Shown: in pieces, positions 1-35,763 of the stretch
Position numbering within the stretch: position 1 is the first letter of the stretch
Layout of the letters: the number at the start of each line of letters is the position of its first letter
DNA from: Candidatus Woesebacteria bacterium
GTDB lineage: Bacteria > Patescibacteriota > Microgenomatia > UBA8517
Length of the DNA stretch: 35,763 nt
Reading direction: 5' to 3'
NCBI GenBank assembly: GCA_003484955.1
Contig: DMZH01000003.1
Coordinates: 1 to 35,763, forward strand
The notes under the pieces: generated by a model
Seen by the model: only the letters and a program-made list of their open reading frames with translations
What the model was told of the DNA's origin: nothing
Database searches by the model: none
Position numbers and translations under genes: made by a program

Positions 1-1401
1 GCCGACGTCGGCGCTGACCTGGTCGGCAAGGTTGAAGCGGGAATTCCGGAAGACGATCCCAGAAACCCGGGAGTCATTGCTGACCTTGTGGGGGATAATG
101 TCGGGGATGATGCCGGAATGGCAGCTGATCTTTTTGAAACTTATGTGGTAACCTCAGTTGCTGCAATTCTTATTGGTAAGTCCGCATCGTTACCGCTTAC
201 AATCGGCGCAGCGGCTATTATCGCTTCCATTTTTGGGACTTTCTTTGTAAAACTTGGCAAGAAAAAGGAAATCATGCAAGCTCTTTACAAAGGTCTTATA
301 GCAGCCTCTCTTCTGGCAGCCGTCATTTTCTATTTCATTACTCCCTCTATGAATATTTATCTGACCACACTGATAGGAATCGCCGTTACTTTTGGGATGG
401 TAGTTATTACCGAATACTTTACTTCCAAGGGAAGTGCTCCCGTACAAAATATTGCCGAGGCGTCGACTACAGGACACGGAACAAACATTATTGCGGGCTT
501 AGCCAACTCGATGAAGTCAACTTTCTTCCCGATAATTTTGATCTCTGCAGCCACCTTGGGAGCGTTTGCTCTTGAAGGACTTTATGGAATTGCTATCGCC
601 GCCATGTCTATGCTTTCATTAACCGGAATAGTAGTTGCAATCGATGCCTTTGGCCCTATTACGGATAATGCCGGAGGAATTGCAGAAATGACAAATCAAC
701 CGGACAAAGTCAGAGATGTAACAGACGCCTTGGATGCGGTAGGCAATACCACAAAAGCCGTTACCAAAGGATATGCAATTGCTTCCGCGGGATTGGCCGC
801 ATTGGTTCTTTTTGCCAGCTTTACCGAGGAAATCGGCGTGAACTTTACTTTCTCGCTTTCCGATCCAAAAGTTTTGGTGGGTCTTATAATTGGCGCCTCT
901 CTTCCTTACGTTTTTGCAGCCTATGCCATGGAAGCAGTCGGGCATGCCGCCAAATCTATCGTTGAAGAAATCAGACGTCAATTTAGGGAAATTAAAGGCA
1001 TTATGAAAGGTACTGCCAAACCCGAATACGGAAAAGCGGTTGACATTGTTACCAAAGCAGCTTTAAAAGAAATGATTTTACCGTCTGCTATTCCGGTTGT
1101 TGCACCGATTTTAGTTGGTTTCGTTTTGGGACCTTCCGCTTTAGGCGGACTTTTAATGGGTACTATCGTTACGGGACTTTTTGTAGGAATTTCAATGACA
1201 ACCGGTGGAGCCGCTTGGGACAATGCCAAAAAATATATTGAGTCGGGTAAATTTGGCGGAAAAGGAAGTGATGCTCACAAAGCCGCCGTTACGGGTGACA
1301 CAGTGGGGGATCCCTATAAAGATACTGCCGGACCGGCCCTAAACCCAATGATTAAAATTGTAAACATTATTGCCCTACTTATTGCACCCTTCTTGATTTA
1401 G
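1..1401 (+). CDS. hppA: Membrane-bound ion-translocating pyrophosphatase (M-PPase), C-terminal ~466 aa; 5' end lies outside the window
   Basis: Frame 1 is open from nt 1. It reads [48 protein letters not shown], the hallmark M-PPase loop motifs. Many TM helices follow, then the C-terminal DNAKKYIE and [14 protein letters not shown] motifs. Confidence 0.95.
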
Positions 1402-1423
1402 ATACTATACTGGTGGTATAGCC

Positions 1424-2038
1424 GTGAAGATTTTTTCATCTATCCTAATTCTAATAGGCCTTGCCATAATACTTTTTCTCTTCGGACCCGTTATCAAGCA
1501 GGAAGTTGATTATACTTTCAACCAACTCACCGGAGTTAGGTATTCAGTTGATACAACCGTTGCCTGGAGTTCCCAAAGACCGATTTATCCTCCCAACACC
1601 GATTTTTCAATAATTATTCCCAAAATAAACGCGGTTGCCCCGATTGTCGACAATGTTGACCCGTCAAACTCTATCCAATATCTCAAAGCTTTAAAAGAAG
1701 GAGTTGCTCATGCGGACGGTACTGCATACCCTGGAGAAATTGGGAACATGTATCTTTTTGCCCACTCCACGGATGCTTTTTATAATGTAGGCAAATATAA
1801 CGCGGTATTTTTCCTAATCGGGCATCTTGTTCCGGGGGATGAAATAGATGTTTATTATCGGGGAAAATTAACTAAATATGTAGTTTATGATAAAAAGATT
1901 GTTGATCCGGAAGACACGGAGTTTTTGGGAACTTTAATTGAAGGAGAAAAAACTTTAACACTCCAAACCTGCTATCCACCCGGAACCACAATAAAAAGAC
2001 TTGTAGTTCTGGCAAAATTGCAGGAATCGAAGCAATAA
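1424..2038 (+). CDS. Sortase-family transpeptidase with N-terminal membrane anchor
   Basis: GTG start followed by the hydrophobic anchor KIFSSILILIGLAIILFLF. Catalytic His lies in LFAHSTD, the TLxTC active site is LTLQTC, and an Arg follows in KRLVV. Confidence 0.85.
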   Translation: MKIFSSILILIGLAIILFLFGPVIKQEVDYTFNQLTGVRYSVDTTVAWSSQRPIYPPNTDFSIIIPKINAVAPIVDNVDPSNSIQYLKALKEGVAHADGTAYPGEIGNMYLFAHSTDAFYNVGKYNAVFFLIGHLVPGDEIDVYYRGKLTKYVVYDKKIVDPEDTEFLGTLIEGEKTLTLQTCYPPGTTIKRLVVLAKLQESKQ

Positions 2039-2040
2039 TA

Positions 2041-2068
2041 TTGACATCTGCAAATCTGATAGTATACT
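2041..2068 (+). promoter_or_regulatory. Sigma70-like promoter: TTGACA, 16-nt spacer, TATACT, ending 10 nt before the ATG at 2079
   Basis: TTGACA at 2041-2046 and TATACT at 2063-2068, read directly. No clear SD lies between the -10 box and the ATG. Confidence 0.4.
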
Positions 2069-2078
2069 CGGGAATTAG

Positions 2079-5000
2079 ATGAAGAAATTAATATCTATCA
2101 TCGCCACTTCTGCCATTCTTCTGAATTCTTTAGTTACCCCTCTGTCTGCTTTAGCTCAGGAGGCAACTCCCACACCAACAATCGAGACTACAGAGTTATT
2201 TGCAACCACTGAGGCTTCATCGACACCAACTGATATTGCGTCTCCAACCCCGGCAGAAACAGTAATTCCTGAAGCGACTGCGACATCCACTCCCTTGCCG
2301 GAGCTTTTAGTGGAGGAGATTCTTCCCGTCGAGGCTGAACCCCAAGTGGCCGAGCCATCTGCCACGCTAGTTGTTTCAGAGCCTCAGCCAGTCGAAAAAG
2401 TCTATTTATCGGATGGTCAAGCTATAATCAACACGGTTAACACCGATTGGAACATAGACGAGGCAAACGGTTCTGCTGAAACGAAAGAGGCCGTAAAACT
2501 GGGTGTTAAATACATTTTTCCCTTAAATGATAAGGTAACCGTTACTTTCAAATCTCTCCCCACCGATGAAAGTCTACGCACTACTATTAAGATTGTTAAA
2601 GTTAAGGTGAGTGATCTCAACCTCCCAGACAATATGAATCCCTACGGTGAATATGCCTACGACATCACGACCGACATGTCTGATGGCACTTTTGATTATG
2701 ATCTGACTCTTCCCAAACCAGATGGCCAATCAGTCGATGTTGCTTACATGGAAGATACAGATTCAACACCGCTTACAATAGCAGAGAATCAAACCAGTCA
2801 AGAAGGTGGTACTGTCAAAGCAAGTGACATTAATCATTTCACTATTTTTGTAGTAGTGAATCCGAATCCAGCCGGAAATGGTTCGACATCAAATAATACC
2901 TGTCTAACAGCGGCGGCTGGCGGAGCAGTAACTTGTTATGACACAATCCAGGCGGCTATCGATGCGTCAACTAATGGAGATGAAATTGAGATTCAAAGTG
3001 ATATTACAGTTGGCCAACAGGTCAATGTAAACAAAGATGTGACGATTGATGGCAATGGTTTCACTGTTAGTCCAAATTTTGGATACACAAATAATTCAAA
3101 TAATTCCACTTTTGGAATACACAGCTCTGGTGTAACAATCTCAAATTTAACAGTTGATGGTGCTTCAGGTACAAATCTACATGGTATTAATATTTACATG
3201 GTTAATAATATTTTATTAGACGGGGTAAGTGTCTTAAATAATGATAAATCCGGAATTACTGTTAACGGCTCGATTGTGACAGTAAATAATATCACTACGG
3301 CAGGGAACGGTTGGGGTGGTATTAACGTAGACCAAGGAGTTGGTGTGACAACAGAGGCCAAGTTAATTATTGCTGGCACAAGCTCCCATAATGAAGCCGC
3401 TCATATTTGGCTTGATGATTTCCGTAAAGCTACCGTAGATGATACCTCGCCACCTCAATACCAGGTTACAAACGGTCTCGGAAATTTACGTATCTACACA
3501 CTAAAGAACTCTAATAATGCTTCTGCCAGTCTTGAGCAGTGCCGTAACGGAACATCTGGATCACCCAATGATTGTTTATCACTTGGAGGTTCTGTGGGGT
3601 GGGTAAACGGTAACGCGGGCTCATCCAATTCTCATTATGTCGAGGGTCTCTCTATTCCTTACCGCACCATTATGGAAGATCTACCCCTTGGTACTCCAAT
3701 CACCATTACTCTTGAATACGATATTAAACATTCTGGCGCCCACGCTATTGATTTCTTGACCAGTTATAATCGTCTACAGCCACATTCCCCTTTTGGTCAC
3801 TCAGTAGAATCTATTGATCCAACGAGTGGTGTTGCAGGGGTGCCCGGAACTTACTCTACTTACACAATCCCGACTCCATCAAGTGTCGGTAGTCCAGTAT
3901 CTGGCCAGCCAACCGATAGATTCAATTCATTACCTGCAGATGAAAAATTAATGACACTCTATGGCGGTACTATCTCTAATGTGGTATATGCCACACAAGG
4001 GGATTTGAATGCCAATTCAGCAAGCACTAGTATAAATGTTACATTCACAGCAACTAGTGCAACAGCCGTCCTCGCCTGGGGTGGCCATATTGCCCGCGAA
4101 GCCGATTGGGGCACCAATCAATCCGCAGGGGGAATCAATGGCTCTCCATACCACATGAGACTCATAAATTGGACTCAAGGTAGTCTCGGCAACCAAGATC
4201 GCTCACTTTCTGCTGGAGCAGTAGCCGCCCCAAGTTCAATAACAATTGTTAAAGATGCCCAGCCCGATAACTTCCAAGATTTTACTTTCGTCACGACTGG
4301 CAACGGTCTCTCTAGTTTTACCCTTGACGACGACGCAGACGGCACACTCCTCAATATGACTACTTTCAATAGTTTACTTGCTGGAACCTTCACTATTACA
4401 GAAGATTCTATGCCTGGATGGTCACTCTTTTCCAAAACTTGTGTAACAGATGGAACAAGTAATTCTCCATCAACATTCTCTCCAATTACGGACGGAATCT
4501 CTATCAATTTAGTTGCTGGAGAAAATATTACTTGTACTTTCACTAATACACAACAAAATGGAACATTGAGAGTAAACAAAATTACAGTTCCTAACGAAGC
4601 GGAAGTGTTTAGTGTTACTGCAACCGGATCCGGAACAATTACAGGAACTGCAACACAAAATGTAACAGGAGGATCATTTGTCGACTATACAGTTACAACC
4701 GGAACTTATTCAGTTACTGAATCACCAAAAATAGGATGGGCCGAAACAAACAATACTTGTGCAAGAGTATCTGTGTCTGCAGGCGGAATTAGTGAATGTA
4801 CAATCACAAACACTAAACTTGGTTCAATTTCGGGTTTCAAATATGAAGTTGGAAACCAAACTCCGTTGGCTGGCTGGATAATTTCGCTTTATCAGGAACA
4901 AACCCTAATCGCCACTCAAAGTACAACTCTCTCCGGATACAGTTTCAATAATCTTTTACCGGGTATATATTCATTATTCGAAAACCTTCTAGGTGGCTGG

Positions 5001-7916
5001 ACACAAGTGGACTCACCATCAAACATCGACCTTGCTGCTGGCCAATCCTCAACAGGCAACGATTTTGTAAACTTCCACAACGTTTCAATTTCTGGGCAAA
5101 AATTTAATGATTTAAACGGAAACGGAACCAAAGATGCTGGAGAACCAGGACTTTCTGGTTGGACAATCAACCTTGATACCGGTGCTAATGGAAGTGTCGA
5201 CGCAACCACCATGACCGACACAAGCGGTAACTACACGTTTAGTGTTGGACCCGGAATTTATAGAATTCGTGAGTCTGGACAAATCGGGTGGTCCCAAACA
5301 ACCACAAACCCTGTCGATTTTACAGTTGTAAGTGGGCAAAATGTAACAGGCGTCGATTTTGGGAACTTTAATCTTGGTCAAATTTCCGGAAAGAAATATG
5401 AAGACTTGAATGGCAACGGAGAAGATGATACAGGTGAACCTGGCCTTTGGGGATGGTTGATTTATATAGACACAAATAACAACGGTCAACTGGATTCTGG
5501 TGAGAGATCAACTTCAACAGATCCGACCGGCCATTACACTTTTTCAGATCTTGGTCCAGGAACATATATTATCCGCGAACAAAATAATGAAGGTTGGGCA
5601 CAGACTGACCCAACCGGTTTAGATACCTCCGTTGGCGGACAGAATGACGGAAGCTACATAGTTGCAATGACGAGTAATGGCAATAAAACCGAAAGAAATT
5701 TTGGGAATCAAATGCGCGGGTCAATCACTATCACTAAATCTGCAATTCCCCAAGATGTGCAGAATTTTGGATTCACAAGTCCACAACTTGGGAGCTTTAC
5801 TTTAAATGATGATGGCAACGGTAGTGATAGCTACAAGATCTTTCCAAATTTGGGAAGTAATACTAACGGCATTACTTATACAATAACCGAAGACCTGACT
5901 ACCGGATGGAAATTAACAAACATCTCGTGTACTGGGGATGAGGACGTAGCCCATGACGTGAATGGCCGCACAGTTACGCTGACATTGGATCATCCGACAG
6001 AGAATGTAAGTTGTGAATTCACCAATACCAAACTTGGTTCAATCTCAGGTTTCAAGTACGCCCAGGGTAGCCAGGTTCCATTAACCGGATGGACAATTTC
6101 CCTATACCAAAACCAAACTTTACTTGCATCACAAGTCACCACAGCAGAGGGATATAAATTTGACAATCTTTCACCGGGTGCATATTCACTTTCCGAGGGT
6201 CTTTTGAGCGGCTGGACACAGATAAGTATTCCCTCAAGCGTAGTGATCACCGCCGGACAAGACTCAACCAATAATAATTTTATTAATTTCCTTAATGGCA
6301 ATATTGCTGGATATAAGTGGAATGATTTGGACGGTAATGGTGCCTGGGACAACGAAGAGCCTCCCATTGAAGGTTGGAAAATCTATCTTGATCGACCGGA
6401 TGGACCTGACATTTATGATCTGACTAATGCATCAGGGCACTATTACTTTGGAGATTTGGGACCTGGAACTTACAGAGTTTACGAAGAAGTTCAGCCCAGT
6501 TGGACCCAAACCGCACCAAGTGGTAGTGAATACATAATCGATATGACCCAAGGTGCACAGGGACTAAACAATCCCAATTATAATTTTGGTAATCAAAGAT
6601 TGCCGGTTACCATCAAGGGCTACAAAGTAATTTGTGAGAATGAAAGTGATTTACCAAATTGGGGTAATCATGGATCAACCATCGACGCAGACACAGCCCA
6701 AGATTATGTAGATTCTCACTCAAGTTGTTCTTTATCAGAAGACTGGGATTTCCAATATGGGCCTTCGGGGGCGGGGAGCTTTGGATCTTTCCAGACAGAC
6801 ACAAATTCATTGGCTGGTTCCTGGAATACTTTTAATGTAAGTTCGGATGCAATAATCAACGACCTTTCTAATTTTGGAGGGAGAATTGAAGTCCGAGAAG
6901 TCTTCCCTGATAATACCTATTTGCCATTTAGCAATAGTGGTGATTTCAGCGCAGAGTTCTATTGCTCGGGCGACACTTATAACTACGATAATTGGGAATG
7001 GATAAATAACCCTCAATACGATCAAACTTATTACTGTGTTGCCTTCAACACACTAAATCCTGGACATATTATTGTTGATAAAGTAACAGATCCTGAAAGG
7101 GATCCTCAAGTGTTCACATTTAATCCCAGTTGGAGTGAAAACAACTTTACCCTTACAGATCAAGATAATCCTCTGGATAGCGGCCCACTTGCACCCGGAG
7201 TATATTCTGTAAGTGAATTAAAACAGGACGGTTGGAGTTTGGAGGGTGCAACCTGTGACAACAAAGGTTTGGTTGATGAAATTAATCTGCATCCTGGAGA
7301 AACAGTTACTTGTACCTTTAGTAATCTAAAACTTAATCCCAATATCACCGTCACTAAATCAAATGATAGGAGTGGGGGAACAACGGCCGGCTCCACTGTT
7401 ACCTATACATTAACTGTCAAAAACGATGGGAATGTTGATCTACAGGGAGTTGATATTATAGATATACTTCCCGGAGGGTTTGGTTTTGTTGCAGGCTCAA
7501 CAACCGGTACCGCAGTCGTTCCTACAGTTTCCGGAAGTGTTATAACCTGGAGTAATGTAGGAGACTTGGCAGTCGGAGCATCTTTCATTCTGACTTACCA
7601 GGCGACTATTTCTACAGATTCCACAAATGGACTTTATACCAACTTTGCCACATGCGACTCATACTACTACGGCGGGGATGAGGAACAAACCTCTGTTCCC
7701 TGTAACACTGCCAACTCTACGGTTTCGATAGGCAGTGTACTTGGCTACGGCGGAAACTTGCAAGGACAGGTTTTGGGAGCATCAACCGAACTTCCCGCGA
7801 CAGGAAGCCCGACCTTGGTTTTAATTGTTGCTCTTGTTATGCTTGCAACCGGACTTTTCCTGAACGGATTTACAAAAAGAGAGGAAATAAAACCCAGAAA
7901 ACATGCTAAAAAATAA
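2079..7916 (+). CDS. Giant (1945 aa) secreted, sortase-anchored surface adhesin
   Basis: Signal peptide MKKLISIIATSAILLNSLVTPLSALA, then a T/P/E-rich linker. A parallel beta-helix-like region follows (NGDEIEIQSDITV, GVTISNLTVDG, SGITVNGSIVTVNNITT). Repeated prealbumin/Cna-B-like modules each end in C.FTNT. There are three SdrD-B-like units (G.K.NDLNGNG..D..EPGL.GW.I.LD) and a DUF11-like segment (TVTYTLTVKNDGNVDL). The C-terminus carries an LPATG sorting signal. Confidence 0.9.
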   Translation: MKKLISIIATSAILLNSLVTPLSALAQEATPTPTIETTELFATTEASSTPTDIASPTPAETVIPEATATSTPLPELLVEEILPVEAEPQVAEPSATLVVSEPQPVEKVYLSDGQAIINTVNTDWNIDEANGSAETKEAVKLGVKYIFPLNDKVTVTFKSLPTDESLRTTIKIVKVKVSDLNLPDNMNPYGEYAYDITTDMSDGTFDYDLTLPKPDGQSVDVAYMEDTDSTPLTIAENQTSQEGGTVKASDINHFTIFVVVNPNPAGNGSTSNNTCLTAAAGGAVTCYDTIQAAIDASTNGDEIEIQSDITVGQQVNVNKDVTIDGNGFTVSPNFGYTNNSNNSTFGIHSSGVTISNLTVDGASGTNLHGINIYMVNNILLDGVSVLNNDKSGITVNGSIVTVNNITTAGNGWGGINVDQGVGVTTEAKLIIAGTSSHNEAAHIWLDDFRKATVDDTSPPQYQVTNGLGNLRIYTLKNSNNASASLEQCRNGTSGSPNDCLSLGGSVGWVNGNAGSSNSHYVEGLSIPYRTIMEDLPLGTPITITLEYDIKHSGAHAIDFLTSYNRLQPHSPFGHSVESIDPTSGVAGVPGTYSTYTIPTPSSVGSPVSGQPTDRFNSLPADEKLMTLYGGTISNVVYATQGDLNANSASTSINVTFTATSATAVLAWGGHIAREADWGTNQSAGGINGSPYHMRLINWTQGSLGNQDRSLSAGAVAAPSSITIVKDAQPDNFQDFTFVTTGNGLSSFTLDDDADGTLLNMTTFNSLLAGTFTITEDSMPGWSLFSKTCVTDGTSNSPSTFSPITDGISINLVAGENITCTFTNTQQNGTLRVNKITVPNEAEVFSVTATGSGTITGTATQNVTGGSFVDYTVTTGTYSVTESPKIGWAETNNTCARVSVSAGGISECTITNTKLGSISGFKYEVGNQTPLAGWIISLYQEQTLIATQSTTLSGYSFNNLLPGIYSLFENLLGGWTQVDSPSNIDLAAGQSSTGNDFVNFHNVSISGQKFNDLNGNGTKDAGEPGLSGWTINLDTGANGSVDATTMTDTSGNYTFSVGPGIYRIRESGQIGWSQTTTNPVDFTVVSGQNVTGVDFGNFNLGQISGKKYEDLNGNGEDDTGEPGLWGWLIYIDTNNNGQLDSGERSTSTDPTGHYTFSDLGPGTYIIREQNNEGWAQTDPTGLDTSVGGQNDGSYIVAMTSNGNKTERNFGNQMRGSITITKSAIPQDVQNFGFTSPQLGSFTLNDDGNGSDSYKIFPNLGSNTNGITYTITEDLTTGWKLTNISCTGDEDVAHDVNGRTVTLTLDHPTENVSCEFTNTKLGSISGFKYAQGSQVPLTGWTISLYQNQTLLASQVTTAEGYKFDNLSPGAYSLSEGLLSGWTQISIPSSVVITAGQDSTNNNFINFLNGNIAGYKWNDLDGNGAWDNEEPPIEGWKIYLDRPDGPDIYDLTNASGHYYFGDLGPGTYRVYEEVQPSWTQTAPSGSEYIIDMTQGAQGLNNPNYNFGNQRLPVTIKGYKVICENESDLPNWGNHGSTIDADTAQDYVDSHSSCSLSEDWDFQYGPSGAGSFGSFQTDTNSLAGSWNTFNVSSDAIINDLSNFGGRIEVREVFPDNTYLPFSNSGDFSAEFYCSGDTYNYDNWEWINNPQYDQTYYCVAFNTLNPGHIIVDKVTDPERDPQVFTFNPSWSENNFTLTDQDNPLDSGPLAPGVYSVSELKQDGWSLEGATCDNKGLVDEINLHPGETVTCTFSNLKLNPNITVTKSNDRSGGTTAGSTVTYTLTVKNDGNVDLQGVDIIDILPGGFGFVAGSTTGTAVVPTVSGSVITWSNVGDLAVGASFILTYQATISTDSTNGLYTNFATCDSYYYGGDEEQTSVPCNTANSTVSIGSVLGYGGNLQGQVLGASTELPATGSPTLVLIVALVMLATGLFLNGFTKREEIKPRKHAKK
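7791..7913 (+). other. Cell-wall sorting signal of the giant adhesin: LPATG, hydrophobic helix, basic tail
   Basis: ctt ccc gcg aca gga at 7791-7805 encodes LPATG. It is followed by SPTLVLIVALVMLATGLFLNGF and KREEIKPRKHAKK. Confidence 0.85.
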
Positions 7917-8823
7917 ACTTACGACATCATTGATTCTTGGCTTATTGATGCTTTTCGGAGTTGTCATTCCGGCAAAGGCATCAACTGTTTTGGCCATTCA
8001 AACATTGCCATCATACATAAACACAAGAGACTTTAAACTCTCCTGTACAAGTGATGCTTCCTCGGTTACATTTTCCGTCAGTAAGAATGGGGGCTCTCCG
8101 GTTAATTTTGCAACACTAAATCCGACAGCCACCCCATGCCAAGTACAGGTAACCCCTGCTCAAATCGATGAAGAAGCAACATACACATTTACAGTTACAG
8201 ATGGTTCTCTATCACGCTCAACTTCAACCATCTTTGACAATTCCGGACCGTCTTCGGTTTCAGGTTATTACAAAGACGGGCTTTCCGACGGGTACAGGCT
8301 TCATTACCATACACCCAGCGATTCAGATTTTGACAAAGTAATAATCTATAGGGGAGATACTCCTGATTTTTCGGCCGACAGCTCTCATGAAATAGCCACT
8401 GTCAATTCCTCGCCAAATTCCGACATGACCTATGAAGATCACTCCGGAAGCGGTAAATACTACAACATTCGTGCTTTAGACCATGCAGGTAATTCTTCAG
8501 CTCTTGTGGGAGATGGTGGGGGAACGGTGACAATTGTTACAACAGGTACGCCATCGTCGACAGGCGGGAATGTAACAATATTCCCCAAGGAGGCGGGGGC
8601 AGGAAGTGTACTGGGAACTGAAGCTACAGCAAGTCCAACACCCGAATTAGGCAGCCCTCAACCGGATCAGGGAGGAGTTGTTAACCAAATTAACCAGTTT
8701 GCCAACCAAACCCCGAATCCTATTAAATGGATTCTGACCCACAAAAAGATCTCAATTGGGATTGCACTGATCCTTTTTGGCATTGCCTATTACCTCTACC
8801 GTATGAGCAAGAAAAACAAATAA
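7903..8823 (+). CDS. Secreted, C-terminally membrane-anchored protein with an Fn3-like segment
   Basis: The start overlaps the last 14 nt of the adhesin gene. Signal peptide is MLKNKLTTSLILGLLMLFGVVIPAKA. YRLHYHTPSDSDFDKVIIYRGD...YYNIRALDHAGNSS looks Fn3-like. The C-terminal TM is ISIGIALILFGIAYYLY followed by RMSKKNK. There is no LPXTG. Confidence 0.7.
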   Translation: MLKNKLTTSLILGLLMLFGVVIPAKASTVLAIQTLPSYINTRDFKLSCTSDASSVTFSVSKNGGSPVNFATLNPTATPCQVQVTPAQIDEEATYTFTVTDGSLSRSTSTIFDNSGPSSVSGYYKDGLSDGYRLHYHTPSDSDFDKVIIYRGDTPDFSADSSHEIATVNSSPNSDMTYEDHSGSGKYYNIRALDHAGNSSALVGDGGGTVTIVTTGTPSSTGGNVTIFPKEAGAGSVLGTEATASPTPELGSPQPDQGGVVNQINQFANQTPNPIKWILTHKKISIGIALILFGIAYYLYRMSKKNK

Positions 8824-8886
8824 CGGTGTAATTATGCGGCAGATGATTTACGAATATATTAATTGTATTTTTGTAAGTGGTTTTGT

Positions 8887-8913
8887 AAACCGCTCCTAAA
8901 GGGCGGTTTTTTT
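8887..8913 (+). terminator. Rho-independent terminator of the surface-protein operon
   Basis: The stem aaaccgctc / gggcggttt includes one G-U pair, the loop is ctaaa, and a T7 run follows at 8907-8913. Confidence 0.6.
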
Positions 8914-9077
8914 GTGCACCAGATTTTATTATCGATAGTGCACAACCCTTCCGATAATCTCGGCTTAAGGCGTGAACGGATAGTTCCCAAAAGCCGAAAG
9001 CGGAGATAAGGAGGGTGTATATTAAAAGGCTTTCTCGAGAGGGAGGCCTCCCTCTCGAAGCAGACTCTTGTAGTCTG
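8913..9077 (+). other. ORF-free run of four consecutive helices; candidate structured RNA leader or REP-like palindromes
   Basis: Helix 1 pairs tgtgcac 8913-8919 with gtgcaca 8938-8944. A composite helix pairs 8945-8966 with 8991-9016 (accct/agggt, atctc/gagat, cggctt/aagccg). A 24-nt perfect palindrome tcgagagggagg|cctccctctcga lies at 9035-9058. The hairpin cagact-cttgt-agtctg lies at 9061-9077. Confidence 0.25.
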
Positions 9078-9123
9078 TTAATAAAGGCTGCGAAAGGGGG
9101 TGAATAAATATTAAAAAGTTATT

Positions 9124-9143
9124 GTTTAGTTTAGTTTAGTTTT
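9124..9143 (+). repeat. Pentanucleotide tandem repeat (GTTTA)x3 plus GTTTT
   Basis: Read directly as gttta gttta gttta gtttt. It lies between an SD-preceded short frame and the downstream ORF. Confidence 0.9.
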
Positions 9144-9162
9144 TGGGATTGCTGGAGTATTT

Positions 9163-9561
9163 GTGTTTGTAGGTTTAGCCTTTGCGGGTAATCCTAGCGC
9201 TGATGACAATTGTGATACGTCTGTAACCGATCCTTATCTCGGGTATGGAACACGAGCCGACCTATACAATTGTAAATCTATTGGTAATTCTGGGGAGGAG
9301 CAGGGGATTTACTTTATCAATGACGCCACTTCGGAAAGTTTGGGTTACACAGAAAATCATGGAACATGCAGTGTGGTAGTAAAATGGTCAGGTGATTACG
9401 GATCAACACCTGGTCTTGATTTTGGAACAGTATTTAATAACACAAAATGCTCCGATGGATTTGTTGAGATATGGGGTGACAATTTTGGTCCTGGTGATGG
9501 ATATGGGGCAACTCCATACATTTGGTCAATTGGAAGACAAGGTTCACTGATACATCCTTAA
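9163..9561 (+). CDS. Small Cys-containing, probably secreted protein; N-terminus ambiguous (see finding on the GTTTA repeat)
   Basis: GTG at 9163 lies 5 nt after GGAG. As annotated, the N-terminus MFVGLAFAGNPS is only the tail of a signal peptide. Five Cys residues and a G/Y/D-rich composition. The gene has its own terminator. Confidence 0.55.
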   Translation: MFVGLAFAGNPSADDNCDTSVTDPYLGYGTRADLYNCKSIGNSGEEQGIYFINDATSESLGYTENHGTCSVVVKWSGDYGSTPGLDFGTVFNNTKCSDGFVEIWGDNFGPGDGYGATPYIWSIGRQGSLIHP

Positions 9562-9585
9562 CTAATTTATTAGTTGTTAAGCGAG

Positions 9586-9626
9586 AAAAAAAGCAGGGGA
9601 GAGTGAAAGCCACCCCTGCTTTTTTA
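9586..9626 (+). terminator. Rho-independent terminator, potentially bidirectional (A-run/T-run flanks)
   Basis: agcagggg 9592-9599 pairs with cccctgct 9613-9620. An A7 run lies upstream and a T6 run downstream. Confidence 0.75.
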
Positions 9627-9672
9627 TTGTTGTGTTATAGCATGAGAAACCTGTACATGTTAATATTCATAT

Positions 9673-10470
9673 ATGCGATGCTACGAATTGTTTATAGACG
9701 AACTTGGTCAATCAAACCCAACAAGTAAACAGTCGGACGTTTACGTTTTATCGGGGTGTGCGATTGAAGACGATAAAAGAAATGAATTAAAAATATTTGC
9801 CGATCAAATAAAATTTAAATATTGGGGAAATACAAACATCGTCTTCCACTCAAGAGAAATTGCTAGAAATGAAGGATCATTCTCAATTTTCTCCCGGAAT
9901 CTCTCAAGACGTAGAGAGTTCTTTGAGGATCTATATAAGTTCTTAAATCTAGCAAATATAATTCTTTTTGTTGTCGTATGTGACAACAAACAGGCAATAA
10001 AAAATGGTTGGAATTCTGTAAAGGTTATCAAAGAAACTGGTAATTTAATTTTTCTGCAATTTACAACATGGCTTTTAGGTTTAGCTTCCGCAAAAGGAAA
10101 AGTTAATATTGAATCGGCTACGGCAGAGAAAGACAGATATTATCTAAATACGTTCTCGTACTTTTTGGCACCGCAAAATAAAGATCTTAATGTTGATTAC
10201 AAAATTATTCAAAACATACTAACTTCCATATCTTTCGTAACAAAGAGGAACCACGACATTGAGGAGCAAATCGCAGATTTGATGGCGTATGCCGCAAAGT
10301 GTAAATATTTAAGAGTGACCAAAAGAAAAACTTTTAAAGTTGGCTCGTATGAGGATAAAATAATCAGGCTTTTGGAGACAAAATTATGGCGTTTACCCAA
10401 GCTGGCAGGGGAGAAAAAGATGAAATTTTATAAAAACATTGAATCGTTCTGCGTAATTCCAAAACAATAA
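9673..10470 (+). CDS. DUF3800-like protein (function unknown)
   Basis: The N-terminal YELFIDELGQ resembles the yiDEsG motif I associate with DUF3800. An extended -10 box (TGTTAATAT, 9658-9666) ends 6 nt before the ATG. Confidence 0.5.
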   Translation: MRCYELFIDELGQSNPTSKQSDVYVLSGCAIEDDKRNELKIFADQIKFKYWGNTNIVFHSREIARNEGSFSIFSRNLSRRREFFEDLYKFLNLANIILFVVVCDNKQAIKNGWNSVKVIKETGNLIFLQFTTWLLGLASAKGKVNIESATAEKDRYYLNTFSYFLAPQNKDLNVDYKIIQNILTSISFVTKRNHDIEEQIADLMAYAAKCKYLRVTKRKTFKVGSYEDKIIRLLETKLWRLPKLAGEKKMKFYKNIESFCVIPKQ

Positions 10471-10591
10471 AAAAACGAGCTCGAGCCGTTACCGGTCTCT
10501 CCCTCGTCTTTTGTAAACATATTTTAACACGACACCTTTTTTTGTCAAGAAAAAAACGAAGCCGCCCATGCTTTTTTATGTTAATTCATCA

Positions 10592-10621
10592 TTGACAGGG
10601 CCTAAGAAATTAAAGTATATT
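10592..10621 (+). promoter_or_regulatory. Sigma70-like promoter: TTGACA, 18-nt spacer, TATATT
   Basis: TTGACA at 10592-10597 and TATATT at 10616-10621. The ATG at 10632 is 10 nt downstream. The TTG at 10620 used by the ORF track lies inside the -10 box. Confidence 0.45.
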
Positions 10622-10631
10622 GCCCATTAGC

Positions 10632-11873
10632 ATGTCTGCTGAAACTGACAAATTTCAGTCCCGGTCTTCAGAATCCATATTCTTCAAAGTAGCAGACCTC
10701 GCAGCAACAGTTACCGAAAATATAGACAGGCATATTGATATTGAAAGAGGCAAATTCGAATACGTAAACCTTAGTAGGTTTACACATTTCAGGGAAACCG
10801 GTAAGGCCGAAGGAAATCTACTCAAAATTCAGCTTAATTTGCCCCATTTTGAAGAGTTCACGGGTGTTGCCAAACCCAAGATATTTGTCATTGGAACACC
10901 GGAGAATGAAGCAGTATCTTTAGGGAGACTGGCACTCGATGATAATGATGAACTGTCTTTTCAGCTCTCCAGATTCCACTACGGACACGCCGCCCTGGAG
11001 GATATGTCTATTGGTATGAATCAGGCCCTGTATGTGGGAGAGATTGGGGATTTGTTTACACTGAATAATCCCGAGAAAGATTCTTTCATTATTCACATCA
11101 CAAGGGAAGGCCCCATGATAAGGTTCGAGTCTTCCTTATACAATTTTTTAAGAAAAGATATTCCGTATACTTCCGCGCACAGTAAACACGTCAAGGTGGA
11201 AGACCCCGGCAATAAGTTCGGCAGGATTGCCGACGTTTGTGATATTAACTTTGAAGGATTAATTCCTTCTGAAGCAAGGCTCATCACAATTTGCGACAAT
11301 ACAGCCTCCGGAATGCAGCACGTTGCGGTACTGGACAAAACAATAGAATACATAGAGAAAAACAACGGGAAACACGACATCAAAACATTACTTATAATTT
11401 CTCCGCTTTTAACGGCATATGGGGCAACGACTATTTCCTACGCCGCCGCTTCTTACGGGATCAGGACTGTTTTTGCCTGCTCGGGGCACCTTTTGGGTTG
11501 TATCGGGCCGGAAAGATATTATTCGCCAATACTTAACAATGAAAACCTATCGGCCAGTCCACAGCTTTTAAATGTCAATAGTTTCATACACCACGGACAT
11601 ACCGAAGAGAGGTGTGCGAGAGGAAACTGGACATCCACATTTAGCGCAAAGGATTACGCTTTACTGACATCCGATGATGAACTCGGGAGGTTGGGTACTT
11701 CGAATGCCGAGCTTATAGCCCAAGGAAGCCGGATCGGTCCAAGCGCTTTAAAAGATATGAATATTAATCCTTTTGATTTGATTCCTTATTCAACCCTCGA
11801 TGAAGCGCGGGAGCGGGGTATCCTTAAATCTCTATCCCACAAAGTAGCCACAGACTTTTGGGCTATCCTGTAG
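10632..11873 (+). CDS. Hypothetical protein with a C-terminal phosphoribosyltransferase (UPRT-like) fold signature
   Basis: RLITICDNTASGMQHV resembles a PRPP-binding loop (hydrophobic strand, acidic residue, TxSG). IISPLLTAYGATTIS and ACSGHLLGC..PERYYSPIL follow in UPRT-like order. I do not recognise the ~200-aa N-terminal region. Confidence 0.35.
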   Translation: MSAETDKFQSRSSESIFFKVADLAATVTENIDRHIDIERGKFEYVNLSRFTHFRETGKAEGNLLKIQLNLPHFEEFTGVAKPKIFVIGTPENEAVSLGRLALDDNDELSFQLSRFHYGHAALEDMSIGMNQALYVGEIGDLFTLNNPEKDSFIIHITREGPMIRFESSLYNFLRKDIPYTSAHSKHVKVEDPGNKFGRIADVCDINFEGLIPSEARLITICDNTASGMQHVAVLDKTIEYIEKNNGKHDIKTLLIISPLLTAYGATTISYAAASYGIRTVFACSGHLLGCIGPERYYSPILNNENLSASPQLLNVNSFIHHGHTEERCARGNWTSTFSAKDYALLTSDDELGRLGTSNAELIAQGSRIGPSALKDMNINPFDLIPYSTLDEARERGILKSLSHKVATDFWAIL

Positions 11874-11895
11874 TATTTGAATTTTCCTTGTTTTT

Positions 11896-11904
11896 TGGTA
11901 TAAT
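11896..11904 (+). promoter_or_regulatory. Extended -10 promoter element TGGTATAAT
   Basis: Read directly. The predicted TSS is near 11911. The 5' UTR carries AAGGAG 7 nt before the ATG at 11953. Confidence 0.45.
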
Positions 11905-11910
11905 AATGGC

Positions 11911-11928
11911 CTGAGAAGCTGGCTAGCT
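11911..11928 (+). repeat. Left arm of an 18-nt imperfect inverted repeat bracketing the 11953-12447 gene
   Basis: The reverse complement of ctgagaagctggctagct matches 12497-12514 at 16/18 positions. The core gagaagctggct / agccagcttctc is a perfect 12-mer. Confidence 0.85.
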
Positions 11929-11952
11929 ATTTAACAAACAAGGAGATAGGTC

Positions 11953-12447
11953 ATGAAAAAGGTTTTTGTTCTGATTCTGGTAATTGCTTTACTCGCCCCG
12001 GCAACAACTGCGTTCGCTGGTGGATTTGACGAGTACGGTTACAACGATGTCGCCAATATTTTCAATGGAACCGGTGCAAGTTGGAGTCTTGCAAAAGGTC
12101 TTCCTGCTGATTATTTGGGGATCTACTCCAATGACAAACTTGTCATGAAGTGGAATTCCGAATGGGTCAGGGGCAACACTGAAGGTTGGTCAAAACCACC
12201 TTACGCGGCCTGGGAAAACAATGAATGGAATGGCGCATTTCCCGGTGGATCGGGTGCGGTTTGGCACTACAAAATTGTCTGGGTAGGCAACTACGCAGCC
12301 GATTTAAGTTTGATTCCCGACGGGGCCTACGGTATTTGGGGACAATTTGCGGTGATCATGGATCAAGGCATTGATCCCAGTTTCGGACCAGGACATTTAT
12401 GGTTCGCTCACGCCAACCCCGCAGGTTACGGCAGTTACGGCAACTGA
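11953..12447 (+). CDS. Small secreted W/G/Y-rich protein, function unknown
   Basis: AAGGAG SD. Signal peptide MKKVFVLILVIALLAPATTAFA. Confidence 0.8.
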   Translation: MKKVFVLILVIALLAPATTAFAGGFDEYGYNDVANIFNGTGASWSLAKGLPADYLGIYSNDKLVMKWNSEWVRGNTEGWSKPPYAAWENNEWNGAFPGGSGAVWHYKIVWVGNYAADLSLIPDGAYGIWGQFAVIMDQGIDPSFGPGHLWFAHANPAGYGSYGN

Positions 12448-12496
12448 TCAAGTTTTACAAAACAGAGATTTGAAGGCCTAAAAACCATCAAATTAA

Positions 12497-12514
12497 AGCC
12501 AGCCAGCTTCTCTG
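12497..12514 (+). repeat. Right arm of the inverted repeat, followed by a T5 run
   Basis: agccagccagcttctctg is followed by ttttt at 12515-12519. Confidence 0.85.
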
Positions 12515-12567
12515 TTTTTCCTTCAAGTACTCCTTGTTATTTACCCCTGGTTGCACTAGAATGATTT

Positions 12568-12595
12568 GAGGCTGAATTAGCCTCGATTATTTTTT
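12568..12595 (+). terminator. Hairpin plus T6 immediately upstream of gyrA; terminator or attenuator-like
   Basis: gaggct-gaatt-agcctc at 12568-12584, then gatta and tttttt at 12590-12595. Confidence 0.4.
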
Positions 12596-12601
12596 GCCAA
12601 A

Positions 12602-15600
12602 ATGAGCACAGAAATCGGTAAAGTACTGCCTACAGAGATTACTACAGAACTATCTTCTTCATATCTTGATTACGCAATGAGTGTTATAGTTGCCCGCGCC
12701 CTTCCGGACGTCAGAGACGGCATGAAGCCGGTCCACAGACGCATTCTCTATGCAATGCACTTGATGGGGCTTCACTATTCAACATCCAGTACAACCAAGT
12801 CTGCTAAAGTCGTCGGAGAAGTTCTTGGAAAGTATCATCCGCATGGAGACATGGCGGTTTATGATGCCATGGTCAGGTTGGCACAAACTTTTTCAATGCG
12901 CTACCCATTGGTTCACGGACAGGGAAACTTCGGAAGTGTTGACGGAGACCCACCTGCAGCCATGCGGTATTGCGTTACCGGCAGTTCGCTAATTGTTACC
13001 GATGGCGGACTTGAAAGGATCAGAGATATAGGCAGAAGAAAAAATGTAAGAATTCTCTCCTTTAATGACACGGAAAAAGATGCTCCAAAATGGTTTGATT
13101 CGGGAGTCCATCCCACAATAAAAATTGAGACTTTTAGAGGCTTTACTCTTCAGGGTTCGGTTAATCACCCTGTATTGACTTGGGGTGTTGATGAAAAAGG
13201 GAAACCATCTCTTGCATGGAAGATGTTGGGTGGAATTAAAAATGGGGAATATGCAGTAATAAACAGATCGGACAAACTATTCCCAAGTGATCCCTCTCTT
13301 ACCAATTTTTACCCCAAGCTAAAAGATAAAAGAACAGATGAACACAATCTTCCCGAAAAGATGACTCCCAATTTGGCATTTATTTTAGGGTCGTTGGTTG
13401 CCGAGGGCAATGTCTCAAGCAAACAGATAGGCTTCTCAAACAACAACAGTGAATATCTCAATGCTTTTAAAACGGCTTTTACTAAGGTTTTTCCTGATTG
13501 CAGGTTGCATGAGTATAAAAGATTGCCGGTCGGTTTTACTAAAAAGTCCTATACATCTCTTGAAATACATTCGCTTCAGATTATTAAATTTTTAGAAAAT
13601 ATCGGACTGGTTAAGGCGAGGGCTGGCGGTAAAACAGTTCCAAAAATAATGTTTTTGTCATCCAGAGAGAGCCTGTCCGCTTTCCTGAAAGGGTACGCCG
13701 AAGGCGACGGAAGTGTTTATTTATCGGGGGCACCGGAAGTTTGTTTTATCTCCAAGAGTAAAGAACTACTGTCGGAGTTGCAACTTATTTTACTCAGGTT
13801 TGGGATTGAATCTTCAAACAGATATCAGCCGTCAAAAGATATTCATAAATTATTATTCGGAGGCAGGAATAATTTGGATTTGTTTAAAGAAAAAATCGGG
13901 TTTGTTTCCGAAAGAAAAAATAAAAAATTAGAGAAGGTTTCAAAAATGAATTCTGATGATTGGGTGATGAGCAAAACCGATTTTATTCCTTTTATCTCCG
14001 ATTACATTAGGGGCTCCGCCGACTATACGAAAAACATTGGCTGGCTTAAAAAGCATAATTTTGACAGATATCCAAAACTTAAAAAATTGTGGCCCGAACT
14101 AAAAAAGATTTTAAGTAAAAGGGATGGGTCTGTCTTTGAGGAAATAATCAAAAACGGATTTCTGTTTGACAAAATAGTAAAAGTCGAAAATTCAACTAAG
14201 GAGAGAGTTTATTCGATCGGTGTTAATAGCCCTGACCATTCGTTTATTTCGAATGGCTTTATCAGTCACAACACGGAGGTTAAACTAGCTAAGGCTGCCG
14301 ATTCAGTACTGACCGATATTGAGAAAGAAACGGTCGACTTTATAGATACTTTTGACGCCACCCTCAAAGAACCGGTTTATTTGCCGGCGCTTCTTCCCAA
14401 TTTACTTTTAATGGGGTCTGAGGGAATTGCCGTCGGAATGGCCACTAAAATTCCACCTCATAATTTAAACGAGGTGGTTGATGCGGTCATCGCAACTATA
14501 AAAGCGGGGCGCGTTATTAAAATTCAGACCGAAGAGGAGAAAGAAGCAAAAACACATGAGGATCATACCGATTTTATTATCAAAAAAATTAATCTTGTTG
14601 CCTCGGGAGAGGAGAAAGCTCTAACACAGGAAGAGGTCAACCCCAGCCAAATCGGCTTTGAAAGCGACACGACGATTGATGAGCTTATTAAATATATTCC
14701 GGGCCCGGATTTTCCCACAGGGGGCGCAATTTATGACGCGGCGTCCCTTTCCGAAGTCTACTCGACAGGGCGGGGGAGAATAGTTGTCAGAGGGATTGCC
14801 GAGATTACGGAAGGTGCTAAGGGAAGACCGCAAATTGTCATAACAGAGCTTCCTTATCAGGTCAATAAGGCCGAACTTGTAGCCAAAATAGCAGAACTTG
14901 TCAGAGATAAAAAACTGGTCGGCATCGCTGACCTTCGGGATGAATCCGATAAAGACGGAATGCGCGTGGTGGTCGACCTGAAGCGTGACTCCAAACCCAA
15001 AGCTGTCCTTAACAATCTTTTCAAACATACAAGACTCCAGAGCAGCTTCCCCGCAAATTTTGTTGCTTTGGTTGACGGAACTCCGCACACTCTTAACCTC
15101 AAGCAAATTCTGGTTGAGTATGTAAAACACAGACAAAAAGTTGTCACAAGACGTACTATTTTTGACCTTACAGAGGCCAAAAAACGCGCTCATATTTTGG
15201 AGGGTCTAAAGATTGCTCTTGATAATCTTGATGCCGTCATTAAAACAATCAGGGAAAGCAAAACCCAGGAAGATGCCAAGGTAAATCTTATCAGTAGGTT
15301 TAAACTAAGCGATATACAGGCAACTGCGATTTTAGATATGCAGCTCAGGCGCCTTGCCGCACTTGAGCGCGAAAAGATCGAAAAGGAATACGCGGAAATC
15401 AAAAAATTGATCGATGAACTTACCGCCATCTTGAAAGATCCTGGGAAAGTTCTGGAGATTATTACTAAAGAACTGGGAGAGCTTAGAGAAAAATACGGAG
15501 ACGCCAGACGTACCAAAATTTATAAACATGCAGTAGGGGAGTTTAGCGAAGAGGATTTAGTTGCCAAAGAAGAAACACTTATCACGGTTACCAAGACCGG

Positions 15601-16558
15601 ATACGTTAAAAGGCTTTCGGCAGGGGCTTACAGGGCCCAGCGGCGCGGTGGAAAAGGAGTAATCGGAATGACAACCAAAGAGGAGGACGAAATTGAGCAT
15701 TTGGTAGATGCTACAACCCATGACACAATATTGTTTTTCACCAATAAAGGCCGTGTTTTCGGTATAAAAGCCTGGGAAATTCCGGAAAGCTCCCGTCAGG
15801 CAAAAGGACAAGCACTGGTAAACCTTTTGAATCTTGAGCAGGGGGAGGAAATAAGATCCATTCTTCCGATGGCTAAAGATTCAGAAATAAAGAATTTGAT
15901 AATGGCTACAAAAACGGGGCTTATTAAAAAGACTAAAATATCCGAGTTTGAAAACTTAAGAGCTTCGGGGCTCATTGCCATAAAACTCAGGAACGAAGAC
16001 CAATTGGTTTCCGTTCACCCAACAACGGGGGAGGATCATATTATTCTTTTGACAAAAGGCGCAAAGTCGATTAAATTCCCGGAGGCAAATGTCAGACCGA
16101 TGGGTAGGGCAACTACGGGAGTTACGGGCATCAGACTCGATAAGGAGGATGAACTCATTGGTATGGAAGTTTTCCCTGCTAAAGAAACTATTCCTGCAGA
16201 CAAAAGAAAGAAATTTTTCAGGGACATTTTGACAATTGCCGAAAAAGGTCTTGGTAAACGCACTCCGGTTCATCTTTTCCCCGTACAAAAAAGGGCAGGT
16301 AAAGGAGTTAAAGCAGCCGTAGTTACGGATAAAACAGGATCTCTTAAAACCGCAATTATGGTTACGCAAAACATTGACCAGGTTGTTATAACGAGCAGAA
16401 TGGGGCAGGTAATCAAGCTTCCTCTTAAGAATATTCCGCAACTCGGTCGCGCTACACAGGGCGTTATCTTAATGCGCTTTGCAGACAAGGCAGACTCAGT
16501 TGCCGCCGCAGCGGTTTTGGAAAAAGGTGGCGTAGATGAAGAAGAAAGTATAGAATAA
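12602..16558 (+). CDS. gyrA: DNA gyrase subunit A, intein-containing precursor (884-aa extein plus 434-aa intein)
   Basis: Canonical N-terminus [17 protein letters not shown], then GKYHPHGD and QGNFGS.DGD.PAAMRY. After the insert it continues TEVKLAKAA and [10 protein letters not shown], and ends with C-terminal beta-pinwheel repeats (GRATQGV, GRATTGV). Confidence 0.97.
12971..14272 (+). mobile_element. GyrA intein (434 aa) carrying a LAGLIDADG homing-endonuclease domain
   Basis: It starts with Cys (TGC 12971) directly after the active-site AAMRY, and ends ..FISHN (AAC 14270-14272) followed by Thr. Removing it restores AAMRY|TEVKL. Block A is CVTGSSLIV, block B-like is GSVNHPVLT, and block F/G is [22 protein letters not shown]. 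The two LAGLIDADG motifs are [14 protein letters not shown] and [16 protein letters not shown]. Confidence 0.9.
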
Positions 16559-16565
16559 ATTTATT

Positions 16566-17309
16566 ATGCCGAAAGTCGGAGGAAAAGTTACCGCAGTAGT
16601 TGCCTTCTTTATTCTTCTTTTTGTCTTTGCCAAATGGGGACCTGCAATAAACTTTAATACAACTTCTCAAACCAAGGGTGAGCCGTTTGTGGTTTCCGGA
16701 GAGGGTAAGGTATATGTTACCCCCGATATCGCCAAAATTACCGTGGGTATTCAGGAATCAGGGGCTTCCCTCAAGATAGTACAGGATTCTGTAAACAAAA
16801 AATCAAAAGCGCTAACCGATGCCATACAAAACATGGGGGTTGCCAAGGAAGACATTAAAACAACTTCCTACAATCTTTATCCCCAGTATGATTACCAAAG
16901 CTCAGTAGGGAGAATTACCGGCTACCAAGTTTCAACAAGCTACGAAATCACCATCCGGGATTTTGACAAAGTTAACGATATAATCGTTAGTGCAACTACG
17001 GTTGGAGTTAATATGGAAGGTGGAATCAGTTTTGAATTGAATGATGCGACCAAAAAAGAGAAACTTCAGGAAGCCAGGGTGATGGCGGTTGCCGAAGCTA
17101 AAAGCAAAGCTCAGGGCCTGGCTTCTGCCGCCGGAATAACTCTTGGAAAAGTAATTAACATTTCTGAAAGCCAGGGTTCAAATGAAATAAGACCGCTCCC
17201 GGCCATGGGTGGAGGGGTTACCCTCGATAAAGTAATGATTGAGCCAAGTATTCAGGCAGGACAAACCGAAATTAATGTTACGGTAAGCCTTTCATACGAA
17301 GTGCGATAG
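16566..17309 (+). CDS. SIMPL / DUF541 family protein with N-terminal anchor
   Basis: N-terminal TM VTAVVAFFILLFVFA. Typical segments include GYQVSTSYEITIRDFDKV and the C-terminal INVTVSLSYEV. Confidence 0.8.
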   Translation: MPKVGGKVTAVVAFFILLFVFAKWGPAINFNTTSQTKGEPFVVSGEGKVYVTPDIAKITVGIQESGASLKIVQDSVNKKSKALTDAIQNMGVAKEDIKTTSYNLYPQYDYQSSVGRITGYQVSTSYEITIRDFDKVNDIIVSATTVGVNMEGGISFELNDATKKEKLQEARVMAVAEAKSKAQGLASAAGITLGKVINISESQGSNEIRPLPAMGGGVTLDKVMIEPSIQAGQTEINVTVSLSYEVR

Positions 17310-17325
17310 CAATTCGCACCAACAA

Positions 17326-17838
17326 CTACCCCAGAAGAAACTTGTTAAATTCACTTTGATAAAAATATTCGTGATCGGCACGCGGTTTTGAAACAATATT
17401 AGTGTCTGTCCCAACTCCCGAAAGAAAACCTTTCAGCGTGTCAAAGCCCCCATGCGGATCCTCGTCGTTTTGGAAACAAATTAAATTTTCAGGTTGGATA
17501 TTCTTAATAGCTGCCTTGATAGTTTCCTTGCTACTTTCCATCAGATCATTAAGGGGGATTCCGCAAAGAATAACTTTTCTGATTTTTTCCGGACTTCTTT
17601 GTATCAAATGACAGGCAACCAATGTGCCTATCGACTTGGCAACAATATTGACAACTCTTTTTCCGGATATTCCATCAAGAAGTTTTGCTTTCTCAAGAGG
17701 ATCAAACTTAACACCGGGATCACTCCAATGTCCCCAATAAATCGGCCTAATCTCGCCCTCTGTTTTTATGTTTCCCGTTGTTTCTTCCAGCCATTCTTTA
17801 TTGTGAGCCGAATATCCCGGAATAACTATAGTGACCAT
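17326..17838 (-). CDS. Small alpha/beta-fold serine hydrolase (170 aa)
   Basis: Nucleophile elbow AKSIG, acidic QNDEDPHG and His in RADHEY occur in triad order. Confidence 0.6.
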   Translation of the reverse strand: MVTIVIPGYSAHNKEWLEETTGNIKTEGEIRPIYWGHWSDPGVKFDPLEKAKLLDGISGKRVVNIVAKSIGTLVACHLIQRSPEKIRKVILCGIPLNDLMESSKETIKAAIKNIQPENLICFQNDEDPHGGFDTLKGFLSGVGTDTNIVSKPRADHEYFYQSEFNKFLLG

Positions 17839-17906
17839 AAATCCATTATATCAAAATATACTCGATGAAACTTTTTAAGAGGGCTGATAATTAATTTTTC
17901 GGATAC

Positions 17907-18134
17907 TTACTTCCTAAGCACTTTCCGTAAAAGGATTTCGGAAGATGCTTGCAACTTAACCGATTTGGCTTTGTCGGGACACCCACTAGACCTATACCTG
18001 GCAATATCCAGAATAAGGGATCCATCATCAAGTCTCCCGGGATCACAATAATATTCACCCTCTGCATAAATTCTGGCAGGACATGTAAAGCAAGCTGGGG
18101 GAAAAGAATGATCATGGTAACCTAACCGCTCCAC
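17907..18134 (-). CDS. Possible small Cys-containing protein (75 aa); weak call
   Basis: The GTG start overlaps the upstream recombinase stop by 1 nt. The composition looks soluble (CFTCPARIYAEGEYYCDPG). A competing ORF at 17891-18115 in another frame looks less protein-like. Confidence 0.3.
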   Translation of the reverse strand: MERLGYHDHSFPPACFTCPARIYAEGEYYCDPGRLDDGSLILDIARYRSSGCPDKAKSVKLQASSEILLRKVLRK

Positions 18135-19057
18135 TAATCCTTTCCTCCCTTTCCATGGAAAGTTTCGTTTATATTTCTAGGTTGTTTATTTGTTACATGG
18201 GTATAGATTTGTGTTGTAGAAATATTCTTGTGTCCCAGCATTTTCTGGACACTTCTGGTGTCCGCCCCAGCCATAAGAAGATCTACGGCAAACGAAGAGC
18301 GAAGTGTTTTTGGTGTTACCTCAGATTTAATCGCGGCTTTCTTCTTATACTTCAAAATGGCTCTTTGTATAGACCTAACGGTGAGCCTCGTATTACCGTT
18401 AGTACTACCTTTATGATGAATAAACAACGGTTTTCCGCCATCTTTTCTTGATTTTAAATAGTTTTCTATCCACCCTAAAGCTCTAAGAGACAAAAAAATG
18501 AATCTTTGTTTTTTACCAGTACTCACAATAATAATTTCTTTCTTTATAAAGTCTATATTATCTCTGTCCAGGTTTGCCAATTCTGAAACCCTAAGTCCGG
18601 TGGAGTAAAGAAGTTCCATTATGGCTTTATCCCTTTTTCCCTGAACGGTTTTCAAATCCGGCGCATTCATGAGTTTTTCAACATCCTCACCGGAAAGAAA
18701 ATCCATTTTTGAGCTTGCCGTCTTTGGTACCAACACTTCCTCTGCATTCAAAGTCTTTACGCCTTTTCTTCTTTCCCATTTCAAAAAACTTCGAAGTGCA
18801 ATCAAATGGAATCCCAGGGTTTTTGTTGAAAGACCCATCTTTGCAAGGTCCTTTTTGTAATCCTCAATAACAGATGCTGATATATCCGAAATTTTCGGTT
18901 TTTGAACTTTTTTGGAAATAAAACCTAAAATTCTTTTTAAATAAAGGGTGTAATTGCGGACAGTGAGAGGGGAGAAGTGGCCTTCAAATTCCAAAAAATC
19001 GAGATACCGATCAATACTTTCAGATAATACCGACTGAATTTGAGCAGCTTCAGCCAT
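18134..19057 (-). CDS. Xer-like tyrosine recombinase with a variant box II (Lys in place of the HxxR His)
   Basis: SAM-like N-domain. Arg lies in GLRVSEL and a beta-hairpin Lys in STGKKQRFIFL. TPKTLRSSFA occupies the place of pHxLRHsfA. LGHKNISTTQIYTHV supplies the His and the nucleophilic Tyr. Confidence 0.85.
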   Translation of the reverse strand: MAEAAQIQSVLSESIDRYLDFLEFEGHFSPLTVRNYTLYLKRILGFISKKVQKPKISDISASVIEDYKKDLAKMGLSTKTLGFHLIALRSFLKWERRKGVKTLNAEEVLVPKTASSKMDFLSGEDVEKLMNAPDLKTVQGKRDKAIMELLYSTGLRVSELANLDRDNIDFIKKEIIIVSTGKKQRFIFLSLRALGWIENYLKSRKDGGKPLFIHHKGSTNGNTRLTVRSIQRAILKYKKKAAIKSEVTPKTLRSSFAVDLLMAGADTRSVQKMLGHKNISTTQIYTHVTNKQPRNINETFHGKGGKD

Positions 19058-19111
19058 ACATTAAATGTATACTTTAGTTGGCATTGTGTCAAGATTGTGC
19101 GACGGAGGATA

Positions 19112-19555
19112 TTATTTCCAATTTTTAAAAACAATTCCATTATTTGTCCCGTACGGCCAAAAATGAACCGTCATTGGATGGTCTTCCCGTAATATATATT
19201 TTAGAAGTAAAAGCATCTTTGTCGGACGAGTCGTTCCTATTTCAAATATTCCGATATCGTCTCCATAAACCAAAGCATCAGCAACTCCAACGGAAATATC
19301 AATCTCCCTATCAAAATCGAGTTTATTTAATTTTGCCCAATCTGACACTTTCTTAACCCCTTCGCTGTGAGACGCAAAATCTTCTCTTTGTTTTATTTCC
19401 AGCTCCAACAAGCCGTGCTGTATTAAATTAAGAATTTCTTTTGCACATAAAACTACATGAACCCTTTCAAGAGCCGGCCTTTCGGAGGTTACATAGGTAC
19501 CCCGGGCGCACGGAAAAACCACACTATTTAGAACAAAGGCTAAATCATATTTCAT
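19112..19555 (-). CDS. Hypothetical 147-aa protein between the two recombinases; possible PD-(D/E)xK-like core
   Basis: 4-nt overlap with the upstream recombinase gene. VGVADALVYGDDIGIFEIGTTRPTK loosely resembles a D...ExK nuclease core, but the Lys is not in the canonical position. Confidence 0.5.
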   Translation of the reverse strand: MKYDLAFVLNSVVFPCARGTYVTSERPALERVHVVLCAKEILNLIQHGLLELEIKQREDFASHSEGVKKVSDWAKLNKLDFDREIDISVGVADALVYGDDIGIFEIGTTRPTKMLLLLKYILREDHPMTVHFWPYGTNNGIVFKNWK

Positions 19556-20511
19556 TTTTTAAGAGGGTGAAACTTGTTGTGGGTTTCTTCGGCAAACTTA
19601 TCTGACGAATGAACATAGCGTGTTGTAGTATTAAGGGACTCGTGTCCCAAAAGCACCTGGATTGCAGCAGGGGAGGCTCCCTGTTCGGCTAAATAAGTGG
19701 CAAATCCATGTCTCAATGAATGAGCAGAAGTCGGAACATTTATCCTTAACTTTTCCCTATACTCTTTAATCTTGGCCTGCAAATAATTTGTGGAAATCCT
19801 TCTGTCCGATTTATTACTGTTTGAACCTCTATAAGGGATAAATAAAGCGGCTAAGTTGTCATTTCTTGTATTTAGATAAACTTCCAAAAAATGTATTGCA
19901 CGGGGCGTTAAATACACAAATCTTTCCTTTTTCCCTTTTCCCATTATGAAAATTTTTCCGCTGCCGTCTATGTCCCTTTTTTTAAGTTTACAAAGCTCAC
20001 TGATACGCATTCCTGTTGAAAATAGAACCTCAAGCATTACGCGGTTTCTTAACCCGATTTTAGGGTTTTTTTCTAAAGCCTCCGGCGCTTCAATAAGCCT
20101 AACTAAGTCGGAAAACTCGGCTACTTTTGCATGTTTTTTCTCAGTTTTTACCAATTTAACCGTTTCGGGAGCAACCGGAATTTTATAATCCACATCCACT
20201 AAATATTTGAGATATGACCTTAAGGTGGAAAGCATCCTATTCATGGAAAAGGAAGACAATTTGATACCGTCTTTTTCCTTTTTGGTTGAGGTTAATCTGT
20301 CCTTTGATGCTAAATACGCTTTATATTGATTAATAACCAGTTTTGTGACATCTTCAAAAAGAATGGGGGAGGGGCCAGCAAACTCTTCCAAAAAAAGCCG
20401 GAATGTCGACAAATCACGTTCATAATTATAAACAGTTTCCTCGGAATAATTTTGGGTTTTAATATAAAGTAAGAAGTCTTCAAAAAGAGGTAACTGAATT
20501 TGAGAAGTCAT
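19552..20511 (-). CDS. XerC/XerD-type tyrosine recombinase with canonical active site
   Basis: GMRISEL, MGKGKKERFVYL, AHSLRHGFATYL and LLGHESLNTTTRYVH give the R-K-HxxR-H-Y set. Confidence 0.9.
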   Translation of the reverse strand: MTSQIQLPLFEDFLLYIKTQNYSEETVYNYERDLSTFRLFLEEFAGPSPILFEDVTKLVINQYKAYLASKDRLTSTKKEKDGIKLSSFSMNRMLSTLRSYLKYLVDVDYKIPVAPETVKLVKTEKKHAKVAEFSDLVRLIEAPEALEKNPKIGLRNRVMLEVLFSTGMRISELCKLKKRDIDGSGKIFIMGKGKKERFVYLTPRAIHFLEVYLNTRNDNLAALFIPYRGSNSNKSDRRISTNYLQAKIKEYREKLRINVPTSAHSLRHGFATYLAEQGASPAAIQVLLGHESLNTTTRYVHSSDKFAEETHNKFHPLKK

Positions 20512-20540
20512 ATTATACTCAGTTTACTGGAGCCTTGTTC

Positions 20541-21299
20541 CTATGTCAAACAAGGAGATTTGTCGTTTTTGAGAGCGCGGTCGAGTGCATCCATAAAAGG
20601 ATAAATTGCCTGAAGGCCGTCCGGATATCTTTTAATAACGAATAGGCGTTCATGGGTGAAATCGGGCAATGTTTTACCTTGAGGAATATTGACCACCAGA
20701 CAGTTGGGAATATCAGCCTCAATTGCTGCCTGAACAAATTTTAAGGCATCATCTATGAATACAACCCACGGAGCTTTTGAGGCTATTTCTTTAAGTTTTT
20801 GGATCTTAAATTCCGCACCGGAAAGATTATCACCATTACTTCTAATAAGAATGTTCTCAGGCTTAATTTCGGGAAATTTACACTCAAACCAATTGAGTGT
20901 TACATCTTTAAATTCCGAGTTTCTTGAGGTCAATATAAAATTCCGCTCAGGACCATAGTGCTTCAGTGTCTTTTGAATTACCGGCTTTACATAAAGTATG
21001 CTTTGGGACTTCTCAAGAACCTCAGGACTATAGAAATCGTCTTCAGCATGGTTTATAGCGTCTTCAGTAAGTCCGGCGTTTCTGGCGATGTCAGTTAAAT
21101 AAGTCCAACCGTCTATGTCTGAGGTTTTAACCGGAATTCCGTGTTTTTCAGAAAATCTTTTGTAAACTTCTTTTGATGTATCCGAAAAAATTCCGTCATT
21201 GTCATAGACAAAAACTGTTTCGGGATTTTTAATAACTTTTTCGAAAAGTTTCCAATCACCGGTAAAAAGTTCAGAGAACCTATAAGGCTGGCGTTCCAT
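20541..21299 (-). CDS. HAD-superfamily hydrolase, 5'(3')-deoxyribonucleotidase-like
   Basis: Motif I is VYDNDGIFSD, motif II is ILTSRNS, and motif IV is FIDDALKF. Confidence 0.6.
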   Translation of the reverse strand: MERQPYRFSELFTGDWKLFEKVIKNPETVFVYDNDGIFSDTSKEVYKRFSEKHGIPVKTSDIDGWTYLTDIARNAGLTEDAINHAEDDFYSPEVLEKSQSILYVKPVIQKTLKHYGPERNFILTSRNSEFKDVTLNWFECKFPEIKPENILIRSNGDNLSGAEFKIQKLKEIASKAPWVVFIDDALKFVQAAIEADIPNCLVVNIPQGKTLPDFTHERLFVIKRYPDGLQAIYPFMDALDRALKNDKSPCLT

Positions 21300-21471
21300 G
21301 GATTAGTCTTTTTAACACACTTTTGGGATAAAATCCATGCCTAGCCTGAAGCTAAAACCTCGTGTAATCAATTCTAAAGCCAGTCTGGATTGAAAGATGA
21401 TTAACTTGATCATCGAATCGAACCGAAAACATGGGAAATACCGCAAAATCCATAAAAAGGAGACAAAACTA

Positions 21472-21492
21472 CCGGGGACCGGGGGAGGGGTG
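21472..21492 (+). repeat. G-rich left arm of a long-range imperfect inverted repeat
   Basis: ccggggaccgggggaggggtg can pair with 22031-22050. ccgg pairs with ccgg, and ggggagggg pairs with ctcctcccc (9 bp including one G-T). Confidence 0.6.
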
Positions 21493-21952
21493 AAAAGGAG
21501 TTGAATTTCCTTCGGCTAAACTTCGGAGAAGTTATTTTTAACAAATTTTCAAAAGTGGAGAATTATATAAAAAGTAAGACCATAAACAATTAATGGCCGG
21601 AAAAGATTAATGCATACAACAAGAGTCACTACGCTCCATCCACATATTAGAAACCGAGTGTAAGGGTTATTATACTCGGTTTAATCAAATTCAATATAAC
21701 CGTATATCTAATCACACTTCCTAATAGAGAGTGGTAGAACCTCTCTTACCTTATCAATATATGTGATGGCTCTCTATGCCACGTCTCCCTAAAGGAAGTA
21801 CACTGTTGCACGCCTTTATATGTATATTAGTTATCCACAAGGAGGCGTACTTAAGAGCAAAGGTGTATTTTGAAGCTAATAACTATATCAAACTATACAA
21901 ATCCTCCAAGAATGGGCTTCGGCTTTTCTTCGACAAGGTGTCTACGTCGCAT

Positions 21953-21963
21953 TTCGTGAAAAC
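21953..21963 (+). repeat. Extra direct copy of the 11-nt arm TTCGTGAAAAC
   Basis: Identical to 21975-21985, with starts 22 nt apart. Confidence 0.85.
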
Positions 21964-21974
21964 AACCTATAATT

Positions 21975-22002
21975 TTCGTGAAAACATATTCGGTTTCACG
22001 AA
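21975..22002 (+). other. Candidate dif-like Xer recombination site, 11-6-11 architecture
   Basis: TTCGTGAAAAC | ATATTC | GGTTTCACGAA. The arms are inverted repeats identical at 10/11 positions. The site lies about 1.5 kb from the tandem Xer-like genes and 4.7 kb from the strand-bias switch. Confidence 0.35.
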
Positions 22003-22030
22003 TATATATCCTATAATTATAGGGTGTCTA

Positions 22031-22050
22031 CTACCCTCCTCCCCTGCCGG
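22031..22050 (+). repeat. C-rich right arm of the long-range inverted repeat
   Basis: ctaccctcctcccctgccgg is the complement partner of 21472-21492. Confidence 0.6.
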
Positions 22051-22097
22051 ACCGTGTCAGTAATTTTTAATTTAAAATTTAAAATTAATAATTGAGG

Positions 22098-22868
22098 CTA
22101 CGCGCCCCAGTGAGTTGCAATAAACATTGCAGCGAAGATTAAAGCTCCGACCAGGAGGTGTTCCCTAATGGTGGACTTAAAAAGTCTTTCCTCGAGCTTC
22201 GCCTGCCCCAATCCCAAAAGCATATAAAAAGAGGCTGTCAAAAAAAGAGATCCTACTACTATTGTTGTAGGCCAAAAATAAAGCGCTGCGGACAGTTCTG
22301 CTGTGATAAGTGAGGAGATAAGGGAAAGTTTCATAAGCTCCCCCGAATATTCCTTGTCTAAAACCATCGACCAAAAGCCCTGAAGATATAAAGGAAACGA
22401 CAAAACAAAAACCGCGGTAACTAAATAATATATTTCTGTTCTAATAGAGAGGATTGCGTCAAAAACAAGGAAAGAAGCAACAAGAGTGAGCACAAAACCT
22501 ACTCCCCTCGCCGCTCTGAGAAGAGCTATGGTTCTGACCGACGCAACCGAATAAATATTCGCGGTTAAACATAAAATATAAATCCCAATACCGTAAAAAA
22601 GAACAATTGGAATTCTCGCAAAAATATTGGCGGGGAGCAAAAACCAGAAAAACCCGACGCCAAGCGTATACATCACCGGCAGCACCAAAGTAAGGAGAGT
22701 CATGTTTCTACCCAAACTTTCAAAGAGAGACCAGAGAAAAAGCGCAAATGTCAAAAGTCCTAAAATCCCTATCGCCCAAAATCTGTTTTGGTCATTTAAA
22801 AACTGTACCCCAATAAAGCCGAAGGAAAGAATAAGTGAGGTAATGACAAAGCGGGTGCGTTTGGACAT
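22098..22868 (-). CDS. Polytopic integral membrane protein, function unknown
   Basis: About 8 hydrophobic helices run through the 256 aa. I recognise no catalytic motif. Confidence 0.75.
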   Translation of the reverse strand: MSKRTRFVITSLILSFGFIGVQFLNDQNRFWAIGILGLLTFALFLWSLFESLGRNMTLLTLVLPVMYTLGVGFFWFLLPANIFARIPIVLFYGIGIYILCLTANIYSVASVRTIALLRAARGVGFVLTLVASFLVFDAILSIRTEIYYLVTAVFVLSFPLYLQGFWSMVLDKEYSGELMKLSLISSLITAELSAALYFWPTTIVVGSLFLTASFYMLLGLGQAKLEERLFKSTIREHLLVGALIFAAMFIATHWGA

Positions 22869-22878
22869 TGTATATTTC

Positions 22879-23613
22879 TTAAATCTTAGACATCACGTCG
22901 TCGGGAATATCCGCGTTGATGAAAACATTCTGGACATCATCGTGGCTTTCAACTTCATCAATAAATTTCATTATTTTTCCGGCAGTGGAAGGATCGGTAA
23001 CTGTTACGAAATTCTTGGGTTTCATCTGAAGTTCCGTCTCGGTTACCTCAAAGCCGGCTGCAACCAGGGCTTTATGAATTTGTCCCAACTTATCGGGGGC
23101 AACATAAATCTCAAAACTACTTCCTATATCTTCCATGTCCTCTGCCCCGGCATCGATGAGTTGAAGCATTTGTGCATCAGGATCATCTTTTTTCTTGATA
23201 ACCATAAATCCTTTGCTTTCAAAATTAAAGGCAACGGAGTTTGGGCCACCCATACTCCCCCCTGCCCTATCAAAAAGATTTTTAATTTCCTGCGCGGTTC
23301 TGTTTTTGTTGTCTGAGGCAACCTCTATCATAACCCCGATTCCACCGGGGCCAAATCCTTCGTAGGTAATTTCCTCAAGATTGGCAGCCTCGGTTGTTGC
23401 TTTGGCAATTGCTCTTTCAATATTTTCCTTGGGCATGCTAACAGCTCTTGCTTTGTCGATCTCAAACCGGAGCTTGAAGTTCATGTCCGGGTCCCCACCG
23501 CTTTTAGCGGCAATCATAATGGCACGGGCCATCTTACTAAAAAGGTTTCCCTTGGCTGCATCATTCACCGCCTTCTGGCGCTTGATGGTTGCAAAATGAG
23601 AATGTCCACTCAT
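22879..23613 (-). CDS. yebC: YebC/PmpR (TACO1) family transcriptional regulator
   Basis: MSGHSHFATIKRQKAVNDAAKGNLFSKMARAI...GGDPDMNFKLR is the near-invariant family N-terminus. An extended -10 box (TGGTATAAT, minus strand, 23624-23632) ends 10 nt before the ATG. Confidence 0.95.
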   Translation of the reverse strand: MSGHSHFATIKRQKAVNDAAKGNLFSKMARAIMIAAKSGGDPDMNFKLRFEIDKARAVSMPKENIERAIAKATTEAANLEEITYEGFGPGGIGVMIEVASDNKNRTAQEIKNLFDRAGGSMGGPNSVAFNFESKGFMVIKKKDDPDAQMLQLIDAGAEDMEDIGSSFEIYVAPDKLGQIHKALVAAGFEVTETELQMKPKNFVTVTDPSTAGKIMKFIDEVESHDDVQNVFINADIPDDVMSKI

Positions 23614-23666
23614 ACTACCCCGTATTATACCAAATTTACCTTAATACAAAAGTCCTGGCTTGCCTA

Positions 23667-23695
23667 TTGACAAATCGTACGACTACTCGTACGAT
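23667..23695 (+). promoter_or_regulatory. Toxin-antitoxin promoter with tandem palindromic operator
   Basis: TTGACA at 23667-23672 and a -10-like TACGAT at 23690-23695 (17-nt spacer). Two copies of the self-complementary octamer TCGTACGA lie at 23675-23682 and 23687-23694. Confidence 0.5.
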
Positions 23696-23701
23696 TATAG
23701 C

Positions 23702-23968
23702 ATGACTACTATAACTTTAACCGCCAGTGAAGCCAGGGAAAACCTGTACAAACTTATTAAAAAGGCCTCTATGGGTATTCAAGCTTTTGAAATCAAGTTA
23801 AGAGGTTCTGAGCCGGTTGTCCTTATGAGCAAATCCGAACTTGAGTCCTGGGAAGAAACTTTAGATATATTGTCCAGTCCGGAAGAAGTAAAAGCACTTA
23901 AAGAAGCTCGTAAAGAAACCAAACTTTATAGCGAGGCCGATGTGAAAAAAATGCTTGGTCTTAAATAA
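23702..23968 (+). CDS. Phd/YefM-family antitoxin (88 aa)
   Basis: MTTITLTASEARENLYKLIKKA..VVLMSKSELESWEETLDIL is typical of Phd/YefM. The ATG at 23702 is preferred because the track's TTG at 23660 lies upstream of the promoter elements. Confidence 0.8.
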   Translation: MTTITLTASEARENLYKLIKKASMGIQAFEIKLRGSEPVVLMSKSELESWEETLDILSSPEEVKALKEARKETKLYSEADVKKMLGLK

Positions 23969-24216
23969 TGGATCTTTTCTTCAAACCTGTTGCCACCAAA
24001 GAATTGAAAAAACTTCCAGTCGTCGAGGCTAGAAAGATATTTAAAAAAATTCAACTACTAAAAGAGTTTCCGTTTTCAGGTAAACCCTTAAGTGGAGAAT
24101 TTGAAGGATCACGATCCATCAGGACTTGGCCGTATAGAGTGATTTACAGAATACAACCCAAGGTCGGAATCGTCATTGAAACTATCAAACACCGCCAGAG
24201 TTCATATAAAAGATAA
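23968..24216 (+). CDS. RelE/ParE-family toxin (82 aa)
   Basis: TAATG overlap with the antitoxin gene. The pattern is LKKLP...KI..L...P..GKPL.GE..G.RSIR..PYRVIYRI......VIETIKHRQ..Y. Confidence 0.8.
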   Translation: MDLFFKPVATKELKKLPVVEARKIFKKIQLLKEFPFSGKPLSGEFEGSRSIRTWPYRVIYRIQPKVGIVIETIKHRQSSYKR

Positions 24217-24255
24217 CACCATTCCGATTGTTATATTGACAGAAAATTCTTCACG

Positions 24256-24507
24256 ATGTTAAATGATTTTGTGATAAAAAATTCTAAGGATGAACATTTA
24301 TATAAAGTTTTTTCTGAGGCCTTCCATGAAGTTGTTGAGCCCCATCTGGAAGACATCAAAGATACATTGGAAAACGTTGAAACCAGATTGGATAAAGTCG
24401 AAACTAAACTGGATAAAATTGATGACCGGCTAGATAGACATGGAACGATACTCGATGGTCACGAAAAAAGAATGTCAACTCTGGAGGAAGTCTCCCCGAT
24501 CCACTAA
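24256..24507 (+). CDS. Small coiled-coil protein (83 aa)
   Basis: Heptad-like repeats LENVETRLDKVETKLDKIDDRLDRHGTILDGHEKRMSTLE. Confidence 0.5.
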   Translation: MLNDFVIKNSKDEHLYKVFSEAFHEVVEPHLEDIKDTLENVETRLDKVETKLDKIDDRLDRHGTILDGHEKRMSTLEEVSPIH

Positions 24508-24531
24508 ACCCCTAACTCCCAATAAGAAAAA

Positions 24532-24747
24532 CTAAATGTTTTGTAGTCTGTGGCTTGCCATGAGAAGCTCTTCGGCGAGAAGTTTATGTTCAAGATTCAA
24601 ATCTATTTGTAAAAATCTTTTTAGTTCCGGTTTTTCTTCAAGATTTTTCAATAAAACAGAAACAAATTTTTGGTTGGTACCCATTGCCGTCCAGTAAGCT
24701 GCTCTTCGTAAGTCTGATGCTGTATTTAAATAATCCAACTTTGTCAT
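24532..24747 (-). CDS. Small helical hypothetical protein (71 aa)
   Basis: 4-nt ATGA overlap with the upstream 109-aa gene. No motif recognised. Confidence 0.5.
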   Translation of the reverse strand: MTKLDYLNTASDLRRAAYWTAMGTNQKFVSVLLKNLEEKPELKRFLQIDLNLEHKLLAEELLMASHRLQNI

Positions 24748-25073
24748 TTCAATAGATTTTCCGTAACCTTAGTAAACACTTTTCTTATGTCAGGATCAAG
24801 TATTTCCATGCTGTCATTCTCCTCCCCCGGTCTAATATTTATTATTGCCTGCATATCAATCTTTCCGGAAGATAAATCAAACCCTCCTCCCCATAAGTTT
24901 TTCTGTACAGAACCATTTTCTATAAGAATTTTTTCTGCATCGGCATGAAATTTTCCGCCGATGGCAATAATCTCTTTTTTAATATCCGCGACAACCTTTA
25001 CATAACTACTAAATTCCTCAGAAGCTTTCTCAATTTCTTCTTTTGTGGCTTTTCTTTCCAAAATGACTATCAC
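24744..25073 (-). CDS. Small conserved-looking hypothetical protein (109 aa)
   Basis: YVKVVADIKKEIIAIGGKFHADAEKILIENGSVQKNLWGGGF resembles a small uncharacterised family (possibly DUF5674, from memory and unverified). Confidence 0.55.
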   Translation of the reverse strand: MIVILERKATKEEIEKASEEFSSYVKVVADIKKEIIAIGGKFHADAEKILIENGSVQKNLWGGGFDLSSGKIDMQAIINIRPGEENDSMEILDPDIRKVFTKVTENLLK

Positions 25074-25090
25074 AAGAAGATTTTACCATA

Positions 25091-25112
25091 TTATGGAGCC
25101 ACTTCCCTCCAA
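25091..25112. repeat. 22-bp perfect direct repeat, left copy (ttatggagccacttccctccaa)
   Basis: Identical to 25740-25761. It lies 3 nt outside the stop of the aspartic-protease gene. Confidence 0.95.
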
Positions 25113-25115
25113 CAA

Positions 25116-25532
25116 TCAAACCTCTAAATTAATCTTTCCTCGTTTGTAAAAAAATGATATTTGGCCCAAGTGGTCAAAAAATCCGATCTCACCCAAAAGA
25201 GAGAAGCCGTTTGATGGAATGTCATTAGTGAACACAATCGGAGTTGAAAAGCTAACACTTTCGCCTCTATTGTAAATCATTAAATCTAAAACGGCCAAAA
25301 ATCCGGTTAATTTTTGACTCTTTTCACCAACTCCGCCAAATATTATTGGCTTGTCCATGTTTAGACTTAATCCAAGATCTTTGGCTATGGACAGGTGAAA
25401 AACATTAAAATCAGCACCAGAGTCTATAAGAGCTGGAACATTTACAGCTGAATTCTTATAGGAAAGTCTGACAGGAATAATTGGTCTTTTATGTGGGCCA
25501 ATTTTAATATAATCAAACTTCATTTTCTTCAT
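25116..25532 (-). CDS. Retropepsin-like (clan AA) aspartic protease
   Basis: The ALIDSGADFNVF active-site D-S-G-A motif sits in a ~140-aa protein. The size fits a homodimeric retropepsin-type fold. Confidence 0.75.
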   Translation of the reverse strand: MKKMKFDYIKIGPHKRPIIPVRLSYKNSAVNVPALIDSGADFNVFHLSIAKDLGLSLNMDKPIIFGGVGEKSQKLTGFLAVLDLMIYNRGESVSFSTPIVFTNDIPSNGFSLLGEIGFFDHLGQISFFYKRGKINLEV

Positions 25533-25717
25533 CCAATGAAAGCTGTTAAATTTGAGGGAACACGAAAAATATTGGGAACTTTATACCCCATTTTTTTAGC
25601 TTTTCGGTAAACAAACGAGGAGGTTTTGCCGGATACCACCACTTTTGCAAAACGATCGTCCATTGCTACCCACTTTCCTTTATATTTTTTATAAACCGGA
25701 GTTAAATCCTTGGTCAT
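25529..25717 (-). CDS. DUF5678-like small protein (62 aa), partner of the aspartic protease
   Basis: KKYKGKWVAMDDRFAKVVVSGKTSSFVYRKAKKMGYKVPNIFRVP matches my memory of the kGkWVA...vv.sg family. 4-nt overlap with the protease gene. Confidence 0.6.
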   Translation of the reverse strand: MTKDLTPVYKKYKGKWVAMDDRFAKVVVSGKTSSFVYRKAKKMGYKVPNIFRVPSNLTAFIG

Positions 25718-25739
25718 ACAATTTTAGTATAACACAACT

Positions 25740-25761
25740 TTATGGAGCCACTTCCCTCCAA
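25740..25761. repeat. 22-bp perfect direct repeat, right copy; it is the stop codon plus the last 6 codons (WREVAP*) of the 950-aa gene
   Basis: Read directly; identical to 25091-25112. Confidence 0.95.
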
Positions 25762-28592
25762 GTGGTTAGGCTGTAGGCAAGGTCGACCGGGAAGAGAAGT
25801 TCCTGGTCGGGAGCATATTCAAAATATTCTGCCGGTGTGGTTGTGTTTGTGGCAGAACCTAAATCCCTCTGTAAATTCATTCCCCCATAAGCCGCCACCG
25901 TTCCCCTCACCCAAAGTTGAGAGGTTCCTCCGGTTCCTGAGCTGAAAGTTCCATCGGCAACATAAATTCCTTCAAGGTTCGCCGATCCTCCCCCACCAAC
26001 ACCCGGATCAACAATAATATTTCCATAGCTTCCGGCAGTATTTTCACCCGCAACTGCTAAAAAGAATCCGCTTCCCTTGGTAAGTTTGATATTTCCTTTA
26101 ATACTCAGGTTGGCCCCTTTAACAATCAAGATAATTTTTCTGGCCCCAAGATTGGCAGCAGAGCTAATGGTAAGCGGGATACCTCCCATAGCCGAACCGT
26201 CATATACGTACCAATAGTATCCATTGTAGGCAGTTCCGCCGCTTGCAAAGAAGCTACCGGCAACAGAACTTGATGAAACCGGGTTTATAACGGCATCTCC
26301 CGGAATTGAATTTACAAAATAATTCGAATCATAAATTTTGCTCGTAGAGTATGTCGTGTTTACAAGCCAACCGGTTGCCGAAACATTCGGTTTTGTCAGG
26401 TTTGTCGATGTACCGTAAACGGCAACGCCGGGGTATCCCCCGTCCCCATTTTTACCAAATAATTGCCCCGGAGGAATAGTGCTTCTTAGATCCTGATTTG
26501 TAGCCACGTCACTATCTTTTACCTGCCACCAGGGATTTGAGGTGACACTAACCGCCGTCGTAGCAGAACACCTGCTTACACCCGACATAATCACATTTGC
26601 CGTTACAGTAGCGGATCCCCCTGACACTCCGGTTATATTTGTTGTATACGAACTGGTTGTATCGGAGGCAGGATTAACAGTTGCTATACCCGTATTTGAA
26701 GATGCGAAATTCACACTGGAAATTGTTCCGTTTGAGAAAGTCACATTAGTACCGGCCGTCTGTGAACCTCCCACCGACATACTGTAATTCGGCGAGTTAA
26801 ACGAAATTGTACAGGAAGGAGGCGGATAATAATGCCACCAGAGATCGGCATACCCATTGCTGCTTCCGCAGAATGAATTATCCGGCAAATTTACCGAACT
26901 TGACATTACAGGAGCACTGGTATGGCAAGCCGTGTTGTTATAGCAAAGTGTATAGCCTACAGTGTAATTTGCAGGAACAGATACGGATACCGTCCTTGTT
27001 TTACTTGCACTTTGATAAAACAAAAAATAAGGCTGGGTGGATGTGGATGTTAAAGGATCGTTCAAGGTAACAGTTTGGCTGTTTGCAGGGGCAATATTTT
27101 GATTGCCCGGCATTACAACCTTATAACCCTGAACTGTACAGGTGGGCGCTTCTTGCAAGAAAAACCATAGACCGTATGTTTGTCCGCTTACCAATCCGGT
27201 ACAAGTTACCGTGCCTCCGGAAAGTGTACACTTTCCGGTACCTTCCTCAATCCATTTTAATGTATAGTTTGAAGGGAGATTGGCAAGAGCAAAAGTGAAA
27301 TTTCCAGAAGCTGAAATTCCTTGTGCAGAGTAAGGGTAATTGTATGCTCCACCGGCGCAATTAGTGTGATAGTTTATTGAACCTGTAGCTGCACCGGAAT
27401 AATTTATTGCCAGACCTGAAATGTTCGGGAAAGTTCCACAATTTACATCTCCCGGATCCTCAATTACCTGATAATATCCATCATCAAAAACGCCATTACG
27501 GTTTTTATCCAATCCAACAACTACCTGCATAGTTATACCTGATGGTGGAGGTGGGGTTGCAGTAGTACACCCGTCGGCAATTGGTTTACAGCCTGTGGAA
27601 CAACAAACTTGGGTATCGTTATCACAAGTTTGGGTTCCACACTCAGTGGTTCCCCCTGGAGATGGAGTTGGGGTTGGACCACCACCACTTATCGAACAAC
27701 TGTTGCTACCATCTACAACACATTCTGAAGATGAACAACTTGGGCTACAATTCAAATAATTACCACACGAAATTGAGCCACCGCTAGTATCTGCAGGGCA
27801 AACTGTATCGTTAAAACAAACACCACCACCCACACAAGGTTGACCTATATAATCACAAGATGTACCAGTTATAGTACACCTCAGCTGAGTCGTACTTGTT
27901 CCACACTCAAAAAAGCCTGTGCATGCTGCCAGAGCTCTGCCCACCTTAAACGGATTATTCTTTTCAAAAAAGGACAATATATACCTCAGCAGGTTTGAGC
28001 CATTTTTTGACACTTCTATAGGTCTTGGGGAAGTTTCGATATATCTTTTAATCATTTCATTAGTCTTTGTACTTATTTCTTCGTTCGTCCAAAAATCCGG
28101 ATTTTTGGACATCATAAGTGCCCTACTTAATGCGACAATCAAAGCATATGTAAGTCTTTCTTTTTCTGTATAATCAGGTGAGATGTATATTTTTAAGCGA
28201 AGATTGCCTTTATCAAACTCCTGACCAAAAGAACTCAAAACTTCATTTTGTGCACCCACTACCCTTCCCCATTTTTGAGGCTCTTGGGTGAGAGTAACTG
28301 CAACATTTGAAAAATTCTGCCATTCTATCTTCTCCCAATCGTAGTATTTTTTGTCAGAAGGTGATCCAAAACCCGTTTCTTTTAATAAATTATTGAAGGT
28401 ATCATTGTCACCTACCTGTACTGAATATCCATTGATGCCACCTGATATTTTAACCGGTATAGGAGAGTACTTAGTGAATAAATAATAACCCACTTCAGCA
28501 AGAATAACGACTACAAAAAATCCCAACAGGACCAAAAGAAACTTAACAACCTTGTCGGGTTTTTTGGTCTCAACTACTGTGTCATCAGACAT
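25740..28592 (-). CDS. Large (950 aa) membrane-anchored surface protein with a Cys-rich module and a Big_2-like Ig domain
   Basis: N-terminal TM FLLVLLGFFVVVILAEVGYYLF. There are 18 Cys between aa 224 and 342, then PT-rich linkers. The Big_2-like segment is VNFASSNTGIATVNP..GGSATVTANV. Confidence 0.85.
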   Translation of the reverse strand: MSDDTVVETKKPDKVVKFLLVLLGFFVVVILAEVGYYLFTKYSPIPVKISGGINGYSVQVGDNDTFNNLLKETGFGSPSDKKYYDWEKIEWQNFSNVAVTLTQEPQKWGRVVGAQNEVLSSFGQEFDKGNLRLKIYISPDYTEKERLTYALIVALSRALMMSKNPDFWTNEEISTKTNEMIKRYIETSPRPIEVSKNGSNLLRYILSFFEKNNPFKVGRALAACTGFFECGTSTTQLRCTITGTSCDYIGQPCVGGGVCFNDTVCPADTSGGSISCGNYLNCSPSCSSSECVVDGSNSCSISGGGPTPTPSPGGTTECGTQTCDNDTQVCCSTGCKPIADGCTTATPPPPSGITMQVVVGLDKNRNGVFDDGYYQVIEDPGDVNCGTFPNISGLAINYSGAATGSINYHTNCAGGAYNYPYSAQGISASGNFTFALANLPSNYTLKWIEEGTGKCTLSGGTVTCTGLVSGQTYGLWFFLQEAPTCTVQGYKVVMPGNQNIAPANSQTVTLNDPLTSTSTQPYFLFYQSASKTRTVSVSVPANYTVGYTLCYNNTACHTSAPVMSSSVNLPDNSFCGSSNGYADLWWHYYPPPSCTISFNSPNYSMSVGGSQTAGTNVTFSNGTISSVNFASSNTGIATVNPASDTTSSYTTNITGVSGGSATVTANVIMSGVSRCSATTAVSVTSNPWWQVKDSDVATNQDLRSTIPPGQLFGKNGDGGYPGVAVYGTSTNLTKPNVSATGWLVNTTYSTSKIYDSNYFVNSIPGDAVINPVSSSSVAGSFFASGGTAYNGYYWYVYDGSAMGGIPLTISSAANLGARKIILIVKGANLSIKGNIKLTKGSGFFLAVAGENTAGSYGNIIVDPGVGGGGSANLEGIYVADGTFSSGTGGTSQLWVRGTVAAYGGMNLQRDLGSATNTTTPAEYFEYAPDQELLFPVDLAYSLTTWREVAP

Positions 28593-28643
28593 TATCTAAC
28601 TTTATATTAGTATCACAAAAAATTCAATTGGTGAGGTTTTAAT

Positions 28644-30545
28644 CTATCTCTCCTCGATTAACAACAAGTTAATGTAATTCTCTATTCTGCTTCCTCCAGT
28701 TGGATTTAACCATAGATCTGTAATCAACTGATTAACCTCGGGTCTTTCTTTAAAAAATCTTGCTGAGTATTCAAGTATCTTGGACCGATTTAAAGTGGCA
28801 TTTTGGTATTCAATATCCATAGATAAACTTTGTAAAGAACTCCCCAAAGTATATATATATCCCATGGCAATTCTTGGATCGTCTTTCTCAAAATCTGCTG
28901 TTCCCGTATAAGATATTAAATGTTCTACGCTTACATATTTTTCCATCCTAAGTGAACCGTCTATTACATAATTAAACGAACCCATGTCCCTAGCACTGGA
29001 CCCGCCACTGTAGCCACCAATTTTGTTTACCAATACATACGCAACCGGTTTTAAGGGATCGACTTTCTCAACTGTTGATTCAAGAACACTTCCTGGAACA
29101 GCTGCAGCAATTTCATAACTCATATCTTCACCGTCTTTCAATCTTTGAATATACTCTTCAAAAGTAACTGGCTTTCTGTTTACAAAATCATCTCCCTGCC
29201 AGGCAAAATAGTGTGCTTTCATAATCTCTTTTGCTAGAACGTTTTCGACTGTGTTAGGGGACAAATATTCCTGTGCCTCGGGATTAACAATCCATTTATC
29301 CAGTGGAAGTTCTTCCCTGTCGTACATATCCTGCCCAATAGCAAAAATTACTTTTACAGGCAAACCTTCAACATTACCCTCTATTTCAAGAGAACTGTGG
29401 AGAGATTCATATTCCGGTGTAGGAGTAACTTCTACCTGTTGAGTTTGTTCCATTATCCAAATGTTTTTATCTGCATTAAACCAGCCTACTAGGGAATCTC
29501 CTCTGAAAGCACCTATTACACTCCAGCCGCTTTTGTCCCAAATCATTTGCTGGGTTGTTCCATTAAGCTCTGCGGGTTTAGTCAGTTCCGAGACTTTGAA
29601 CTCCGGCCTGTTATAGAGATATGCAACCATTCCCATAGCACGGACTAATTGGTTAGCCTCGACCCCGCTTGTAATTGTGAACTTAAGAAAATTGCCGTTG
29701 GTTCCTTTTGCTGCCAAATCCCAATGGACTTCTCCACCCTCCTCATAAATAACAGGCAACATATTACTACTGGCAATTCCATTGGCTTTATACCAATCTT
29801 TCAGTGCTGAGAGGTCTGCTCCTGCCCCAAGCTCAACAATTCTTTTTTCCGCTTCTGCACCGCTAATACTGGGTGTTTTTACAAAGTTTTCGGCAGAAGT
29901 GGGATAAGGAGAGCCTTCAGCTGTCGGAGGAGTTTCTGTTTCCGTAGAGAAAGTTTCAGGAGTCGAAAAAGAGGTTGATGTCTCCAGAGGAACATTTGTT
30001 ACTTCAACAGGAAGAGATGTGTTTGGAGTGATCTCAACATAGCTTTTGACAACATTTCCACAACCTGCGGCACTCAAGGCCATTGTGACAACTGTGGCTC
30101 CTGTGGCAACACTTCTTATAACCTTGCTTTTAATGGTAGATTCCAGTGCACCAAGGAACCCCACAGCTCCTTCTATATTTTGCCTAAATCCTTCAAAGTG
30201 TTCTTTTTGTTTGGGGTTAAGAGGGAGTTCGTTTTGAGCTGTATGTAGTTTGGCGGCTGCAACAACTAAACCGTCAATGGGATCCCCCATTTCCGTAAGC
30301 GGAGATCCAGTCCAGTCAACTGATTCAATTGCTCTTAAGGGATCGTCCTTCAAATCTGAAGCGTTTTTATAAAGTTTCTCAGAGGGCTCACAGAATCTTC
30401 TTCCGACTTGTAGAATAATTTTTTCTGGATCAAGATCCGCGTCTATTGAAGAACGAACCTCCACCGGCTCAAAAGCTTTTTCGTTGGGCATATAATTAGG
30501 TCTTTCTGTACCCATTATATAGAAACTATAAGTAACCCGCCACAC
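28644..30545 (-). CDS. Hypothetical 633-aa protein with an internal signal-anchor/lipobox-like segment; start uncertain (ATG at 30515 is an alternative)
   Basis: A long ORF without recognised motifs. KSKVIRSVATGATVVTMALSAAGC occurs at aa 139-162. Confidence 0.75.
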   Translation of the reverse strand: MWRVTYSFYIMGTERPNYMPNEKAFEPVEVRSSIDADLDPEKIILQVGRRFCEPSEKLYKNASDLKDDPLRAIESVDWTGSPLTEMGDPIDGLVVAAAKLHTAQNELPLNPKQKEHFEGFRQNIEGAVGFLGALESTIKSKVIRSVATGATVVTMALSAAGCGNVVKSYVEITPNTSLPVEVTNVPLETSTSFSTPETFSTETETPPTAEGSPYPTSAENFVKTPSISGAEAEKRIVELGAGADLSALKDWYKANGIASSNMLPVIYEEGGEVHWDLAAKGTNGNFLKFTITSGVEANQLVRAMGMVAYLYNRPEFKVSELTKPAELNGTTQQMIWDKSGWSVIGAFRGDSLVGWFNADKNIWIMEQTQQVEVTPTPEYESLHSSLEIEGNVEGLPVKVIFAIGQDMYDREELPLDKWIVNPEAQEYLSPNTVENVLAKEIMKAHYFAWQGDDFVNRKPVTFEEYIQRLKDGEDMSYEIAAAVPGSVLESTVEKVDPLKPVAYVLVNKIGGYSGGSSARDMGSFNYVIDGSLRMEKYVSVEHLISYTGTADFEKDDPRIAMGYIYTLGSSLQSLSMDIEYQNATLNRSKILEYSARFFKERPEVNQLITDLWLNPTGGSRIENYINLLLIEER

Positions 30546-30637
30546 CGATTAACTGGGCCTAAGTATACTACTTATGGAGTTTAAAATATAGATTAGAGAT
30601 CATCCCGCAACCTGCTTGTAAGAAGAGGGTCTGCAAG

Positions 30638-31678
30638 CTATTGATCTTCAATAGACTTTTTTTGCAAGTCATCAATTCTGATCACAATTTTATGTATTTG
30701 TTTATCTAAATAGTTTTCAATATTTAGGTCTGCATCTAAAAATTTCTTAGAAGCCACTCTATCTGGAGCAATTCCCCACAACAAGATACTTATCCAATCT
30801 AAAGCTGCTAACTGAACGGCAATATCAATTCTCTCGATAACATGGAGAGGTAACGACGATTGTTCTTTAAATCTATTTAAGAAATATAACTTTTGCTCAC
30901 GAGGAATGTCTTTAGAGCCTTCATGAAGTAAAAAGTTGGCTACTATTTTTACGGGATCGTCCCATCCAAAATACTCAAAGTCGATAAAGCATGGTTCATC
31001 ATTATTTCTCATAATTATATTGTGTGGACCAAAATCAACTGGACTTAACCTCATGTCACTCTCTTTAATTGGTTTGAATAGTTTTTTAGTAGCAGAATTT
31101 TTGTGTAGCCTTTCTATCGTTCCTCGTACTATTTCACTTAATTGATATGTTTCAGCCAATTTAGTAACTTTAGGATGAATCTCTTTTGATTTTAAAGACT
31201 CCTCAAATTTTCCAAACTTAAATAATATTGTGTCTGAATATTCATCTAATGATCGTGAAGCAAACAATGCGTCCAGAAATCTAGCCCTATTTTCATTTTC
31301 AGGCTTTGTTTTCTGTAATTTGTTTAAAAAACATACCACTTTATCGATTTCTATACTTGTAAATGCTTTCGCGTCTGCAATCCTCCCTTTTTCAAACGAA
31401 TATATCGCATAGTTTTGTGTTTCATCGGCAAAATAAGGAGTGGGTACGTCATCAAATCCAGATTTATTGAGAAACTCTAGGGCACCATATTCTCTTTGAA
31501 GTCTCTTTCGATCGTCTGGAAAGTACTCCTTCACGAGAAATTCTTTACAGTTTTCAGTGACAGCTTTGAAAAGCCTGTTATTTCCACCACCCAATATTCT
31601 TGAAAAATCGACAACCGTCGATGAGCTTATGCTTTCAATATTTAAATTTGCGACAGTTCTTAATTCCGTTTCTTTCAT
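30638..31678 (-). CDS. APH/choline-kinase-fold phosphotransferase; small-molecule (possibly anomeric sugar) kinase
   Basis: The Brenner-type catalytic loop is SPVDFGPHNIIM and the metal-binding segment is CFIDFEYFGWDDP. N-terminal lobe contains LVKEYFPD. Confidence 0.75.
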   Translation of the reverse strand: MKETELRTVANLNIESISSSTVVDFSRILGGGNNRLFKAVTENCKEFLVKEYFPDDRKRLQREYGALEFLNKSGFDDVPTPYFADETQNYAIYSFEKGRIADAKAFTSIEIDKVVCFLNKLQKTKPENENRARFLDALFASRSLDEYSDTILFKFGKFEESLKSKEIHPKVTKLAETYQLSEIVRGTIERLHKNSATKKLFKPIKESDMRLSPVDFGPHNIIMRNNDEPCFIDFEYFGWDDPVKIVANFLLHEGSKDIPREQKLYFLNRFKEQSSLPLHVIERIDIAVQLAALDWISILLWGIAPDRVASKKFLDADLNIENYLDKQIHKIVIRIDDLQKKSIEDQ

Positions 31679-32163
31679 TATTTAAAGTGTTTGTTTTCGT
31701 AATCTGAAATTTTCTTCAATCTCCGAGAATGTCGTTCAACTTCAGACCATTTAGTGTTAAACCATGTATCCAACACTCCATGAAGCTTCTGTTGATTTTT
31801 AAATTTCAAGGCCGCTAAAATAATCACGTTAGCGTTGTTGTGTATTCTGGCAAATTTCGACTCTTTAATTGTTGTACATGGCAAAGCGCGTACCCCTTTA
31901 ACTTTATTTGCAACAATAGTCATTCCACCAGACATCATACAAATTAATATTCCCTCACCAAATCCTTTAGAGACTTTCTCTGCTACCCTAAATCCATAGT
32001 CAGGATAATCATCCGAACCATCGTATTTATGAGGACCCACATCCTCGTGTTTTATATTTTTATTTGAGAGATATTTTAAGACCTTTTTCTTAAGCCCAAA
32101 CCCTGCATGGTCTGATCCAACAAATACTTTTTTGTCTAATTTTCTAATCATTTGAGGTTCCAT
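31678..32163 (-). CDS. rpiB: Ribose-5-phosphate isomerase B / LacAB-family sugar-phosphate isomerase
   Basis: VFVGSDHAGFGLKKKV, GILIC..SGGMTIVANKVKGVRA, HNNANVI and ERHSRRLKKI. Confidence 0.85.
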   Translation of the reverse strand: MEPQMIRKLDKKVFVGSDHAGFGLKKKVLKYLSNKNIKHEDVGPHKYDGSDDYPDYGFRVAEKVSKGFGEGILICMMSGGMTIVANKVKGVRALPCTTIKESKFARIHNNANVIILAALKFKNQQKLHGVLDTWFNTKWSEVERHSRRLKKISDYENKHFK

Positions 32164-33182
32164 TTTAGATTATACATTTCTGAATAATTTTCAATTGTGC
32201 GATACTTATCAGGAATCCCACCTATTCCGTGGAGCGCTCCCAGAAAACATCCGCAAATGGCCGCTATTCCATCGGTGTTTCCCCCAACACACTCTAACAA
32301 TTGTTCTGTCCACCCATAATTTAACATTCTTCGTTTTTCCTTGCCAAAATCTTCTCTAAATGAATTTGCAGCAGTTAATACACCATCTTCAAATTTGTTA
32401 GACTTTAAAGAAATATAAACCGCCAATGGTATCGTCTGAAGAATGGATGAGCCTGTCCCCAATAATTTTCTGGCTTTTTGCACCCCAACTTTTTTGTAAT
32501 TATTTAATGACCACCTAATTCTTTCAATTAATTTCCTGGAATCAATACTGGAACCGTAGTTTTCAATTATCGATAACGAATCTGAAAAACTTTGTTCTAA
32601 ACCAGCACCATTTAGTATTTTAGCTACAGAAATTGCGGCAAAGACCGAACCATTACGCGAAACAATGGAGTTGTGAGTATATGAAGCGCAAATTTCTGAA
32701 TAATTTAAAATAGATTTGGCATCACCTGCACAAAAGAAGATTCCTATTGGAAGGGTTCTATAAACAGACGCGCACGAAGAAGTCAATTTTGCACCGCTAT
32801 CTTTTGGACTGTGCCCATTTAGTAAATTTATACAAGCCCTTAGTGAAGTTTTTCCGGGCCATCTTTCAAAACCCACGATATCTCTGCAGTTTTTTGCCCA
32901 CTTTTTTAAATTGAGTATCATGTCATTTTCATAATAACCCTTGTTTTTTATCAAAGATTCAATCGTCAACAAAAATAAACGCGTGTTGTCTGTAAACTGA
33001 CCTTCATTTAGAGTATAGAAAAATGGATGGCTTTGGTTTCTTGTAAACCCAACTATTTCTCCAATATTGGTTTTGAGGTAATCACTTTTTTTGATCCCTG
33101 CGGCAGGAAATCCCATAGAATCGCCTATAGCAAACCCTAAAATTGCTCCAGTAATTTTTAATGAATTTTTATTTCTTGCCAT
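32148..33182 (-). CDS. ADP-ribosylglycohydrolase-family protein (DraG/ARH-like) with a variant C-terminal metal motif
   Basis: The N-terminal segment is GAILGFAIGDSMGFP. The C-terminal GGNTDGIAAICGCFLGALHG compares with the usual GgDTDT.aAi.Ga..GA..G. Confidence 0.8.
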   Translation of the reverse strand: MARNKNSLKITGAILGFAIGDSMGFPAAGIKKSDYLKTNIGEIVGFTRNQSHPFFYTLNEGQFTDNTRLFLLTIESLIKNKGYYENDMILNLKKWAKNCRDIVGFERWPGKTSLRACINLLNGHSPKDSGAKLTSSCASVYRTLPIGIFFCAGDAKSILNYSEICASYTHNSIVSRNGSVFAAISVAKILNGAGLEQSFSDSLSIIENYGSSIDSRKLIERIRWSLNNYKKVGVQKARKLLGTGSSILQTIPLAVYISLKSNKFEDGVLTAANSFREDFGKEKRRMLNYGWTEQLLECVGGNTDGIAAICGCFLGALHGIGGIPDKYRTIENYSEMYNLKWNLK

Positions 33183-34101
33183 TTAATATCTTAGATAATT
33201 TTATTCTTTCAATCTTAAATTTGTTTTTATGAATAACTCTTCCAAAGAAAGGCAGGCTTTTGGAATAAGTGTTGACGACAGAGCTTTCTATAATTGGGAA
33301 TTTTTTAATCCTTTTATAGTATTCCCTTTGTTGAAAGAAATTTGGGAGCCATGGGTAGCAAGATATCAGTTTAAAATCTATATTGTTTGCTTTTTTGTAG
33401 TGTCTAAAAAGCCAACATAAATAAATTGCAAATGTGCCCTGGAGCCCTGTGTCAACAATGGTAATTGGAATTTGGAGTTGGAATACTATGCTTGGAATTT
33501 TCCTCTCAATGTTTTTAACAACTAATTCATTCATCTTCTTAAACTTTTGATCATGCACCTCTTTTAAGTGTAGTATTTTGGAATATTTTATAAAAAACTC
33601 AGGCCAATCTAAGCCAGGATTTTTATCTACAACATTATTAATTATAGAAAAAAGTTGTAAATATCTTCTGAAACTCTCCTGCTTATCATATCCCAAATCC
33701 TTTCTAGAAACCCTTAAGGAGAATTTAACTAAATTTTTGGGGTTAATTACATCAAAACATTCCTGCAATACGGCTCCGTCATGTAAAACAAAAATTACAA
33801 TTCCACCTCTAGACTCAAGAGATTTTATAAGCCTTTTTACGCCAAAAACTAGTGCTGGTTCTGAAGATACACTTTTGCTTTGCATGGTAAATGGGGACTT
33901 GTAAAATTTAACAGATTTTTTAATCCTAGAGTATTCGACAATTTGAGATTTTACATCCTCACAAAATTTTTTGGGAAAGTTATATAGAAATATTTCTAAA
34001 CTGTCTAATAGGTTTTCAATTTCGGGCAAAGATAGACTCTTTTTAGAATATGAGTTAATGATATTTATAAAACCACTGACATCGGGTTTATATTTTTCCA
34101 T
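33169..34101 (-). CDS. Hypothetical 310-aa protein, first gene of the four-gene overlapping operon
   Basis: The long ORF overlaps the downstream gene by 14 nt. It is Lys/Phe-rich and I recognise no motif. Confidence 0.65.
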   Translation of the reverse strand: MEKYKPDVSGFINIINSYSKKSLSLPEIENLLDSLEIFLYNFPKKFCEDVKSQIVEYSRIKKSVKFYKSPFTMQSKSVSSEPALVFGVKRLIKSLESRGGIVIFVLHDGAVLQECFDVINPKNLVKFSLRVSRKDLGYDKQESFRRYLQLFSIINNVVDKNPGLDWPEFFIKYSKILHLKEVHDQKFKKMNELVVKNIERKIPSIVFQLQIPITIVDTGLQGTFAIYLCWLFRHYKKANNIDFKLISCYPWLPNFFQQREYYKRIKKFPIIESSVVNTYSKSLPFFGRVIHKNKFKIERIKLSKILNGKK

Positions 34102-34102
34102 T

Positions 34103-34131
34103 TTGACTTATAGTCTAATTGCTGGTATTAT
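34103..34131 (+). promoter_or_regulatory. Sigma70-like promoter: TTGACT, 17-nt spacer, TATTAT, ending 7 nt before the ATG at 34139
   Basis: Read directly. It lies in a 37-nt divergent spacer. Confidence 0.45.
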
Positions 34132-34138
34132 ACCACAA

Positions 34139-34906
34139 ATGTCGCACGAGCTCAGACTGGACAATTCTTCAAATACTGAGGGTCTACAAACCGCACCTTC
34201 TTCCGCATACGTCCTGTCAGCTGGTTTTGGAACAAGAATGGAAACTTTGACACAAGGTAAATTTCCCAAAGGATTGGTAGAAATCGAACAAGGAAAGGTA
34301 CTTCTAGAATTTGTCTTTGATATCGCAAAGGACAATGGTGTTAACAAAATAGTGACATGTGTTTCGCATCAATCGGAAAAAATAATTGACTTTTGTGCTG
34401 TTAAAGGCTGGGGATCGGATGTGTCATTTTCTATTGAAAGTACACCCCAAGGTGTAATTAAGACTTTTGAAACAGGACTCAAAAACTTTCCTCCGGTAGA
34501 AGATTTTGTCCTCCTTCACGGAGACGAAATTATTGCTAATTTTTCTCTGCAAAGTATGTATAAATTTCATTTGTCTCACAAAGGTTTGGCAACCGGACTA
34601 TTAAGCAGCAACCCTCAGGCAAAAAGAACTGTTATTATGAAATTGGATGATAATGGAAAAGTTTCAGATTCTTTAAGAGATAGCGATGCCATTCATTCTG
34701 ACTATTTAGCCAGTTTGGGTCTATTTATTTTTAGTCCAAAAATAATTAATGAGGTTGGTAGATTTAAAACATGGGAAGAAATGGTAAAAACTTTTTCTAG
34801 GGAGGGTAAACTTTACGGTTTTTCGTCCAAAGCCTATTTCTTCAATATAAACAGCCCGAAAGACATCTCCGATTTCTTGGATTATAAAAGAAATAATAAA
34901 GCTTAA
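34139..34906 (+). CDS. Sugar-1-phosphate nucleotidylyltransferase (NTP_transferase family)
   Basis: AYVLSAGFGTRMETLTQGKFPKGLVEI matches the G-x-G-T-R-x(n)-PK signature. The start is placed at ATG 34139; the track's 33971 start would overlap the divergent gene by 131 nt. Confidence 0.8.
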   Translation: MSHELRLDNSSNTEGLQTAPSSAYVLSAGFGTRMETLTQGKFPKGLVEIEQGKVLLEFVFDIAKDNGVNKIVTCVSHQSEKIIDFCAVKGWGSDVSFSIESTPQGVIKTFETGLKNFPPVEDFVLLHGDEIIANFSLQSMYKFHLSHKGLATGLLSSNPQAKRTVIMKLDDNGKVSDSLRDSDAIHSDYLASLGLFIFSPKIINEVGRFKTWEEMVKTFSREGKLYGFSSKAYFFNINSPKDISDFLDYKRNNKA

Positions 34907-34911
34907 TAGTT

Positions 34912-35397
34912 TTATTTAAAGTTTTTAATAAATTCCCATTGAGATCTTGAAGAGGTCTCCTTGGTAAGCTTGTCTATTTCAGTAAACTTGACTTCTCCGG
35001 TATCCTGTCCATTACCGTTTGGTAATATTTTACCTCCGATTTTTTCTACTTCGTAATAAATAAAAATTCCGTGAACGTCGGTCCCTTTGAAAGTGAAAAA
35101 GTCTTCGCCAACTCCTAAAAGCTTCCCTATTCTTACTTTGATTCCTGTTTCTTCCTTAAATTCTCTTTCTAGCCCTTGAGATATTGATTCATCCATTTCG
35201 ATTCCCCCTCCAGGAAATCCATATTTTGAAAGCAATTTATGTCTTTGGACCAACACTTTATTTTCTGCTCTTAAAACTCCATAAGCACTTGGTCTAAATT
35301 TAAAATCGTTTAACCAGCGTTTGTGCTTTTTACCAAATAAATCAAAGGCGGTAATTTGTCTGTTCCTGCTTTTCTTAAAAAGAGGTTCGTCAATCAT
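34912..35397 (-). CDS. NUDIX hydrolase
   Basis: The Nudix box is GGGIEMDESISQGLEREFKEETGI (GX5EX7REUXEEXGU). Confidence 0.9.
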   Translation of the reverse strand: MIDEPLFKKSRNRQITAFDLFGKKHKRWLNDFKFRPSAYGVLRAENKVLVQRHKLLSKYGFPGGGIEMDESISQGLEREFKEETGIKVRIGKLLGVGEDFFTFKGTDVHGIFIYYEVEKIGGKILPNGNGQDTGEVKFTEIDKLTKETSSRSQWEFIKNFK

Positions 35398-35449
35398 ATA
35401 AGTATTATATCAATTATTTGAATATCAATATCGTAATGGTAAATGTATG

Positions 35450-35477
35450 ATGGTCTTATATACACATATAAGACCAT
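35450..35477. repeat. 12-bp perfect-stem hairpin/palindrome (atggtcttatat-acac-atataagaccat)
   Basis: Read directly. It lies between the small ORF at 35543 and the Nudix gene start. No clear U-tract follows on either strand. Confidence 0.6.
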
Positions 35478-35542
35478 TCAGCTTGGAGTTAGGTAAAAGG
35501 ATCTTGCAGGGGTCACCTTTTAAAGGTGCTGGGTGATAAAAA

Positions 35543-35763
35543 TTAGTTTACAGAAGTTTCCAATTTAGCTACTCTTTTTTCCAAAGAGCTGAATTGATTT
35601 ATGGTTGGAGAATTTACAGCTACATTGGAAATAGACTTGATAAGTTCTTTTTTTGTTTTGTTTAGTTCCCGTTTAAGTGTGGTTTCGGTTACCATGCCAA
35701 ACTCCTTTAAAATTGGCTTTAAATTATTTTTTGTCACCACACCAATCTCCTGGAGCTGTTTTT
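35543..35763 (-). CDS. Small coiled-coil protein; the frame stays open to the window edge, so the 5' end may be missing
   Basis: The C-terminal ...FSSLEKRVAKLETSVN is heptad-like. The same frame reads KQLQEIGV upstream of the GTG at 35740. Confidence 0.4.
   Translation of the reverse strand, partial: KQLQEIGVVTKNNLKPILKEFGMVTETTLKRELNKTKKELIKSISNVAVNSPTINQFSSLEKRVAKLETSVN

Follow-up and report, generated by a model that had tools for sequence, protein, structure and literature searches.

How does a pair of small genes resembling no nuclease, transposase or integrase come to lie between two copies of the end of a neighbouring gene? This question is raised by one locus in the stretch of DNA analysed here (35,763 nt, hereafter the window), in which a DUF5678 gene and a retropepsin-fold protease gene are bracketed by perfect 22-bp direct repeats. 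The initial annotation interpreted the arrangement as an insertion scar, either an att-like core or a long target duplication, and the gene pair as a discrete mobile cassette without a recombinase.

The gene pair and the repeats around it

The repeat, TTATGGAGCCACTTCCCTCCAA, was found to have exactly two exact copies in the window (copies A and B in Table 1; 22 of 22 positions identical), with no further copy in the window at up to three mismatches. None of 100 shuffled controls contained any 22-mer match, and by simple arithmetic about 4e-5 exact 22-mer pairs are expected by chance in 35.8 kb. The minus strand is the coding strand of all genes around the pair. Read on this strand, the 22-mer consists of the last base (T) of a Thr codon followed by TGG AGG GAA GTG GCT CCA TAA, that is, W R E V A P and a stop codon. 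Copy B begins 3 nt past the TGA stop codon of the 138-aa ORF, and the sole ORF overlapping it is a spurious one on the plus strand. The 627 bp between the copies (25113-25739) are made up of a 22-nt leader, two overlapping ORFs and 3 nt. The two positions of the 22-mer, the coding nature of the right copy, the non-coding left copy just beyond the protease stop and the two overlapping genes in the interval had all been described in the initial annotation, and each was reproduced by direct reading, with the leader as an addition.

Table 1. Features of the bracketed locus, listed in the direction of transcription (window coordinates).
Feature	Position	Strand	Remarks
gene950, 950-aa surface-protein gene	25740..28592	-	ends in the live (coding) repeat copy, 22 nt
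Repeat copy A	25740..25761	-	coding; WREVAP and stop of gene950, plus 1 nt of the preceding codon
Cassette leader, AGTTGTGTTATACTAAAATTGT	25718..25739	-	read from sequence
Extended -10-like box, TGTTATACT	25726-25734	-	8 nt ahead of ATG; putative promoter function
DUF5678 partner gene, 62 aa	25529..25717	-	Pfam PF18929, E 3.4e-8
Retropepsin-fold aspartic protease gene, 138 aa	25116..25532	-	catalytic motif ALIDSGAD
Spacer TTG	25113..25115	-	3 nt, protease stop to copy B; putative illegitimate junction
Repeat copy B	25091..25112	-	non-coding, dead gene950 tail; joined to the native downstream flank
DUF5674 gene	24744..25073	-	Pfam E 4e-29; outside the cassette

As a unit, the cassette is self-contained and about 0.65-0.9 kb long: the leader, with its -10-like box, belongs to it, and its two genes are translationally coupled. 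The stop codon of the DUF5678 gene and the start codon of the protease gene overlap by 4 nt (ATGA), and a partner homologue lies directly upstream of the protease gene in nearly all of 80 loci. No Shine-Dalgarno sequence was found in the leader. Its -10-like box was not called in a strict consensus promoter scan, and cassettes at other loci also have a TGnTAnAAT box, 7-11 nt ahead of the start codon of the partner gene. Of 43 close contigs, 42 carry both ORFs intact. Some database gene calls show the partner as truncated (44 aa) or leave it uncalled; since the ORFs are intact, this was attributed to gene-caller noise.

The 138-aa protein was confirmed by motif, profile and modelled fold to be a retropepsin-like aspartic protease (clan AA), with predicted activity. 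Its Pfam retropepsin match is weak (E 7e-4, below the curated cutoff). The ALIDSGAD motif is invariant in 39 protease homologues, a profile search returned matches to retropepsins and Ddi1 only, and the AlphaFold model (pLDDT 93) matches HIV-1 protease and Rickettsia APRc. The latter is the best bacterial structural match (PDB 5c9b and 5c9d; TM up to 0.71, identity about 14%), and shares with the cassette protein a single-domain fold of about 130 aa and a D-S-G-A catalytic motif. APRc is a membrane-embedded autotransporter-processing enzyme, whereas the cassette protease is soluble-looking and always paired with DUF5678. These matches bear out the DUF5678 and retropepsin-like identities originally assigned to the two genes. 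For DUF5678, no PDB relative was found by profile, and a single-sequence model (pLDDT 51) was too poor for use. The C-terminal tail of the partner is conserved, with the pattern VP....PY[IV]G.

Neither cassette protein resembles a nuclease, transposase or integrase, and no restriction or modification domain was found in the cassette. The protease shows a weak match to the PADLOC candidate PDC-M52B. With type II toxin-antitoxin systems the pair shares the 4-nt overlap of two small genes, the small partner in first position, a putative promoter of its own, a patchy distribution and horizontal spread. Unlike these systems, neither protein matches a toxin-antitoxin family in Pfam or NCBIfam, and a retropepsin-type protease is not an established toxin. 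We infer a selfish, toxin-antitoxin-like or defence-like module, in which the protease would be restrained by, or would act on, the small partner.

The empty site and the history of the locus

The 22-mer pair was found to bracket the DUF5678/protease pair in every close contig, so the repeat is not the general intergenic motif that had been considered when it was first annotated. The bracketed structure was assembled independently in more than 40 contigs, from various samples and by various assemblers, and is therefore not an assembly artefact; the repeat is also shorter than typical final k-mers. That the repeat is no scar at all is scarcely credible, whether it is read as a chance match, as an artefact or as a functional element such as a promoter -35, operator, terminator or RNA motif. 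Both copies do lie about 20 nt upstream of a start codon, and in alleles of the L012/L041 type TTGGAG could act as the -35 element of a yebC promoter, separated from TATAAT by an 18-nt spacer. However, the shuffled controls speak against chance, no Rfam match and no excess of promoters or terminators was found, and the folding z-scores are -1.2 and 0.0. Copy B appears dispensable, having been deleted in the L156/L062 lineage with nothing in its place, and other sequences bracket the cassette likewise at other loci.

Which of the two copies is the original? Sequence comparison indicates that the coding copy A is ancestral and the non-coding copy B derived, because W-R-E-V-A-P followed by the stop codon is the conserved C-terminus of the surface-protein family, including its cassette-free homologues. 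The motif W[RQV]E[VI][AN]P plus stop is conserved in the gene950 homologues of L041, L042, L043, L044, L056, L155 and L156. The gene950 product has a weak Pfam Big_2 match; across lineages, the 3' third of the gene is conserved and its 5' part is hypervariable.

An empty site, which had been proposed as a check on the insertion, was found in one relative. In L155, a single tail ending in IWREVAP and a stop codon is followed by 40 nt and then by a decayed DUF5674 gene, orf71 and yebC, and the pair is absent. L155 is the sole empty site and is fairly distant from the window (YebC 86%, DUF5656 84% and gene950 C-terminus 46% identical); it could be ancestral or could have arisen by secondary excision. 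The other YebC relatives at 84-86% identity are not syntenic and have a TPR gene upstream. No empty or excised allele was detected among more than 60 close contigs retrieved with gene950, YebC, protease and DUF5678 queries, including the 97% YebC lineage. Likewise, no empty site was found at the other cassette loci, including 21 contigs at L135, where the short Logan contigs are uninformative: they end 95 nt beyond the gene, where assembly at k=31 would be expected to stop on meeting a 52-bp repeat.

The layout in L155 identifies the DUF5674 gene as the one that natively followed gene950 prior to the insertion. The block from DUF5674 to Phd, which is absent from L012, L019 and L041, was considered as a second inserted island and rejected, since the L155 outgroup has DUF5674/orf71. 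As these genes are ancestral by this outgroup, the alleles of L012, L019 and L041 are deletions. No long duplication was found to flank the block. A ParE/Phd pair is also present in the gene cluster of the cassette.

Between the window and L041, identity is about 93-95% for the gene pair, for the 3' end of gene950 and for yebC alike, the pair being conserved no more than its flanks. On this ground, a recent horizontal arrival of the pair in the window lineage was rejected. These identities, and the lack of an excised allele among the contigs of the clade, indicate that the insertion here is old and has been vertically inherited since; it would predate the split of the window, L041 and L156 lineages and would have been followed by homologous shuffling. 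Homologous recombination is active at the locus, because three SNP blocks occur in mosaic combinations in nine cassette haplotypes. Regarding the repeat itself, the copies in L041 differ once, at a synonymous third position, and those of the window show zero differences. One repeat position distinguishes the two haplotypes of the window clade, with G in both copies of one and A in both copies of the other (G/G vs A/A).

Repeats at other loci and the positions at which they differ

The cassette was found at many unrelated loci in CPR bacteria from metagenomes. Among 58-59 homologous cassettes, about 11-13 independent insertions (about a fifth) carry direct repeats of 20-85 bp, so that flanking duplications of the local target, proposed in the initial annotation as a search, are indeed present at other copies of the pair. 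In a flank-repeat test, 13 of 58 cassettes scored at least 19, whereas the top score among 400 permuted flank pairs was 13 and none of 290 pseudo-cassettes from the same loci reached 19; a gapped scan placed 13 of 59 cassettes above the null maximum. Repeats of 35-85 bp were observed at L063, L064, L081, L090, L094, L131, L135 and L140, that of L135 being an exact 52-nt repeat. The repeat of each locus is its own local sequence, with a period of 650-890 bp, and no common end motif or inverted repeat was found at the cassette ends across loci. What is duplicated is always a terminator or an end of a neighbouring, conserved gene, among them an MFS transporter gene (L081), an M16 peptidase gene (5' end; L140), MetRS (L090) and LexA (L063/L064); the terminator lies upstream of hrcA. 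At the repeat-bearing loci, the intact gene end abuts the cassette, the inner edge of the live copy lying 0-3 nt from the gene boundary, and the dead copy stays contiguous with the native flank.

A transposon, IS or MITE is not supported by these data, there being no terminal inverted repeats, no fixed short duplication (20-85 nt instead) and no transposase. Site-specific recombination, with the 22-mer as an att- or dif-like core for a tyrosine recombinase acting in trans and the pair as a cis-mobilizable mini-element or dif-module, is very improbable. Two Phage_integrase-family (Xer-like) genes do lie about 4 kb from the cassette (19552-20511 and 18134-19057), copy A together with its downstream sequence looks loosely dif-like by eye, and integrative elements typically restore the 3' end of their target gene. 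However, the same Xer-like genes are also present in the cassette-free relatives L150-L154 and L158-L161, the repeats of other loci are unrelated in sequence and span a four-fold range in length, and homeologous stretches of 79-85 nt far exceed a core. The 22-mer has neither a palindromic core nor significant structure, GC skew shows no inflection at the locus, and the cassettes, unlike dif or integron modules, carry putative promoters of their own. The scar as first interpreted is thus upheld as a long target duplication, by the polarity of the copies, the L155 allele and the other loci, and not as an att-like core, given the locus-specific repeats and the lack of an end motif.

The differences between repeat copies carry information on their origin. 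At six loci other than the window (five independent events; L094 was left out because the frame of its upstream gene is broken), 34 of 39 differences fall on third codon positions; counted by codon, 31 are synonymous and 5 non-synonymous. The third-position excess is significant both against uniform decay (P = 5e-12) and against decay with selection on one copy only (P = 5e-8). The copies at L063 are identical at 34 of 41 positions (17% diverged), encode the identical peptide and have a longest identical run of 14 nt; those at L090 are identical at 34 of 40. Divergence almost only at synonymous sites means that both copies were coding in the meantime, which argues for two alleles of one gene end, from a donor and a recipient, rather than a decayed in-situ duplication; the donor allele is deduced from these codon statistics. 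By analogy, the repeat of the window may also consist of two alleles. At L063, the copies are too diverged to have carried the crossover, so its anchor would lie in the gene body and not in the repeat. The pattern further indicates that the cassette does not hop autonomously and that it arrives together with part of the adjacent gene, from a related genome. The idea of a discrete mobile cassette without a recombinase is therefore retained as far as the self-contained unit at many loci is concerned, and is not supported in the sense of autonomous hopping.

How, then, would the duplication arise? We consider it probable (about 0.6) that the 22-mers represent a long target duplication, dating from acquisition of the cassette through a join of the homology-facilitated illegitimate recombination (HFIR) type, made by host recombination. 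DNA from a related genome, in which the cassette already lies beside the same gene, would enter the cell. One donor end would recombine homologously within the neighbouring gene, which serves as anchor, and the other, just past the cassette, would join illegitimately tens of bases inside the end of the recipient's gene, all on a single chromosome. The gene would be completed by the donor's end, and the recipient's last N bases would be stranded past the cassette, N being 22 in the window. HFIR has been proposed for the insertion of toxin/immunity modules (PMC5361080). As outlined in PMC5361080 and PMC3240628 (citing de Vries and Wackernagel, 2002; Prudhomme et al., 2002; Meier and Wackernagel, 2003), HFIR likewise combines one homologous anchor with one illegitimate join, as deduced here, and requires no element-encoded enzyme; it explains variable junctions as well as the many cassette insertions without repeats. 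HFIR is known from laboratory transformation and conjugation, whereas the cassette case is read from sequences. In experiments HFIR usually deletes recipient DNA, and duplications in E. coli came from single crossovers of circles (PMC3240628); here the join would fall inside a region that the donor also carries, and a duplication would result. The HFIR model presupposes a donor with the cassette beside the same gene and leaves the first arrival at a new locus unexplained. The G/G vs A/A haplotypes are a hint that the copies have exchanged sequence or undergone gene conversion, neither of which follows from the model.

Such concerted change fits copy-to-copy exchange in a Campbell-type cycle, a possible but rather unlikely route in which a circle bearing the gene end and the cassette integrates by a single crossover in the short gene end. 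The circle would stem from excision between the repeats in a previous host or from circularization of a fragment, and integration would regenerate the direct repeats. Single crossover of circular DNA has been shown experimentally to duplicate the homologous segment (PMC3240628), and a cycle of insertion, amplification and release, the 'virus-like life cycle' of Kobayashi, has been proposed for restriction-modification (R-M) units, as described in PMC2853133. The cycle also yields two homeologous (hybrid) copies compatible with the codon-position data, and the exact repeats of the window (22 nt) and L135 (52 nt) could carry a crossover. However, several repeats are too short or too diverged for an internal crossover, as at L063 and L090, and the route needs a repeat-bearing donor or an unlikely exact circularization. 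Excised or empty alleles number 0 of more than 60 close contigs here and 0 of 21 at L135, where short contigs are uninformative.

In-situ target duplication is a poorer candidate still and is judged improbable. Nicks 20-85 nt apart, from a nuclease or from breakage and repair, would be filled in, and ordinary homologous recombination would later exchange the functional gene end for a diverged allele, whence the synonymous differences. The geometry is that of a target-site duplication, the repeats of the window and L135 are exact as expected of a fresh one, allele replacement is plausible in a recombining population, and a role for double-strand breakage is favoured in the R-M literature as represented in PMC2853133. 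Yet two steps would be required at each of five independent loci, with the replacement tract stopping exactly at the cassette boundary. The cassette proteins show no likeness to a nuclease or transposase, the 20-85 nt spread and the lack of terminal repeats are unlike any transposase, and the dead copies have almost no decay at first and second positions.

Finally, the pair may be an autonomous, recombinase-less selfish element, either of addiction type (a protease toxin with a small inhibitor or substrate) or of defence type. It would promote its own capture, by killing or damaging cells that lose it or by provoking breaks and repair, and would cycle through long-duplication insertion, amplification and excision across CPR bacteria. 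This is an unlikely proposition; if true, mobility by long target duplication would be general for post-segregational-killing modules and not peculiar to R-M.

Relation to known systems and significance

The initial annotation knew of no described mobility mechanism for such pairs. This statement needs correction, as long target duplication without other mobile elements has been described for R-M systems (Nobusato et al., 2000, via Furuta, Abe and Kobayashi, 2010; PMC2853133). According to the latter account, R-M units are inserted with long, variable target duplications overlapping gene 3' ends, without mobility genes and mostly in competent species. The cassette resembles them in being a small selfish-type unit without a transposase or integrase. 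It also resembles them in that the direct repeats correspond to single-copy sequence in a related genome (here L155), and in that the repeats are long, variable, locus-specific and often overlap the 3' end of a neighbour. As regards the definitions given in that paper, the insert of 627 bp lies below 20 kb and holds only the DUF5678 and retropepsin-fold genes. The 22-bp repeat of the window is below the cutoff of more than 30 bp, which repeats of the cassette family elsewhere exceed; that threshold serves to keep out site-specific cores, against which other evidence speaks here. Unlike the R-M case, the cargo is not R-M and is nuclease-free, which weakens the published proposal that insertion is driven by DNA breaks of the unit's own making, and the hosts are CPR bacteria known from metagenomes alone. 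Homeologous, synonymously differing copies were shown for the cassettes; for R-M insertions they were not found reported within the account in PMC2853133.

A second parallel is provided by type VI secretion (T6SS) effector-immunity modules and the C-terminal tips of Rhs and CDI proteins, whose displacement leaves orphan 3' fragments (Kirchberger et al., 2017; PMC5361080). In these systems, too, the module comes from a relative and is anchored in a conserved upstream gene, the resident 3' part persists downstream as an orphan, and the orphan and live copies are alleles of different strains, not in-situ duplicates. The orphan there is a whole immunity gene or toxin tip that may stay functional, whereas the cassette strands 20-85 nt of an unrelated housekeeping or surface gene. 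In addition, the cassette is inserted beside its anchor gene, whereas T6SS, Rhs and CDI modules are fused to theirs.

How small accessory modules (toxin-antitoxin, defence and R-M) move without mobility genes has been a long-standing gap. So far, long target duplication has been linked to R-M systems and, tentatively, to the DNA cutting that these perform. Here its signature is seen for an unrelated, nuclease-free two-gene module, repeatedly, in uncultured groundwater/CPR bacteria, with LexA, MetRS, an M16 peptidase, an MFS transporter, hrcA and a surface protein as neighbours in about a dozen events. The two-allele pattern turns a vague scar into a testable mechanism and argues for host recombination as the agent rather than the cargo. 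DUF5678 plus retropepsin represents a conserved, uncharacterized module that is a candidate for a toxin-antitoxin or defence function. In metagenome bins, a dead, synonymously diverged gene end is a practical marker of recent transfer between lineages. Should other cargo show the pattern too, this would provide indirect evidence of recombination-based gene flow in uncultivated CPR lineages.

Anatomy of the repeat and of the two-gene cassette

All genes of the stretch around the repeats lie on the minus strand. The 22-mer TTATGGAGCCACTTCCCTCCAA, which reads T-TGG AGG GAA GTG GCT CCA TAA in gene direction, occurs exactly twice in the window, as copies A and B (see table); no near-copy with up to three mismatches was found elsewhere in the window, and 100 shuffles gave no match. 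The 627 bp between the copies consist of a 22-nt leader and two ORFs. Exact matching and ORF reading showed the initial annotation to be accurate on the repeat positions, the coding and non-coding copies and the two-gene content. In 40 close contigs the 22-mer was present solely as the two copies bracketing the pair, and is thus not the general intergenic motif that would have spoken against an insertion.

Positions of the cassette, its repeats and neighbouring features in the window and in compared metagenome contigs (L-numbers)
Feature	Contig	Position	Strand	Remarks
Copy A	window	25740-25761	minus	tail of 950-aa ORF (25740-28592), ...TTWREVAP-stop
Copy B	window	25091-25112	minus	non-coding; begins 3 nt past stop of 138-aa ORF
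62-aa ORF	window	25529-25717	minus	preceded by 22-nt leader
138-aa ORF	window	25116-25532	minus	4-nt overlap with 62-aa ORF
SNP patch in protease gene	window	25238-25300		15 SNPs in 62 nt
Five-gene block	window	23614-25090		DUF5674, 71-aa ORF, XhlA-like, ParE, Phd
DUF5674 and 71-aa ORF	window	24532-25073		109-aa DUF5674; overlapping
DUF5674 and orf71, decayed	L155	4062-4501
1945-aa ORF	window	2079-7916		internal direct repeats
Repeat copies	L041	7301-7322, 7950-7971		CTGGAGAGAAGTGGCTCCATAA and TTGGAGAGAAGTGGCTCCATAA
Surface-protein gene	L041	4806-7322		838 aa
Junction of copy B and yebC -10 box	L012; L041	5676-5694; 7972-7990		block-less alleles
Broken cassette	L162	4366-4956		11-nt deletion
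DUF5674 homologue	L069	2236-2556
Xer-like recombinase gene	L155	7712-9946		744 aa
Copies past the exact 52 bp	L135	4745-4762, 5590-5608		7-nt differing patch

The 62-aa product belongs to Pfam DUF5678 (E 3e-8), a family for which no characterising paper was found, the sole full-text match being incidental. The 138-aa product matches Asp_protease_2 in Pfam at sub-threshold level only, and NCBIfam holds no model for either protein. An ALIDSGAD motif is invariant across 39 protease homologues, a profile search of PDB sequences returned only retropepsins and Ddi1 RVP domains, and the AlphaFold model (pLDDT 93, pTM 0.86) resembles HIV-1 protease and the Rickettsia retropepsin-like APRc (TM up to 0.71), which together support a predicted retropepsin-type protease. 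PADLOC gave a weak match of the protease to the candidate defence component PDC-M52B (E 2e-5). In 80 metagenomic loci retrieved with the protease alignment, a DUF5678-like gene lies directly upstream of nearly every protease gene, mostly overlapping it, which makes the pair a conserved two-gene module. The modules each have a TGnTAnAAT-like box 7-11 nt upstream of the partner ATG and no Shine-Dalgarno sequence before it; the box would be a promoter giving a leaderless message. Judged by architecture, context and distribution, the pair may be a toxin-antitoxin system.

Across nine haplotypes, the SNP patch within the protease gene (peptide GFLAVLDLMIYNRGESVS versus GYMAVLDLIIFNKGESVN) is combined in every way with the 5' and 3' SNP blocks, and looks like a recombination-imported segment in a surface loop. 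Of 43 close contigs, L162 alone, from the L041 lineage, has a broken cassette: its deletion frameshifts the protease gene and leaves the DUF5678 gene intact.

Polarity, empty site and alleles of the locus

The window lineage is of the Woesebacteria type within the Candidate Phyla Radiation and derives from groundwater and sediment metagenomes. Gene order at the locus is surface-protein gene, pair, DUF5674, 71-aa ORF, XhlA-like ORF, ParE, Phd, yebC and DUF5656, with two Xer-like tyrosine recombinases about 4 kb beyond. Homologues of the 950-aa protein as distant as about 35-45% identity keep a W[RQV]E[VI][AN]P-stop C-terminus, also those with no downstream cassette (L042, L043, L044, L056). Copy A is accordingly the ancestral one, and copy B a derived, displaced duplicate of a coding tail.

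No contig lacking the pair was found within the close population. Extension of the search down a ladder of YebC identity led to L155 (GCA_964645605.1; YebC 86%, DUF5656 84% identical to the window), whose surface-protein orthologue (660 aa, 46% identical across the last 269 residues) ends in ...SSIWREVAP-stop with ATGGAGAGAGGTAGCCCCATAA, followed by 40 nt, decayed DUF5674, decayed orf71 and yebC. No pair is present at this site and the tail occurs once, directly before the DUF5674 side, as the initial annotation had predicted for an empty site. The site may be empty ancestrally or by precise loss, either being compatible with a duplication made at insertion. Other YebC relatives (84-86% identity) have a different gene upstream of yebC.

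The order in L155 also identifies DUF5674/orf71 as the native neighbour of the surface-protein gene. The five-gene block is cleanly missing in L012, L019 and L041, and its later insertion was rejected since the L155 order makes these alleles deletions. In block-less alleles the yebC -10 box directly follows the last base of copy B, and the deletion endpoint is the exact end of the 22-mer. DUF5674 and the 71-aa ORF form a conserved, uncharacterised small pair; in L069, a distantly related DUF5678/protease pair is likewise followed by a DUF5674 homologue, whose adjacency to the cassette may thus not be accidental. Two further genes were observed: in L155, a Xer-like tyrosine recombinase gene whose intein, by precomputed Pfam hits, includes a LAGLIDADG homing endonuclease domain, and in the window the 1945-aa ORF, which contains diverged direct repeats of families D1-D3 (40-71 nt, spacing 555-2778 nt) and presumably encodes a repetitive surface protein.

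L041 represents a separate lineage, its surface-protein gene being 73% identical overall to that of the window, and carries the same repeat-bracketed pair in the same place. DNA identity between the two is 93-95% for the 3' 800 nt of the surface-protein gene, DUF5678, the protease and yebC alike, indicating vertical inheritance of the pair since their split. In a third lineage (L156/L062, YebC 91%) the pair follows ...NWREVAP-stop, and copy B and the first two-thirds of DUF5674 are gone by later deletion. The N-terminal two-thirds of the surface-protein gene are hypervariable between window and L041 (overall DNA about 60%; 950 versus 838 aa), whereas the last 800 nt are about 93% identical, a contrast pointing to diversifying selection on the exposed part or to its cassette-like exchange.

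The nine cassette haplotypes of the close population, built as mosaics from three SNP blocks, show frequent homologous exchange across the region. One repeat position differs between the main haplotypes in both copies, AGG/AGG in the window lineage versus AGA/AGA in the L041 lineage, with G/A recombinants in L012, L019 and L023. Coincidence was roughly estimated at 2-5%, and the pattern hints that the two 22-bp copies have undergone gene conversion or exchange with each other.

Repeats and their divergence at other loci

At loci with at least 200 nt on each side, the best ungapped direct match between partner-upstream and protease-downstream flanks was scored. Among 400 permuted flank pairs the mean score was 8.3 and the highest 13; pseudo-cassettes elsewhere in the same loci reached 17 at most (0/290 at 19 or above). 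The target duplications that the initial annotation proposed to seek around other copies were found, with 13 of 58 real cassettes scoring 19-56; in a gapped scan with 350-nt flanks, 13/59 metagenome loci exceeded the null maximum. After merging of loci with a common insertion, about 11-13 independent insertions carry repeats, across proteases 32-100% identical to the window protein. The repeats differ in sequence at each event and are 20-85 nt long, with a period of 650-890 bp; the cassette ends at these loci have no common motif and no inverted repeat. An att-like core, one of the forms first suggested, is thereby contradicted, and neither a transposon, an integron cassette, a dif module nor an integrative element fits such ends.

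The duplicated segment is whatever occupied the insertion point: the 3' tail of the upstream gene (surface protein in the window; MFS transporter, 79 nt, L081; 52-aa ORF, 65 nt, L131), the 5' start of the downstream gene (M16 peptidase, 64 nt, L140), the 3' tail of a convergent downstream gene (methionyl-tRNA synthetase, 40 nt, L090; LexA, 35-41 nt, L063 and L064), or a terminator with a -35 region between an unknown gene and hrcA-grpE-dnaK (about 85 nt, 52 exact, L135). In every case listed, one copy, termed live, adjoins the cassette, and its edge lies 0-3 nt away from a start or stop codon; the other, dead copy is continuous with the native flank. In L135, the exact 52 bp are followed by a 7-nt differing patch (including an indel) and then 12-13 identical bases spanning the TTGACA -35 box; the duplication therefore took in the hrcA promoter -35, which the cassette may use together with its own -10.

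Divergence between copies was analysed by codon at six loci with one copy in a clear reading frame. Third codon positions hold 34 of 39 differences (87%; 29/34 without L064, whose insertion is common to L063), 31 differing codons are synonymous and 5 non-synonymous, and the dead copies still encode the peptide of the live ones, down to the stop codon. In-place duplication followed by decay predicts 33% at third positions, or about 45% if the live copy gains only synonymous changes, and is contradicted by the excess observed (P = 5e-12 and 5e-8, respectively). This concentration shows that both copies diverged under coding constraint, and they are thus two alleles of one gene end, united by transfer between related genomes. 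The L063 copies are 17% diverged, encode an identical 13-residue peptide and share no identical run longer than 14 nt, making a homologous crossover inside the repeat unlikely. The window copies are identical, and the one difference between the L041 copies is a synonymous third-position change; by analogy with the other loci, the window repeat would have the same homeologous origin.

Proposed mechanism and relation to known systems

Such alleles could be united by homology-facilitated illegitimate recombination (HFIR; described in PMC5361080 and PMC3240628) with the illegitimate join landing inside the homologous region. Donor DNA carrying gene X, its tail and the cassette would enter a relative having X without the cassette. 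A first, homologous crossover would occur in the body of X, and a second, illegitimate join would link the donor end just beyond the cassette to a site N nt short of where the recipient's X ends, replacing the recipient stretch between the joins. The donor tail would complete X, and the recipient's last N nt would be left past the cassette, attached to native downstream DNA. For the window, N would be 22 and the junction the TTG at 25113-25115. This model explains why the repeats vary in length, why the live copy has its edge at a gene boundary, why the copies diverge synonymously and why no recombinase is present; the approximately 75-80% of cassettes with no repeat are covered as joins outside the gene or older scars. 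The donor allele is inferred, and the first arrival of a cassette at a new locus lies outside the model.

Laboratory HFIR mostly deletes recipient DNA, whereas duplications in E. coli came from a single crossover of circular molecules (PMC3240628); a Campbell-type cycle therefore stays a serious rival as the source of the repeats, above all the exact ones. With the ancestral copy A, the L155 empty site and the other loci, the repeat is borne out as the scar of an insertion that left a long target duplication. As first proposed, the module moves, and it does so horizontally, most likely by host-recombination-driven transfer between relatives and not by autonomous hopping.

The initial annotation knew of no described mobility mode for such pairs, but a precedent exists. 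The closest described phenomenon is the insertion of restriction-modification (R-M) units with long target duplication: according to PMC2853133, these units have variable-length direct repeats that are single-copy in a strain without the unit and sometimes overlap gene 3' ends, bring no other mobility genes and are mostly found in competent species. Their mode of insertion was tentatively linked there to double-strand breakage by the R-M system. The cassette has all the structural features reported there, but its cargo is different and nuclease-free, its host phylum is another, and the 22-bp window repeat falls under those authors' 30-bp cutoff. Displaced T6SS effector-immunity modules and Rhs tips similarly leave orphan 3' pieces, also ascribed to HFIR (PMC5361080). 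Overall, the cassette is a further case of long-target-duplication insertion, formerly described for R-M units, and the homeologous-copy evidence provides a new and useful handle on its mechanism.
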